DNA from: Octopus vulgaris
Lineage: Eukaryota
Assembly (NCBI GenBank): GCA_951406725.2
Contig: OX597823.1
Location: 78,306,001-78,370,000, forward strand
Direction: 5' to 3'
Length of the DNA stretch: 64,000 nt
Shown: piece by piece, positions 1 to 64,000 of the stretch
Layout: each line of letters opens with the position of its first letter
Numbering within the stretch: the stretch's first letter is position 1
Position numbers and translations under genes: made by a program
Notes under the pieces: model-generated
Database searches by the model: none
What the model was told of the DNA's origin: nothing
Seen by the model: only the letters and a program-made list of their open reading frames with translations

Positions 1-437
1 AGTTCTTTGCAGTCTCTTTCCCATATAACAGGCATACTATATTCCAAACTATATCTGGCATATAATATTGGTCATTGTTGCATTGCCATTTAGACATTTA
101 GTTTGTAGAGCATTCTTCTTAATATGGGCATTTCTCTGAGGTTCTTCGACAGATTGTGTAATGAGAACAAGGTAATTTCATCATCATTTTAACATTCACT
201 TTTGAGTTTACTGAAGCAAATTTTCTGTAACTGGATGACCTTCCTGTCACCTACCCTCACCTATTTCCAAGTAAGGCAATACTCACCCATGGCCCGACAT
301 GATTTCACTTTTAATAATGGAAGGCAAGGTTTACAATATTGGAAGAATATTGTCTTCTTCCATCATTCCTTTTTGTTCTTTATGTAGTTCTATATATATA
401 TATATACATAATATATATATATAGATAGATAGATAGC

Positions 438-830
438 TCATCATCATCATTTAACGTCTGTTTTCCATGATGGCATGGGTTGGACAGTTTGATTGAGGTC
501 TGGAAAGCTAGCGGCTGCACCAGGCTCCAATCTGATCTGGCAATGTTTCTACAGCTGGATGTTCTTCTTAATGCCAACCACTCAGAGAGTGTAGCAGGTA
601 CTTTTTCCATGCCATTAGCACAGGAGTCAGTCAAGCAGACCTGATATCGATCACATTTGGATGGTGCTTTTTACATGCCACCGACTCAGGAACCAGTCAG
701 GGGGCACTGGCACTGACCACATTCGGATGGTGCTCTTTACATGCTACCGGCACAGGGGCCAGTCAGGCAGCCCTGGAGCAATCACATTCAGATGGTACTT
801 TTTACATGCCACCAGCATGGGACAAGCCCG
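438..830 (-). mobile_element. RTE-LINE 3' UTR-derived repeat
   Basis: Reverse complement of the 3' UTR and (GAT)n tail that follows the RTE ORF remnant at 23497-24455 (catcatcatttaacgtc...ccatg...gggttggac). Confidence 0.7.
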
Positions 831-1615
831 TTGCAGATGCATCTTGTTACACTTTACTTTTAGTCAGAAGACAAAACATTTTGTTGATTTTTATCTAGCT
901 GTTCCATCTGACATCATTGAATGTTCTGCATGGGCATCCATAGGTTTGGGCTTGTAGAAAAATCCAGGACTGAGAAAGATTTCTAGCAGGCAAAAAACTT
1001 CTAGATTGCAAATAATAGTTCTGAGGTAGAATAATTGTGCAATATCTTTTTAGTATGACAGTGATATAAATATTAGCAGCACTGAATAATTTAGTGTTTC
1101 ATTAGCTTTCATTGCTGAGCTCAAATACTATCAGAGGCTTAGCTTTGGAAGCTATTCTCTTAAAATCATTAGCGGTGATCAACGACTAATGCATGCATTT
1201 GATTGGGGAAAATTGATATTGATTTATGTTGGTGAATGTCTACAAGTGTATGCTTTGTACACACACATACATATAGAGGAAGAAAATAACTGGCAAAAAT
1301 ATATATAGGTAATATTGTATTCATAATCCAGCATTGTACACAACTGAAGCAGTGTTGAATTAAGATATTTGTCTAGGTATTAATGTATGTACACCATTGA
1401 GAGGCAAATTACTGCAGTGTTCATCTGAGATGAAATATCTTAAATTTTTGCTGATTCAGCTCCTTGCAACTTACAGTTGTGTAGCTTTGTAGAGCAAACC
1501 TACAAAATTTGAAGCTAAATGGAGCCGAGTTAAGCTTTTATTTACTAATATATGTAACTCTTACCAAATGTGTTTAGTGCCACTTTTTTTGTTTGTCTAC
1601 TCACTCATGTATAGA

Positions 1616-1663
<48 letters not shown>

Positions 1664-1699
1664 GTGTATGTACGTGTGTGTATATGTTTGTGTGTCTGT

Positions 1700-1897
1700 G
1701 TTTGTCCCAACAACATTGCTTGACAACTGATGCTGGTGTGTCTATGTCCCCATAACTTAGCAGTTCGGCAAAAGAGACCGATAGAATAAGTACTAGGCTT
1801 ACAAAGAATAAGTTCAGGGGTTGATTTGCTCAACTAAAGGTGGTGCACCAGCATGGCTACAGTCAAATGACTGAAACATGCAAAAGAGTAAAAGAGT
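1700..1897 (+). mobile_element. SINE family B, 3' half
   Basis: cttgacaactgatgctggtg...gcaaaagagaccgatagaataagtactagg...cagtcaaatgactgaaac, shared with many copies in the window. Confidence 0.75.
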
Positions 1898-2307
1898 ATA
1901 CAGCTATTTATTTATTTATTTATCTGACTGTCTGTCTATCGTTCTATACACAAATACACATATACATACATACATACATGTGTGTGTGTGTGCATATGTA
2001 TATATCTGTATGTATGTATGTATGCGTGTGTTTGTGTGTACCCATGTCTAGATAGCACATGGTGATTGTAGATAAGCATCATCATCACATAAGTGAGCTT
2101 GTTTGTTTCCAGTCTTCTGTGAAAAGCCTGTCTTGTAATAGGAAAACACGATCCTGCTTGGAAATATCTGAGTGTTGTCAGCAAGAAAGACATCCAACTA
2201 TAAAACCTCTGCCTCAGCAAATTCCATCTGAACCATGCAAGCATGGAAAATGGGATTTAAATGATGATGGTACCATATTTATATTGTATTTATATTTATG
2301 AGTATCT

Positions 2308-2533
2308 AAGGCGGCAATCTGGCAGAAACGTTAGCACGCCGGGCGAAATGCGTAGCTGTATTTCATCTGTCGTTACGTTCCGAGTTCAAGTTCCGCCGAG
2401 GTCAACTTTGCCTTTCATCCTTTCGGGGTCGATAATTTAAGTACCAGTTACGCACTGGGGTTGGTATAATCGACTTAATCCCTTTGTCTGTCCTTGTTTG
2501 TCCCCTCTGTGTTTAGCCCCTTGTGAAAAAAAA
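2308..2533 (+). mobile_element. tRNA-derived SINE family A with 14-bp TSD
   Basis: ggcggc..ctggcagaa (A box) ...gagttcaagttcc (B box) ...ctttgcctttcatcctttcggggtcgat; TSD atttatgagta(t/c)ct at 2294-2307 and 2534-2547. Confidence 0.85.
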
Positions 2534-2568
2534 ATTTATGAGTACCTTTTTTTTTTTTTCTGTTTCAG

Positions 2569-2783
2569 TTGTAAAGCAACAGATTATTTAGAAATTTACC
2601 AACAGCTAGAAGGACCTAACAACTATTCTGTAATCCGACGTTACTGTGGAAAAAACAATCCTGGTCCAATCCTAACCGAGAAAGGAGTGAAGATTTTGTT
2701 TCACTCTGATGACGATGGAACAGACATGGGTTTCCGTGCCAGATACAAATTTATTCGAAAAGATGAAGTAAATAAAGATACAG
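2569..2783 (+). CDS. Internal coding exon, C-terminal half of a CUB domain (CUB-domain extracellular protein, cubilin/tolloid/SOL-1-like)
   Basis: Poly-T tract then tttcag acceptor at 2567-2568; G|gtaagt donor at 2784. Reads CKATDYLEIY...RRYCGKNNPGPI...VKILFHSDDDGTDMGFRARYKF, matching the CUB motifs DYLEI, RYCG, F.SD and GF.A.Y. Confidence 0.93.
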
Positions 2784-2843
2784 GTAAGTAACAAGTGATA
2801 TTACAAAATGTTTCTGTAAACAGTCTTTGGGGCTTCTTTTCAA

Positions 2844-3067
2844 CCCTTTCATTACCAGCCCGGCTGAAACCGCCTCTGGCTCTGTAGTACAAATGTCTTG
2901 TTTTCATGAGTTTTTAATTAAAATCTTCCACCAAACCTTAATCACAATTTATGTTCCTAACACTTAGCTTAATGATAACTGAGTTATTTTACTGAATTCT
3001 TTTTGTTATATTTAAAGTAATTGAAAGAAACTCCGAGCATCTCAACAGAAATATGGTAACGAAAGGG
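2844..3067. mobile_element. piggyBac-type MITE
   Basis: TIRs ccctttcattacca / tggtaacgaaaggg, flanked by tcaa / ttaa (TTAA-like target). Confidence 0.7.
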
Positions 3068-3099
3068 TTAAGTGGAATTTAGCACAAAATTTCAGATAG

Positions 3100-3480
3100 A
3101 GGTAGATATGGCTGAGTGGTAAGAAGTTTACCTCCAAATCACATGGTTCTGAGTTCGGTCCCTTGAGCAAATATCTTCTACTACAGCCTAAGGCCATCCA
3201 AATCCTTTTGAGTGGATTTAGCAGATAAAAACTGTGTGGAAGCCCATCACATATATACATGCATACATATGTATGTTTGTGTCTGTCCCTACCATCACCT
3301 GGCAACCACAGTTGGTTTCTTTATGTTCCCCATAACTTAGCAGTTCAGCAAAAGAGACCACTAGAGTAAGTACCAGACTTTAAAAAGAAAGAAGTACAGC
3401 AGTTTATTTGTTTGATTAAAATCTCTCAAGATGGTGCCCCAGCATGGCCATAGTCCGGCAACTGAAACAAGTAAAAGATA
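3100..3480 (+). mobile_element. tRNA-derived SINE family B, near full length
   Basis: tggctgagtggtaag (A box) ...gagttcggtccc (B box) ...cagcatggcc...ctgaaacaagtaaaag tail. Confidence 0.75.
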
Positions 3481-3954
3481 ACAGAAGACGTGTTTAGCTA
3501 AAATTCCTGTCTATGTTATTCCATATTTCTCTTGTCTCTTAAATCAAATGTTTCTTGTCAAACTATTCTAATGCAATCAATGTATGCTGACCAGACTATC
3601 TCTAATTCACAGTCTGTCAACTCTAATGAACTCAAAAAAAATCACTTATGTTTCAAACATTCTTCCTTCTGAGCAATGATATCACCTCTCTGTTGCTTTT
3701 TAAAAAAACACATTAAAATGATAACTCTTTCTTAAAAATCACACATGCACACACACACACACACTGATTCTAGAGATTCTGTGCTTGACACAGACTGCCT
3801 CTAAGGACAAAGATCTTGATACCATCTTGCAATATGACTACAGTAATCCCTTGCCATATTACGGTTCACCTATTGCAGTTTATTATTCAAGCTTATATTG
3901 ATTCCACAGTGTTGCTGTTTTGCATTTATAATAAAATAAATCGAAGTCAAATTT

Positions 3955-4346
3955 GATGACTGGCATCCGTGCTAGTGGAGCGCTAAGAGCAACATCTGAG
4001 CGCAATCGTTGCCAGAGCAGCCAACTGGCTTCCGTGCCAGTGGCATGTAAAATGCACCATTCAAGCATGCATGATCATTACCAGCATTGCCTTACTGTCA
4101 CTTGTGCTGGTGGCACAATGAAAAAATATTTGAGCAAGGTCGTTGCTAGTGCCACTGGACTGGCTCCTGTGCAGGTGGCATGTAAAAAACACCATTTGAG
4201 CATTGCTATTGCCAGTACTGCCTGACTGGCCCTCATGCCAGTGGTACATAAAAGTACCCACTACACTCTCGGAGTGGTTAGCGTTAGGAAGGGCATCTAG
4301 CTGTAGAAACTCTGCCAGATCAAGATTGGAGCCTGGTGCAGCCATC
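3955..4346 (+). mobile_element. RTE-LINE 3' UTR-derived repeat with internal imperfect subrepeats
   Basis: Repeated ggtggca(c/t)gtaaaaa..caccatt subunits and cccactacactctcggagtggttagcgttaggaagggcatc; homologous to 10900-11178 and 24100-24455. Confidence 0.7.
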
Positions 4347-5468
4347 TGTCAAATCTATATATATATATATATATATAAACATTGGTGAAAAAAAACTGAT
4401 AAACCACTGCCCTTCAAACAAAAATCCCTTATAGTATTTGTTCCTTCCAAATTGCATAGACAATCCCTTTTACCTCTCACCATCTTACATGCACTGAGTT
4501 AGCAATTAGATATTTTGAAGCATGTCACCAATGACACTTCATTTTCACAAAATGCAATATAAAATAAAATAAGCATTAAAGAAACATCTGCCATTACTCC
4601 AAGAATTGTGATTTATCAGTGCTTGTACAGCAACATGTTAAAAAAAGATAACACTGATGATTTGTTATGAGAGAGAATGAAACTTTCACAACATTTGCTT
4701 GTAAGTTTCATTGAACATTCAGTATTTCAAAAATTGTTGGGTGGATGGAGGCAGAATGTTTATTAAGAGGGATTGGTTCAGCTAGATATATAAATGTCAC
4801 AAAAAGCATTCGTTTCTTGGTAAGACCACAAGAAAAGCTCGTTGCAGAAAACATGTTAGCTTGCTAATGAGTTAGGCAATTACATAATGCAGATATGGAA
4901 AAAGGTGAAACTTTACTTTTAGGATTCGTTACAACAACACAACGTTTGTTGTTATAGGTTTAGATTTTCTTCATTCATTTAATTAATTTGATATTATGAG
5001 ATGATAATTAGCTTGTCAGCTTGATTAAAAAATATGGCAGTTTTAGTGGAGGAAGAAGAGGAGTAGGAGGCGGTGGTGGTGGTGGTGGGGGCAGCAGCAG
5101 TGGCAGCGATGGTGGGGCTAATAATACTGGAATCTAATTAACTACATTACGAAGGCAGTTGAGGATATGAGAACAAGACAGCTGGTACTGTTCCAGATTG
5201 TGGTGTTGCAGATGGATGCTACATATCCTTTGAGAATTTATATATGTTACTTACTATGCGACGTGATTTTGTAACAATAATGTTAATTGTTACAGGTAAC
5301 TAATGAGCCAATCACTAGTTCATTGCGTTTCTGACAGTAGGTGTGTGTGACAGGAAAGCATCTTGGTACCTTGGTGCTGAGCAAATATCAACAGGGGTCC
5401 TCGTTTGAAGAGCACTGGCTTTCTGAGTTTCTCACTGATATTTTCATCCTTTGCCAGTATACAGCACA

Positions 5469-5640
5469 TACCATATTTTCACATGTATAAGAAATCCTTT
5501 TTTGTCAAAAATTAGGTTTAAAAAGTATGGGAGTTTCTTATATATGGATAGTATTATAATCCCTTACAAAACCTTTTTCCAAATTTTAAGCCTAAAAAAT
5601 TAGGGGGGTTCGTTATATACAAGGGTTCCTTATAGGAGGT
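5469..5640. mobile_element. Truncated Tc1/mariner (pogo/Tc2-like) MITE fragment
   Basis: Begins ta-ccatattttcacatgtataag, a terminus type similar to the MITE at 46053; no intact second end seen. Confidence 0.4.
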
Positions 5641-5644
5641 TCCC

Positions 5645-5827
5645 CCCCACAACATCGCTTGACAACTGATGCTGGTGTGTTTACATCCCTATAACTAGCG
5701 GTTCAGCAAAAGAGACTGATAGAATAAGTACTAGGCTTCCAAATAATAAGTCCTGGGATCGATTTGCTCGACTAAAGGTGGTGATCCTGCATGGCCACAG
5801 TCAAATGACTGAAACAAGTAAAAGAGT
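5645..5827 (+). mobile_element. SINE family B, 3' half
   Basis: Near-identical to 1700-1897. Confidence 0.75.
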
Positions 5828-6401
5828 ATGTATATATGTAATCACCAATATGCACAAATGTATATATACACAGGTATATATATAATATATACATAATAAT
5901 TTAAGGGAAGAAAGAAGTCAAACTGACATTATGATCGTTTCCATAAATGAACTATTCGTAATTTATCCCATACACAATGATGTAATACGTGCTATAATAT
6001 ATAGAAATATGCAATAATCATCTTTTAGTTTGTTCACATCCTCAGGTATCTTGATTTGGAAACATGATTAATCTATTCAATAAGCTTGCAATGCATTCTT
6101 CTGGTCCTGTCAACAACATGCAAATAAAGTGAACACTCAATTCTCTCATTTGATATATGCTAAAATATTTAAGACAATTAATCATACTAAAAGATACAGA
6201 AATCAAAATAAAATAAACACAAAAAAGCTAATTAGATAACAGCCAAGATTATAATCATCCCGTCAACCTACACACATGCACTCACTCACTCTCTCTCTCT
6301 TTCTCACAAACACACACATACGTATGTATGTATATATGTATGTATATGATGGATTTCTTCACAGTTTCTATCTGCCAAATTTTCCTATTACTACTTGCTT
6401 A

Positions 6402-6635
6402 GAAGGCAGCAAGCTGGCAGAAATGTAAGCATGCCGGGCAAAATGCTTAGCGGTATTTCATCTGTCGTTACGTTCTGAGTTCAAATTCCGCTGAGGTCGA
6501 CTTTGTCTTTCATCCTTTCAGGGTCGATAAATAAAGTACCAGTTTCGCACTGGGGTCGATGTAATCGACTTAATCCCTTTGTCTGTCCTTGTTTGTCCCC
6601 TCTGTGTTTGGCCACTTGTGGGCATTAAAGAAATA
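6402..6635 (+). mobile_element. SINE family A, full length, with 16-bp TSD
   Basis: Perfect TSD tattactacttgctta at 6386-6401 and 6636-6651; A and B boxes; tail ttgtgggcattaaagaaata. Confidence 0.9.
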
Positions 6636-9329
6636 TATTACTACTTGCTTAAATTATCATACTGTGGAATCTAACCATAACCACATGGTTACAAAATGAG
6701 CTTCTTACCCACAGAGCCATGCCTACACCTATATAAAATAAAAACTTTACCAGGTGTGCTCGTTTCATCTTTTTCCCATACAGTGCACCTATAGGCCTAT
6801 TATTCAACATGCTCTTTCTTTGTAAGACAATAGGTTGTGATTTGAGAGAGATTAACTCCAAGTTCAAATTGGACAAACAACTCAGTAGACAGTCTCTGGT
6901 TGCCTTACTATGTCTCTTATTCTCTAATATGATGAAAAATAAAATTAAAAAATGTCTTTACAGTTGAATTGATAATTAGCTTTTAAAAGTTGCTAAAGAT
7001 AAAAATAGAAGAGGGTAAGTAGTGGTGTTAATATCTACAACCATTCTACTATTTCTGTTGTACATTCTGGCCACGGAATTTAAATGCAATTAACCAAGGG
7101 AATCGTCTCTCTTTACTGATTATTTGGCTCTTAGAGCTGAATCATTACGGGATCAGTGGAGAAGTGGACTTCAATGGAATATATTTTTATTCATTCATCT
7201 ATTTATTCAAATGGCTTGGTTTCAAGGAAACTATTGTAATCAAAGCTTTCACAGTTCCTCTGAGGCCAATGACATCGGTCTGGTTAATGCTATTTTCTTG
7301 AACAGCTGCAGAAAATACATATTTAAAAAGTAGGAGTATCACCCCTCTAGAGAAAGGTGACATTTTGGAAATAAGGTCTGGGGAATGGGGTTAGAGTATG
7401 AACTTGGATGGGGTAAAAAGAGGTAGAGACAAGGGAATTGAACAAGTCACAGCTGAAGTGATGCAAGACCAACCACAACTACCAGGGATCAAAGGTCACT
7501 GTAGTAGTGACAGACAATGTAGAATAATGAGACAGAGCTGTATGAAAGAGCTGTGTTGGTTGGTGGTCGTGGTGGGGGTCATGCTGGTTTTGAACTATGT
7601 ATGAAGTTGGTAATTGTTGAGAGCTGAAGTATATTTTGGTCTTAGAGAAGGATACTTGTTTCTGCTATGATGAGGATGTAAGAATAGGACAACAGTGATA
7701 CTGTGGAAGAGTATTTGTAGTGACTTTATTTTGAAAATAATTACGGAGATGATCAAATTATTAGTTAATAGAGAAATCCTCTACCTGGTCATTTGACCAG
7801 CTATAAATAAGAGTCAAATTTCCCTTGTATCTTTCAACACTGTCTTCAAAAAGAAAGGGAATTAGTCAATAATGTCCTAAATGCCGTATATTTAAGGAGG
7901 AAAAAATGCCATGGAATAGGCTTCATTTGAATACCTTTGATCTTAGGTCTGCTGTGCTAAGGTTACCTGAAAAACAACACTAGTTTATTAGAAAGATATG
8001 GAACAGCCAGTTATAAGAAGGTGTAAACAATGGATACACAAGAGATGCATTGGAATTTATGATAGGCTGACAGTAAATAATTTTGAATGCACCTGTTACA
8101 TATCATTTGTAGGTGAAGACAGTAAGCTACTTGCTATAATACATAATTTATATATGTAGATATGTTATATGGTTTACTAGAATATAGATAGATATATAAT
8201 GCATCAATTTCCATAAATTACTAGCTACAAATTAAAGGTCTGCCATTATCCATTTGCTTTTATTAATATTTCAAATTTGATATCAGTTTTGGTGGTGGAA
8301 ATTTAAGAACAAGCGACATTGGCAGTAGAACTAAAATCTGTATAGAAATAACCTTTTCAAAGTATGAATATTAAATGCAATTGTGTCCAAATTGATGATG
8401 CCAAATGAGATCATAAAAGAACGGTACATTTTAAATGAAATAAATCAACAGCTCACAAAACAAGGATTGTATTTGATTAATATTTATTAAAATCTTGAAT
8501 TCTTTCTGTATGACTGAATAGCTCTTTTATTTCCAAAAATGGTAATCTAATACCTACTTTGAGAAACATTAATTTCATATTTAACATGATTTGAAACCAC
8601 TTCTGCTAATTTCTATTTTTTTTGTTTTAATTTTTAATTTTTTTTTTCTGATTTTTAAAATTACTTTCTGCTCTGTTAAACGTATTATATTCAGTGACAT
8701 GCATTTCCTGATTTATGTAAATCTGACATAACTACATCATAGATTTTCAAGATCAAAAGAAATGCCAAAACTAGAATCTGCTTGTCAATATAATTAGAAA
8801 TATTAAATTTCTTTCCTTCTCGTGTTTTTTTACTTTTTGGCTCTTTCATGAATTTTATAGAAATACATTGAAGAATAAACAACTTGCGACTGTGCATAAG
8901 ACTAAGTTTTTAATTTCTTAAATATGAAATTTAATTTCATTGTACTACTAGGTTATGTGTGCCTTATTTCTCTATAAGACTATTAACAAATGTTGTAGTC
9001 TTATAACAATGGATTGAGACAAGATATATTTTTTAAAATTTATAATGAGTTAGACAAGTGTCAGAGCTGTGTGTGAGTGTGTGTTTGTGTGTGTGTGTGA
9101 AAAAAAAATATATGTATATATGTATATATATACAGTCCATTTTAAACGAAACAGGAAGAGACACATGATGGGGAGTCACTGAAGAGGGCGGGGTTATAGG
9201 ATATGTGATGAAAGATTTAAGAGAAAAGTCATTAGAATAACAATAATTATAAAGTTGAAGTGAAGACCAAGTATATAGTGCATGTATTTAATTGGCAAAA
9301 ATGTGACCACCCCTAAATATAACAATAAT

Positions 9330-9631
9330 TATGGATCTTTTCACTTTGACCGGCAGATTTTTAAAATAGTTTCTTTGTAACTAAACACTTTTAAATTTCG
9401 TATACTGGTAGAATGTGTTACATAAAACATCATTTTCTCTTGGCTTTCTTGAGAAAATTCTGTAGTTTGTAAGCTATTTGTTGTTTAATTTCTTGCATTT
9501 CGGCAATTTCAACCAATCAATGACATCTATTGAGGTGAATACAATTTCTCCGGTTCTTTGTCAACAACATTTTCTGGTGGTTACAAAGAAATTATTTTAA
9601 AAATCTGCTGGTCAAAGTGAAAATATCCATA
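9330..9631. mobile_element. MITE with about 50-bp terminal inverted repeats
   Basis: tatggatcttttcactttgaccggcagatttttaaaatagtttctttgtaac versus gttacaaagaaattattttaaaaatctgctggtcaaagtgaaaatatccata. Confidence 0.85.
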
Positions 9632-9683
<52 letters not shown>

Positions 9684-10447
9684 TATACACATACACATAC
9701 ACACACATATATATGTATCTATATATGAAGCAAAGAAAACCGATAACAGCCTGATCTAGCTATTGTTCATAAAGAAGCCAGTACTCACCACCAAATCACC
9801 AAACAGTATCACTTTATGTAATTTGATAAACTGTTTAGTAAACTAGAAACTGAAACCAAATCTTCATCAAATCATACCAACCAGGTTAAAAATGGGAAGG
9901 ACACATTGTTTGGATGATGTTAAACATTTCTATGTACATTAAATTTTAAAAAGCTGCGACAGTCACATCCATAGAAATGCTTTAAGTGTAGGTTTGCTCA
10001 ATCCAGTCTGGCCTAACACTAAACACCAACATATATCCAACTCTAGAATTAATTTAGTATTGAGCTGATAGTATTCATTAATTACTCATTGCATTCCTTC
10101 TTCAATGCATCCAATGAGAAACTTTTTCAAACTTTCCCCATTTATCTGTCACCACTAAAATGGAATCTGAAAAATGAGATGATTTTAAAATTTTAATTCA
10201 GACAGCTTCACTGTAATTAATAGAGGTACAAAAGTTTAATTTGTTTCTAAAAATTACTTAACTAATTAATCTTCATCACCCTCCTGCATCATTTAATTAA
10301 TGCCTTCTTTTTCACATACTACATACACTTCTCATAGACTACTATCTATATTCTTAATTACACATCCCAGGAATAAGACACCTGATGACAATCAGATGTC
10401 AAACTGATTGGAATATGATGTTGACATCTCTTTCTCCTTTCTCTGTA

Positions 10448-10478
<31 letters not shown>

Positions 10479-10899
10479 ATATTTACGAGTGAGTGGCCAA
10501 ACAAAAGAACTCATTTATTGAGAGTTACATGTATGGATCAAAACAGGCTCATTCAAATTCCTAAATACTCTGAGTTTCAAAGCATGATGCTAATTCTCAG
10601 CCACTGGAAATTTGAATCTCCAATGGCTGAGGATTAGTATCATATGTTGAAACTTCATCAGGACCCTTCATCAGTTGTTGGCTGTCTATCTACTCCTCAT
10701 TTAAAGCATTCATACAACAATATGAGTCTTCAAAGACAGTAGCTCCCATAAATTCTAAAATATAATTTAGGATTTATGGAGGGTCAAAGTTGGGAACAAA
10801 AAAAATAACAGACAAGAAGAGTCATTAGACCTGAAATATATATATATATATTATATTATATTATATTATTCTCTCTAGTAGATTATTTATTTAACTCTT

Positions 10900-11178
10900 A
10901 TTCGAGTGTGATCCTTACCAGCATCGCCTTACTGACACTTGTGCTGGTGGCACATGAAAAATATTCAAGCGACGTTGTTGCCAGTGCTGCTGGACTGGCT
11001 CCTGTGCAGGTGGCACGTAAAAAAACACCATTTGAGCGTGGACATTGCCAGTACCACCTGGCTGGCCCTCGTGCCGGAGGCACATAAAAACACTTGCTAC
11101 ACTCTCGGAGTGGTTGGCATTAGGAAGGGCATCCAGCAGTAAGATCTCTTCCAGATCAGACAGGATAGGTGCAGCCAA
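10900..11178 (+). mobile_element. RTE-LINE 3' UTR-derived repeat
   Basis: Close match to 4063-4345. Confidence 0.7.
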
Positions 11179-12816
11179 TCCTTGTTTCTAACACTAGAAG
11201 TAGTATAATCAATTGTAAAAAAAAATAAAATAAAATAACTGGTTCAAATTGTAAATTCCCAATCAAAGTTTGTCCATACATCATCCTGTGAAGCACCTCA
11301 GCGCTTCATCAGTGATGTTTCCTGGAGTCATTCAATATTTTGGGTCTTTCAACATCAGAACACCCTAACCCAGGTGATCCAGCTGGGATTAATCAAGCAC
11401 CAACTTCAGTTGAGTTAGTAATATCCCTGGTAGCATTACCTTTTCCAATGCACACATCTGATCTGCATCTACCTTGAGCTAACCTCTACTGCCTCCATAG
11501 GCAGCCTAATGTCCTTCTGTCTATTGACTTCCGTGATACCAGCCATGCTGTCAGCTCTGAAGAGGGACTGGCTTGCAAACCCTATGCATCATACCACAAT
11601 GGGAACACGCCTCACTAGCCATTCATTAGTATGACATAGCTTCACTAGTTCAGCATCTTTACTCCTCTTAATCTCAATTGCCTCCTTGACATTTCTTCCT
11701 ATTTAAATGTAACACTGCTTCTATGAACTTATTTTGAAGCAGACATTTCCTTTCTCCAGTTTTGGCCTTATAATATTGCACCTTACCTTCTAGATCCCAT
11801 GGCATTCAATCAGATTCTTAATTCCTATCAATACCATTCTTTCCAACTAAAAAATAACCATATTGGTGCTACAGTACCAATATTACTCTTCTAAAATGAG
11901 AGAGTCTCTGCTGTTCTAGTTCTATTTTTATTTCTTAGACTAAAAAAATTAAACTGTATTTTATAACTTTTATAAAATTATTTTCTGTTCTTTTTCTTAT
12001 TACTTTGTGTCATATTATTTTGGTTTTTTATTATTGCAATTTTATATTGAAATATTTCAAGGGAGTGCTGATTTAGACTGAAAAATGTTTATTTTGAGAT
12101 TAGGCTTGTGCTTTCTTTTTCTAAACCGTCATCAGTTACAGATATGGATTGAGTGAAAAGTTGTTAAGTATGAATAATGAGAAATATCTAGACTAATTTC
12201 TCTTCGTTATTAATCAGACTTTAAAGATGATAAAAAGAAAAAATAGTAAACTAACTGCAATTGTGACAAGGTCATATTCCCATATTTGTATTCCCTCTCC
12301 TAATGCAGTACCATATTTTAATATAATTTATGAGTTTTATCAAATCTTCAAACATTGTTTTCTTAATTTAGATACAATTTCTCAAAATTTTAAAGCCTTA
12401 TTTGCTATATTTGTTTTGTATTTGTTTTGAATTTTTTAAAAAATTTCTTTTTTTAAAAATTAAATATTTTACTCACTTTAATTAAACTTCTGAGTCCTCA
12501 CTATTTTCCGAGAAGTGATTGCAAAGCTATTTATCAAATTTGTTTTTCTTCATTCTTATCTGCAATGCTTTTACATAAATGAAAACAATTCAGATGAGAA
12601 TCAGAAAAGTTTGATAAATTGTTCAAAATTGATTGTATTTGAAAAATTAAAAAAATTTTTTTTTTAAGGAGAGAGAGAGAGAGAGAGAGAGTGAGAGAGA
12701 AAGATACAGAGAGAGAGAGAGAAAGAGATGAAGAAAATAGAGACAAAACATTAAAACATTATTATATTCCTTGATGATAATCTTGTTTTTTTTTTGTTTT
12801 TTTTTACCCTTTGTAG

Positions 12817-13008
12817 ATTGCAGCAACACTGAATTAGTCAATGATAGATGGGGAGGTTTAATCCAGAGTCCAGAATATCCTTTAAAATATAAACCAGTTA
12901 CACATTGTGAATGGCAAATCCAAGCATCTTCAAACAACAGTAAAATTTTACTTCAGTTTACAGTTTTTAAATTAGAAGGCCCAAGTAGTCCAGACCAAAA
13001 GGAAAACA
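12817..13008 (+). CDS. Internal coding exon, N-terminal half of the next CUB domain
   Basis: Poly-T tract then ttgtag acceptor; A|gtgagt donor. The phase-1 join with the previous exon gives G+AT = Asp. Reads DCSNTELVNDRWGGLIQSPEYPLKYKPVTHCEWQIQASSNNSKILLQFTVFKLEG (CUB motifs G.I.SP.YP..Y, C.W.I, I.L.F..F.LE). Confidence 0.93.
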
Positions 13009-13458
13009 GTGAGTATTTTCTCTTGATTTTATTAATATTATTATTGTTGTTGTTGTTGTTGTTGTTATTATTATCATCATTATCATTGTTATTATTGTTG
13101 TTGTTGATATTGTTATTATTATTATTGAAAGCAGCTAGCAGGCACAATTATTACTGCATAAAGTAAAACGCTTTGCAGCATTTTTTCTTTGCATTCTGAG
13201 TTCAAATCCTGCCAAGGTCAACTTTAACTTCCATCTTTTCTGGCTTAATGTACCAGTTAAATACTGGGGCCTATGAAATCGAATATCCCCTTTTCTCCTA
13301 TATTTCAGGCCTTGTGCCTATAGCAGAAGGAATTTGAACTCAGAATGTAAAGACAGACAAAATGTCACTAAGCATTTTGCTTTGCCCCAGGTGTTAACAA
13401 TTCTGCCAGCTCACAACCTTATTAATAATAATAATCATTGTCATCATCATCATTATTG

Positions 13459-13489
<31 letters not shown>

Positions 13490-14232
13490 TCTCATCATCG
13501 TTGTCGTCATCTTTGGTGTCATCATCATTGTCATCATCATCATCATCATTGTCATCATATAAGTTGTAGATTAATCAGTGATCTAGTTAAACTATAATTT
13601 GTCTCATTTAAATCATCTGTGTTTGATATACATATGACTGTCATGCAATCCCATCTGCATCTTCCATAAACACGTGGTCCTTTGTTTAAACAAATGGCTG
13701 TGCCTCATTAATCTAGTGAGTTAGTGAAATATGGCCCTCAAATAGAAGAGATAGAACAATGAAAATTCTGACAATTTAGCCCTTGATGCAGGTTTCATTT
13801 GTAGTTATAGGCTTTTTTATGTATGTTCTCTCTGTTATTAACTTTGTTGCATTTTGGGAGGGTCATTACACCAAAAATTAACACACACACTGGTTCAGTT
13901 TCACTCTATTATTAGTGAATTTGTTAGCTATTTAATTAACTAATTAATGGATTGCTTGCTTAATCAGTTGTTTATCAAAATCCTTTTGTTGCCATTTGCA
14001 TTCTATGTGGCACCAGTATGGATACTTATTATGTGGCACCAGCATGATGACATAGCATCCACAGGGTCACCAAATAGTTTGCAAGACAAGGGCTTGTCAG
14101 CTGAAAGAGAAGGAGTTGAACTGAGAGAAGGGGCCATGTGCCAGGTGAGAAATTGGAGAGACTGATGGAAACAATAATATCGATTGAGTCAACCCGCAAT
14201 ATTTTACTTGATATTTTCTTATCAACTATAAA

Positions 14233-15000
14233 CCGTTTAGCATTTAAACCAACCATATCCAGCACACATATTCTACCTGTTTTATGTTCAAATTGGCCAG
14301 ATCTAGTCTCTCATACCTACTCTGCAATCTCATTCTAAAAATAAACAATCACGTCTTTGAAATCTCAAAGCTGTGAGATTATACAGGATTAATTTTATAA
14401 AATGTGAATATATAAGTACGAGCAAAACGCCCCCTGTCCAATGGACGGTGCTGAGTTGTCAAACATTTGAACCAAATTTCTCAAAACAACTTGTCCAACC
14501 GTCCCATAGGCTGCCTCTTTGAGAAACACTGATTTAACCTAAATTTGAGACACCAGCAAAAAAAGAAATAAAGATAGACTTTTTTCTATTCCAAAGAAAA
14601 ACAATTTTATTCACACAAATATGCAACCGAAGAGTTTAAAGTACCAGTAATGATAAGGTTGTTGACTGGGAGAACATAAACATGGTTTAAACAGTAAGCT
14701 TGGCAGGAAAGATATGTGTCTTTAAGCAGTACAAAAAATAACAAAAAATGGAAGGTGCAGTTATGTACAGGTTGGTGGAAGAAAAGCAGGACAAAAATGA
14801 CTTTATCAATCACATTCTCACCTGGAATCGATTTTTGTAATTTTTTCATGACTTATACATGCCCTGATACCGTCGGTATCTACATATGAAATTTGAGTGC
14901 AATCGGATGGAGGATACCCGAGATCTCAGAAGGCACACACAGACAGAACAGATTTTATATAATAGATAACATTTGACAAAGTAATCCGAATGCTAAAGGG
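14233..15000. mobile_element. piggyBac-type MITE carrying a nested Helitron-like element
   Basis: TIRs ccgtttagcatt / aatgctaaaggg, flanked by taaa / ttaa. Confidence 0.6.
14419..14966 (-). mobile_element. Non-autonomous Helitron-like element
   Basis: Minus strand starts TCTATTATATAAAA and ends with the hairpin ccgtccattggacagg followed by a CTAG-like CTCG; sits between A and T with no TSD. Confidence 0.6.
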
Positions 15001-15835
15001 TTAAACTTATGGGATTTGAATCCAAATTCTTCAAATAATAAACAATATACTGTAAAATATCGAATCTAAATCTTTATGGTTTATGTTGTTTTCACTGACC
15101 TTCTAAAACTATAAGAATAATTTCTTTTGAACAGGCACAAGATCAGCTTTTAGCTTTGCAGGAGAAGGGAGTAGTTCTTTGAATTTAGATATCGAGTCTG
15201 GAAAGATGAAAGTTAAAAATCGACAGACCTCCACTTGGGATTTATAATGAAACCAATAAGGTACCTCATGAAACGCTATAAAGTATAGCTTGGCGCACTA
15301 TTGTCTCAGCTATCTCTACCACACTTTCATATCGACTGTAGCTATGTTTATTAGTGATAGCAATGATGTCATAGTACAGCAAGAGGGTAGAAAGTAGCCA
15401 CAAAGTCTAATGACTCTCTTTTGGTAAAAATCAATGAAGAAAGCTATAAAATCTGCAGCAATTATTTATTTTGCAAAGAAAAAGAAGAAAGCGAAAGTAA
15501 AAAGTAAAGGTGGGAGGAAGAGGAGGGGCAGGATATTGTTATAATTTAACTCACTGATAGGACATTTTATTTAGATAAGTCTGTTTGTTACTTTCCAGTT
15601 TGTTTTTAGTTGGTTTTTTTTTTTTCATATAAATTACCGATCTTTGAAATAGTTTAACGATTTATTATCATTTATTTATTTTTTAATTTTTTTTTACCAA
15701 ACATAAAATGTATATTCGATGAATTTGCGGCGTTTGTAATAGTAATTTAGATATCTCATTTTTTTTTTATTATTATTTTTACATCAGGTATATTTGGAAC
15801 GGTGCTATAAATAAGATGAACAACATCACTTTTGC

Positions 15836-15879
<44 letters not shown>

Positions 15880-16597
15880 GCATATACATGTATATATGTA
15901 TATGTGTATACATGTATACATAGATGGGTGTATATATATGTATATGTATTTGTGTGTGTATATATAAATATATATGCATACATATATATGTGTATATATA
16001 TATATATACATACATATATATACACGTATATATACATATATATTCACATATATATATACATATCCTCATCACTCTTTAGATTCAAGTAAGGAAATCTTTA
16101 TCAGAAATCTGAACAAAAATGAAGAGATAAGCATAATCTGTGAATTTATCCTCTTTTTCATTTTTACTTATTCACATACATCTCTACTCTTTCATTTATA
16201 CTTTCATAAACTCTCACCAGTAAACTCTTTCTATTCACTTAGTAATTGACTTCTCTAATCATGTAAATACTCCTTCATTAATTTTTTTCACTCATTCATT
16301 TTGTACGTTCATTCACTTTCATGTTAAGCTTTATTTCATTCATTCAGTAATTCGCTTTTCTCATCATCTAGATTCTCCATCATTCATTCTTTCTACAAAT
16401 TACACATTCCTTTCTATAATCTATCACCTACCTCCTTCTTTACTCATTCACTCACCAACTCATTGTTTCATTCAAATAATTACAAACTGTTACTTATCAA
16501 CTCACTTGCACCACCCATGCTTCACTCCTATTTCTTTAGGCTCACAATTCCCCAATTCACTCAGTTTTATTTAATTTACTTATTTTTGCCCTCTATA

Positions 16598-17033
16598 GCC
16601 ACAGACGTGGCTGTGTGGTAAGAATTTTGCTTCCCAACCACATGGTTCCTGGTTCAATCCCACTACATGGCACCTTGGGCAAGTTTTTTTCTACTGTAGC
16701 TTCAAGTCAGCCAACACCTCATGAATGAATTTGGTAGACAGAAACTGAGAGAAGCATGTTACACACATATGGTAGACAGAAACTGAAACAGCGAGCTGAC
16801 AGAAATATTAGCCCTCGAGCCGAAATACTTAGCGGTATTTCGTCTGCCGTTATGTTCTGAGTTCAAATTCCACCGAGGTCAACTTTGCCTTTCATCCTTT
16901 CGGGGTCAATTAAATAAGTACCAGTTACACATTGGGGTCGATATAATCGACTTAATCCATTTGTCTGTCCTTGTTTGTCCCCTCTGTGTGTAGCCCCTTG
17001 TGGGCAGTAAAGAAATAAGAAACTGAAAGAAGC

Positions 17034-17080
<47 letters not shown>

Positions 17081-17316
17081 GTTTGTCTGTATGTGTGTGT
17101 ATCTTTGTGTCCATATTTGTCTCCTCACCACACCACTTGGCATCCATTGTTGGTGTGTTTATGTCTCCCATAACTTAGCAGTTCAACAAAAGAAACTGAC
17201 TGAATAAGTAACAGGTTTTAAAAGAATAAGAGCTGGGTGGAAGGTCAATTCATTTGACTAAAATTCTCCGAGGTGGTGCCCCAGCATGGCTGCAGTCTAA
17301 TGGCTGAAACAAGTAA
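16598..17316 (+). mobile_element. SINE family B interrupted by a SINE A insertion
   Basis: gtggctgtgtggtaag head at about 16607; tail ctgaaacaagtaa at about 17315. Confidence 0.8.
16789..17017 (+). mobile_element. SINE family A nested in SINE B
   Basis: TSD agaaactgaaa at 16778-16788 and 17018-17028. Confidence 0.85.
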
Positions 17317-18088
17317 GGCAGTTAGCTAGCATTGTTACAACACTGGACAAAATTTTTGGCTTGTGACACTTTACTTTTGAAGAGATTGACTTCGCCTTTC
17401 ATCATTTTGACAGGCCAAAACATTAAGCATAAGTCAAGGACTGAATTTCATGTGATTGACTTGCTCCTTCCACTTCAGAATTGCTGGCCTTGTACCAAAA
17501 TTAGAAAGAACTATTTGCTTTTTATCTCAGTCATACAGCTACTCACAGAATCTCCTTGAGATTAATTGATTTCTTAAATGTTTTGTTTTAAATCCAGTGT
17601 AGCAGAGATTTGCTCATAAGTGCAGTAAATAATTATTAATTCTTTTAATGTCAATGCTTTAAAAATGCTTTTAAAAGAAGAACAACAACAACAGCAACAA
17701 ACAGCTAAAATATTTGTTCAACAATCTATAGTTAATTAAATGCTGTTAAGCAGATAATATTTTGAAAGGTATTTTAAATGTTTATTTTCATTTTATATAA
17801 TAAATAATAGCTAAATTCATATATTTTTTATGTATATATATATTTTAATATCAGTTAAAAAAAATTTAAATAAACATTTCAAAAATTCAAAGGAAGTGCA
17901 CAACATGTAGTAATATTGCAAAAAATGCACACTGCACTTCATATATTCCATTTGCATGTTACAACTTCACATCTGAGTTATACTACTAAGAATTTCTATA
18001 ATGAAAGGATTCTGGTACATATGTATATGTGCAAGTATGCATGTGTTTTCATATACACACATCTGTTTACACATATATGCATATATAG

Positions 18089-18135
<47 letters not shown>

Positions 18136-18138
<3 letters not shown>

Positions 18139-19024
18139 GGTACAGGGAATATATTGTTGTCTGTATTATGCAAAAATGAAAAGAACACACTGACATCTCA
18201 TTTCAACAGATATATTTACTAAAATTACATAAAAATATCTTGAAATACCAAAAAATAAATTTATTCAATAAAATCGTCATTGGCTTCAACCACGTCCTCT
18301 GAACAGCTTTAGAATCTCCTGCAACTCTTTTGAATGAACTCCTTGTTTAAGTCAGTGAATGCTGCAACAATCCTTGCCTTCAGTTCATCATCGATGTTAC
18401 AAGGAGTTCTGTTGGTCTCTTGCTCAAAGGTGCTCCACACATAATAATCAAGGGGGTTACAGCCGAGGGAGTTAGGTGGCCAGATTATGTGGTCATAAAA
18501 ATTGTCTGACAGCCATGACTGGGTTCTCCTACTTCTGTGACATGGTGCAAAATCCTGTTGCCAAACATAGGTTCTTCCATCAGCCACCCTCTTGACCCGG
18601 AGCAGCACTACCTCCTCCAAGCACTTGATGTAGGCTGCCATGTTGAGCCTGAGGCCATGTGGGAAGATGAATAGAGGCATAACGTTGTCATCACTAGTGA
18701 TCACTCCAAACACTATGATGTTGCCAGGATTCTTGATTTTTATCACTCTCGGTACATGTTTTGGGAACACAGTAGACCAACAGTTGTTCTGTGTGTTCAC
18801 CATCTGTTCATATTGGAGCTTCCTGCAGGAATGCCGAGCAGTACAGCATGTAGTTTCCACATTTCTGGCAGAGTGAATTGTGTCATGGTGCTTTTTTTCT
18901 CACAGACAGTGAACAACTGGTCCTACTATACTGTGTAGTCAACAAAATCAAAAAAAAAAAAAAATCAATGTGCATGTGTGAAATAAAAAATATAAAATGA
19001 CAGCAATTTACCCATTGTACCCTA
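18136..19024 (-). mobile_element. Internally deleted Tc1/mariner (maT/DD37D-like) DNA transposon
   Basis: Imperfect TIRs cagggtacagggaatatattgttgtc / gacagcaatttacccattgtaccct within TA runs; encodes a transposase C-terminal fragment. Confidence 0.85.
18309..18760 (-). pseudogene. Tc1/mariner DD(34-37)D transposase fragment (catalytic C-terminal half)
   Basis: VFGVITSD...WQQDFAPCH...WPPNSLGCNPLDYYVW motifs; N-terminal HTH region and first Asp are absent; SPD(L/C)NP is degenerate. Confidence 0.85.
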
Positions 19025-19447
19025 TATATATATATATATACATATTATGTATGTATAAATATATATATAATTAAAAAAGAAAAACAGAAAGAAGACATGA
19101 AAAAAACAACAATGCAAGGATGTAGCACATCCAAAGTATTAATAAGATGCTCAGAGAAGGAAAAGAGTGGTTGTTTTACATTTCTAGCATAGCTCTTCTT
19201 TGGAAATAGGAAACATATATATATATATATATATATATATGAAGAGAGAGAGAGGTGGGACAGCATATTTAAACACTTTCTGTAGGACAGGATATACTAG
19301 TTAGTGACTTTGAAGTTCTGGGTTATTAACTATCATCTAATTGTAAATTGTTTTGGTTTTCCAGTCCTTTAGATATTTTTCAGGACTTCATCAAATGCAT
19401 GAGTCACTAACTAACATATCCTGTTCTACAGAAAGTGTTTACAACAT

Positions 19448-19517
<70 letters not shown>

Positions 19518-20687
19518 ATGAAAAAATGTGGGTGCCAAGTAGATACATTGTGATGGTGTATTCTTGTTGCACATAAAATCTCTTCAGCAATAGTTTCGAT
19601 CACTGGTTGGACAAGTGTGTTTTTTATAACCCCAGGCCAACAAATGCTGTGTGAATGAATATCGTAGATGAAGATTGCTTTATATATCTGAGCATGTGCC
19701 TTGTGTCTGTGTTTTCCCCTCCCCCACTCAACTAGTCCTTGATAACTGGGATTGGTTTGTTTCCATTCCTGTTACATAGTGGTTTGGCAAAATAAACAGA
19801 ATTTTTTTTTAAATAAGAGAACAAGTACCAGACTTAAAAAATAAGTTATGGGCTGCAGTCCAATGACTAAAACAAATGAATAATAAAAAGTAAAAAGTTA
19901 CCTCATGATGATGATTTTAATCATCATCATCATACAAATTATTGAAGGGATTTTCTTTGGCCAGTTGCATTTCCATTGCCATCCTTCACTTGTTTCCCAG
20001 TAAGGTATGATTTCCTTTAGTCTTTCGAATAAAGAACAGTTCAACAGCCAGGCATGTTTTTGCAGCAGCCTGCAGAGCCACACAGTAAGAATGGCACTGA
20101 ATTATCAGATAGTGAAGGAAACCCCTTATGTACAAGACCAGAAATATTTCTGTGTGTGCATATGTATGTGTCTGTGCATGCTAAACTCAACTCTCTTTGT
20201 GCTTTCGTGTGTACTGCACCTAACTAGGCCAGGTGGCACAACCTATGCATTAAGGCAGCAAATGACTTCCTAGCAAACTGGTGTGTGCAGCATCTCAGAT
20301 CACACCATGAGAGACACAGAAAGGCATCTACTCTCATCACAAAACAGTTTTCCTTGCCTGGCCTGCAAGCATATATCTGCATTTCACTGCAATCCAAGAA
20401 GTCACTTGAGCAGCCACAGATATTGGACTATGCAACACAATTATCTTTCTTGTACTCAAGAGACTACCGAACAGACAAGCAAGTAATATATATATATAAA
20501 GTAGCAAACAGTCAATAGTATCTCTCTATCTAATTTATTTTCATATATATATATATGTATGTATGTATATATGATTCATATGTAAGTGTAACATATATAT
20601 ATATATATATTATATATATATATATATGTATATATATACACATATATATATATAGTAACAGACTGTCAATAGTATCTCTCTGTCAAT

Positions 20688-20743
<56 letters not shown>

Positions 20744-21096
20744 ATATATATATACATATACATATATATAACATATATATATCTATAATATATATGTAAT
20801 ATACATGTGTATATGCATGGGTATATATCTATAATTGTGTTTATACATGTGTGTATATATATATATATATATAATCAATATAGGGTGGCAAAAAAAATTT
20901 GTAGAATTCTTTTGCCACCAGCGGCCTAGTGGGAAAAAAATTAAATAGTCATAGACCATTTTTAAGTTCAACATCAACAATCAAGGAACGGCCATAATAG
21001 GCCATTCACCCACTAGAAATAACAGCCAAAGCTTCAACCGCAAATAAAAATTAACTCCGTAAACCAGGAGAAAATTTAAAAAACATTTACCTTGTA

Positions 21097-21203
21097 ATTT
21101 CTTATACGATATACCGTTTCATCTGCTGATTAATGGTAAACTAACCTGATTAAATTAAATCAAGCCAATCTTCCAAAGGCCCTCAGATTCTTCAGTAAGA
21201 AAT
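21097..21203 (-). ncRNA. Type I hammerhead ribozyme motif (copy 1, antisense to host gene)
   Basis: Reverse complement of the motif at 21444-21550. Confidence 0.85.
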
Positions 21204-21443
21204 AGCCCAAGTCGGAACAGATATTTTCACGAGGCAAATCCGACCTTGCCAAGGTTATATCTGACCTAAAATTTTCAAATCGTCGCACTCGCGCCAAATT
21301 TATCGGCAGCAAATAAATATAAGCCGTCGATTCCATTACGGAATTAACCAGAAAACGAGTGCGACGATTTGAAAATTTTAGGTCAGATATAACCTTGGCA
21401 AGGTCGGATTTGCCTCGTGAAAATATCTGTTCCGACTTGGGCT

Positions 21444-21550
21444 ATTTCTTACTGAAGAATCTGAGGGCCTTTGGAAGATTGGCTTGATTTAATTTAATCA
21501 GGTTAGTTTACCATTAATCAGCAGATGAAACGGTATATCGTATAAGAAAT
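21444..21550 (+). ncRNA. Type I hammerhead ribozyme motif (copy 2)
   Basis: Stem I ATTTCTTA(21444-51)/TAAGAAAT(21543-50); core CTGAAGA(21452-58); stem II ATCTG(21459-63)/CAGAT(21522-26); GAAA(21527-30); stem III ACG-gtatat-CGT; GUA cleavage triplet at 21540-42. Confidence 0.88.
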
Positions 21551-21937
21551 TACAAGGTAAATGTTTTTTAAATTTTCTCCTGGTTTACGGAGTTAATTTT
21601 TATTTGCGGTTGAAGCTTTGGCTGTTATTTCTAGTGGGTGAATGGCCTATTATGGCCGTTCCTTGATTGTTGATGTTGAACTTAAAAATGGTCTATGACT
21701 ATTTAATTTTTTCCCACTAGGCCGCTGGTGGCAAAAGAATTCTACAAAATTTTTTTTTTGCCACCCTATATTGATTAATTATGAATTTTCTGGTTAATTC
21801 CGTAATGGAATCGACGGCTTATATTTATTTGCTGCCGATAAATTTGGCGCGAGTGCGACGATTTGAAAATTTTAGGTCAGATATAACCTTGGCAAGGTCG
21901 GATTTGCCTCGTGAAAATATCTGTTCCGACTTGGGCT

Positions 21938-22044
21938 ATTTCTTACTGAAGAATCTGAGGGCCTTTGGAAGATTGGCTTGATTTAATTTAATCAGGTTAG
22001 TTTACCATTAATCAGCAGATGAAACGGTATATCGTATAAGAAAT
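21938..22044 (+). ncRNA. Type I hammerhead ribozyme motif (copy 3)
   Basis: Same motif exactly 494 nt downstream of copy 2 (CTGAAGA 21946-52, GAAA 22021-24, predicted cleavage after 22036). Confidence 0.88.
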
Positions 22045-22164
22045 TACAAGGTAAATGTTTTTAAAATTTTCTCCTGGTTTACGGAGTTAATTTTTATTTG
22101 CGGTTGAAGCTTTGGCTGTTATTTCTAGTGGGTGAATGGCCTATTATGGCCGTTCCTTGATTGT

Positions 22165-22207
<43 letters not shown>

Positions 22208-22952
22208 TACATACATATATAGATACATGCATAAATGCAGATTGATAGATAGACATAGATACATACACATATACATGAAGACACAGACAGACCTCTAGTT
22301 ATTTTTAATGGAAAACAATTAGTGCTTGTGTGGTGAGGTTTATATCAGCATGAAGTGAACAAAAACTGGTAATGAGTTATCTCTTTTCATACCATTCTCT
22401 ACTTTTGATTTTGCATCTTATGAGATCAATGAATACGAAATACCACATAAAATGCTGGGGTCAAAATAATTGAAAAAAAAACCTTGAAGTTGATACGCCT
22501 ACATGGCTGCAGTCCAATGACTGAAACCAGCAAAGAAGAAGAAAAAATGGGATCAATGCTTTTTATCTGTACAGAGTCAATAATATGATCAGAGATATTA
22601 TACTGATGTTGATTCAGTTGAATCAACCAACTCCCCTATGTCACTTTTGGCTCTCGACCAAAAATAAGAAATCAATTTTCCTCAGAATTTTTTAAGTTAC
22701 CATTACAAACCAAGTAATGTTTTTTGATTTGGAAAAGAACAAAAAAGCTTCGTATTTACCTAGTCAAGCTTATCATCATCATTATCATCATCATCAGCAT
22801 TATCATCATCATCATCATCATCATCATTTAATGCCCATGCTCCATGGTAGCATTGGTTGAACACTAATATATGGCTGTCTTTTCAGCACGCACACATATA
22901 TATGAATGCATATATGCAAGTATGTGTGTCTATATACATGTGTGTGTGTATG

Positions 22953-22997
<45 letters not shown>

Positions 22998-23079
22998 GCA
23001 TGTGTATATACCTGTTCACATATTATTGAATGACAAGGGAAATATATCTACATGTACATATTTTATGTGTGTGTGTGTG

Positions 23080-23340
<261 letters not shown>

Positions 23341-23416
23341 TAGATAGAAAGATATATACGTACATTTTATATACATATATAAAAATATAAATATATACAT
23401 ATATATGTATATATAT

Positions 23417-23478
<62 letters not shown>

Positions 23479-23496
23479 AGAGAGAGAGAATGAGAG

Positions 23497-24455
23497 AGCA
23501 TAACTGCTAGAATAAGAATAGCTTGAGCAAAGTTCAGACAGCTCCTACCTCTGCTAGTGACAAAGGGCCTCTCGTTCAGAGTAAAAGTTAGACCGTATGA
23601 TGCATGGGCCATGACTGTTGAGGACATGTGTAAGTTTGCAAAGAATAAAGCTAGTATGCTCTGCTGGATGTGTAATGTCAGTGTGCATACAAGACAGTTT
23701 AAGCGCCCTGAGAGAAAAGTCGGACATAAGAAGCATCAGATGTGGTGAGCTAGCGAGACAACTGTGCTGGTATGGTCATGTGTTGCAAATGGATGAGGAC
23801 AGCTATGTGAAAATGTGTCACACCCTAGCTGTAGAGGGAATTTGTGGAAGAGGTAGAGCCAGGAAGACCTGGGATGGGGTGTTGAAGCATGACCTTCAAA
23901 CATTGGGCCTCACCAAGGCAATGACAAATGACCAAGACCTTTGGACATATGCTGTGCTTGAGAAGACCTGGCAAGCCCAGTGAGACCATAACCGTGGCCT
24001 ATGCCAGTGCAGCACAACCAGCCCATTTAAGAGTGCCCTTCAATCATTGGGCAATAAACTGCACTTGCGAAGACCTGTTGAGGTAAGTGAAGTCATCATC
24101 ATAGCCAATGACAGTACTGCCTGATTGGCACCCATTCTGGTGGCACATGAAAAGCAGCACTTGAGCGTGGTTGATACTAGTGCCACCTGACTGGTCCTGT
24201 GAAGGTGGCATATAAAAAGTACCATTCAAGTATGGCCGGTGCCAGTACCACCTGACTAGCCCTCATACAAGTAGTATGTAAAAAGCACCCACTACACTGT
24301 CAGAGTGGCTGGCATTAAGAAGGGCATCTAGCTATAAAAACATTGCTAGATCAAATTGAAGCCTGGTGCAGCCTTGTGGCTTGCCAGCCCTCAGTCAAAC
24401 TGTCCAACCCATGCCAGCATGGAAAGCGGATGTTAAATGGTGAAGATGATGATGA
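23497..24455 (+). mobile_element. RTE-clade LINE 3' fragment (end of ORF plus 3' UTR and (GAT)n tail)
   Basis: RIA*AKFRQLLPLL..., LCWYGHVLQMDEDSYVK...VEGICGRGRARKTWDGVLKHDL, typical of the RTE C-terminus; frameshifts present. Confidence 0.85.
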
Positions 24456-24469
24456 TATGTACATTTGGC

Positions 24470-24695
24470 ATATATAGACTTGGCTCCTGTGCTATCCGCC
24501 CACTACAAAAATCGAACTCAGGACACTTAGCAACATTACATCACAATTATTTTACCTCAGCAGGTCAAGCTCTCTTTAATACCATAGCAAAACGCATCAA
24601 AACAGAAACAGATTCGATAAAATTCCAATATTGACTGGACAAATTTCTTTAAAAAATCCCAGACCAACCTCCTACATCCAGATATGTTTCCAACA
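24470..24695 (+). mobile_element. CR1/L2-like LINE 3' ORF relic
   Basis: HNYFTSAGQALFNTIAKRIK...FQY*LDKFL*KIPDQP resembles the G..LFN.LP...FK..LD.FL..IPDQP terminus of CR1-group LINEs. Confidence 0.55.
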
Positions 24696-24789
24696 TATAT
24701 TATTGAATGACAAGGGAAATACTACATTTATATGTACATTTCATATATATATAGAATGAGAGAGGGAGAGAGAGGCAGACAGACAGACT

Positions 24790-24862
<73 letters not shown>

Positions 24863-24900
24863 GTAGGTAGGTAGGTATGTAGGTAGTTAGGTAGGTAGGT
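24790..24900. repeat. (GATA)n and (GGTA)n microsatellite
   Basis: Seen directly. Confidence 0.95.
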
Positions 24901-25027
24901 AAATAGATATACATATATGTACATTTTATATATACATATAATGTACATATAAATATACTATTTCCCTTGTCATTCAATAATATACATGAACATGTGTATT
25001 CACATGCATATATATTTAGATAGATAA

Positions 25028-25062
<35 letters not shown>

Positions 25063-25308
25063 CACACATGCATATAATCCATACAGATATTAGTCTAACA
25101 ACAAAGCGAAAGGTAGTACTAAATACATGGTGCTCAGCATATTGTTTATTGAAACTGAATTATTTTCCTTGCAAACTGAATTTGATGTCACCGCATTCAA
25201 TGTTTCTGTTTGATATTTTCTCTGGTTTATGTATATTGGGAAAGGTTAGGATTAGGGTTTCTTGTGCTTTGTTTTTGTTTATGCTCTTTGTCATTGGGAT
25301 CCTTTGAG

Positions 25309-26092
25309 AAAACAATATTCAATAAAGCAACACCATGCTACAATGAATCCCTGAAAGTGAGTGGGTTTCAAAAATAGGAATACTTATCCAAAACCTCACA
25401 AACAAGCCATAAACCAAAGAAGTCCATTAAGAAGGAACACCACAAGGTGAAACCTGCCCATTAGCCTAAATGTAGGGAGCAATGTGGCAAAACACCTTCT
25501 AAATATGATTCACCAAGAAACTCTTTAATAAATCAAAAAAACACAAGCTACTATATAGAAACAACGTGAAAGTTAGCTACAGCCGCACAAAGATAAAACA
25601 AACAAAACATCCTATCTAAGTCATAAGCAAAAACATATGTTAAAACTCACAGCCACATCCAAAACAGATACAACTACAATGAATCCAATCTTCATCTTTA
25701 AAGCAGAAATAATCAAAAATGTAAACTGCATGGCTGCAGTATTACAAGGAGGGTAAAGTATCAAAAAATAAATTGGAGTCCCAAACAAAAATTTCAAGGC
25801 CAGATGTACATACCTTCCTATATATATATATATGTGTGTGTGTGTTTGTGTATACCCAGATATTAGTACAAATACAACATCTTTGTCAATACATATTTGG
25901 GATTTAAAAGAGAATATTATAAATGTCAACTGGACAATAATAGGTATCACCAACACTTACATAAATTATTCCATGATGTGTCCCCTATACACTAATGGAA
26001 AGTATAATATACCACTGTACCTAAGATGCTTGTTCAACAAGGGAACAAAATTGGTATCATGCTGTGGAACCCATGATAAATTTGCTTTTTAG
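25309..26092 (+). pseudogene. Degraded Penelope-like element: RT thumb/linker and GIY-YIG endonuclease region
   Basis: Segments KTIFNKATPCYNESLKVSGF; *NLPISLNVGSNVAKHLLNMI (cf. WFNPPFS.NV.TN.GK.FL); IGVPNKNFKAR; NTTSLSIHIWDLKE...VNWTII...MCPL; LFNKGTKLVSCC (cf. LLNKR.EL.S.CRH). Stops, frameshifts and a microsatellite interrupt it. Confidence 0.75.
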
Positions 26093-27582
26093 CAGTGGTT
26101 GGAGCTATAAGCCCCTGGTAATGCAACAGCAGCAGAAATAACAGTGAAGGCACAACAATCTGAACAGAAATATAACATCAATACATATTAGCCCATGAAA
26201 GAGAAAAGTAGTTTAGAGACCCCATGCATAATAACACAACTGGATCACCACAATATCTAATACATTTTTAGACTTCAGATAAAAAAAATAATACAATTTA
26301 TGACTAATTTGACAGAAGAATAACTTGAAAATGGAACAACTAACAAATATATCACAAACTTAATTAGCTACCTCAGATACAAAATATCAACTTTAGCAAA
26401 ATGAGATATGAATGACATAACCAAGAGGCAGATATATGAGAATCATTAAACCAACGTATCATTAAGCTGTAAACAAATAACCAACCCAAGCGAGAGAGGA
26501 AACAGCTTAGAAAAATAACATGAGATTATGCAATAGACAGAGAAAATGATTGCTGAATTGGCCAATGAGAAATGATATACAGATAAACAATTTTAGAAGA
26601 AAATAAGAACAGGATCTGAAAAACGATATATAGATAAACAACAGTGGAACTGATCAATAGAAGAACAGAATAATCAATGCATATAACAAAGACATCTTTA
26701 GCAACCTCAAATAGAAAATCACTTTTTATTAAGTAGACAGAATGGCAGCTTAGAAAAACAGGTTGAGATCACGCAATAGACAAGCAGAGACTGAATGACT
26801 ACTGACTTGGCTAATGAGAAAAGATACACTGATTAAAAATTTCAGAAAAACACGAGATGATTTAAAACTAAAAATTGATATACAAGCATTAGCAACACCA
26901 ACTCATGGAAAACCCAAAACAGTCGGTAATATATTTAAAATATATTTAGTGTCCTCAAATAAGAAATCAGAATCTTTGAACTAGGGAGAATGACAGGTTT
27001 GACAGAACAGGATGTAAATGATGTAATCATGAGGCTAGCACACAGTAACTACTGAACCAACCGATGAACAAGGGCTAATCAAATAATTCACATAAAACAT
27101 AACACAGATTAGGAAACAGGATATAATTACATAATAGATAAGCAGAGAGAAAAATAACGGTAAAACGACCAATGGCAAAGGATATTCAGAGAAATTAGAA
27201 ATAGCATAATATAAAAAAAATATACAGATGAACATCAATAGAGTTTACCTGTAAGAAATCTAGGAAAGCCAATGAAATGGCAAATGAACCAATAACCATA
27301 AAAAGCAGTCTAATTGATCAACATTGGAAAACAGGTAATATAAACAATAGACATAGAGAAAAGAAAGAACCTGCTCTGTTGTTTATAAAACTAGTCTAAA
27401 TGCTGAAAGAGTATTAAAGATCAGAGTACAAGACTGGTACTTTATCTATTAACTCAGAAAAGAAGAAAAGCAAAGCTGAGCTTGGTAGGATTTCAATTCA
27501 TAGTGCAGAAATCTATAGCAATTATTTCTAAGCAGTCTGTTAAATGGTCTAACAACTCTGCTGCTCTAAAAGTACATATGTA

Positions 27583-27700
<118 letters not shown>

Positions 27701-27764
27701 TATGCATACACATGTACATATATATATGCACACACACACACACACATATATATATAGACATGCA

Positions 27765-27811
<47 letters not shown>

Positions 27812-28497
27812 CATATATGTATATAGATAAATAGACAGATACTTTTCAAGTCATTCTCTGGGCTGGTAGCTTTGTGCTGGTTACGCTATAATGAGGATGT
27901 CAATTAAAATTTCAGAGTCATTAGTACTAACGATATTTCTCCTCATTATGGGTATAATTTTGATTGATTAAAAATCATCTGCTCACTACATTAAGTATAT
28001 TAACCTGCACTTAACTATGCGCTCTTCATGTAGACTGCCCCTTTGGGGAATTTTCCAGCATCGTTATTTCAGATTACCTAATTAATAAATTGTTTATGCT
28101 CTGTCGTATAATTCCATACAAATTTTGTCTATTTAAGATATCAAACTTTACTCCCTTGCCTCTTATGTCGTAACTTCTTAATGCTAATGACTTTTTTTTT
28201 CCTTTATATTATCATCAATATACTTCCAGTTAACGTAGAACCATTTTCAGTTCACCTCATTAATTTGTACTTGAGTAAATAAATGCTTATTTAACTGCCT
28301 GAACTGAAGTATTAAAGCATTGTAGCATCTAGTTCTGGCATTTTACACTCCAAGTTCAAATCCCACACAGGACATGTATGCTTTTTTTGTCTTTTCAGGG
28401 ATGATAAAATAAAGTAGTACTCAAATTCTAAGATTGACATGATCAAGTAAAATTCCTCCACTCAAAATTGTTGATGTTGTGCCTAAATTGCAAACAA

Positions 28498-28499
28498 TT

Positions 28500-28545
<46 letters not shown>

Positions 28546-28552
28546 CCATCAC

Positions 28553-28603
<51 letters not shown>

Positions 28604-28653
28604 TATTATTATTATTATGATTATTATGATTATTATCATCATTATCATTATTA
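28498..28653. repeat. Compound (ATC)n and (ATT)n microsatellite
   Basis: Seen directly. Confidence 0.95.
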
Positions 28654-28683
28654 TGTTTTGAAAGGATTGATGCTCTTTGTATT

Positions 28684-28900
28684 AGAATTGTTAGCACGCC
28701 GGGCAAAATGCTTAGCAGTATTTCGTCTACCATTACTTTCTGAGTTTAAATTCTGCCAAGGTCAACTTTGCCTTTCATCCTTTCAGGGGTCGATAAATTA
28801 AGTACCAGTTATGCACTGGGGTCGATGTAATCGACTTAATCTGTTTGTCTGTCCTTGTTTTTCCCTTCTGTGTGTAGCGCCTTGTGGGCAGTAAAGAAAT
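28684..28900 (+). mobile_element. SINE family A followed by a second degraded copy (to about 29085)
   Basis: Homology to 6402-6635; the head agaattgttagca.gcc.ggcaaaatgct is repeated at 28902. Confidence 0.75.
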
Positions 28901-29112
28901 AAGAATTGTTAGCATGCCAGGCAAAATGCTCAGTGACACATCATGTCTTTACACTGAGAAAAAATTCCTGATTTTACTTCCCTTCATTTTGGAGTTGATA
29001 AAATTAGTACCATTTGAGCACTGGGATCGGCATAATCAACTTAAACTCTTTGTGAAAACTGCTAGCCTTGTACCAAAATTTGAAACCATTATTATCATTA
29101 TCATTATTATTT

Positions 29113-29335
29113 AAGATGTCGCATAGTATCCAATATTGTGATATTGTTGTTTGAAGATATTGTGTCTACTGGGGGTTTGTACTGTCTGTCAAGTCATGGC
29201 AAGGACCTCAGACTGACAGTATTTAACACAATATGCATGAAGTTCCAAGTAATGCCAATTTTTGCAATACATCTAGATTGTATGGTATTTCTAAAGTTTC
29301 CAGATGTTTCTTCAGCTTGGGTGGCATTGAACCCA
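29113..29335 (-). mobile_element. R4/Dong-like (RLE-type) non-LTR retrotransposon 3' end
   Basis: Minus strand reads GSMPPKLKKHLETLEIPYNLDVLQKLALLGTSCILC*ILSV* (cf. LQK.ALLGTA.ILR.VL); the 3' end abuts a (TAA)n-like tract. Confidence 0.7.
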
Positions 29336-29722
29336 TTCAATTTTGTTTCCATGTCTTGGCAAGTGTCATCCTGACACGTAGGGCAAAAAACTCACTGTAT
29401 ACAATTATTGTGAACATTATTATTATTATTATTAACATTATTATTATTACTATTATAGTTATTATTATTCAGGCAGAAATGTTAGTGCACTGAAGTGCTT
29501 AGTGGCATTTTGTTCACTTTCATGTTCTGAGTTCAAAATACACCTTTCATCTTTTTGGAGTTGATAAATTAAGCACTAGTGAAACATTGGGGTCGATGTA
29601 ATCAACTGGTCCACTCCCCACAAGTTTGAGGGCTTGTGCTTCCAGTAGAAAGGATTATTATTATTATTATTGTTATCATTCAGTAGTTTTATTTTTATAG
29701 CGTGCTTTCACTTCACTTATTA

Positions 29723-29788
<66 letters not shown>

Positions 29789-30384
29789 TTGAGTGAGCGA
29801 GCAGAGCATGCCATCAAAGTGACACTGGGGTAAAATATACGAAGCCCAGTATACCCATCATGACTACCCGTCTGATAAGGGTACACCAGGCACATGCATC
29901 ACAACCATATGTGCGCGACATGGTGATCTCATATCAAGATAAACAGCACATGACCTTGCAGGTGGAGCCCAGTTAGAATTTTCTTCAGATCGAGTAACCC
30001 ATCCCGCTCAAAAGGTCCCTGAATAAGGGTTGTTTAAAGACGTTGAACGAAACACCCATGTTTCCAGAGGTGAATTATTCAAACCCCAAAGAATCCTTCT
30101 CAACACATGGCTATGATGCTCCCCCACTACTTCTGCTCGTGATCAGAGATGCACATATCGTCAGCCACTAAGGGACATGCTCAACTGGTTAAGGTCAAAC
30201 AACTGACAAGCAAATCTGTGGTATTGAGCAGAATATTTGCTGTAGCCCATCTTTTATACCAAGACAAAACAATGTACGTGATAACACTTCCAATCAGTTA
30301 AGATCAGAAGCCATGAGAGCCACTGTCTGGTACTGCATCAGGGCATTTATTACTGCATCAGGGCATTTATTACTGCATCAGGGC

Positions 30385-30390
<6 letters not shown>
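29789..30390. repeat. Dispersed repeat (family E) embedded in (TTA)n, ending in three 20-bp tandem units
   Basis: An inverted diverged copy lies at 60425-60750; tactgcatcagggcatttat x3 at 30331-30390. Confidence 0.75.
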
Positions 30391-30436
<46 letters not shown>

Positions 30437-30515
30437 GTATGTATGTAATTCTAATTGGAACAAACAAAACAATCATCTGAAATGTATGTATTCATGTGTT
30501 CTTTTGTCTCTTCAG

Positions 30516-30645
30516 ATGAAGGTTGCCCTCATGCAGTGGTAAGAATATACTCCAACTCTCATGCAATTAAGCCAGATCAGGAGCTCTGTGGTTCATGGAA
30601 ACAAGGATATTCCTATGTAGTAAAATCCCACGCCATAAAATTGAG
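30516..30645 (+). CDS. Internal coding exon, middle of the same CUB domain
   Basis: cttttgtctcttcag acceptor; AG|gtaag donor. The phase-1 join gives A+AT = Asn. Reads NEGCPHAVVRIYSNSHAIKPDQELCGSWKQGYSYVVKSHAIKLR, with the second CUB Cys pair C...LCG. Confidence 0.88.
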
Positions 30646-30732
30646 GTAAGGGCCAATTAATTACACAGTCTCTGGATTTTCTTTTCTTTATTATTTCCCA
30701 TTTTACAAACTTGATTTTTTCCTATTTACTTA

Positions 30733-30789
<57 letters not shown>

Positions 30790-31201
30790 GCATGTATGTA
30801 ATATACCCTGTATATAAACTGTATATAATATATATATATATATACACACACACATATATATATATACACACACACATATATATATATACACACACACATA
30901 TATATACATATATATAAATATATATATAATCCTCTCTGTTTTCCTCGCATACTGTTTTTCTCTGTTATCTTGGTGCGGTACGGTGGATAAATTTAAGACT
31001 TTAGCTCTTATTTCTAGCAGGTGGATGCTTGTTAAGGATCCTTACTCTTTGTACAAATTTATAATTCATAGCTATTTAATGCTATTGTGCCTGCGATCCA
31101 CCTATGTCAATGCTGGTGATATTATCAATCTTTTGCTTTTGTATATATATATATATATTTATATATATATAAATATATATATATACATATATATATATAT
31201 A

Positions 31202-31446
31202 TCATCATCATCGTTTAATGTCCATTTTCCATGCTAGCATGGGTTGGACGGTTCAACTGGGGTCTGGGAAGCCAGTAGGCTGAGGCAGGCTCTAGTCTGA
31301 TCTGGCAGTGTTTCTACAGCTGGATGCCCTTTCTAACGCCAACCAATCCGTGAGTGAGTGTAGTGGGTGCTTTTTACGTGCCACCTGCACAGGTGCCAGA
31401 CGAGGCTGGCAAACGGCCACGATTGGATGGTGCTTTTTACGTGCCA
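31202..31446 (-). mobile_element. RTE-LINE 3' UTR-derived repeat
   Basis: Reverse complement of 53931-54100. Confidence 0.75.
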
Positions 31447-31542
31447 ATATCATTACTGAATATTGTGTATATGTTTGTGTATGTGAAAATTCTATTTGTA
31501 TGTGTATGTATTTGCCCATTTGTATGTATATGTAAATCTATC

Positions 31543-31580
<38 letters not shown>

Positions 31581-31599
31581 GAATTTATTTATATATGCA

Positions 31600-31987
31600 A
31601 CATGACACTCCGTCGGTTACAATGGGAGTTCCAGTTGATCCGATCAGTGGAACAGCCAACATGTGAAATTAACATGCAAGTGGCTGAGAACTCCACAGAC
31701 ATGTGTACCCATAACGTAGTCCTCAGGAAGATTCAGCATGACACAGAGTGTGATATGGCTGGCCCTTCAAAATACAGGTACAACAGAAACAGGGCGAAAG
31801 AGTGAGAGAAAGTTGTTGTGAAAGAGTGCAGCAGGATTCGCCCCCCACCCCCACATCGCCAGAGACTCATGGAGCTTTTAGATATTTTCGCTCAATAAAC
31901 AATTACAACAACCGGTCTGGGAATCAGGACCACAATCATTCAACCACGAGTCCATATTGCCCTAATTACTGGGCCATTCTGCCTCCA
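31600..31987 (-). mobile_element. tRNA-derived SINE family D
   Basis: Minus-strand head ggaggcagaatggcccagtaattagggc; body shared with 38320-38701 and 56790-57078. Confidence 0.7.
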
Positions 31988-31988
31988 G

Positions 31989-32045
<57 letters not shown>

Positions 32046-32521
32046 TTGTATGTATGATGTATATAATATATATATATGAATGTATGTATAATATATGATA
32101 TATATAATAGATATACATGTATGTATAATGCATGATGTATATGATATATATATATTATATACATATGTATATATATGTGTGTGTATCTATGTATGATTTT
32201 TATATATTTATGTATTGATATATATTATATATCATATATGTATATATATATATATGTATGTATATATATATATATGTATGTATGTATGTATGTTTTTGTT
32301 GCCAACAGAAATTGGTGTTCCCTGAACTTTTTCCAAGCCATATTTATTCTAGCTACTGTATTTTTGGAACACCTACGCCGCTGGTAATCATGTCACCTAG
32401 GTAACATAAGCCATCACCTGCCTCTAAGGGGACATGAATACATGGATATATTTACATAGTAATCCTTGTGTGTGCATGTTTATGTATATATATATATATA
32501 TATATATTTATTTATTGATAA

Positions 32522-32574
<53 letters not shown>

Positions 32575-35255
32575 ATAAATATTAACCACTAGCTCTCTAT
32601 TTTCCTCTCTTAATTTAATACGGATTATATACTTAATTATACCCATTGATTTAGGGACATTTTATTTCCCAGTGATATAAGGTATAGAACCAGTATTTTC
32701 TTGGATGTAATCATCCCTTCAAGGGGTTAATATATCCTCTAATTAACTTAAATATATACAGGAGCACAGGTAAATTTATGTAATCTTGCAAGCTTTGTAG
32801 AATTGCAGCAGTGCTGGAGAGTTGTCTTTGATTATTATTCTGGCTTTTTGCCTGTTAAGCTCTGGTCCTGTCGTGTTCAACTTTGCTTCTCATCCATTTG
32901 GATTTGACGGATGAAGTGCTAATCATGTAGTGCAGCCAATGTGATTGAGTGCTCCCTCTCTCATTGAACTTCTAGCATTGTGACTATGTTGGGAGTGCTT
33001 TTTGTATATTAACAGATATATGAGTGTATAAGCGTCAATGATAATATAGATGCATTAACAATGACATCTACCAGCACCATCTGAATCCAGATACATATGC
33101 AATGCCATCACAGAGTGTGTGTGTAAATGTATATAAATGATTATATTGGTGTGTGTGTGTAGGCACAGGCTTGGCTGTGTGGTAAGAAGGTCGCTTCCCA
33201 ACCTCGAGTAAGACTTACTCTCATTCACTCACACTCACAGACATACACTCATTCATTCAATTTCACATAGCCATACACTCACACACACTAATCTGAAAAT
33301 AATATAAATGCAATAATAAAACTGAGAACATCCAGTTTAAATTCACTCTCAGATGTGGGCATACCATCGAAGAGGTTGCAAAGGGCAATGAAAGGATTCT
33401 GATAGACCAACATGTTGATTAATTGATCAAACAATTAGTCAAAACATTGGATAGTTTATTGGTTAATTGGTTAACTTGGTGAGTACCTCAACAGCAAGAT
33501 AACTATTCATTCTCTCTATTATACTTTAATCTCTTGTCACTTGGCATAAAGCCACCCCACTAAATACTACTTGTCCATTAACTGAGGTGGATGGAGCTTG
33601 TCATGTGAGTTATTTGGTGACCTCACTAGTGCTAGTGGCACATAAAGAACCCAGTACACTTTGTAAAGTAGTTGGTGTTAGGAAGGACATCCAGTTGTAG
33701 AAACCATGCCAAAGCAGACACCAAGGCTTGGTGTAGTCATCTCACTCACCAGCTCCTATCAAACAGTCCATCCCATGCCAGCATTCAAAATGGATGTTAA
33801 ACAATGATGATGATGATGATGATGATGATGACGACGACAACAACGACTATTTGAGATCAAACCAGTGTAAGAGGGCTTTCTACTCTGCAGCATCAGTGTA
33901 ATTGATCTCTTGTCCACAGGCTTATAACTATGGGATAGTCTTGTGGTCTTCGAACATTCTAAGAAGAAGGAGTGTTCATACAGTCCCTCCTTCCATGCCC
34001 ATTGAGCCACATGTGTAAATGAAATACTTACAACCTGATCTCAAAACTGTGATGTAGACTCAGGCCACAAGGAATTTGCCATCTGCTATATTGTAGTTGA
34101 TACATCTTTATCATTAGTATAATGGCTGTGTGGTTCAGAAGCTTCCTTTGCAGGTACATGGTTTTGGGTTCAGTCTCACTGTATGGTACCTTTGGCAAGT
34201 GTCTTCACTATGGCTCCAGGTCAACCGATGCTTCATGAGTGAATTTGGTTGATGGAAACTCTGTAGAAGACCATTGTATACATGTGTGTGTGTTAGTGTA
34301 TGCCCCCACCACCACCAACAACAACAACAACAGCAACCTCTTGGTAATTGGTTTAGTCTATTTACATCCCCATAATTAGCAATTTGGCAAAGCACCTAAA
34401 GATTAAGTAACAGGCTTTTTAAAATATTAGTCTAGAAACCATGCCAAATCAGACTGGAGTCTGGTGCAGCCCTCCAGCTTGCCAGCCTTGGTCAAACCAT
34501 CAAACCCATGCCAGCATGGATAATGGGCATTAAATGATGATGAAGTCCTGGGGTTGATTATTTAGCTAAACCCTTCCAGGTGTTGTTCCAGTATGGCCAA
34601 AGTCCAATGGCTGAAAAAAAAGTAAATAAAAAAGATATGTAACTTACACTGATGTCTTTGTTCCTTGCAATTATCCTGCACAGTGTGACAAGGTGGCTAT
34701 GAGTTTTAGTTTATTCTAGTTTATAACATTTTCAATATGAATTGATGAGGACACTTCTAAGAAGTTGCTAATCTTCTAGAAATAGCAACCAAATCACCTT
34801 TTGCCTTTCCCTTGGATAGTATCAGTGGCTTGGAGAGGGAACACTGGTATGGGTGGCTGACTGCTGGTCTTCCATAAAGAACCTTGCCCAGACTTGTGCC
34901 TCGGAGGGTAACTTTCTAGGTGCAATCCCATGGTCAGTCATGACCGGAGGGGGTCACAACATAAGTATGAATGGATGGAAAATGCGTATATATTTGGAAG
35001 TCATGATGGAGTACCGCCTTCTTGTATATGTACAGATATATATACATATATGAGAGACAGTGAAAGAAGTTATATATAATCATGATGAATCTTAAATTAT
35101 TTCCAACCTATATTCACTCGGAGAATGTCTGCAAATTTCTTCCTTTATTGAAATCTAGAAAATAAAAGAAGCAAATATAGCAGGAGCCTACGTTATCTTC
35201 GTGTGTATGTCTGTGTATCTCTGTGTGTATCTCTGTTTGTAATATATATTGTAAT

Positions 35256-35322
<67 letters not shown>

Positions 35323-37149
35323 TAGCATTTTGAATGTCTTTCCATTAATTTCTTATGCAAAACTTAGATGAAGCATAAATAGAAGTTTAGACTCCATTTT
35401 GATTGATACCCCAGGTAACAGAAGTCTAGAGGGAATAGAAAATACAAAGACGTTTTTGGAATATACTGTCTGACAATATAACATCAAGAACTATCAGTAG
35501 AATGGTTAATGTGCTAAAAGTTTCTCTGTAATAGATGGTGAGAGTACCAGGGGCAATTCTGTAAAAAGCATATAATTATCGAAAGAAAATTGCAAATGAA
35601 AGAAAACGAAGAAAAAGAATGAAAAAAACAGACAGTAAGAAGTGGTATGAAAAAAATTGTGAAGAAATTAAATCAAAGCACCATAATAAAAAAAAAATGG
35701 AATAATATTGGTGAAGGAGAAAGAGAAAAGTTCATGTTGCAGTTAAAATAAATTATATGGAAAGTATTAAATACCTAAGGGAATTTATATTTTTTATCGG
35801 AAGGGATTAGTTTATTTAAATCCTGGTATAGGAGCCACAAGAACAAATGGCAATCATTATAGATATGACCAGGGTTTTATGATAAATTCTGTGTTAACGA
35901 TTTCTCCGGTATTGGAATATAATAGAAAATAGATATATTCTAAAGTAATGTTTGATAACATGTTTAGTTCTTTTTTGTTTTTATTATTATTATTATTATT
36001 ATTATTTATCAAGTGGTTTAGCTGTAGGAATGATGACACTCAGCCACAAAAATTGATATGCAGATATTGAAGTTTGAAAACCTATTACAACCACACCATC
36101 GTATCGAAATTAATAGAAAAGAGTTTAAAGAAAATTATATCCTATTGGGAAATTGAGCAGAGTCAAAAATTTGCATTAGTCATAGAAAGGAGAATCGCAA
36201 CGACAGATCTAAGGTTCACAGAGAGAGAGAGAAAGAGAGAGAAGACAAAGTGCTACTAAAATTGGTAGACTAGTAATAGTTTGTATCATAAGATATATAT
36301 ATCCTAAACATATATATGTGTGTGTGCGTATAGATTTTATATGTGCTTGTGTGTATATATATATATATATGCACATATACACTCACATATATCTTGTACA
36401 TATATGCATATATATTTATGCACACATACACATATATGTATATACATATTTACATCTATATATATGTGTGTGTATATATACATATGTATGTATATACATA
36501 CGCATAATACATATATATATATCGGTATATATGTATATATGTGAATGTGTGTGTGAATTGATAAAGTAGTGGTGACTTGAGTTTCAAGATGAAGGGCAAT
36601 CACCCAAAATATTAGTCTCCATTGTGAGCATCTTCTCATTGCATACTAACATTAAGTTCATTTATTTGTATTTCCTAAGAAGATTTGATAATTTGCAGTG
36701 GAGCATTCATAGCAAAGCTTTAAATTCTCTACAGCCTGACATCTTAAACACTGCTCAAATTAGTGTACAATCAATATCAAAGACGATATCAATGAAAGAA
36801 GGGTATGTCCTTTTAGATTACCTCCAGGAGCAGCCAACTTTGACTGATTAAGTGATTTCTTATCCTCGTCTGTTTTATTAATAAAACAGAACTCTCAATT
36901 TGTAAAAGTATTACAAGAGTGGCCAGAGGGTTCTATAGAAAATTGGTTCATTTCAAATTTTTTAATTCAGTTCATTGGTTTTGACTGCAAAATTTCAGTA
37001 AAATGCAATTTTCCTCTGTCTGTTAGAAACTTGGGCAATGTATATAGCAATGGAGAAGATAGAAGCCTAGCTGTGAATCTTTTCCTGACTGGGTAGGATA
37101 TGCTGGAAAGTAAAGGTAACAAATGCTGCAGTACTAGAAAAGTGGTAAG

Positions 37150-37430
37150 TCCAAAGATAACTATGGTCAAGAACCAAGTCCACAAGCTGTCATATTTTGG
37201 ATATACCATATGCTTCAAGTCATTGCCCAAGGCAGTTCTGACAGGAATTGTGGAGAGGAAAATACCAAGAGCTTGTCAACGATGATTGTGAAATGGCAAC
37301 ATCAAAAGTGGACTAGAAACAAGAGCCTAGTTACTTGTACACATGCAGTACAACACAGGGGAAACTGTAGAGTCTGTGACAATCCAACCCCTTAACAAAG
37401 GAAGAGCTTCTAGCTACTGATTAATGATGG
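37150..37430 (+). mobile_element. RTE-clade LINE 3' ORF relic (second family)
   Basis: KLSYFGYT..KSLPKAVLTGIVERKIPRACQR...NIK.WT (cf. KL.YFGH..R...L.K.IL.G.VEG.R.RGR...W.DNIK.WT). Confidence 0.6.
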
Positions 37431-37454
37431 CTATTATTATATTTATTATTATTA

Positions 37455-37492
<38 letters not shown>

Positions 37493-37494
37493 TA

Positions 37495-38275
<781 letters not shown>

Positions 38276-38319
38276 TGGTGGTGGTGGTGGTGGTGGTAGC
38301 AATGTTGCTGCTGCTGTTT

Positions 38320-38701
38320 GTTTGTTGAGCGAAGCGGTCTTCATCCCAGTCCTCGCAAGATCGTGCCTCAGGAGAAGTCCGAAACATGGTCCTTTGCTAT
38401 TCTTAAGACCTGCAGAAGAGAAAGCAGGTCAACCCCTGACACCGAGAGCATCGACGGATGGATGAATGCGCATCCAGGCTCAGCGGTTGCATAAGAAGTC
38501 GGGGACAAGAAACAGGAAGAAAGAGTGAGAGAAAGTTGCAGCGAAAGAGTACAACAGGGGTCGCCACCACCCCCTGCTGGAGCCTCATGCAGCTTTAGGT
38601 GTTTTCGCTCAATAAACACACACAACGCCCAGTCTGGGAATCGAAACCGCGACCCTCCGACCGTGAGTCTGCTGCCCTAACCACTGGGCCATTGCGCCTC
38701 C
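38320..38701 (-). mobile_element. tRNA-derived SINE family D, well preserved
   Basis: Minus-strand head ggaggcgcaatggcccagtggttagggcagcagactcacggtcggagggtcgcggtttcgattccc (A and B boxes). Confidence 0.85.
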
Positions 38702-39644
38702 TGCTGCTGCTGTATCGCATTAATGCTGCTGCTGTTTACCAATTTAAGAGTGATTTCAGTGCATTGTACAAGATGTTAAGAATACATTTCAGAAAATGAT
38801 ATTTAAAGTAAATGAAAGAGAATGTTACTTTCTTTTTGGAATACAGGATGTTTAGGTATTTTCATAGCTAGTGGCAATGCATTAAAATATTATTTAATTT
38901 TAGATACATGTCTTCAATTTAGCACCAAAATTATGTTATTATAATTGATTTTGAAGACAAACAGATATGCTTCCGAGATCTTATTGACTTTGTGAGCTAA
39001 TATTTCTTGGCAGTAGTCTCGCAAAGAACAAAAAGATATAATTTTATTTTGAAGAGGGTTCTTCCCAATTTTTTAAGTTACAGACATGAGAGTCTTTTAA
39101 TATTAGCTTATAGTCTTTGATTCAGTTATTATACTGTATACACAAACAGAGCAGCTTCAGAAATTAGAATATAAAAAAAGTAGCAATGCGTTACAGCCTT
39201 ATGAGAAAAACCATGAATATTGCATGTTCTTATTCACTTGCTGAAATGAGTGTACATGTACCTGTATAAAGAATCGATATTTTGGTAAATACAGCCAGGG
39301 GTCTCTTAGCTTAATGGTAGAGAGTGCTAAGCCAGAACTTGAGAGGTACAGGGTTCAATTCACTGTAGAGGTTGCTGGGTGGTTTCGTTTTTTTTCTCTT
39401 TACCTGCATGAGTTGTACAGTATTGCTGTCTGGGAGTTGTCTTATGGTAGGGGAATAGTATTTAACTGCTATTTCTAAATTTCGGTATGTGGTGAAGCAA
39501 ATTTTGCTGAACCCTAATTATAATTATACATATAATTATAGAATTTTTGTATAAGGTTACAGATAATGGTTATTTTAACATACTGAACTACTTGGTAAAA
39601 TTATTAATTATTAATTGATTAAATTCATTTTAACCTTTATCATA

Positions 39645-39673
<29 letters not shown>

Positions 39674-39675
<2 letters not shown>

Positions 39676-39805
39676 CATCATCATCTTCATTTAATGTCCA
39701 CTTTCCATGCTAGCATGGGTTGGACGATTTGACTGAGGTCTAGCGAACCAGTCTGGTCCAACCCACACTAGCATGGAAAGCAGATGTTAAATGAAGATGA
39801 TGATG

Positions 39806-39809
<4 letters not shown>
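39674..39809. repeat. Short inverted repeat made of two RTE 3' tails
   Basis: atcatcatcatcttcatttaatgtccactttccatgctagcatgggttggac ... gtccaacccacactagcatggaaagcagatgttaaatgaagatgatgatgat. Confidence 0.8.
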
Positions 39810-39858
<49 letters not shown>

Positions 39859-40056
39859 AGAAAATTAAGAAAATGGAGCTATAGCATTAATATAATTTAT
39901 TATCTGCAAAAATCCAACATATTTACAAATATTACTATTCACAAAAATACTAGGTAATGAAGCAGTAATTCATTGGATATTACTATCCCTTAATGAGGCT
40001 ATTTTAACCTCTGATTGAATTGTATATATATTATATATATGTGTGTGTGTAGTTCT

Positions 40057-40313
40057 ATATTTAAGAGATGAGGAATTACGTACATTATTTACATTTCATT
40101 ACATTTGAAGGATATTTGTCCTCATCTTGAGAAGATCCATTACAACCTTTGGATGGAGACATATAGACAAACTCAATCAAAAACTAGCTCGTCTTTCAAA
40201 CCATCTAGCTTTCCTGTGTAGATGTAGAGTCTCAAAGCTTATACCACCTGGCTTGAATATAATGACACCAGTGGATTCATATAAAGCTAGAAGAGTAGCG
40301 GAAAGGGCAGGGC
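40057..40313 (+). mobile_element. Penelope-like element fragment: short non-coding leader joined to N-terminal ORF piece
   Basis: KLARLSNHLAFLCRCRVSKLIPPGL matches the H..FL..C.....P.GL N-terminal motif of Penelope-like ORFs; inserted in TA/TG microsatellite. Confidence 0.65.
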
Positions 40314-40447
40314 ATATATATATATATGCATGTATACATTTATACATACATATATGTGCATATATTTATATATATCATCATCATCATATATATGCAGGTA
40401 TACATACCTTGCATACATATATTCACATGTGTGTATGTATGTATGTG

Positions 40448-40487
<40 letters not shown>

Positions 40488-41303
40488 GCACATACATCCT
40501 TTTAGATACTTACATAGTTATATAGACATAAATACTTACCTATATACAAATGCATACATATATATACTTACATATATACAAATACATACATATATACATA
40601 CACATACACACACACACATGCACACAAACACAGGTAGTGTGTCGTCAATTGGATTAATACTAATATGTTACTCTAATATCTATTTTGGTGATCCGGAATG
40701 GCTGGAAAGCAAAGTCAGTCCCAACAGTATTCGAACTAAGAAGTTAGAAGAATGAAAATTAACACTGAAAGACATTTTGTCTAGCACTGAGCTCTTTCAA
40801 CCATTCCATTGTCTTTGATATTATCACAAAACTAATCATATTTAAATTAATTCATTATTGAGCTACTTTTGTCAAAAAGCATGTAAACATGACTATTGAA
40901 GAGATTGCAACACAATAGAGACCGAAGTGCCCCCGCTCCATCCTAACCTCTAAATAAATACTAGAAGACTTATTTTATCTATTGTTTGAATATGTATATT
41001 AGTGTGTGTGTGTGTGTATATTTATACACATACGCACACTCACACATATGTGTATATTTAAATACACTCAGATATGCATATATATATATATATACATTTA
41101 TGCATATATGTATATTCATGTGTATGTTATATATATCTTTCCTTCCCTGAGCATCTGCTAATGCTTTACATGTACCACATCCTTGCATTGTTGTTTTTTA
41201 TGTTTGTTGTTGTTCTTTTTGGAGATTTACTATATATATATGTGTGTGTGTGTGTATTTATATGTATATATGCATGTATATACTTATTTGTATACATATG
41301 TAT

Positions 41304-41347
<44 letters not shown>

Positions 41348-41532
41348 TCACACGTACACACATATGTATATGTATATATTCATGTATATGCGTACATACA
41401 TACACATGCACACACACACCCACACCCACACATACACACACACACACACACATATATAGATAGGTAGGTAGGTAGGTAAGATGTTAGGTAGATAGGATGT
41501 TAGGTAGATAGGATGTTAGGTAGACAGGATGG

Positions 41533-41606
<74 letters not shown>

Positions 41607-42203
41607 TGCATAGTATGTATTGTCTCTAATATAATACCAACATTTACATTCGGTGTATCGAAATATTTTAAATTATTCTTCATCCAGGTTAGCTTTCGGC
41701 TGAACTTGAATATTTTTATTTTATTACAATTTTAGAGTTTCAAATTCACTTATCTGATTGTGAACTGAAAATATAACGCATATGCAATGAAATCAATAAG
41801 CATTAACTAATCAATACTTAGCAACTAGTGCATAATAACATTAAATAAATATTTAAAATGAATAAATGAGTTAGTGAATTAATGTCTTAAAACGTGTCTA
41901 CGCAGTACGAAAGATGTTTTTTTGGTTTTGGCTTTTGATATTTGCTTTTCTTGTATTGGTGTATCAAAATCATATTTGTGTATTACTTACATTTCATCTG
42001 AATAAAAATTTCTCTGTCTTCACGTATATAAATTTCTCTGAACAGAATATTATAATATTATTCAAAACTATTAAATATTAAACTATTAATATCATAAATG
42101 CATAAAGAAGTGAACTTTTACAGCCAAGAACACAATGCTATGAAGATTTATTTGAAAATATATATATTTGTGTGTGATTATGAGTGCATGATGTAATCAC
42201 TGG

Positions 42204-42235
<32 letters not shown>

Positions 42236-42631
42236 CAATACATAGTATGCATATATATATACACACACATATATACATATATGTACATAGAGAGAGAGAG
42301 GGAGAGAGTTGCTGTTGTGCTTATTTGCATATAAATAGCTGTATGTATAAAGTACATGTGCATGTATATATATTTTCACATGCAAATAGGCATACACATA
42401 TATCTATGCACACACATGCACATATATATGCATATATATATTCATCTGTGGAAGTACATGGCTCAGTGGTTAGGGTGTTGCATTCATGAGGGTGAGATTG
42501 TGGTTTTGATTCCTAGACCAGGTGATGCATTGAGTTCTTCAGCAAAACATTTTTACTCCACATTACTCCAATCCAAAAATGACTAAATCCTGCAATGGAC
42601 TTGACCCTTTGATCCTTTTGATTAAAGTATA

Positions 42632-42994
42632 CTCTTTTACTTGTTTCATTCACTTGACTGCAGTCATGCTGGAGCACCGCCTTTAGTCGAGCAAATCTCT
42701 GTAAGCCTAGTGCTTATTCTATTAGTCTCTTTTGCCAAACCGCTAAGTTACGGGGACCTAAACACACCAGCATCACTTGTCAAGCGATGTTGCGGGGACA
42801 AACACAGACACACACATATATGTATATATACGACGAGCTTCCTTCAGTTTCCATTTACCAAATCCACTCACAAGGCTTTGGTTGGCCCAAGGCTATAGTA
42901 GAAGATACTTAACCCAAAGTGCCACGCAGTGGGACTGATCCCAGAACCATGTGGTTGGTAAGCGAGCTACTTACCACACAGCCACTCCAGCACC
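42632..42994 (-). mobile_element. SINE family B, full length
   Basis: Reverse complement of the family B consensus, with the head at 42994. Confidence 0.85.
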
Positions 42995-43004
42995 TATGTA
43001 TATA

Positions 43005-43416
43005 TGCACAGGCATGGATGCGTGGTAAGACGTTCACTTCCTAATCACATGGTTTTGGGTTCTGTCCTACAGCATAGTACCTTGGGCAAAAGTCTTCTAG
43101 ATTCCCAGGCTGACCAAAGCCTTGATAGTGGAATCGGTGGACAGAAACTGAAAGAAGCCCATTATGAATGTGTATATATACATATACATGTGTGTGTGTC
43201 TGTCTGTGTCAGTCCTACCCCAACACCACTTTACAACCATTGTTGGTGTGTTTATGTAACCATAACTTAGTAGTTTGGCAAAAGAGACCAAATATTATAA
43301 TTAACAGGCTTTAAAGGAAAATAATTAAGTACTGGGGTCAATTCATTTGACTAAATATTCTTCAGGGCAGTGCCCCAGCATGGCCACAGTCTAATGACAG
43401 AAACAAGTAAAAGATA
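43005..43416 (+). mobile_element. SINE family B, full length
   Basis: Head gcacaggcatggatgcgtggtaag; tail gaaacaagtaaaagata. Confidence 0.8.
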
Positions 43417-43738
43417 CAATATATATTTAATCGAATATGCAACCTGCACCTGTACAATCTTGGCAAGTTTTCTATATCACTCATCACATATACATACAAT
43501 CACACACACACATACACACATACTTACATCTTTACCCTCTCAGACACCTCAACAAGTCTAATGAGTCTAGAAGCAGTTTTGCTGTTTCGTAGATGAAACA
43601 CCTTGCAAGTTGAAAGTTAACTTTGAAGTATAAAATAACATACTCTACCTTGAAAGACATTAAGCTTTTTTTCACTTTTCATTTTTTGATTTGCAGACAT
43701 CTTAGCTCTATCGCTAAAGATACCTGTAAAACACAGAC

Positions 43739-43774
<36 letters not shown>

Positions 43775-43985
43775 CTCATATGTATTATACATTCAAAAAG
43801 CATACACATCATGCAGCTTTAAAATTATATTTCACACTGCATAGTTACAATATAAAATTCATATTGTTTTGTTTACTAAGTTTAATTAAAAACTTCATTT
43901 CCCCTTAAGGTATTATTTCCATTTCTCCATGTTTAGCTATTGCATTTTATGTATGAGCAATAAAATATAAATACACACATACATT

Positions 43986-44039
<54 letters not shown>

Positions 44040-44102
44040 TGTATGAGTTTACATATATGTATGATTATGTATACCTATATAAAAATATATATATACATAC
44101 AC

Positions 44103-44163
<61 letters not shown>

Positions 44164-44707
44164 CACACACACACATCCAGAGAAATACCTGAATATTTGA
44201 TAATGAAATTAAATGTTTTTAAAACATTTTGTGGTTTGTCAGTTTTGAAGATTCCATATTTATTTGACTTTATTTCCATTCTTTATTTGTTTAATTTGAT
44301 GTCACAGTCGGTGTATAATAGTTTCGTTGCATTGTTTGGTTACATGTATCTCATGAGGAAATCATGAATTCATTGCATTTTTGTTAATGAGAGAGCTACA
44401 AGGCTGGATTTTGTGAGTAGGCACATGAGAAATACTGCCAGAAGCCTTTTTGAAAAAGTAAAGAATATTTATTTTTGTTTCTCTTGCTAAGAAATACACC
44501 CTTCACCAATATACAACAGCAAATGATATAACTACATCCAACGTGTGTGTAGTGATGGTTCATGGTCTAGAGAGTAAGGGTATAGGCCTCACTATTCAAC
44601 TACATACAGGCTTGGTCGAAAGTCACCCGACAGCAAATCAAAATAGTTTTTGTTATTCTGTATTGACTCAAATGGAAAAATGTGTCACTCAAGAAGGACT
44701 TCAGTTT

Positions 44708-45105
44708 ACTCTTTTACTTGTTTCAGTCATTTGACTGTGGCCATGCTGGAGCACCACCTATAGTCAAGCAAATCAACCCCAGGACTTATTCTTTGTAAGC
44801 CTAGTACTTATTCTATCAGTCACTTTTGCTGAACCGCTAACTTATGGGGTGTAAACACACCACCATCGGTTGTCAAGTGATGTTGGGGAGACAAACACAG
44901 ACACACAAACATATACACACACATATATATATACTTATATATAAGACAGACTTCTTTCAGTTTCTGTCTACCAAATCCACTCACAAGGCTTTGGTCGACC
45001 CAAGGCTATAGTAGAAGACTCTTGCCCAAGATGCCATGTAGTGAGACTGAACCCAGAACCATGTGGTTGGTAAGTAAGCTACTTATCCCACAGCCACTCC
45101 TGTGC
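44708..45105 (-). mobile_element. SINE family B, full length
   Basis: Close to 42632-42994. Confidence 0.85.
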
Positions 45106-46052
45106 AATTTTCATGGTCTTTCATATTTAGATGCTTTTATTAAATTCATTCAGTTGTAAAACATAAATAAATCTTGGAATTAAATGGTTTTGATTTACTG
45201 TCATGTGACTTTTGACCAAACCTGTATATCCCTAAGACAATTAGCTAAAGCACTTTCATGTTACATCTATGGTTACTTATATGTATGTATTTGTGTATGT
45301 ATGTATGTATGAGCAGCTCCATTTGGAGAGGGCACTGCTCACCTGGAGACCAGGGAGGTTCTAGAAAAGGTGAACCAAAAATTACCTGTCTTTCCATATC
45401 TGGTCAGTTTAGCGCGACTGATGGATGTCCACCCTGCGCTCGAGAAACAAAGAGTCTTTTATCTATAAAATCTGGACGGAACTTAAACATTTCATGTTGG
45501 ATGGCCAAGTTGAATATTCTAATTTATTTCAGTCTGTTGTGAAAACCACTTCAAGACCATAGTTTTCATAAAGTACAATTCCCTTGTGTTTCAACTAATT
45601 TCAAAAAATAATCAAAGATTTGTAGAGGTATTTACTATGATAAATTTTCAGCATTAATTTGGTGATTGGAATATAGGGTTAATAAGGAGTTCTTATGTAG
45701 AATTATAATGGAAGGTTTTCATATAAATCTGAATACTTTGGAATTAGAGGTTTTAAATCAAACACCAAAACTGTCTCTTGGGTGTAGGTCTCAAAAGGAC
45801 TAAAGGTCTTTTGTTTTATTCAGCTTATCAAAATAAGAATATATTTTGATAATATATGTATATATAATAGGAGATTCTCATTACACAGTTTGAATGTTGC
45901 ATCTAAATGAGATCTTAAAAATAGAAATGGAAACAATCAGTGATGATTGCCAAAACTGGAAAAGTCTGAACCCTGGTTCTATATTTTTTACTGGCTCCAG
46001 TCACTAGACTGTATCCATACTGGAGTGCTACTGTCAAGGTTTACATTGATTA

Positions 46053-46576
46053 CTGTAAATCCTCGAGTATAGTCCGCCCTTGAGTATAATACGCAGGGGA
46101 TTTACAGGGAGCTGTACCTCTGAAAAACATAAACCTTGTATATAATACACACACCCGTTTCTAACTTGAGTCGTGTATAATTAAGCCAGCAGCACCTAGT
46201 TGAACAAACACCTCCGCGCATGTGTAATACAATAATGGTGATGTTCTTAACTGTTATATGGGAATGTAAATATGTTTGCAAATTGTTTTTGCTACATGTT
46301 ATTCTGTGTTCTGAATACTTTTATTTTAAGAAATGTTGCTTTACTGTAAGTTATGGATGATTCTTTTATGGCTTCATTGCTTTCAGGCTTAGCTTATGGT
46401 ATTTTCGTGCCCTACATCATAAAATGTGTCTGAATAAACATTGCTGGACAGCAAATAGAAACTCGGACATTGCTTAGAAAATATTTTTCATTTTTAACCT
46501 TGTATATAGTACGCACTAGGGATTTTGACCTTTAAATTTTGGGGAAAAAATGCGGATTATACTTGAGGATTTACGG
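46053..46576. mobile_element. Tc1/mariner-superfamily (pogo/Tc2-like) MITE with TA TSD
   Basis: ta|ctgtaaatcctcgagtata ... tatacttgaggatttacgg|ta; subterminal repeats aaccttgtatata.tac.cac. Confidence 0.85.
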
Positions 46577-48074
46577 TATATTTGCCCTTGCAACCTAAAA
46601 GGATCCAACATATAAAAAAACAGTAGTTCCTGTTATCTGCATTACAAACATAAACAAAGATGTGAACAGATGCTCACACATGTACACACATACATGCTCA
46701 CACACACACATATGCACACACACAGATAGGTATAGCTGTGTGCTAAAGAAGTCCAATTACCAACCACATTGTTTTTGGTTCAGATAGTCTATGTGGTATC
46801 TTGGGCAAATGTCTTCTGTTATATTCTCAGGTTTACGAACATCTTTGAGTCGAATTGGTTTGAAAGAAACTAAGCAGAACTTCATAATTTTGTGTATTTG
46901 TTCATGTATATGTGTGCATTTGTGTGCATGTGTGCATTTGTGTGCATGTGTGCATGCTTGGCTGTCTCTGTTTCTATGATAACACCATTTGAAAAATTAG
47001 TCTTGGCTTATATCGTCTAACTTAGCAGTACAGTTAATAGAAATTGATAAGTACCAAACTTTAGAATAAGTATTACTGAATGTAATCATTGTAATAATCC
47101 ACGGCTTAAATATTGATTTAACAATAGTTTTCCTATCAGTAGCCTTCAAGGTTTTAACCTATTAATAACAATGCCATCTAGTATATATATGTGTGTTTAT
47201 ATATGTTAGTAAACATACACACATACATATGGTCACCTGGCACCTCTAGCCTCATGGCAACAGGCCACACATGCGTATATATTTAAATATAAATGCATAT
47301 ATATATACATATATGTGTATATATATGTATATGTATATATATGTATATATATATGTATATATATATATATATATATATGTATTCACATCCACACAACAAC
47401 AATAACAACAATAATTACTTTCTATTTCTAATTCTTATTTTCTATTACTTTCATTTAATGTCACATTATTTCAATATCTACAGTGGGTGCTGTTCTGCTT
47501 TCATAAGTTTTTACAAGGTATATTAGGACCCTGTAAACTAGACTTCATTCTGGGCCATTTCACCTCATTAGGCAACCAGTTAGCACAAAATGCTTTGCAG
47601 CATTTTGTGGTATTTTTTCCACCTTGTGCTGCGAGTTCAAATCCCATGGGGATCAACTTTACCTTTTGGGGTTTGTAAAATACTGTGCTAATCCAGAATG
47701 GTAGATTTGCAGATTTTTTAAAGAATTGGATAAGGTGCCTTTTGGTATTTCTTTCAGCTCTTAGTGTTCTGTGTTCTAAAGCTGTAGATTTAACCCATCA
47801 TCCCATTTAGCACAACCACCTAGTCTCTGAATGCTTTTAACAGAATTCGGGTTAGGTTACCTTCCTTCTTACTGCCCATCTTTGAAAATATAGAAGGATC
47901 ATAGGCTGATACTTACTCTTTGATTAGATAGTAAAAGAAAAAAAAAAGCATCATTATCAGTGATTATTCCTGAGAATGGCAAGGAATTCACTATAAATCA
48001 TAGTTACCTATATTTTCATATATAAGACTGAAATTCCATTCCATTCTGTTAATTATTATATTTACTCATGTATC

Positions 48075-48458
48075 TGAAGGTATTGGCCTAATAGTTAGGG
48101 TGTTGCACTCACGATCACTGCATCATGGGTTCAATTCCTGAACTAAGCAGTGCATTGTGTTCTTGAGCAAAACACTTCATTTCACATTGTTCCAGTCCAC
48201 TCAGCAGTAAATAGTTTCCTTCTTTCTCAAGTTATACCGATTCATAAGGGCTGGTTTCCTGGTCCCCATGGCATATATATTCCCCACCTGGATGTAACAC
48301 AAGTCTGTCACAGGATTACTCACTTTTGCCAGCTGAGTGGACTGGAACGACATGAAATTAAGTGTTTTGCTCAAGAACATGTCACCTGGTCCAGGTATCG
48401 AAACCACAATTTTACAATCATGAGTCCAACGCCCTAACCACTAAACCATGCACCTTCA
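48075..48458. mobile_element. Two copies of one tRNA-derived SINE in tail-to-tail inverted arrangement (48075-48210 +, 48240-48458 -)
   Basis: gttcttgagcaaaacacttcatttcacattgttccagtccactcagc versus gctgagtggactggaacgacatgaaattaagtgttttgctcaagaac. Confidence 0.75.
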
Positions 48459-48547
48459 TTCAGCAAGAAATGGGTAAACCTGTGATGGATTACCCTTCTG
48501 AGATGCAGTTCTGGCTATATTTATTTATGTATAAGTTGCACCCGTAA

Positions 48548-48967
48548 TCTCTATATATATAAAGCTGAAGTCTGTGTATAGCAGGTTGGGTAGCCTTCAA
48601 CTAACACTATCTCCTGCGAGACCCTGCAGTGCAAGTTGACCAAAATTGAGAGGATGATAGAAGAAGGCTTGCTCTTCCTTCTGTAGAAGAAAAAATTTCA
48701 AATCGGACCATGTTAACACCAAAAGTTATTGACATCAAAAAGGTGCTATTTTCCTTATTGACATCAAAAAGGTGCTATTTTTCTATGAAAATCCCTACTT
48801 TTTACGATTTTTTTTACTGCTGTGTTGCCATTTTTCGGTGTATTTCAACCAGAAAAATGTTCACTTAAAGAGAATAACAAGCTACATAATGCAAAATTTT
48901 TACTTTTCAAACATTCCAATTCTAAAGGGTGGAAACAAATCCGAGCAATGCCAGGCGATACTGCTAA
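48548..48967 (+). mobile_element. Non-autonomous Helitron-like element
   Basis: 5' TCTCTATATATATAAAG after A; 3' imperfect hairpin ccgagcaatgccagg then a CTAG-like CTAA before T; internal 26-bp duplication tattgacatcaaaaaggtgctatttt. Confidence 0.6.
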
Positions 48968-49796
48968 TTTAGTGTTAAATCTTGGTGTACAATTTTTTTC
49001 CCTTCATAGTTTTAGCTTTGCCCTGTCTATAAGATGCAACCCTGTTTCTTTAATTCAGTTAAATCAAGTATGAAATAGTACAACTTATACACAAATAAAT
49101 GCATTAGTTTATACAATTTATTTAGAAATGTTTTAGTTTTATTACTTTTCCTATTACATTTGATGTTCCATTTGTTTCAAATCACTTGATAAACAAATGC
49201 TATATTTTTTTTCATCATCTCTCTCTCAGAATTCTTGCAGTTATTCTACAATGTAAATATTAGATTTACAATTGAATCAATGAAGGAGATCCAACATGGT
49301 CGTTTTGTGTGCTAGAAATAGCAGCTTTATCTTCAACAATCTCATATCAAAAATGGACAGATACATTAGAAATAGATACATTAGAAATGTGTTATTTTCA
49401 GCACCAGAAAATAGATGATATATTAATTTATATCACATGTCCTAGAAAAAAATAAAATGAAAGGACATTTTGCAATGAATAATGCATATTTAAATGTATA
49501 TTTAATACAAAAATACAAACATTAAACTGTATTAAAGTTTTCTTTCTTTTGTGAAGCCTCACCCAAAAGAAAATTCAAAATAAAACACTATTTGCAGAGG
49601 TTAATTTTAAGTCAGCTAAAATAAAAAATTTTCTATTCATGAATTCTGATAAAATGTACAGTAAAAAAATATATTAGAAAAAATTATTTAAAGAGTTTCT
49701 TGTAGAAAGTGAAAGTAGATTAATTGAATGTCTAAATATCTAATTCTTTAAGAGACAGACATACAGACTGTAGGTAATGTTGATTAACCCTTTAAG

Positions 49797-50008
49797 ACGA
49801 CGAGCCGGCAGAAACGTTAGCATGCCGGGTGAAGTACTTAGCTGTATTTATCAGTCTTTACTTTCCGAGTTCAAATTCTGCCATGGTCGGCTTTGTTTTT
49901 CATCCTTTAGGGGTCGATGAATTAAATACCAGTTGTGTACTGGAGTCGATCTAATCGACAAGCCTCACTCCCCAAACATTTTGGGCCTTGTGTGCAGAGT
50001 AGAAAAGA
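49797..50008 (+). mobile_element. SINE family A-type copy
   Basis: gacgacgagccggcagaaacgttagc...gagttcaaattctgcc...catcctttaggggtcgat. Confidence 0.75.
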
Positions 50009-50188
50009 ATGTAGAATAACCCTTTTGTGGGAAAATGATTTTTTTACCGAGTTTTAAGGAAAATTTCACCCATTGAAATCGTGTCTTTTATCTTATATCA
50101 TTAGACTGTGGCCATGCTGGGGCACTGCCTTGAAGAATTTTTAGCTGAATGATTGACCTCTCCCACAAGCGCATTTTGTTAATCCTAG

Positions 50189-51885
50189 CAGTGGCGGATC
50201 TACTATAAAACTAATGAAGCTTAAGCTTCAGGGCTCTCAATACCTGAGGAGCTCCCCTAACCAACTTAATTTTTTCATGCTGTCAATATTTTTCTTTTTG
50301 TATTTTGCCATGCAGACAGGGCCGATAAAACAAAATAGACTGAGAAAAAAGTTTTGTTTCTACACTAGTCCCCTAAAAAAGGATGGTGCCAGTGAAACGA
50401 CAAAGAAAAGGGAAAAAATAACATGTATATATGTATGTGCATTTGTGTGTATGAATATATATGGCAATAAATAGAAATAAACAGAAAAGTGTTTTATGCA
50501 CTTTAGTTTAAGTTCCGTCTCCAAGAGCAGCATGGTACCAGGGAAGTGACACAGAAAAAGTAAAAAACATGTATGTATGTATGTATGTATGTATGTATGT
50601 ATGTATGTATGTATGTATGCGTGTATGTATGTCAGTAGGTCTTTGAAATCTTCCTAACAGGTAAATGCAAAATATGTTCCAAAATTTAGATTTTTATTTT
50701 TGTTTTAATTATAAAATTACATCTCTCAACAGCTTAAAGCACTCTTTTGTTTTTTTGGGGGGGGGGCTTTAAATTATTGCATATATGTTCAAATGTTATT
50801 TTTGTAGATCTAACCATTTTCTTCAGGTAAAAAGTGTAATTTCTGATTTCTCATTTTTTGGGGGTTTTTTTATCCTTACTAGTTTGAAAACATTTTATTG
50901 CATTTTACATTCTGAAACATTTTCAACCCTTATCTAAAAAAAAAAATATCTATTTCCTCTCCTTTATTCTATTTTTACTATGAAGAAAAAGCCAAACACC
51001 ACAAGTGCATGTCTGAAAAATGAAATTAGAATTTTGAAAAGAAAGGAGACATTTTTAGTCATTTAAAATGTATAAAAGGAATATTTTTTATTGAAGAAAA
51101 GTATAATGGTATTAAAAAAATATCACTTGTTTTCCCTTTTGTGTACCATGTAACAACAGTTTGTCACAGAAGCACCTTGTAAAATTAAATTTGAGGGGAA
51201 TTATATCAGGTAAAATAGAAAAAAAATTCCTATATCATGGCAAACCTACAAAAATAACTGAAAACATCGCTAGGCAGAGGTTAAGGACATTATTATTATT
51301 TTCTTTTTTTGGTGGGGGACACATCTACTGAAACCCACTTTCTTGACTGCAGAGATTCTGAATCTGCAAAAGCAATTTGCATTTCAAAATTTTTATTCAG
51401 CCAACCCCTACCCTAACCCCACCCCAATTTTTCACTTTTTTTAGAAATATCTTTTGGCAAAACATACAGAGAAATACAGAAATTATGATTCTGAAAAAGA
51501 TTTTTGTAAAATTTCAATTTTACAAAAATAAATGAATTAATGATCTTACCCTCCACCAGCACATCTGTGATACAATGTGAACATGTTATGGTTGGGGGTC
51601 TTTTGGAATTAAGAGAGGTATGTAAAAATTAGTTATTTTGCACCAAAGATATCGGTGATTACCCACACCTTGTTTCTGGTGGAAAGATGGCTCACTGTCA
51701 GACTCAGCTTTAAGGACTCCACATCACCTTACCATTTGGGCTATCAGGGCCTCAAGGCTGGAGTTCCTTGCAAGGACAAGAAAATTCTTTGACCCTTGTT
51801 GGATGTTATCCTACTGTTGCTGGTTGTATAGGGACCCCCATAACATTTTAAGCTTCAGGGCCCCAATATTGTAGATCTGCCACTA
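50189..51885. mobile_element. Non-autonomous hAT-type DNA transposon (1.7 kb) inserted into a minus-strand SINE B
   Basis: TIRs cagtggcggatctac / gtagatctgccacta; 8-bp TSD aatcctag (50181-88) / aagcctag (51886-93); subterminal taagcttcagggc at both ends; SINE halves continue on each side. Confidence 0.85.
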
Positions 51886-53930
51886 AAGCCTAGTATTTAT
51901 TTTATCGATCAATTTTGCCAAACAGCTAAGTCATAGAGATGTAAACACTAACACCTGTTGTCAAGTAGTGGTGGTGGGGGGAACAATTATGGCATAGCTG
52001 TGTGGTAAGAAACTTGCTTCTCAATCACATTATTTCACAGTTGACCTCAGCGGACTTTGAACTCACAAAATACCACTAAGCATTTTGTCTCGCATGCTAA
52101 TGTTTCTGCCAGCTTGCCGCCTTGGTATTAGTAATATTAGATGTTGATGGATATTGGTATATGAAAATAAAGGTACAAGTGGAGCTCTAATTTGATGCAG
52201 ATGCATGCAATTAAATTCCTCCAAATTACTGAATATTTTCTAAATTAACTGAAATACATACACTGTGTTCTTCATCAGAAATATGGTCATGAAAGGATTA
52301 AGGGATAATAAAACAGACTAATTAAATAATTGATAGAAAATAATACAATTAAAGGAAATCAATAATGGGCAGGTTAGAGAGATGAACAGAAGGACTGAGT
52401 TATGGAAAGATAAACCGAAATAAAGAGAAATATACAAATAGTTAGAACTAATGTTTAAAGATAAAAGAAGTCTTTAGATTAGATCTGAATGGCTCAGAGT
52501 GTAGAATAGTCGTTTGCTTTCATGAAAACTGCTATAGAGTCTACACTGGATTATCAAAGCGAGCAAATGAACATTTAAAATATCACTATTTTTAATTATG
52601 GTTCATGAAAAGGAGATAGGGTAAAAGGATTCTTATCTTTAGCTTTGATAATGTTTTATATTTGATTACCTCTTAACCTCCTATAAATAAATATTTCTAA
52701 ATCTACCATAAGCCAAGCAGGAAATCTCCATAGGTTTCTCTTGGTTTGTAGGTTTTATGATATGTAGGCTTACGTTAAGTTAATTAAAGCGAAAATAAGA
52801 GAGAGGAGAAGGAAGAAGAGCAGTGAAAGAATCCTAAATTGTACATAATAATTTCTAAGATATAAAAATCACATGATCATCGTTTAGAATTCAATATCTC
52901 TACTGCTTGTGGACATGTGTATAAAATCAAAAGACAGTTTAGCACCCATGATTTTCAGAAACATTATTTTCATACTCAGAATCATTGAATCATGCACTAA
53001 ACGACCTACATCTATTATTAGTTGTCAGATATTGTATTTTTAAAAAAGTTCTGTTCCCCAAAATTCACTAACACCACCTCTGTACCCTTTCCTCTATAGC
53101 ATCTTATAACTGCCCACTTATCTGTCTTTTTGTGTTTTATATTGCATGTACTGTGCATGCACTTTTAGCTATCTTGCTGTCTTTCTTTACTTGGCTTATA
53201 ACTAGTTTCTCCCCCCATTGTTTTCCTTTTTCCAATGAGTTGTAGTGCACCTGAGTGCTGTATACAAGTATTTCATTATTGTTATTTCAAATTTTGGGGG
53301 TAGAGATAAGTCAGCAATATCAAGTCTAATATTTGAATGGAACTTATTTTAGTATCAGTGGAGAATGAAAGTCAAAGTTAATAATAGTAGGAACACAGTT
53401 GTTAAAGGGAATTACAGTTAAATACCACAAGGTATTTTTCTTATTATTCTGTCAACTCTACCAATCCATCACTACTACAGCCATGTCAGTTGAGGAATGC
53501 ATGCAAGCTACTTGGTGACCTCAATAGTGTCAGCGTCACATAATAAGCAGCCTGTACACTCTGTGAAGTGGTTAGTATTAGGAAGGGTGTCTTGCTATAG
53601 GAACCATTACAATGCTGTCATTGGAATTTGATGCAGTTCTGTAGATCATCAGCTCTTGTTGAACCATTCTACCTATGTCAGTATCGAAAATGAATGTTCA
53701 ATGGGGATGGTTATATATATTTTATTGGTTAGTCATAGGAGGAAGCACAGCATCTTTGATTAGTTTTTGAAGGCCTTCTAAGACTGTTGAGTTGAAAGGG
53801 AGAAATAAGCCACAACTCTTCAGCTGGGGCAGTAAGAAGAAACATGTCAGTATATCAAGCTGTCCCAAATGCTTACCTAAAATATCATGGGGCTGGGTAG
53901 CGGCTGAGAAAATGAAGCAACCAGTTACTA

Positions 53931-54100
53931 AGCACCCACTACACTCACGGTGTGGTTGGCATTAGGAAGGGCATCCAGCTGTAGAAACACAGCCAGATCA
54001 GACTGGAGTGCCTGATGCAGCCTCCTGGCTTCCCAGACCCCGGTCGAACCGTCCAACCCATGCTAGCATGGAAAACGGACGTTAAATGATGATGATGATG
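53931..54100 (+). mobile_element. RTE-LINE 3' tail, well preserved
   Basis: agcacccactacactcacgg...gtccaacccatgctagcatggaaaacggacgttaaat(gat)n. Confidence 0.8.
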
Positions 54101-55202
54101 AATGGGTACATTTCAATAGGGATTTGTTCAGCTTCACCTAAATAATTTCACTAACAAGGTTTTGGTTGACTCAAGGCTGGAGTAGAAGAAAGTTGTACAA
54201 GGTACTACGTAGTGGAGAGTGGGGATGGGGAGAAGGTCATACCTGGAACCACCTGATTGCTCACTGAACCTCTTAACTATACAGCCATGTAGCAACTGTG
54301 TATGTTTTGATGTTACTAATTAAATGGCCTGCACCGTACACCTCTACCTCCTCACTAGAGAAATACTGTACAGAATGAGTTATCTCAGCTTTGAAGAGAT
54401 TTCACTATTAACTAAATGTAAACTATTTTGTCTTTGAATTATAAGTATTGTGTTCAAAGTCAGTTTTAGTATTACTGTAGAAAGATCAGAGAGGTAAGTG
54501 AAATGAAGAATATTAGTAGACAATTAAGTGTAAGATGTGAGAAAAGGTGACAAATTTAGAAATTTCTTCGGTTTAGTAAAAGACGAAAAGTAATCAGTTA
54601 AAAAGAAAGTAAAGCACACTATTGAAACTAGATGTCATAGTTCAAGAGTAATTTAGTCTTTTGGAGTTTAAAGACAGCAAGGAAAAAGAAGAAGAAAAAA
54701 ATTGTCATTATGAAGACATTCTAAAATGTGGTGAGAAAGTTTTTTAATGTCTAAAAGTTATAAAAAAAATAAACCCGAAAGAAAACAACTAAATAACAAA
54801 GACAGAATCAATTATGGCTAAGATTTGAGTAAAAGGAAAGACCAGTATTATTAAATTGACTGATAATGTTGAAATAGAATGAAAAAGCAAAAACAAAAAA
54901 AAATTGTGTGTGAAAAGTCAGAATGATACAAGTAGATAGTGAAACAGATTGCAATATTTTAAGCTATAAGCCTACTCCACAACTTGTTGCGATATGTTCA
55001 GTTAGTTATCTTGTTGGATGAAATCAAGTGGAAAAAAATACCATCATTTCTGTATCGTATGAATTGGACTGGGGTTCAAGGGGGCAGCAGTGACGGGGAT
55101 GGTAAATGAAGCAATGAAAATTAAGAATACATACATACATATCTATCTATCAATCTATCTATCTATCTCTATAATTGTGTATATATATATAAATATATAT
55201 AA

Positions 55203-55234
<32 letters not shown>

Positions 55235-55594
55235 GTATGTTTTATAAGTAGGATTTCAAATGCAACTTAAAACATTATTTCACAGTTAGTAATGATGGAT
55301 ACTACTTTGTTATATTTTGTCTTTGTGAATGCATTGAGTGGTTGTGTGTATAAGGTATGTGTTTGAGCGCATATGTATGTAAGTATGTATATGTAATTAT
55401 GTGTGCGTGAGAGTCGTATAAAATAATGCAAATACATATACTTTCGTGATCTGTATATGCAGTTCAGTAATATTCTACATGTCTGATAGGCAGAAAATAT
55501 ATGGAATAAAAGAATATATACATACATTTATATATATATATGTATATATATATGTGTGTGTCTGTGTATACACATACACAGTGATAAATATACG

Positions 55595-55628
<34 letters not shown>

Positions 55629-56789
55629 TATATATATATATCCATGTGTATACGCTTGTATGTATATATATATATAGATAAATTGATAGATATTATAAGC
55701 AATGTGTTTGGATGTATGTTTATGTATATATATATGCATATATGTATATTCATATATGCGTGTGTTGTGATATTTCAAGAGTATATCCAGCTGTGATTAC
55801 TCACAAGTAGACATGTGCGTGTTATTAAATATAGAATATGCTAAAACATATTTTCGTAGTGCATTAGAAGTAATAAAGAAATAGGAAAAAAAGGGGAAAA
55901 AATGTGATTGCCTGATACATTAAAAGTAACAGATTTGATGACACTCTTTAATAACATTGAATAAGTGATAACATGTTATTATTTTTATTATTACTACTAG
56001 CAATATTATTATTGTTGTTGTTGTTGTTGTTCTCATCATCGTCCGTGGTTGATACCACCATGTTCACTGCTGCTACTACTGCTACTACTAAGCATTTTTT
56101 TTGCAAAATAATCGTATATAAATGACAAGCAATGGAATTTTAGATATCAAACAACTAATAAATATAGTTAGTAGAAGAAGTGAGTTAGAGGGAGATACTG
56201 AAATGAATGATCTCTGTTGAGTTGATACTAACCAAATACATGCTAACACAGAAAAGAAATATTATATATATACACACTTATATATATATGCATATATTTA
56301 TACACACATGCACATGCACACACACCAACACAGGTATATTTGTAATAAAGCTGTTGATAGACAACAAATTCATTACCAAAAGTTAGGAATAAAGAAGAGT
56401 GTAAAAACAAAGTAAAAGTTATGAAAAGTAAAAATTTCAAAAACCTGGGTTAGCCCCCCCTCTCCCACCTCCACTTTTTGCTTTTTGTATTTTGCTTTTG
56501 CTTTACATTCAGTCTGTATTTTATCATTAGTATATTACTAAATTAAATATAATTTCTTCGCGATGATGAATTTATTTAGAAATATTTTTTTATAGGAGGT
56601 TAAGAGGTAATCAAATATAAAACATTATAAAAAGAAAGAAAAAAGAAAAAATTATGCTAGGATAAGAAGTCATATTTATTGCATGGCAGAGAATAATTGA
56701 AGAATTAAGAGGATGATTATAACATGTACTTTGTTTCAAGATACTGGAACTTCATTCAAATAAGTTTTTTTTTTATTTATGCATCTTTT

Positions 56790-57078
56790 TCAAGCCTAAC
56801 CAGACTCATGGGCTCAGTTTCCCGATTTCTGCGGCGTATGTGTTCCCCCCAAGCTGGAAGGGACACCAGTCTATTGCAGCATTACTCAAGAAACAGGAAG
56901 AAAGAGTGAGAGAAAGTTGGGGCGAAAGAGTACAACAGGGGTTACCACCACCCCCTGCCAGAGCCTCATGGAGCTTTTAGGTGTTTTCACTCAATAAACA
57001 CACACAACGCCCGGTCTGGGAATCGAAACTGTGATCCTCCGACCACGAGTCTGCTGACCTAACCACTGGGCCATTGCG
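56790..57078 (-). mobile_element. tRNA-derived SINE family D variant (different 3' tail)
   Basis: 56888-57078 matches 38507-38697; the distal part differs. Confidence 0.8.
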
Positions 57079-60000
57079 AATGAGTACTATGTGCTTATTT
57101 TTTACTGTCCTCAGTTAGGGATATATATTTGATTTATGCAATAAGTTGCAATGAAATGTTGATTCATATAATATTGATAAATAGTGGCAAAAATGGCTGA
57201 GTGAATAAAATACTTGAATATCAGATCATGGGTTTTAAGTTCAACTCCTCCATAGGCATCTTGTTTATTTTGACCAGTATAATCTATTTGCCATCTGTTA
57301 CTTCATATAGAATAATTAAATTTAAGATTGATATAACATTGGTCAGCCAGATACTACAGTTGATTAATAAGCTGGTTGATCAATAACTTAATGGTAAGAA
57401 GGTTTGAGGGAAAGCCATAAAAACAAGTTATTAGAACTAAATGGCTAAGTATATGAGATAGGGAAAGAAATAGGTTTCAGATCAAGTCAAGTCACTTGTC
57501 AGACTTGTATGATTGTGAAATGTTATTTCATTTCCTGTCAAGTATGGACGACATCTCTAGATACATTCCAGCCTTATTTTGACCTCAGCATAACATTGCC
57601 TTCATCGTACTTGCTGAAATAATGATAAAATAATCAGGAATAAATCTACAAGATTGTAAATTTTTTGGCAGATGAAAAAATGTAATTGTTTGTTAAATAA
57701 TTTAAAGATGATATCTATACGAAAAACAATGCTTACATTAGTGTTGAATTATTTAATGTATGAACCATTAGTCAACCACTAATATTATTTTCATTTTCCC
57801 AACAATTCCATGAGATAACACCAGACTTATTCCAATCATATTAAGACTTTATCAACCTACTGCTTTGAGTTTTACCTAAGTCTTTGACTTTCTTTCATTG
57901 TGGAGTATATAGTGAGACTAAATCCTGTGCATAATAGTGAATTTGTTGGATATTTCCCAAACCTTAATTGGGAACTTACTTTTCTTTGGTCTGCTCAAGC
58001 AGAATGAAATGAAAAAATGAAATAAAATAAGTCATATCTTTCTTTCAACTAGATCACAAGTGAAGGCATTGTCTTCATAGTCCATGTCAAATTTGGGAGC
58101 TAGTAGTTAGCTTGGTGGACTTTGTCCCTTTCTCAGACTATTAACAACAGAACAGAAATTGCAGATATGAAGAATAAATGATGCAAGCTAGCTTAACTGA
58201 GAATCAAATCTGCATTGCAGACTATTACTCAACAATAAAATCTACTTCCATCCTTTACTGAACAAATGACATTTATTTCTATAAAATGAAACAGTATCTC
58301 ATGTTGAACTATCACCACCCTCCCATTCTTTTAACTCTAAACTTATACAATGTTGATATTAGGAAGAAGTCTTTTATTTCATTTTCTTGTCATCAGTGTC
58401 AGACATTCATAAATCATCCTCATTAATAACAGAATTTTTTTCCTTTTTTTTTTGCGTTTTTTGAAGAATTTTTGTGTGGGGATAAAAATAAATAGATGAA
58501 ATTAATCAATTTCAAGAGTTTAAAAATTTCTTTGCTGGACTTTGGAGATGGAAGAGCCAAACTTTTATTCAGCTAAAGATGGTGGATCAGTGGAATTGGT
58601 AAGGTTAGAGTGAAGGATGAAATAAAATAGCCTTTAGTCTTTACTTACACCCTTCTCTTTGTATTTCGATTTCAAATTCCACTAGGGGTTGATTTCAAGT
58701 TTCAACTTTCCAGGGTCAATATAATAAAGTACCAGCAACAAACAAGGTTAATTTCCTTGGGTATTTCCTCAAAAAGCTCTGAGAGCTTATGCCAAATGTC
58801 AGGTGCAAATATTATATTTAAGAGTAGAGCAGTAATCTGATAGAATCATTAGCAAGCCAATCAAAATGCTTAGTAGCTTTTCACCTGTCTTTATGTTCTG
58901 GGTTCAAATTCTGCTGAGGTCAACTGTTCCTTTCATCCATTCAGAGATAATAAAATAAGTACTCTTTGAGTACTGGGGCTGATATAATCAACTTACCCCT
59001 CCCTTAAAATTGCTGGCCTTGTGCCAAAATTTGAAACCAATTTTATATTTAAGGATGATGCAGAGCTGAATTAGTAAAGCAAAGGAGAAAATAAAATGTT
59101 TTACAGTATTTAGTTATACCCTTTACGTTTCAACTCAACTCCCACCATTCTTGACTTAGCTTTTCATTCTTTCAGGGTCAAGCAATGTATTGATAAATTA
59201 ATATAATTAACTAAATATTTTCCCCAAATCTTCTGTCTTTGTGCCAGAGTTAGAATTCAATATTACATCTATTCCATTTCAACATTGGTTTTATGTATAT
59301 TTTAAGTACTTTTCATTGGATATCAGTACATGGCTTCAAAGTTAGATATTTTTGTGCCAAACGATACCATGTGGTTGTTGAACTAGAACTGCAGTTGTCT
59401 AGATTATAGTAAATTAACAGAGTTAGACTCAATTATACCTGTGATTATAGATTGGCCAATTACTTGTTAGTAATTATATTATTTAATTTTTCCCATATTT
59501 AGTTCCAGCTTTTCCTGGAATTAAAAAGACAATTAGAATTTTTTTTTTCTTTTCCTTATTTGACAAATTTCCATGTTTCATAATATTTATGATAATCTAG
59601 AGTTGATTGACTCTACTGAATATAAACAACCAGTATAATTCTCTTCTATCGTATCAAGGGAACTGATACAACTGACATATACTATGCAAATATTTAGATG
59701 GGGAGAAAGGGAGAGAGAAGGAGAAAGAGAGAGAGAGAGAGAGAACTAACGTTCATTTCTTCAATTTTGGTGCATCATCGACTGCGTAATTAAACAACAC
59801 GTTTACTGACCACTCCCAAGTACTTTCTCTTATGTGCAGCATTCATATAGAGCAGCATCATTTCTGAGAAGCAATTACTGAATTCAAGCTTACATGAAAA
59901 GAAACCCGTCCTCAGACAAAATTACTGACTTCCGATTTAAGAAGAAGAATTACAAATTTTATGCATTTAAACTTAATTAAATTAATCAATACATAATTAG

Positions 60001-60424
60001 AAACAGTTAAAAATAGTGCATCAGTAGAGCTAGCTGCAGTTGTGCAAAGTTTTCTCTTTCATCCAGTGCTATCTATATATCAAGCCCGTTGCCTTGTGGC
60101 CACACCTGCAATTACATGTATCTGGTGATTTCTAAGATATAGTTGCCCTCTTCTTTAGTTCCTTTACTTCTCTCTCTCTCTCTCCATCCTCTTATTTTGC
60201 TGTATCTGTTAAAAGGTATGCTTTGCAATCACATATTTCCACATTCAGACCCACTGCACAACATCTTGAGCATGAATGTGTGTGTGTGTGTGTGCATGTG
60301 TGTATGTGTGTGTAAATGTATCTATGTATAAATATATATATATGTTTGTGTATGTGTATATACATGTAAGTGTGTGTGTATATATATATTAAAAATGGGG
60401 AAGACGAATATATACTACTCTATG

Positions 60425-60750
60425 AGAGCATCATAGCCATGTGCTGAGAGGAATTCTTTGGGGTTTCAATAACACACTCCTGGAAACACGGGTGTTTCAT
60501 TCATCATCCTTAACTCCTATTCAAGGGCCTTTTGAGTTGGATGGTCTGCTTGACCTGAAGAAAACTCATACTGGGCCTCATCTGCAAGGTCATGCATTAT
60601 TTATCTTGATATGAGGTCACAATGTCATGTACATATGGTTGTGATGCATGTGCCTGGTGTACCTGTATCAGACAGGTAGTTATGATGGGTACATTGGGCT
60701 TCGTATATTTGTGCCCCAGCATCACTTTGATGTTGTGTGCTGCTCTCTCA
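60425..60750. repeat. Dispersed repeat family E, inverted relative to 29789-30120
   Basis: gagcatcatagccatgtg...tatcttgatatgag...tgtgatgcatgtgcctggtgtacc...gctctctca. Confidence 0.75.
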
Positions 60751-60777
60751 TAATAATAATGGTTTAAACTTTTGGCA

Positions 60778-61163
60778 CAAGTAGTTAGTGTGAAAAACCT
60801 CATAAGAGAAAAAATCTGTAAATTTTTTCACTTGAAAATATTTATTTACATTATATAGAGGGCTTTATTATACATAAATGCTGCACGCTAGGAGGGACTT
60901 TTAAAGTCAAAACTACCAAAATAAACAAATCGTACCGAATGCAATTTTCGAAGTGAGTCATTTAAAATTCTGTTTTTAAATGACTCGCTTCGAAAATTGC
61001 ATTCGTTACGATTTGTTTATTTTGTTAGTTTTGACTTTAAAAGTCCCTCCTAGCGTGCGGCATTTATGTGTAATAATGCCCTCTATATAATATAAATAAA
61101 TATTTTCAAGTGAAAAAATTTACAGATTTTTTCTCTTATGAGGTTTTTCATGCTAACTACTTG
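60778..61163. mobile_element. Foldback element or MITE: 386-bp near-perfect palindrome
   Basis: Arms 60778-60967 and 60974-61163, 6-nt loop ttctgt; termini caagtagttag / ctaactacttg. Confidence 0.9.
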
Positions 61164-61259
61164 ATAATTTCTTATGAAGATTTTATCCTATTTCTAAATT
61201 ATAAATATATATATATATATGTGTATATATATATATATATATATGTATATGTATATATG

Positions 61260-61316
<57 letters not shown>

Positions 61317-61656
61317 TTATATATCAAACATACACCATATATACATATTTATATACATAAGTATATTTAAAGGAATATGCTAAGCAAAATCTAAAATTTA
61401 TTATTCTAGTGAATGGGAGGAATAAGAAAAAAAAACACAAAAAGCTGGCTTACAATTTTAAAGTAATACCTGCTACCTCCATGGCTACAGCAACAGTGAG
61501 AAAATCAGTGGAATAATGTACAAAAGTGCATTTGAGTACAAATAGATGCAAGACGTACTGCCATAGTCTTATCTTTACAGCTGTTTCAAATGAACAATGA
61601 CTAGTACTGTTACCATGAATAATGCATTCTCCAACATACTATATCTGTCTACCTAC

Positions 61657-61705
<49 letters not shown>

Positions 61706-61707
61706 AT

Positions 61708-62250
61708 TTCATCATCCTTGTGGCTATGGTGAAAGAATGTATCTGGTGGACGCGTCTGAAAGGATTGAAGACAAACACTTTCCTCTCCGGTCAATCTGAC
61801 ATCAACTTCAAGTATCACTTGAATAGTAGAGAGGCAAGTTTTGTCTAGCGAATGTTTCAAAAACAGATGGGTGAATGTAGCAAGGATGGCACGTATGAAT
61901 GACGAAGCCAACTTGAGCATAATCCTATGAACCCGGAAAATTTTAAACAGAGGGTTACCTACTTGCAAACAAATGTGGTAACATGTAACATTATTGACCA
62001 ATGTTACCGTGGTCTTTTCCATAGGCTTTTCTTTCCATGGATAAACCTTATCTGCTTCCCCCTTTACACTTTACATCATGACACTGTGATACATGATCCC
62101 TATTGATCGTTTTTTTCTTCTTCTTTCCCTTTTACAATCCCTTTTGATCGAAAACCTACCCCCTTTTTTTCCTCTCCCCCAAAACGAAAAGCTCTACTTT
62201 GTAATCTGTCCCGTCTGTGTGCAGCCCTGTGTGGCTAATAAAGAAACATA
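61708..62250 (+). mobile_element. Tx1/L1-like LINE 3' fragment with 3' UTR
   Basis: FIILVAMVKECIWWTR...(frameshift)...ERQVLSSECFKNRWVNVARMARMND (K..IW..R and F..RW C-terminal pattern); pyrimidine-rich UTR; AATAAA at the end. Confidence 0.6.
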
Positions 62251-62945
62251 ATCTATATATCTATCTGCCTGTCTGTCTGTCTGTCTGTCTATCTATATCT
62301 ATCTATCTCTATGTGTGTGTGTGTGTGCGTGTGTGTGTGTGTGTGCATGCATGTATTTACATACACAAACATATGACAGGCTTCTTTTGAAGTATAGATA
62401 ATAATAAATATTAATCAAATACTGAAGTTCATATCACAGATTCCATTCATTCAGTCATTTGTTTGTTCATTCCTTAAATTCGAGGTCTAGCATCCATGTT
62501 AGAAATTAGTAATGAAATTAAAATTTATCAGCTCCTTAAAACTGAAATACACAGTTTGACACTAATGAGAATTTTGAAATCAGAACATAGATAACTAGAG
62601 CTCTGCCAGGAATTTTGCCTGGTAGACATTTAAGTGGAGGTTTGAACACGTTTCCATATTTCTTTGATGGATAAACACAAAGAATAGATAAAATTGGTGA
62701 ATAGCATTGCATGCAAGTCGTTGGTTAAAATAGCTGGACACAATGACATTCCTTGGGTATTCTAAAGATTAAAATAGCTAAATCAATTCTAAAGACAACT
62801 TTCTGCCTCTCATGATTTGCTAAACCTAATACTTCCTTCTGTTTGTTTAGGTATGATTAATGTTATTCAAATTCATTTATATACATACATAAATACATAT
62901 ACACATACATACATATATATATATGTGTCTATGTATGTGTCTATG

Positions 62946-63001
<56 letters not shown>

Positions 63002-63091
63002 CATATATGTAGGTATGCATATATTTATTTATACATATATATATATACACATATATATATGTACATACATACATGTTTGTATGTATGCATA

Positions 63092-63137
<46 letters not shown>

Positions 63138-63524
63138 CATACATACATACATAAATATATGTATGTATATATTCATTTATGTATATATATATATATATGC
63201 ATGCATACATACTCAGAGAGAAAGAGTGAAAGAGCTAATTTATCAAATTCGTATTGAATGTCACACCGTAAGCTGCAGCCTATGAGTTAAATCAGATTTT
63301 GTGATGTAATCAACCCTTATTTGGATATATGTGCATTAATATTTCATATTCTCTCATGTATTTACACTAGGCTTATATTTTGTATATAGTATGTAAGAAT
63401 ATACTTTCTCCAGCTTTTAAACTTTCTTCTCACATATGATTTCTTATGTATGGTAGCATTTCACAATGATAACATATAGGGAGCTGAAATATTTCATCCA
63501 CCTGATATTATCCATAGAATTTAT

Positions 63525-63667
63525 AGGCACAGGAGTGGCTGTGTGGTAAGAAGCTTGCTTCCCAACCACATGTTTCCAGGTTCAGTCCCACTGCATGGCA
63601 TCTTGGATAAGTGTCTTCAACTATAGCTTCTGGCTGACCAAAGCCTTGTGAGTGGATTTGGTAGACA
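63525..63667 (+). mobile_element. SINE family B, 5' half
   Basis: ggcacaggagtggctgtgtggtaagaagcttgcttcccaaccac...ggttcagtccc. Confidence 0.8.
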
Positions 63668-63720
63668 TATTGTTGTATATATATACTGTTGTATATAAAT
63701 ATACATTCATATATGTATAT

Positions 63721-63749
63721 ATACTAGGATAATTCATTCATCTACTTAA

Positions 63750-63793
<44 letters not shown>

Positions 63794-63822
63794 TTAAGTA
63801 GATGAATGAATTATCCTAGTAT
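63721..63822. repeat. Perfect 102-bp palindrome centred on (TA)n
   Basis: atactaggataattcattcatctacttaaatataaa-(ta)n-tttatatttaagtagatgaatgaattatcctagtat. Confidence 0.9.
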
Positions 63823-64000
63823 GGATAATTTGGTTAATCGATACCTGGGTAGCAAATTCACGTCAGTAAAACATGGTTGAAGTTACATGCCAAGGGCAGA
63901 ACCCCGTGTTCGTGTGTGGAAATTTGTGTGTTTTTTTATATGAATAAATGAAGAGAATTAAGAGTATGCAGTCTTCGAAACATATGTCGAAAGTAAATGA

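Follow-up and report, generated by a model that had tools for sequence, protein, structure and literature searches.

Here we report that a 1297-bp insert in an intron of an octopus CUB-domain gene is built only from a non-coding 494-nt unit carrying a type I hammerhead ribozyme motif, and that this unit forms a dispersed family whose insertions have the layout of Penelope-like elements (PLEs). We hold with high confidence that the element is best read as a non-autonomous PLE of the kind known in animals as non-LTR retrozymes. It departs from described retrozymes in its extended stem II and its clear PLE insertion footprint, and it is not a new element class. An initial annotation of the window (the whole 64,000-nt stretch of DNA that was analysed) had proposed a young hammerhead retroelement with Penelope-like mobilisation, which is supported by near-identical dispersed copies, by the PLE layout and by covarying stems.

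The insert and its host intron

The insert consists of 484 nt on the minus strand followed by 813 nt on the plus strand within (TA)n (Table 1), with the coordinates and the single-unit make-up that the initial annotation had given. The arms are joined at their 5' ends, point outward and both run into (TA)n. The reference unit of the window, hereafter U, was the query for all searches. The plus-strand copies are one substitution apart over 319 nt, and homopolymer length is the sole difference between the left arm and the first plus-strand copy over U1-422; all three copies share a substitution that is absent from every other sampled locus. The description of the insert as CpG-rich and without a long ORF was also right. 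Its observed/expected CpG ratio is 1.06, compared with 0.33 for the 64-kb window, and a 1300-nt slice over the insert reaches 1.09, the highest value of the slices computed (the next being 0.72). The G+C content is 36%, and the longest stop-to-stop frame has 93 aa.

The insert sits, as annotated, in an intron of a CUB-domain gene, which is 17.5 kb long and flanked by two plus-strand exons. The upstream exon matches tolloid-like protein 2 of Octopus bimaculoides (P0003), a protein with five CUB domains, a weak LDLa match and no protease domain match. The host gene is spread over ~880 kb on the plus strand, and the two plus-strand ribozymes are sense to its pre-mRNA. A likely transmembrane segment and an LDLa-like repeat were noted in the host gene, the tolloid-like label of which comes from the relative. 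With about a thousand candidate places for the family, its presence in this intron seems incidental, and this analysis gave no evidence for an effect of the insert on the host gene. The same intron contains a 196-aa frame (window 18312-18899, minus strand) with no Pfam match, which we take to resemble a fragment of a Tc1/mariner transposase.

Table 1. Features of the insert and its surroundings, by position in the window (for the last row, by locus)
Feature	Position	Strand	Details
Host gene, position also listed	2567-2758	+	
Upstream host exon, CUB domain	12817..13008	+	residues ~604-668 of P0003 homologue
Left (TA)n-rich target flank	20543..20873	none	
Left inverted arm	20872..21355	-	484 nt, 0.98 unit: U431-494 then U1-422; tailed (L) end adjoins (TA)n
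Type I hammerhead 3, inverted arm	21097..21203	-	core starts 21195; predicted cleavage after 21105 (minus strand)
Right arm	21356..22168	+	813 nt, 1.65 units: U1-494 then U1-319; short (S) end adjoins (TA)n
Reference unit U	21356..21849	+	494 nt
Type I hammerhead 1	21444..21550	+	core CUGAAGA at 21452; predicted cleavage after 21542
Predicted cleavage-to-cleavage monomer	21543..22036	+	494 nt; strongly structured, z = -4.85
Type I hammerhead 2	21938..22044	+	core starts 21946; predicted cleavage after 22036
Right (TA)n-rich target flank	22167..22276	none	
Downstream host exon	30516..30645	+	residues ~668-711 of P0003 homologue; canonical splice sites
Loci of further extended-stem-II hammerheads	L058, L063, L068, L078, L079, L111, L124, L128, L153		

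Structure and conservation of the hammerhead motif

The hammerhead in U is composed of an 8-bp stem I, the core CUGAAGA, a stem II of 68 nt in all (a 5-bp closing helix around a long hairpin), GAAA, a palindromic stem III and GUA. All type I elements and both predicted plus-strand cleavage sites are as first annotated. The motif is, however, not the minimal hammerhead of PLEs (min-HHR), in which helix III is absent or very short: here stem II spans 68 nt, and the 10-nt palindrome of stem III is of sufficient length (3 bp and an A-U pair) for the stem to exist in a monomer as well. A descriptor scan of the 64-kb window found three hammerheads, every one within the insert, and among 3000 shuffled units none passed the strict descriptor and three passed the loose one. 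The covariance-model scan that had been suggested as a check did not recover the motif: the Rfam hammerhead models gave no match to the insert at the gathering score, nor at E<=10. Extended-stem-II hammerheads escape Rfam, so such families may be undercounted.

Within the family of U (family A), no variants were found at the 12 core positions, compared with 121 at 437 other positions. Stem covariation, which had been named as a test of the ribozyme, was seen in an alignment of family A with the sibling family B described below, where 8 of 17 pairs are changed on both sides and 95.9% of cells pair, compared with 32-45% when the partners are slid; these counts come from 10 hand-picked rows of two related families and so represent few independent events. 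The invariant core and the stem covariation suggest that the ribozyme is under selection, and the motif is probably capable of self-cleavage. A good-looking motif is no guarantee of activity, since only one of nine tested frog retrozyme dimers cleaved in a 2026 preprint (bioRxiv 10.64898/2026.07.22.740005). For one ribozyme by itself, the predicted energy minimum has the core paired with stem III; the active fold costs 1.8 kcal/mol more.

The central two letters of stem III occur as A-U, A-C and G-C across loci. They are adjacent on one strand and can pair only between two copies, for which the predicted duplex energies are -13.6, -7.1 and -17.5 kcal/mol, respectively. Despite the presence of the mismatched A-C form in four loci, these predictions favour a double-hammerhead fold between copies. 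In this respect U resembles the dimeric type I hammerheads (Cervera and de la Pena 2014, PMC4209133), which have a palindromic stem III and can form a double hammerhead between tandem copies; it differs from them in that its stem III can form in the monomer and its stem II carries a long hairpin insertion.

Insertion layout in family A and in coding Penelope-like elements

The search of the octopus genome with U returned 976 candidate places on many contigs, confirming the expectation of other genomic copies, and the 40 best-scoring of these, a sample biased to long copies, contain 235 matches, with full-length units mostly 97-99% identical. Six of the 40 loci are single-armed, and the rest have back-to-back arms. 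Among 34 clean junctions in 33 loci, 31 combine one short end (S, ~U319) with one tailed end (L, ~U427), and the others are one L+L, one S+S and one S with another end; locus L033, the centre of which is rearranged, is outside this count, and its ends are also L and S. The coupling of S with L (31 of 33, P = 7e-8 against an expectation of 50%) is accompanied by a fixed position of the outer ends, which fall at U312-325 or U422-431 in 68 of 72 arms (the nested loci L059 and L064 excluded) and nearly always adjoin (TA)n in the flanks of the 40 loci. Inner ends, by contrast, are scattered over the unit, and neither arm type is regularly longer (17 vs 14). This combination of fixed outer and variable inner ends led us to reject L1-type twin priming. 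The arms are up to 4443 nt long and cross many cleavage sites, and no target-site duplication is readable in (TA)n. In none of the 40 fetched loci does the unit continue into an ORF, and the idea that U is the pLTR of a coding element gives way to that of a free-standing non-coding unit.

Family A thus combines the hallmarks of retrozymes (a short tandemly repeated unit with its own type I hammerhead, non-coding sequence of low G+C content with no LTR-type organisation, and a dispersed multicopy family) with those of non-autonomous PLEs, namely tandem copies joined to an inverted one that is 5'-truncated, a tail confined to one end, and a (TA)n microsatellite target. An ORF with reverse transcriptase (RT) and GIY-YIG domains between the repeats, as in autonomous PLEs with their pLTRs, is absent.

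The same genome was searched for a coding partner, with a GIY-YIG scan that led to a family with a 781-aa frame and protein searches that led to three further coding families. The 781-aa frame has RVT_1 and GIY-YIG matches (L116-L131), and several copies show an overlapping frame of up to 479 aa before it and tandem repeats in the 3' region. Frames of 1271 aa and 727 aa align to the 781-aa frame by BLASTP (E 4e-10 and 4e-07, respectively), with no full-length Pfam match; from their motifs, we tentatively read these three young families as Poseidon-, Neptune- and Hydra-like. In the 727-aa family, all three back-to-back pairs are short at one end and tailed at the other (tail ~73 nt), with both ends in (TA)n, and the same holds for six of eight fetched pairs of the 1271-aa family, the other two being unreadable, with a tail of ~55 nt. 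Hence, the short end is paired with a tailed end in 9 of 9 readable pairs of coding PLEs, as in family A. We infer from this shared pairing in (TA)n that U is moved in trans by a PLE protein, with no partner among the four coding families: blastn of U against their loci found no homology in their own sequence (the genome holds thousands more PLE-like candidates), and the matches at these loci are nested copies of U or its sibling, or are at chance level.

Several features of the coding families were recorded along the way. The 1271-aa family (L166-L180) has a long Asn-rich stretch and a 3' hammerhead-like motif with the non-canonical core CUGAUGC. The 727-aa family (L181-L183, L032:1-1650) carries a short hammerhead ~1 kb past the stop codon, and its C-terminal part has 18570 candidates. 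A coding family at L141-L155 has a long microsatellite-like 3' region that holds a small back-to-back piece with the motif common to the retrozyme-like families, apparently captured.

Related non-coding families occur in the same genome. The sibling family B, which is older, has a unit of ~487 nt, ~70% identical to U, with 1690 candidates and the same two end regions; its ribozyme adopts the fold of that in U with different letters (core CCGAUGA, 73-nt stem II), and its stem III palindrome exists in two compensatory forms (loci L091-L115, e.g., L098:1558-1690). Because family B keeps the unit length and the ends at ~70% identity, the non-coding unit has long been mobile as such. Family C (L184-L192, L134:6052-6346; 2057 candidates), considered as a coding partner of U for its shared end motifs, was rejected, being a non-coding hammerhead unit in nine loci. 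Its unit is ~590-630 nt long with an extended-stem-II hammerhead (seen in L184), and its insertions lie back to back in (TA)n with a U-like tailed end. More type I hammerheads with other sequences, a 42-61-nt stem II and a mostly palindromic stem III were observed, several of them back to back (Table 1). This suggests a larger group of extended-stem-II hammerhead elements in the octopus genome.

Like metazoan non-LTR retrozymes (PMC7229834; bioRxiv 10.64898/2026.07.22.740005), U is a non-coding tandem unit with one type I hammerhead each, a G+C content below 45%, a strongly self-paired monomer and co-occurring PLEs. At 494 nt it exceeds the 170-400 nt of the units in PMC7229834 and lies inside the 51-972 bp range of the 2026 preprint; the 68-nt stem II distinguishes it from the retrozymes of both accounts. 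These retrozyme descriptions, as available, do not mention arms that lie back to back in (TA)n and couple a short end to a tailed one, the word 'inverted' occurring 0 times in the accessible text of PMC7229834. Repbase matches were reported for 24 of 57 Xenopus families (bioRxiv 10.64898/2026.07.22.740005), whereas U has no pLTR homology in the four coding families.

Partial tandems, an inverted 5'-truncated copy, a one-end tail, a (TA)n or AT-rich target and a hammerhead upstream of the end sites are shared with EN+ PLEs (Penelope/Poseidon, Neptune, Hydra and Naiad; PMC8557442, PMC11167929), from which U differs in having no ORF and an extended rather than minimal hammerhead. The tail of U is ~108 nt, compared with 30-40 bp in EN+ PLEs (PMC8557442, PMC11167929) and the shorter tails of the two octopus coding families. 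The layout of tandem and inverted copies with a tail at one end and (TA)n targets was described for PLEs by Craig et al. 2021 (PMC8557442). Non-autonomous Chlamys PLEs such as MRC1 (PMC8557442) are likewise non-coding derivatives with multicopy head-to-tail insertions; as a rule their 3' ends match an autonomous family and most are without a hammerhead, whereas U has a hammerhead and no partner among the four families. A literature search returned no report on octopus or cephalopod retrozymes; repeat libraries lay outside it, and the unit may carry another label there. The octopus repeat annotation PMC13282606 and its supplement, as available, contain the word 'ribozyme' 0 times, its consensus library being outside this comparison.

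RNA template and tentative insertion mechanism

Family A is young, and the variants in its arrays report on the RNA template. Substitution distances average 0.4% inside an arm, 0.6% from one arm to the other at a locus and 1.5% between loci. Since the inter-arm value is near the intra-arm value and below that between loci, both arms of a locus come from one source or were homogenised later, as gene conversion after insertion could do. In 10 of 38 loci, including that of the insert in the window, a variant unique among the sampled loci is present in every covering unit, as a monomer circle or a parent with uniform units would give. In 14 of the 38 loci a variant recurs in only some units, for several loci in both arms: every 2 units in L047, L050, L052 and L061, every 3 in L033, and every 5 in L062 and L066. 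The last two loci are unlinked and share one substitution every 5 units, with the same phase at the tailed end. Because several of the recurring patterns are not strictly periodic across both arms, a linear multimer or post-insertion conversion fits them as well as a multimeric circle does.

The route first proposed for this locus was that the plus-strand ribozymes excise a 494-nt monomer from host read-through, and that the monomer circularises and is converted to arrays by rolling-circle reverse transcription. It departs from our favoured reading in where the template comes from and how large it is. It accords with the loci in which every covering unit bears the unique variant, with arms that run across many cleavage sites, and with the accumulation of coral and mussel retrozymes as monomer circles (PMC7229834). 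However, when the whole insert is folded as plus-strand RNA, equilibrium folding pairs the antisense left arm with the full length of the first ribozyme and leaves only the second free. If this duplex formed before cleavage, host read-through would release no 494-nt monomer, and we doubt that an exact monomer is excised from the host pre-mRNA at this locus; one could come instead from a transcript with its start within the right arm. A single monomer circle also cannot give variants confined to part of the units without later conversion. A tendency of arms to stop at the cleavage site was looked for and found no support beyond a weak excess: 1 of 72 inner ends lies within 3 nt of it (1.0 expected), and 7 lie within 10 nt (3.1 expected, uncorrected P = 0.03). 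Taken together, we regard this route as rather unlikely.

We consider it improbable that U broke away from an autonomous PLE as its pLTR or 3' end, was inserted once in truncated form and expanded later by local unequal crossing-over. Crossing-over has been proposed for vertebrate retrozymes (bioRxiv 10.64898/2026.07.22.740005), and block duplication can yield periodic variants within arms, but it would have to account for 40 unlinked loci with many array lengths, two common outer ends and arms that are often both multimeric. No copy runs into an ORF, and the sibling family B has preserved a like unit length and like ends. An assembly or polishing artefact, or a chance hammerhead in a satellite, is hardly credible. 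Inverted copies within (TA)n pose a problem for assemblers, and no public contig examined covers a whole unit, yet 40 loci show the structure, with variants particular to the locus and differing junctions, and the joint between unit end and unit start is present in all four public runs compared (a circle and a tandem give an identical joint). The covarying stems and the failure of shuffled units to pass the strict descriptor speak against a chance motif.

None of the run contigs is on record as RNA, and 14 runs are RNA by guess only; U was also matched in runs of four other organisms. At the listed places, one run taken by guess as RNA (X1) has 17 A>G and 1 T>C differences, whereas the other three have 5-10 and 1-3, respectively. 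Five of the A>G places listed are private to X1; a U precedes each of them, and the 167-175 genomic units that cover them never have G there. This hints at A-to-I editing of the ribozyme strand, with alleles as an alternative.

For PLEs, in vitro work by Frangieh et al. 2024 (PMC11167929) placed the tail between two internal start sites of the RT and showed cutting and extension of both target strands; uncleaved RNA served as the main substrate, and insertion did not depend on ribozyme cleavage. For U, an autonomous PLE may supply in trans an RT/GIY-YIG protein that would bind a multimeric or circular unit RNA and nick both strands of a (TA)n tract. The L site (U~427) would give rise to one cDNA, and the S site (U~319), on the same RNA or a sister copy, to the second; each would extend through uncleaved ribozymes to a variable extent, and their truncated 5' ends would then be joined. 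The hammerhead, which could act as a dimer via the palindromic stem III, would cut tandem transcripts into unit and multi-unit RNAs, its cleavage being incomplete or blocked when the RNA is copied. The window copy would be one such insertion that landed in the intron.

We tentatively extend this scheme to a fuller model, which we consider possible and not probable as a whole. Each insertion would arise in a single concerted step, with both target strands primed by a PLE protein dimer at two fixed sites of one multimeric, possibly circular RNA. The arrays would record their template, a five-unit circle or its descendants in the case of L062 and L066. The octopus would hold a large undescribed group of extended-stem-II retrozymes with shared end signals, maybe A-to-I edited on the ribozyme strand.

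PLEs have been named as a strong candidate for moving retrozymes (Cervera and de la Pena 2020, PMC7229834), and Li, Clavereau and Pollet 2026 (bioRxiv 10.64898/2026.07.22.740005) based the PLE link on co-occurrence and pLTR similarity and proposed local tandem expansion. A retrozyme-type unit with a PLE footprint beside the coding PLEs of one genome bears on the open question of how animal retrozymes move. With a 494-nt RNA, trans-mobilisation, priming at two sites and the choice between circle and multimer become directly testable.
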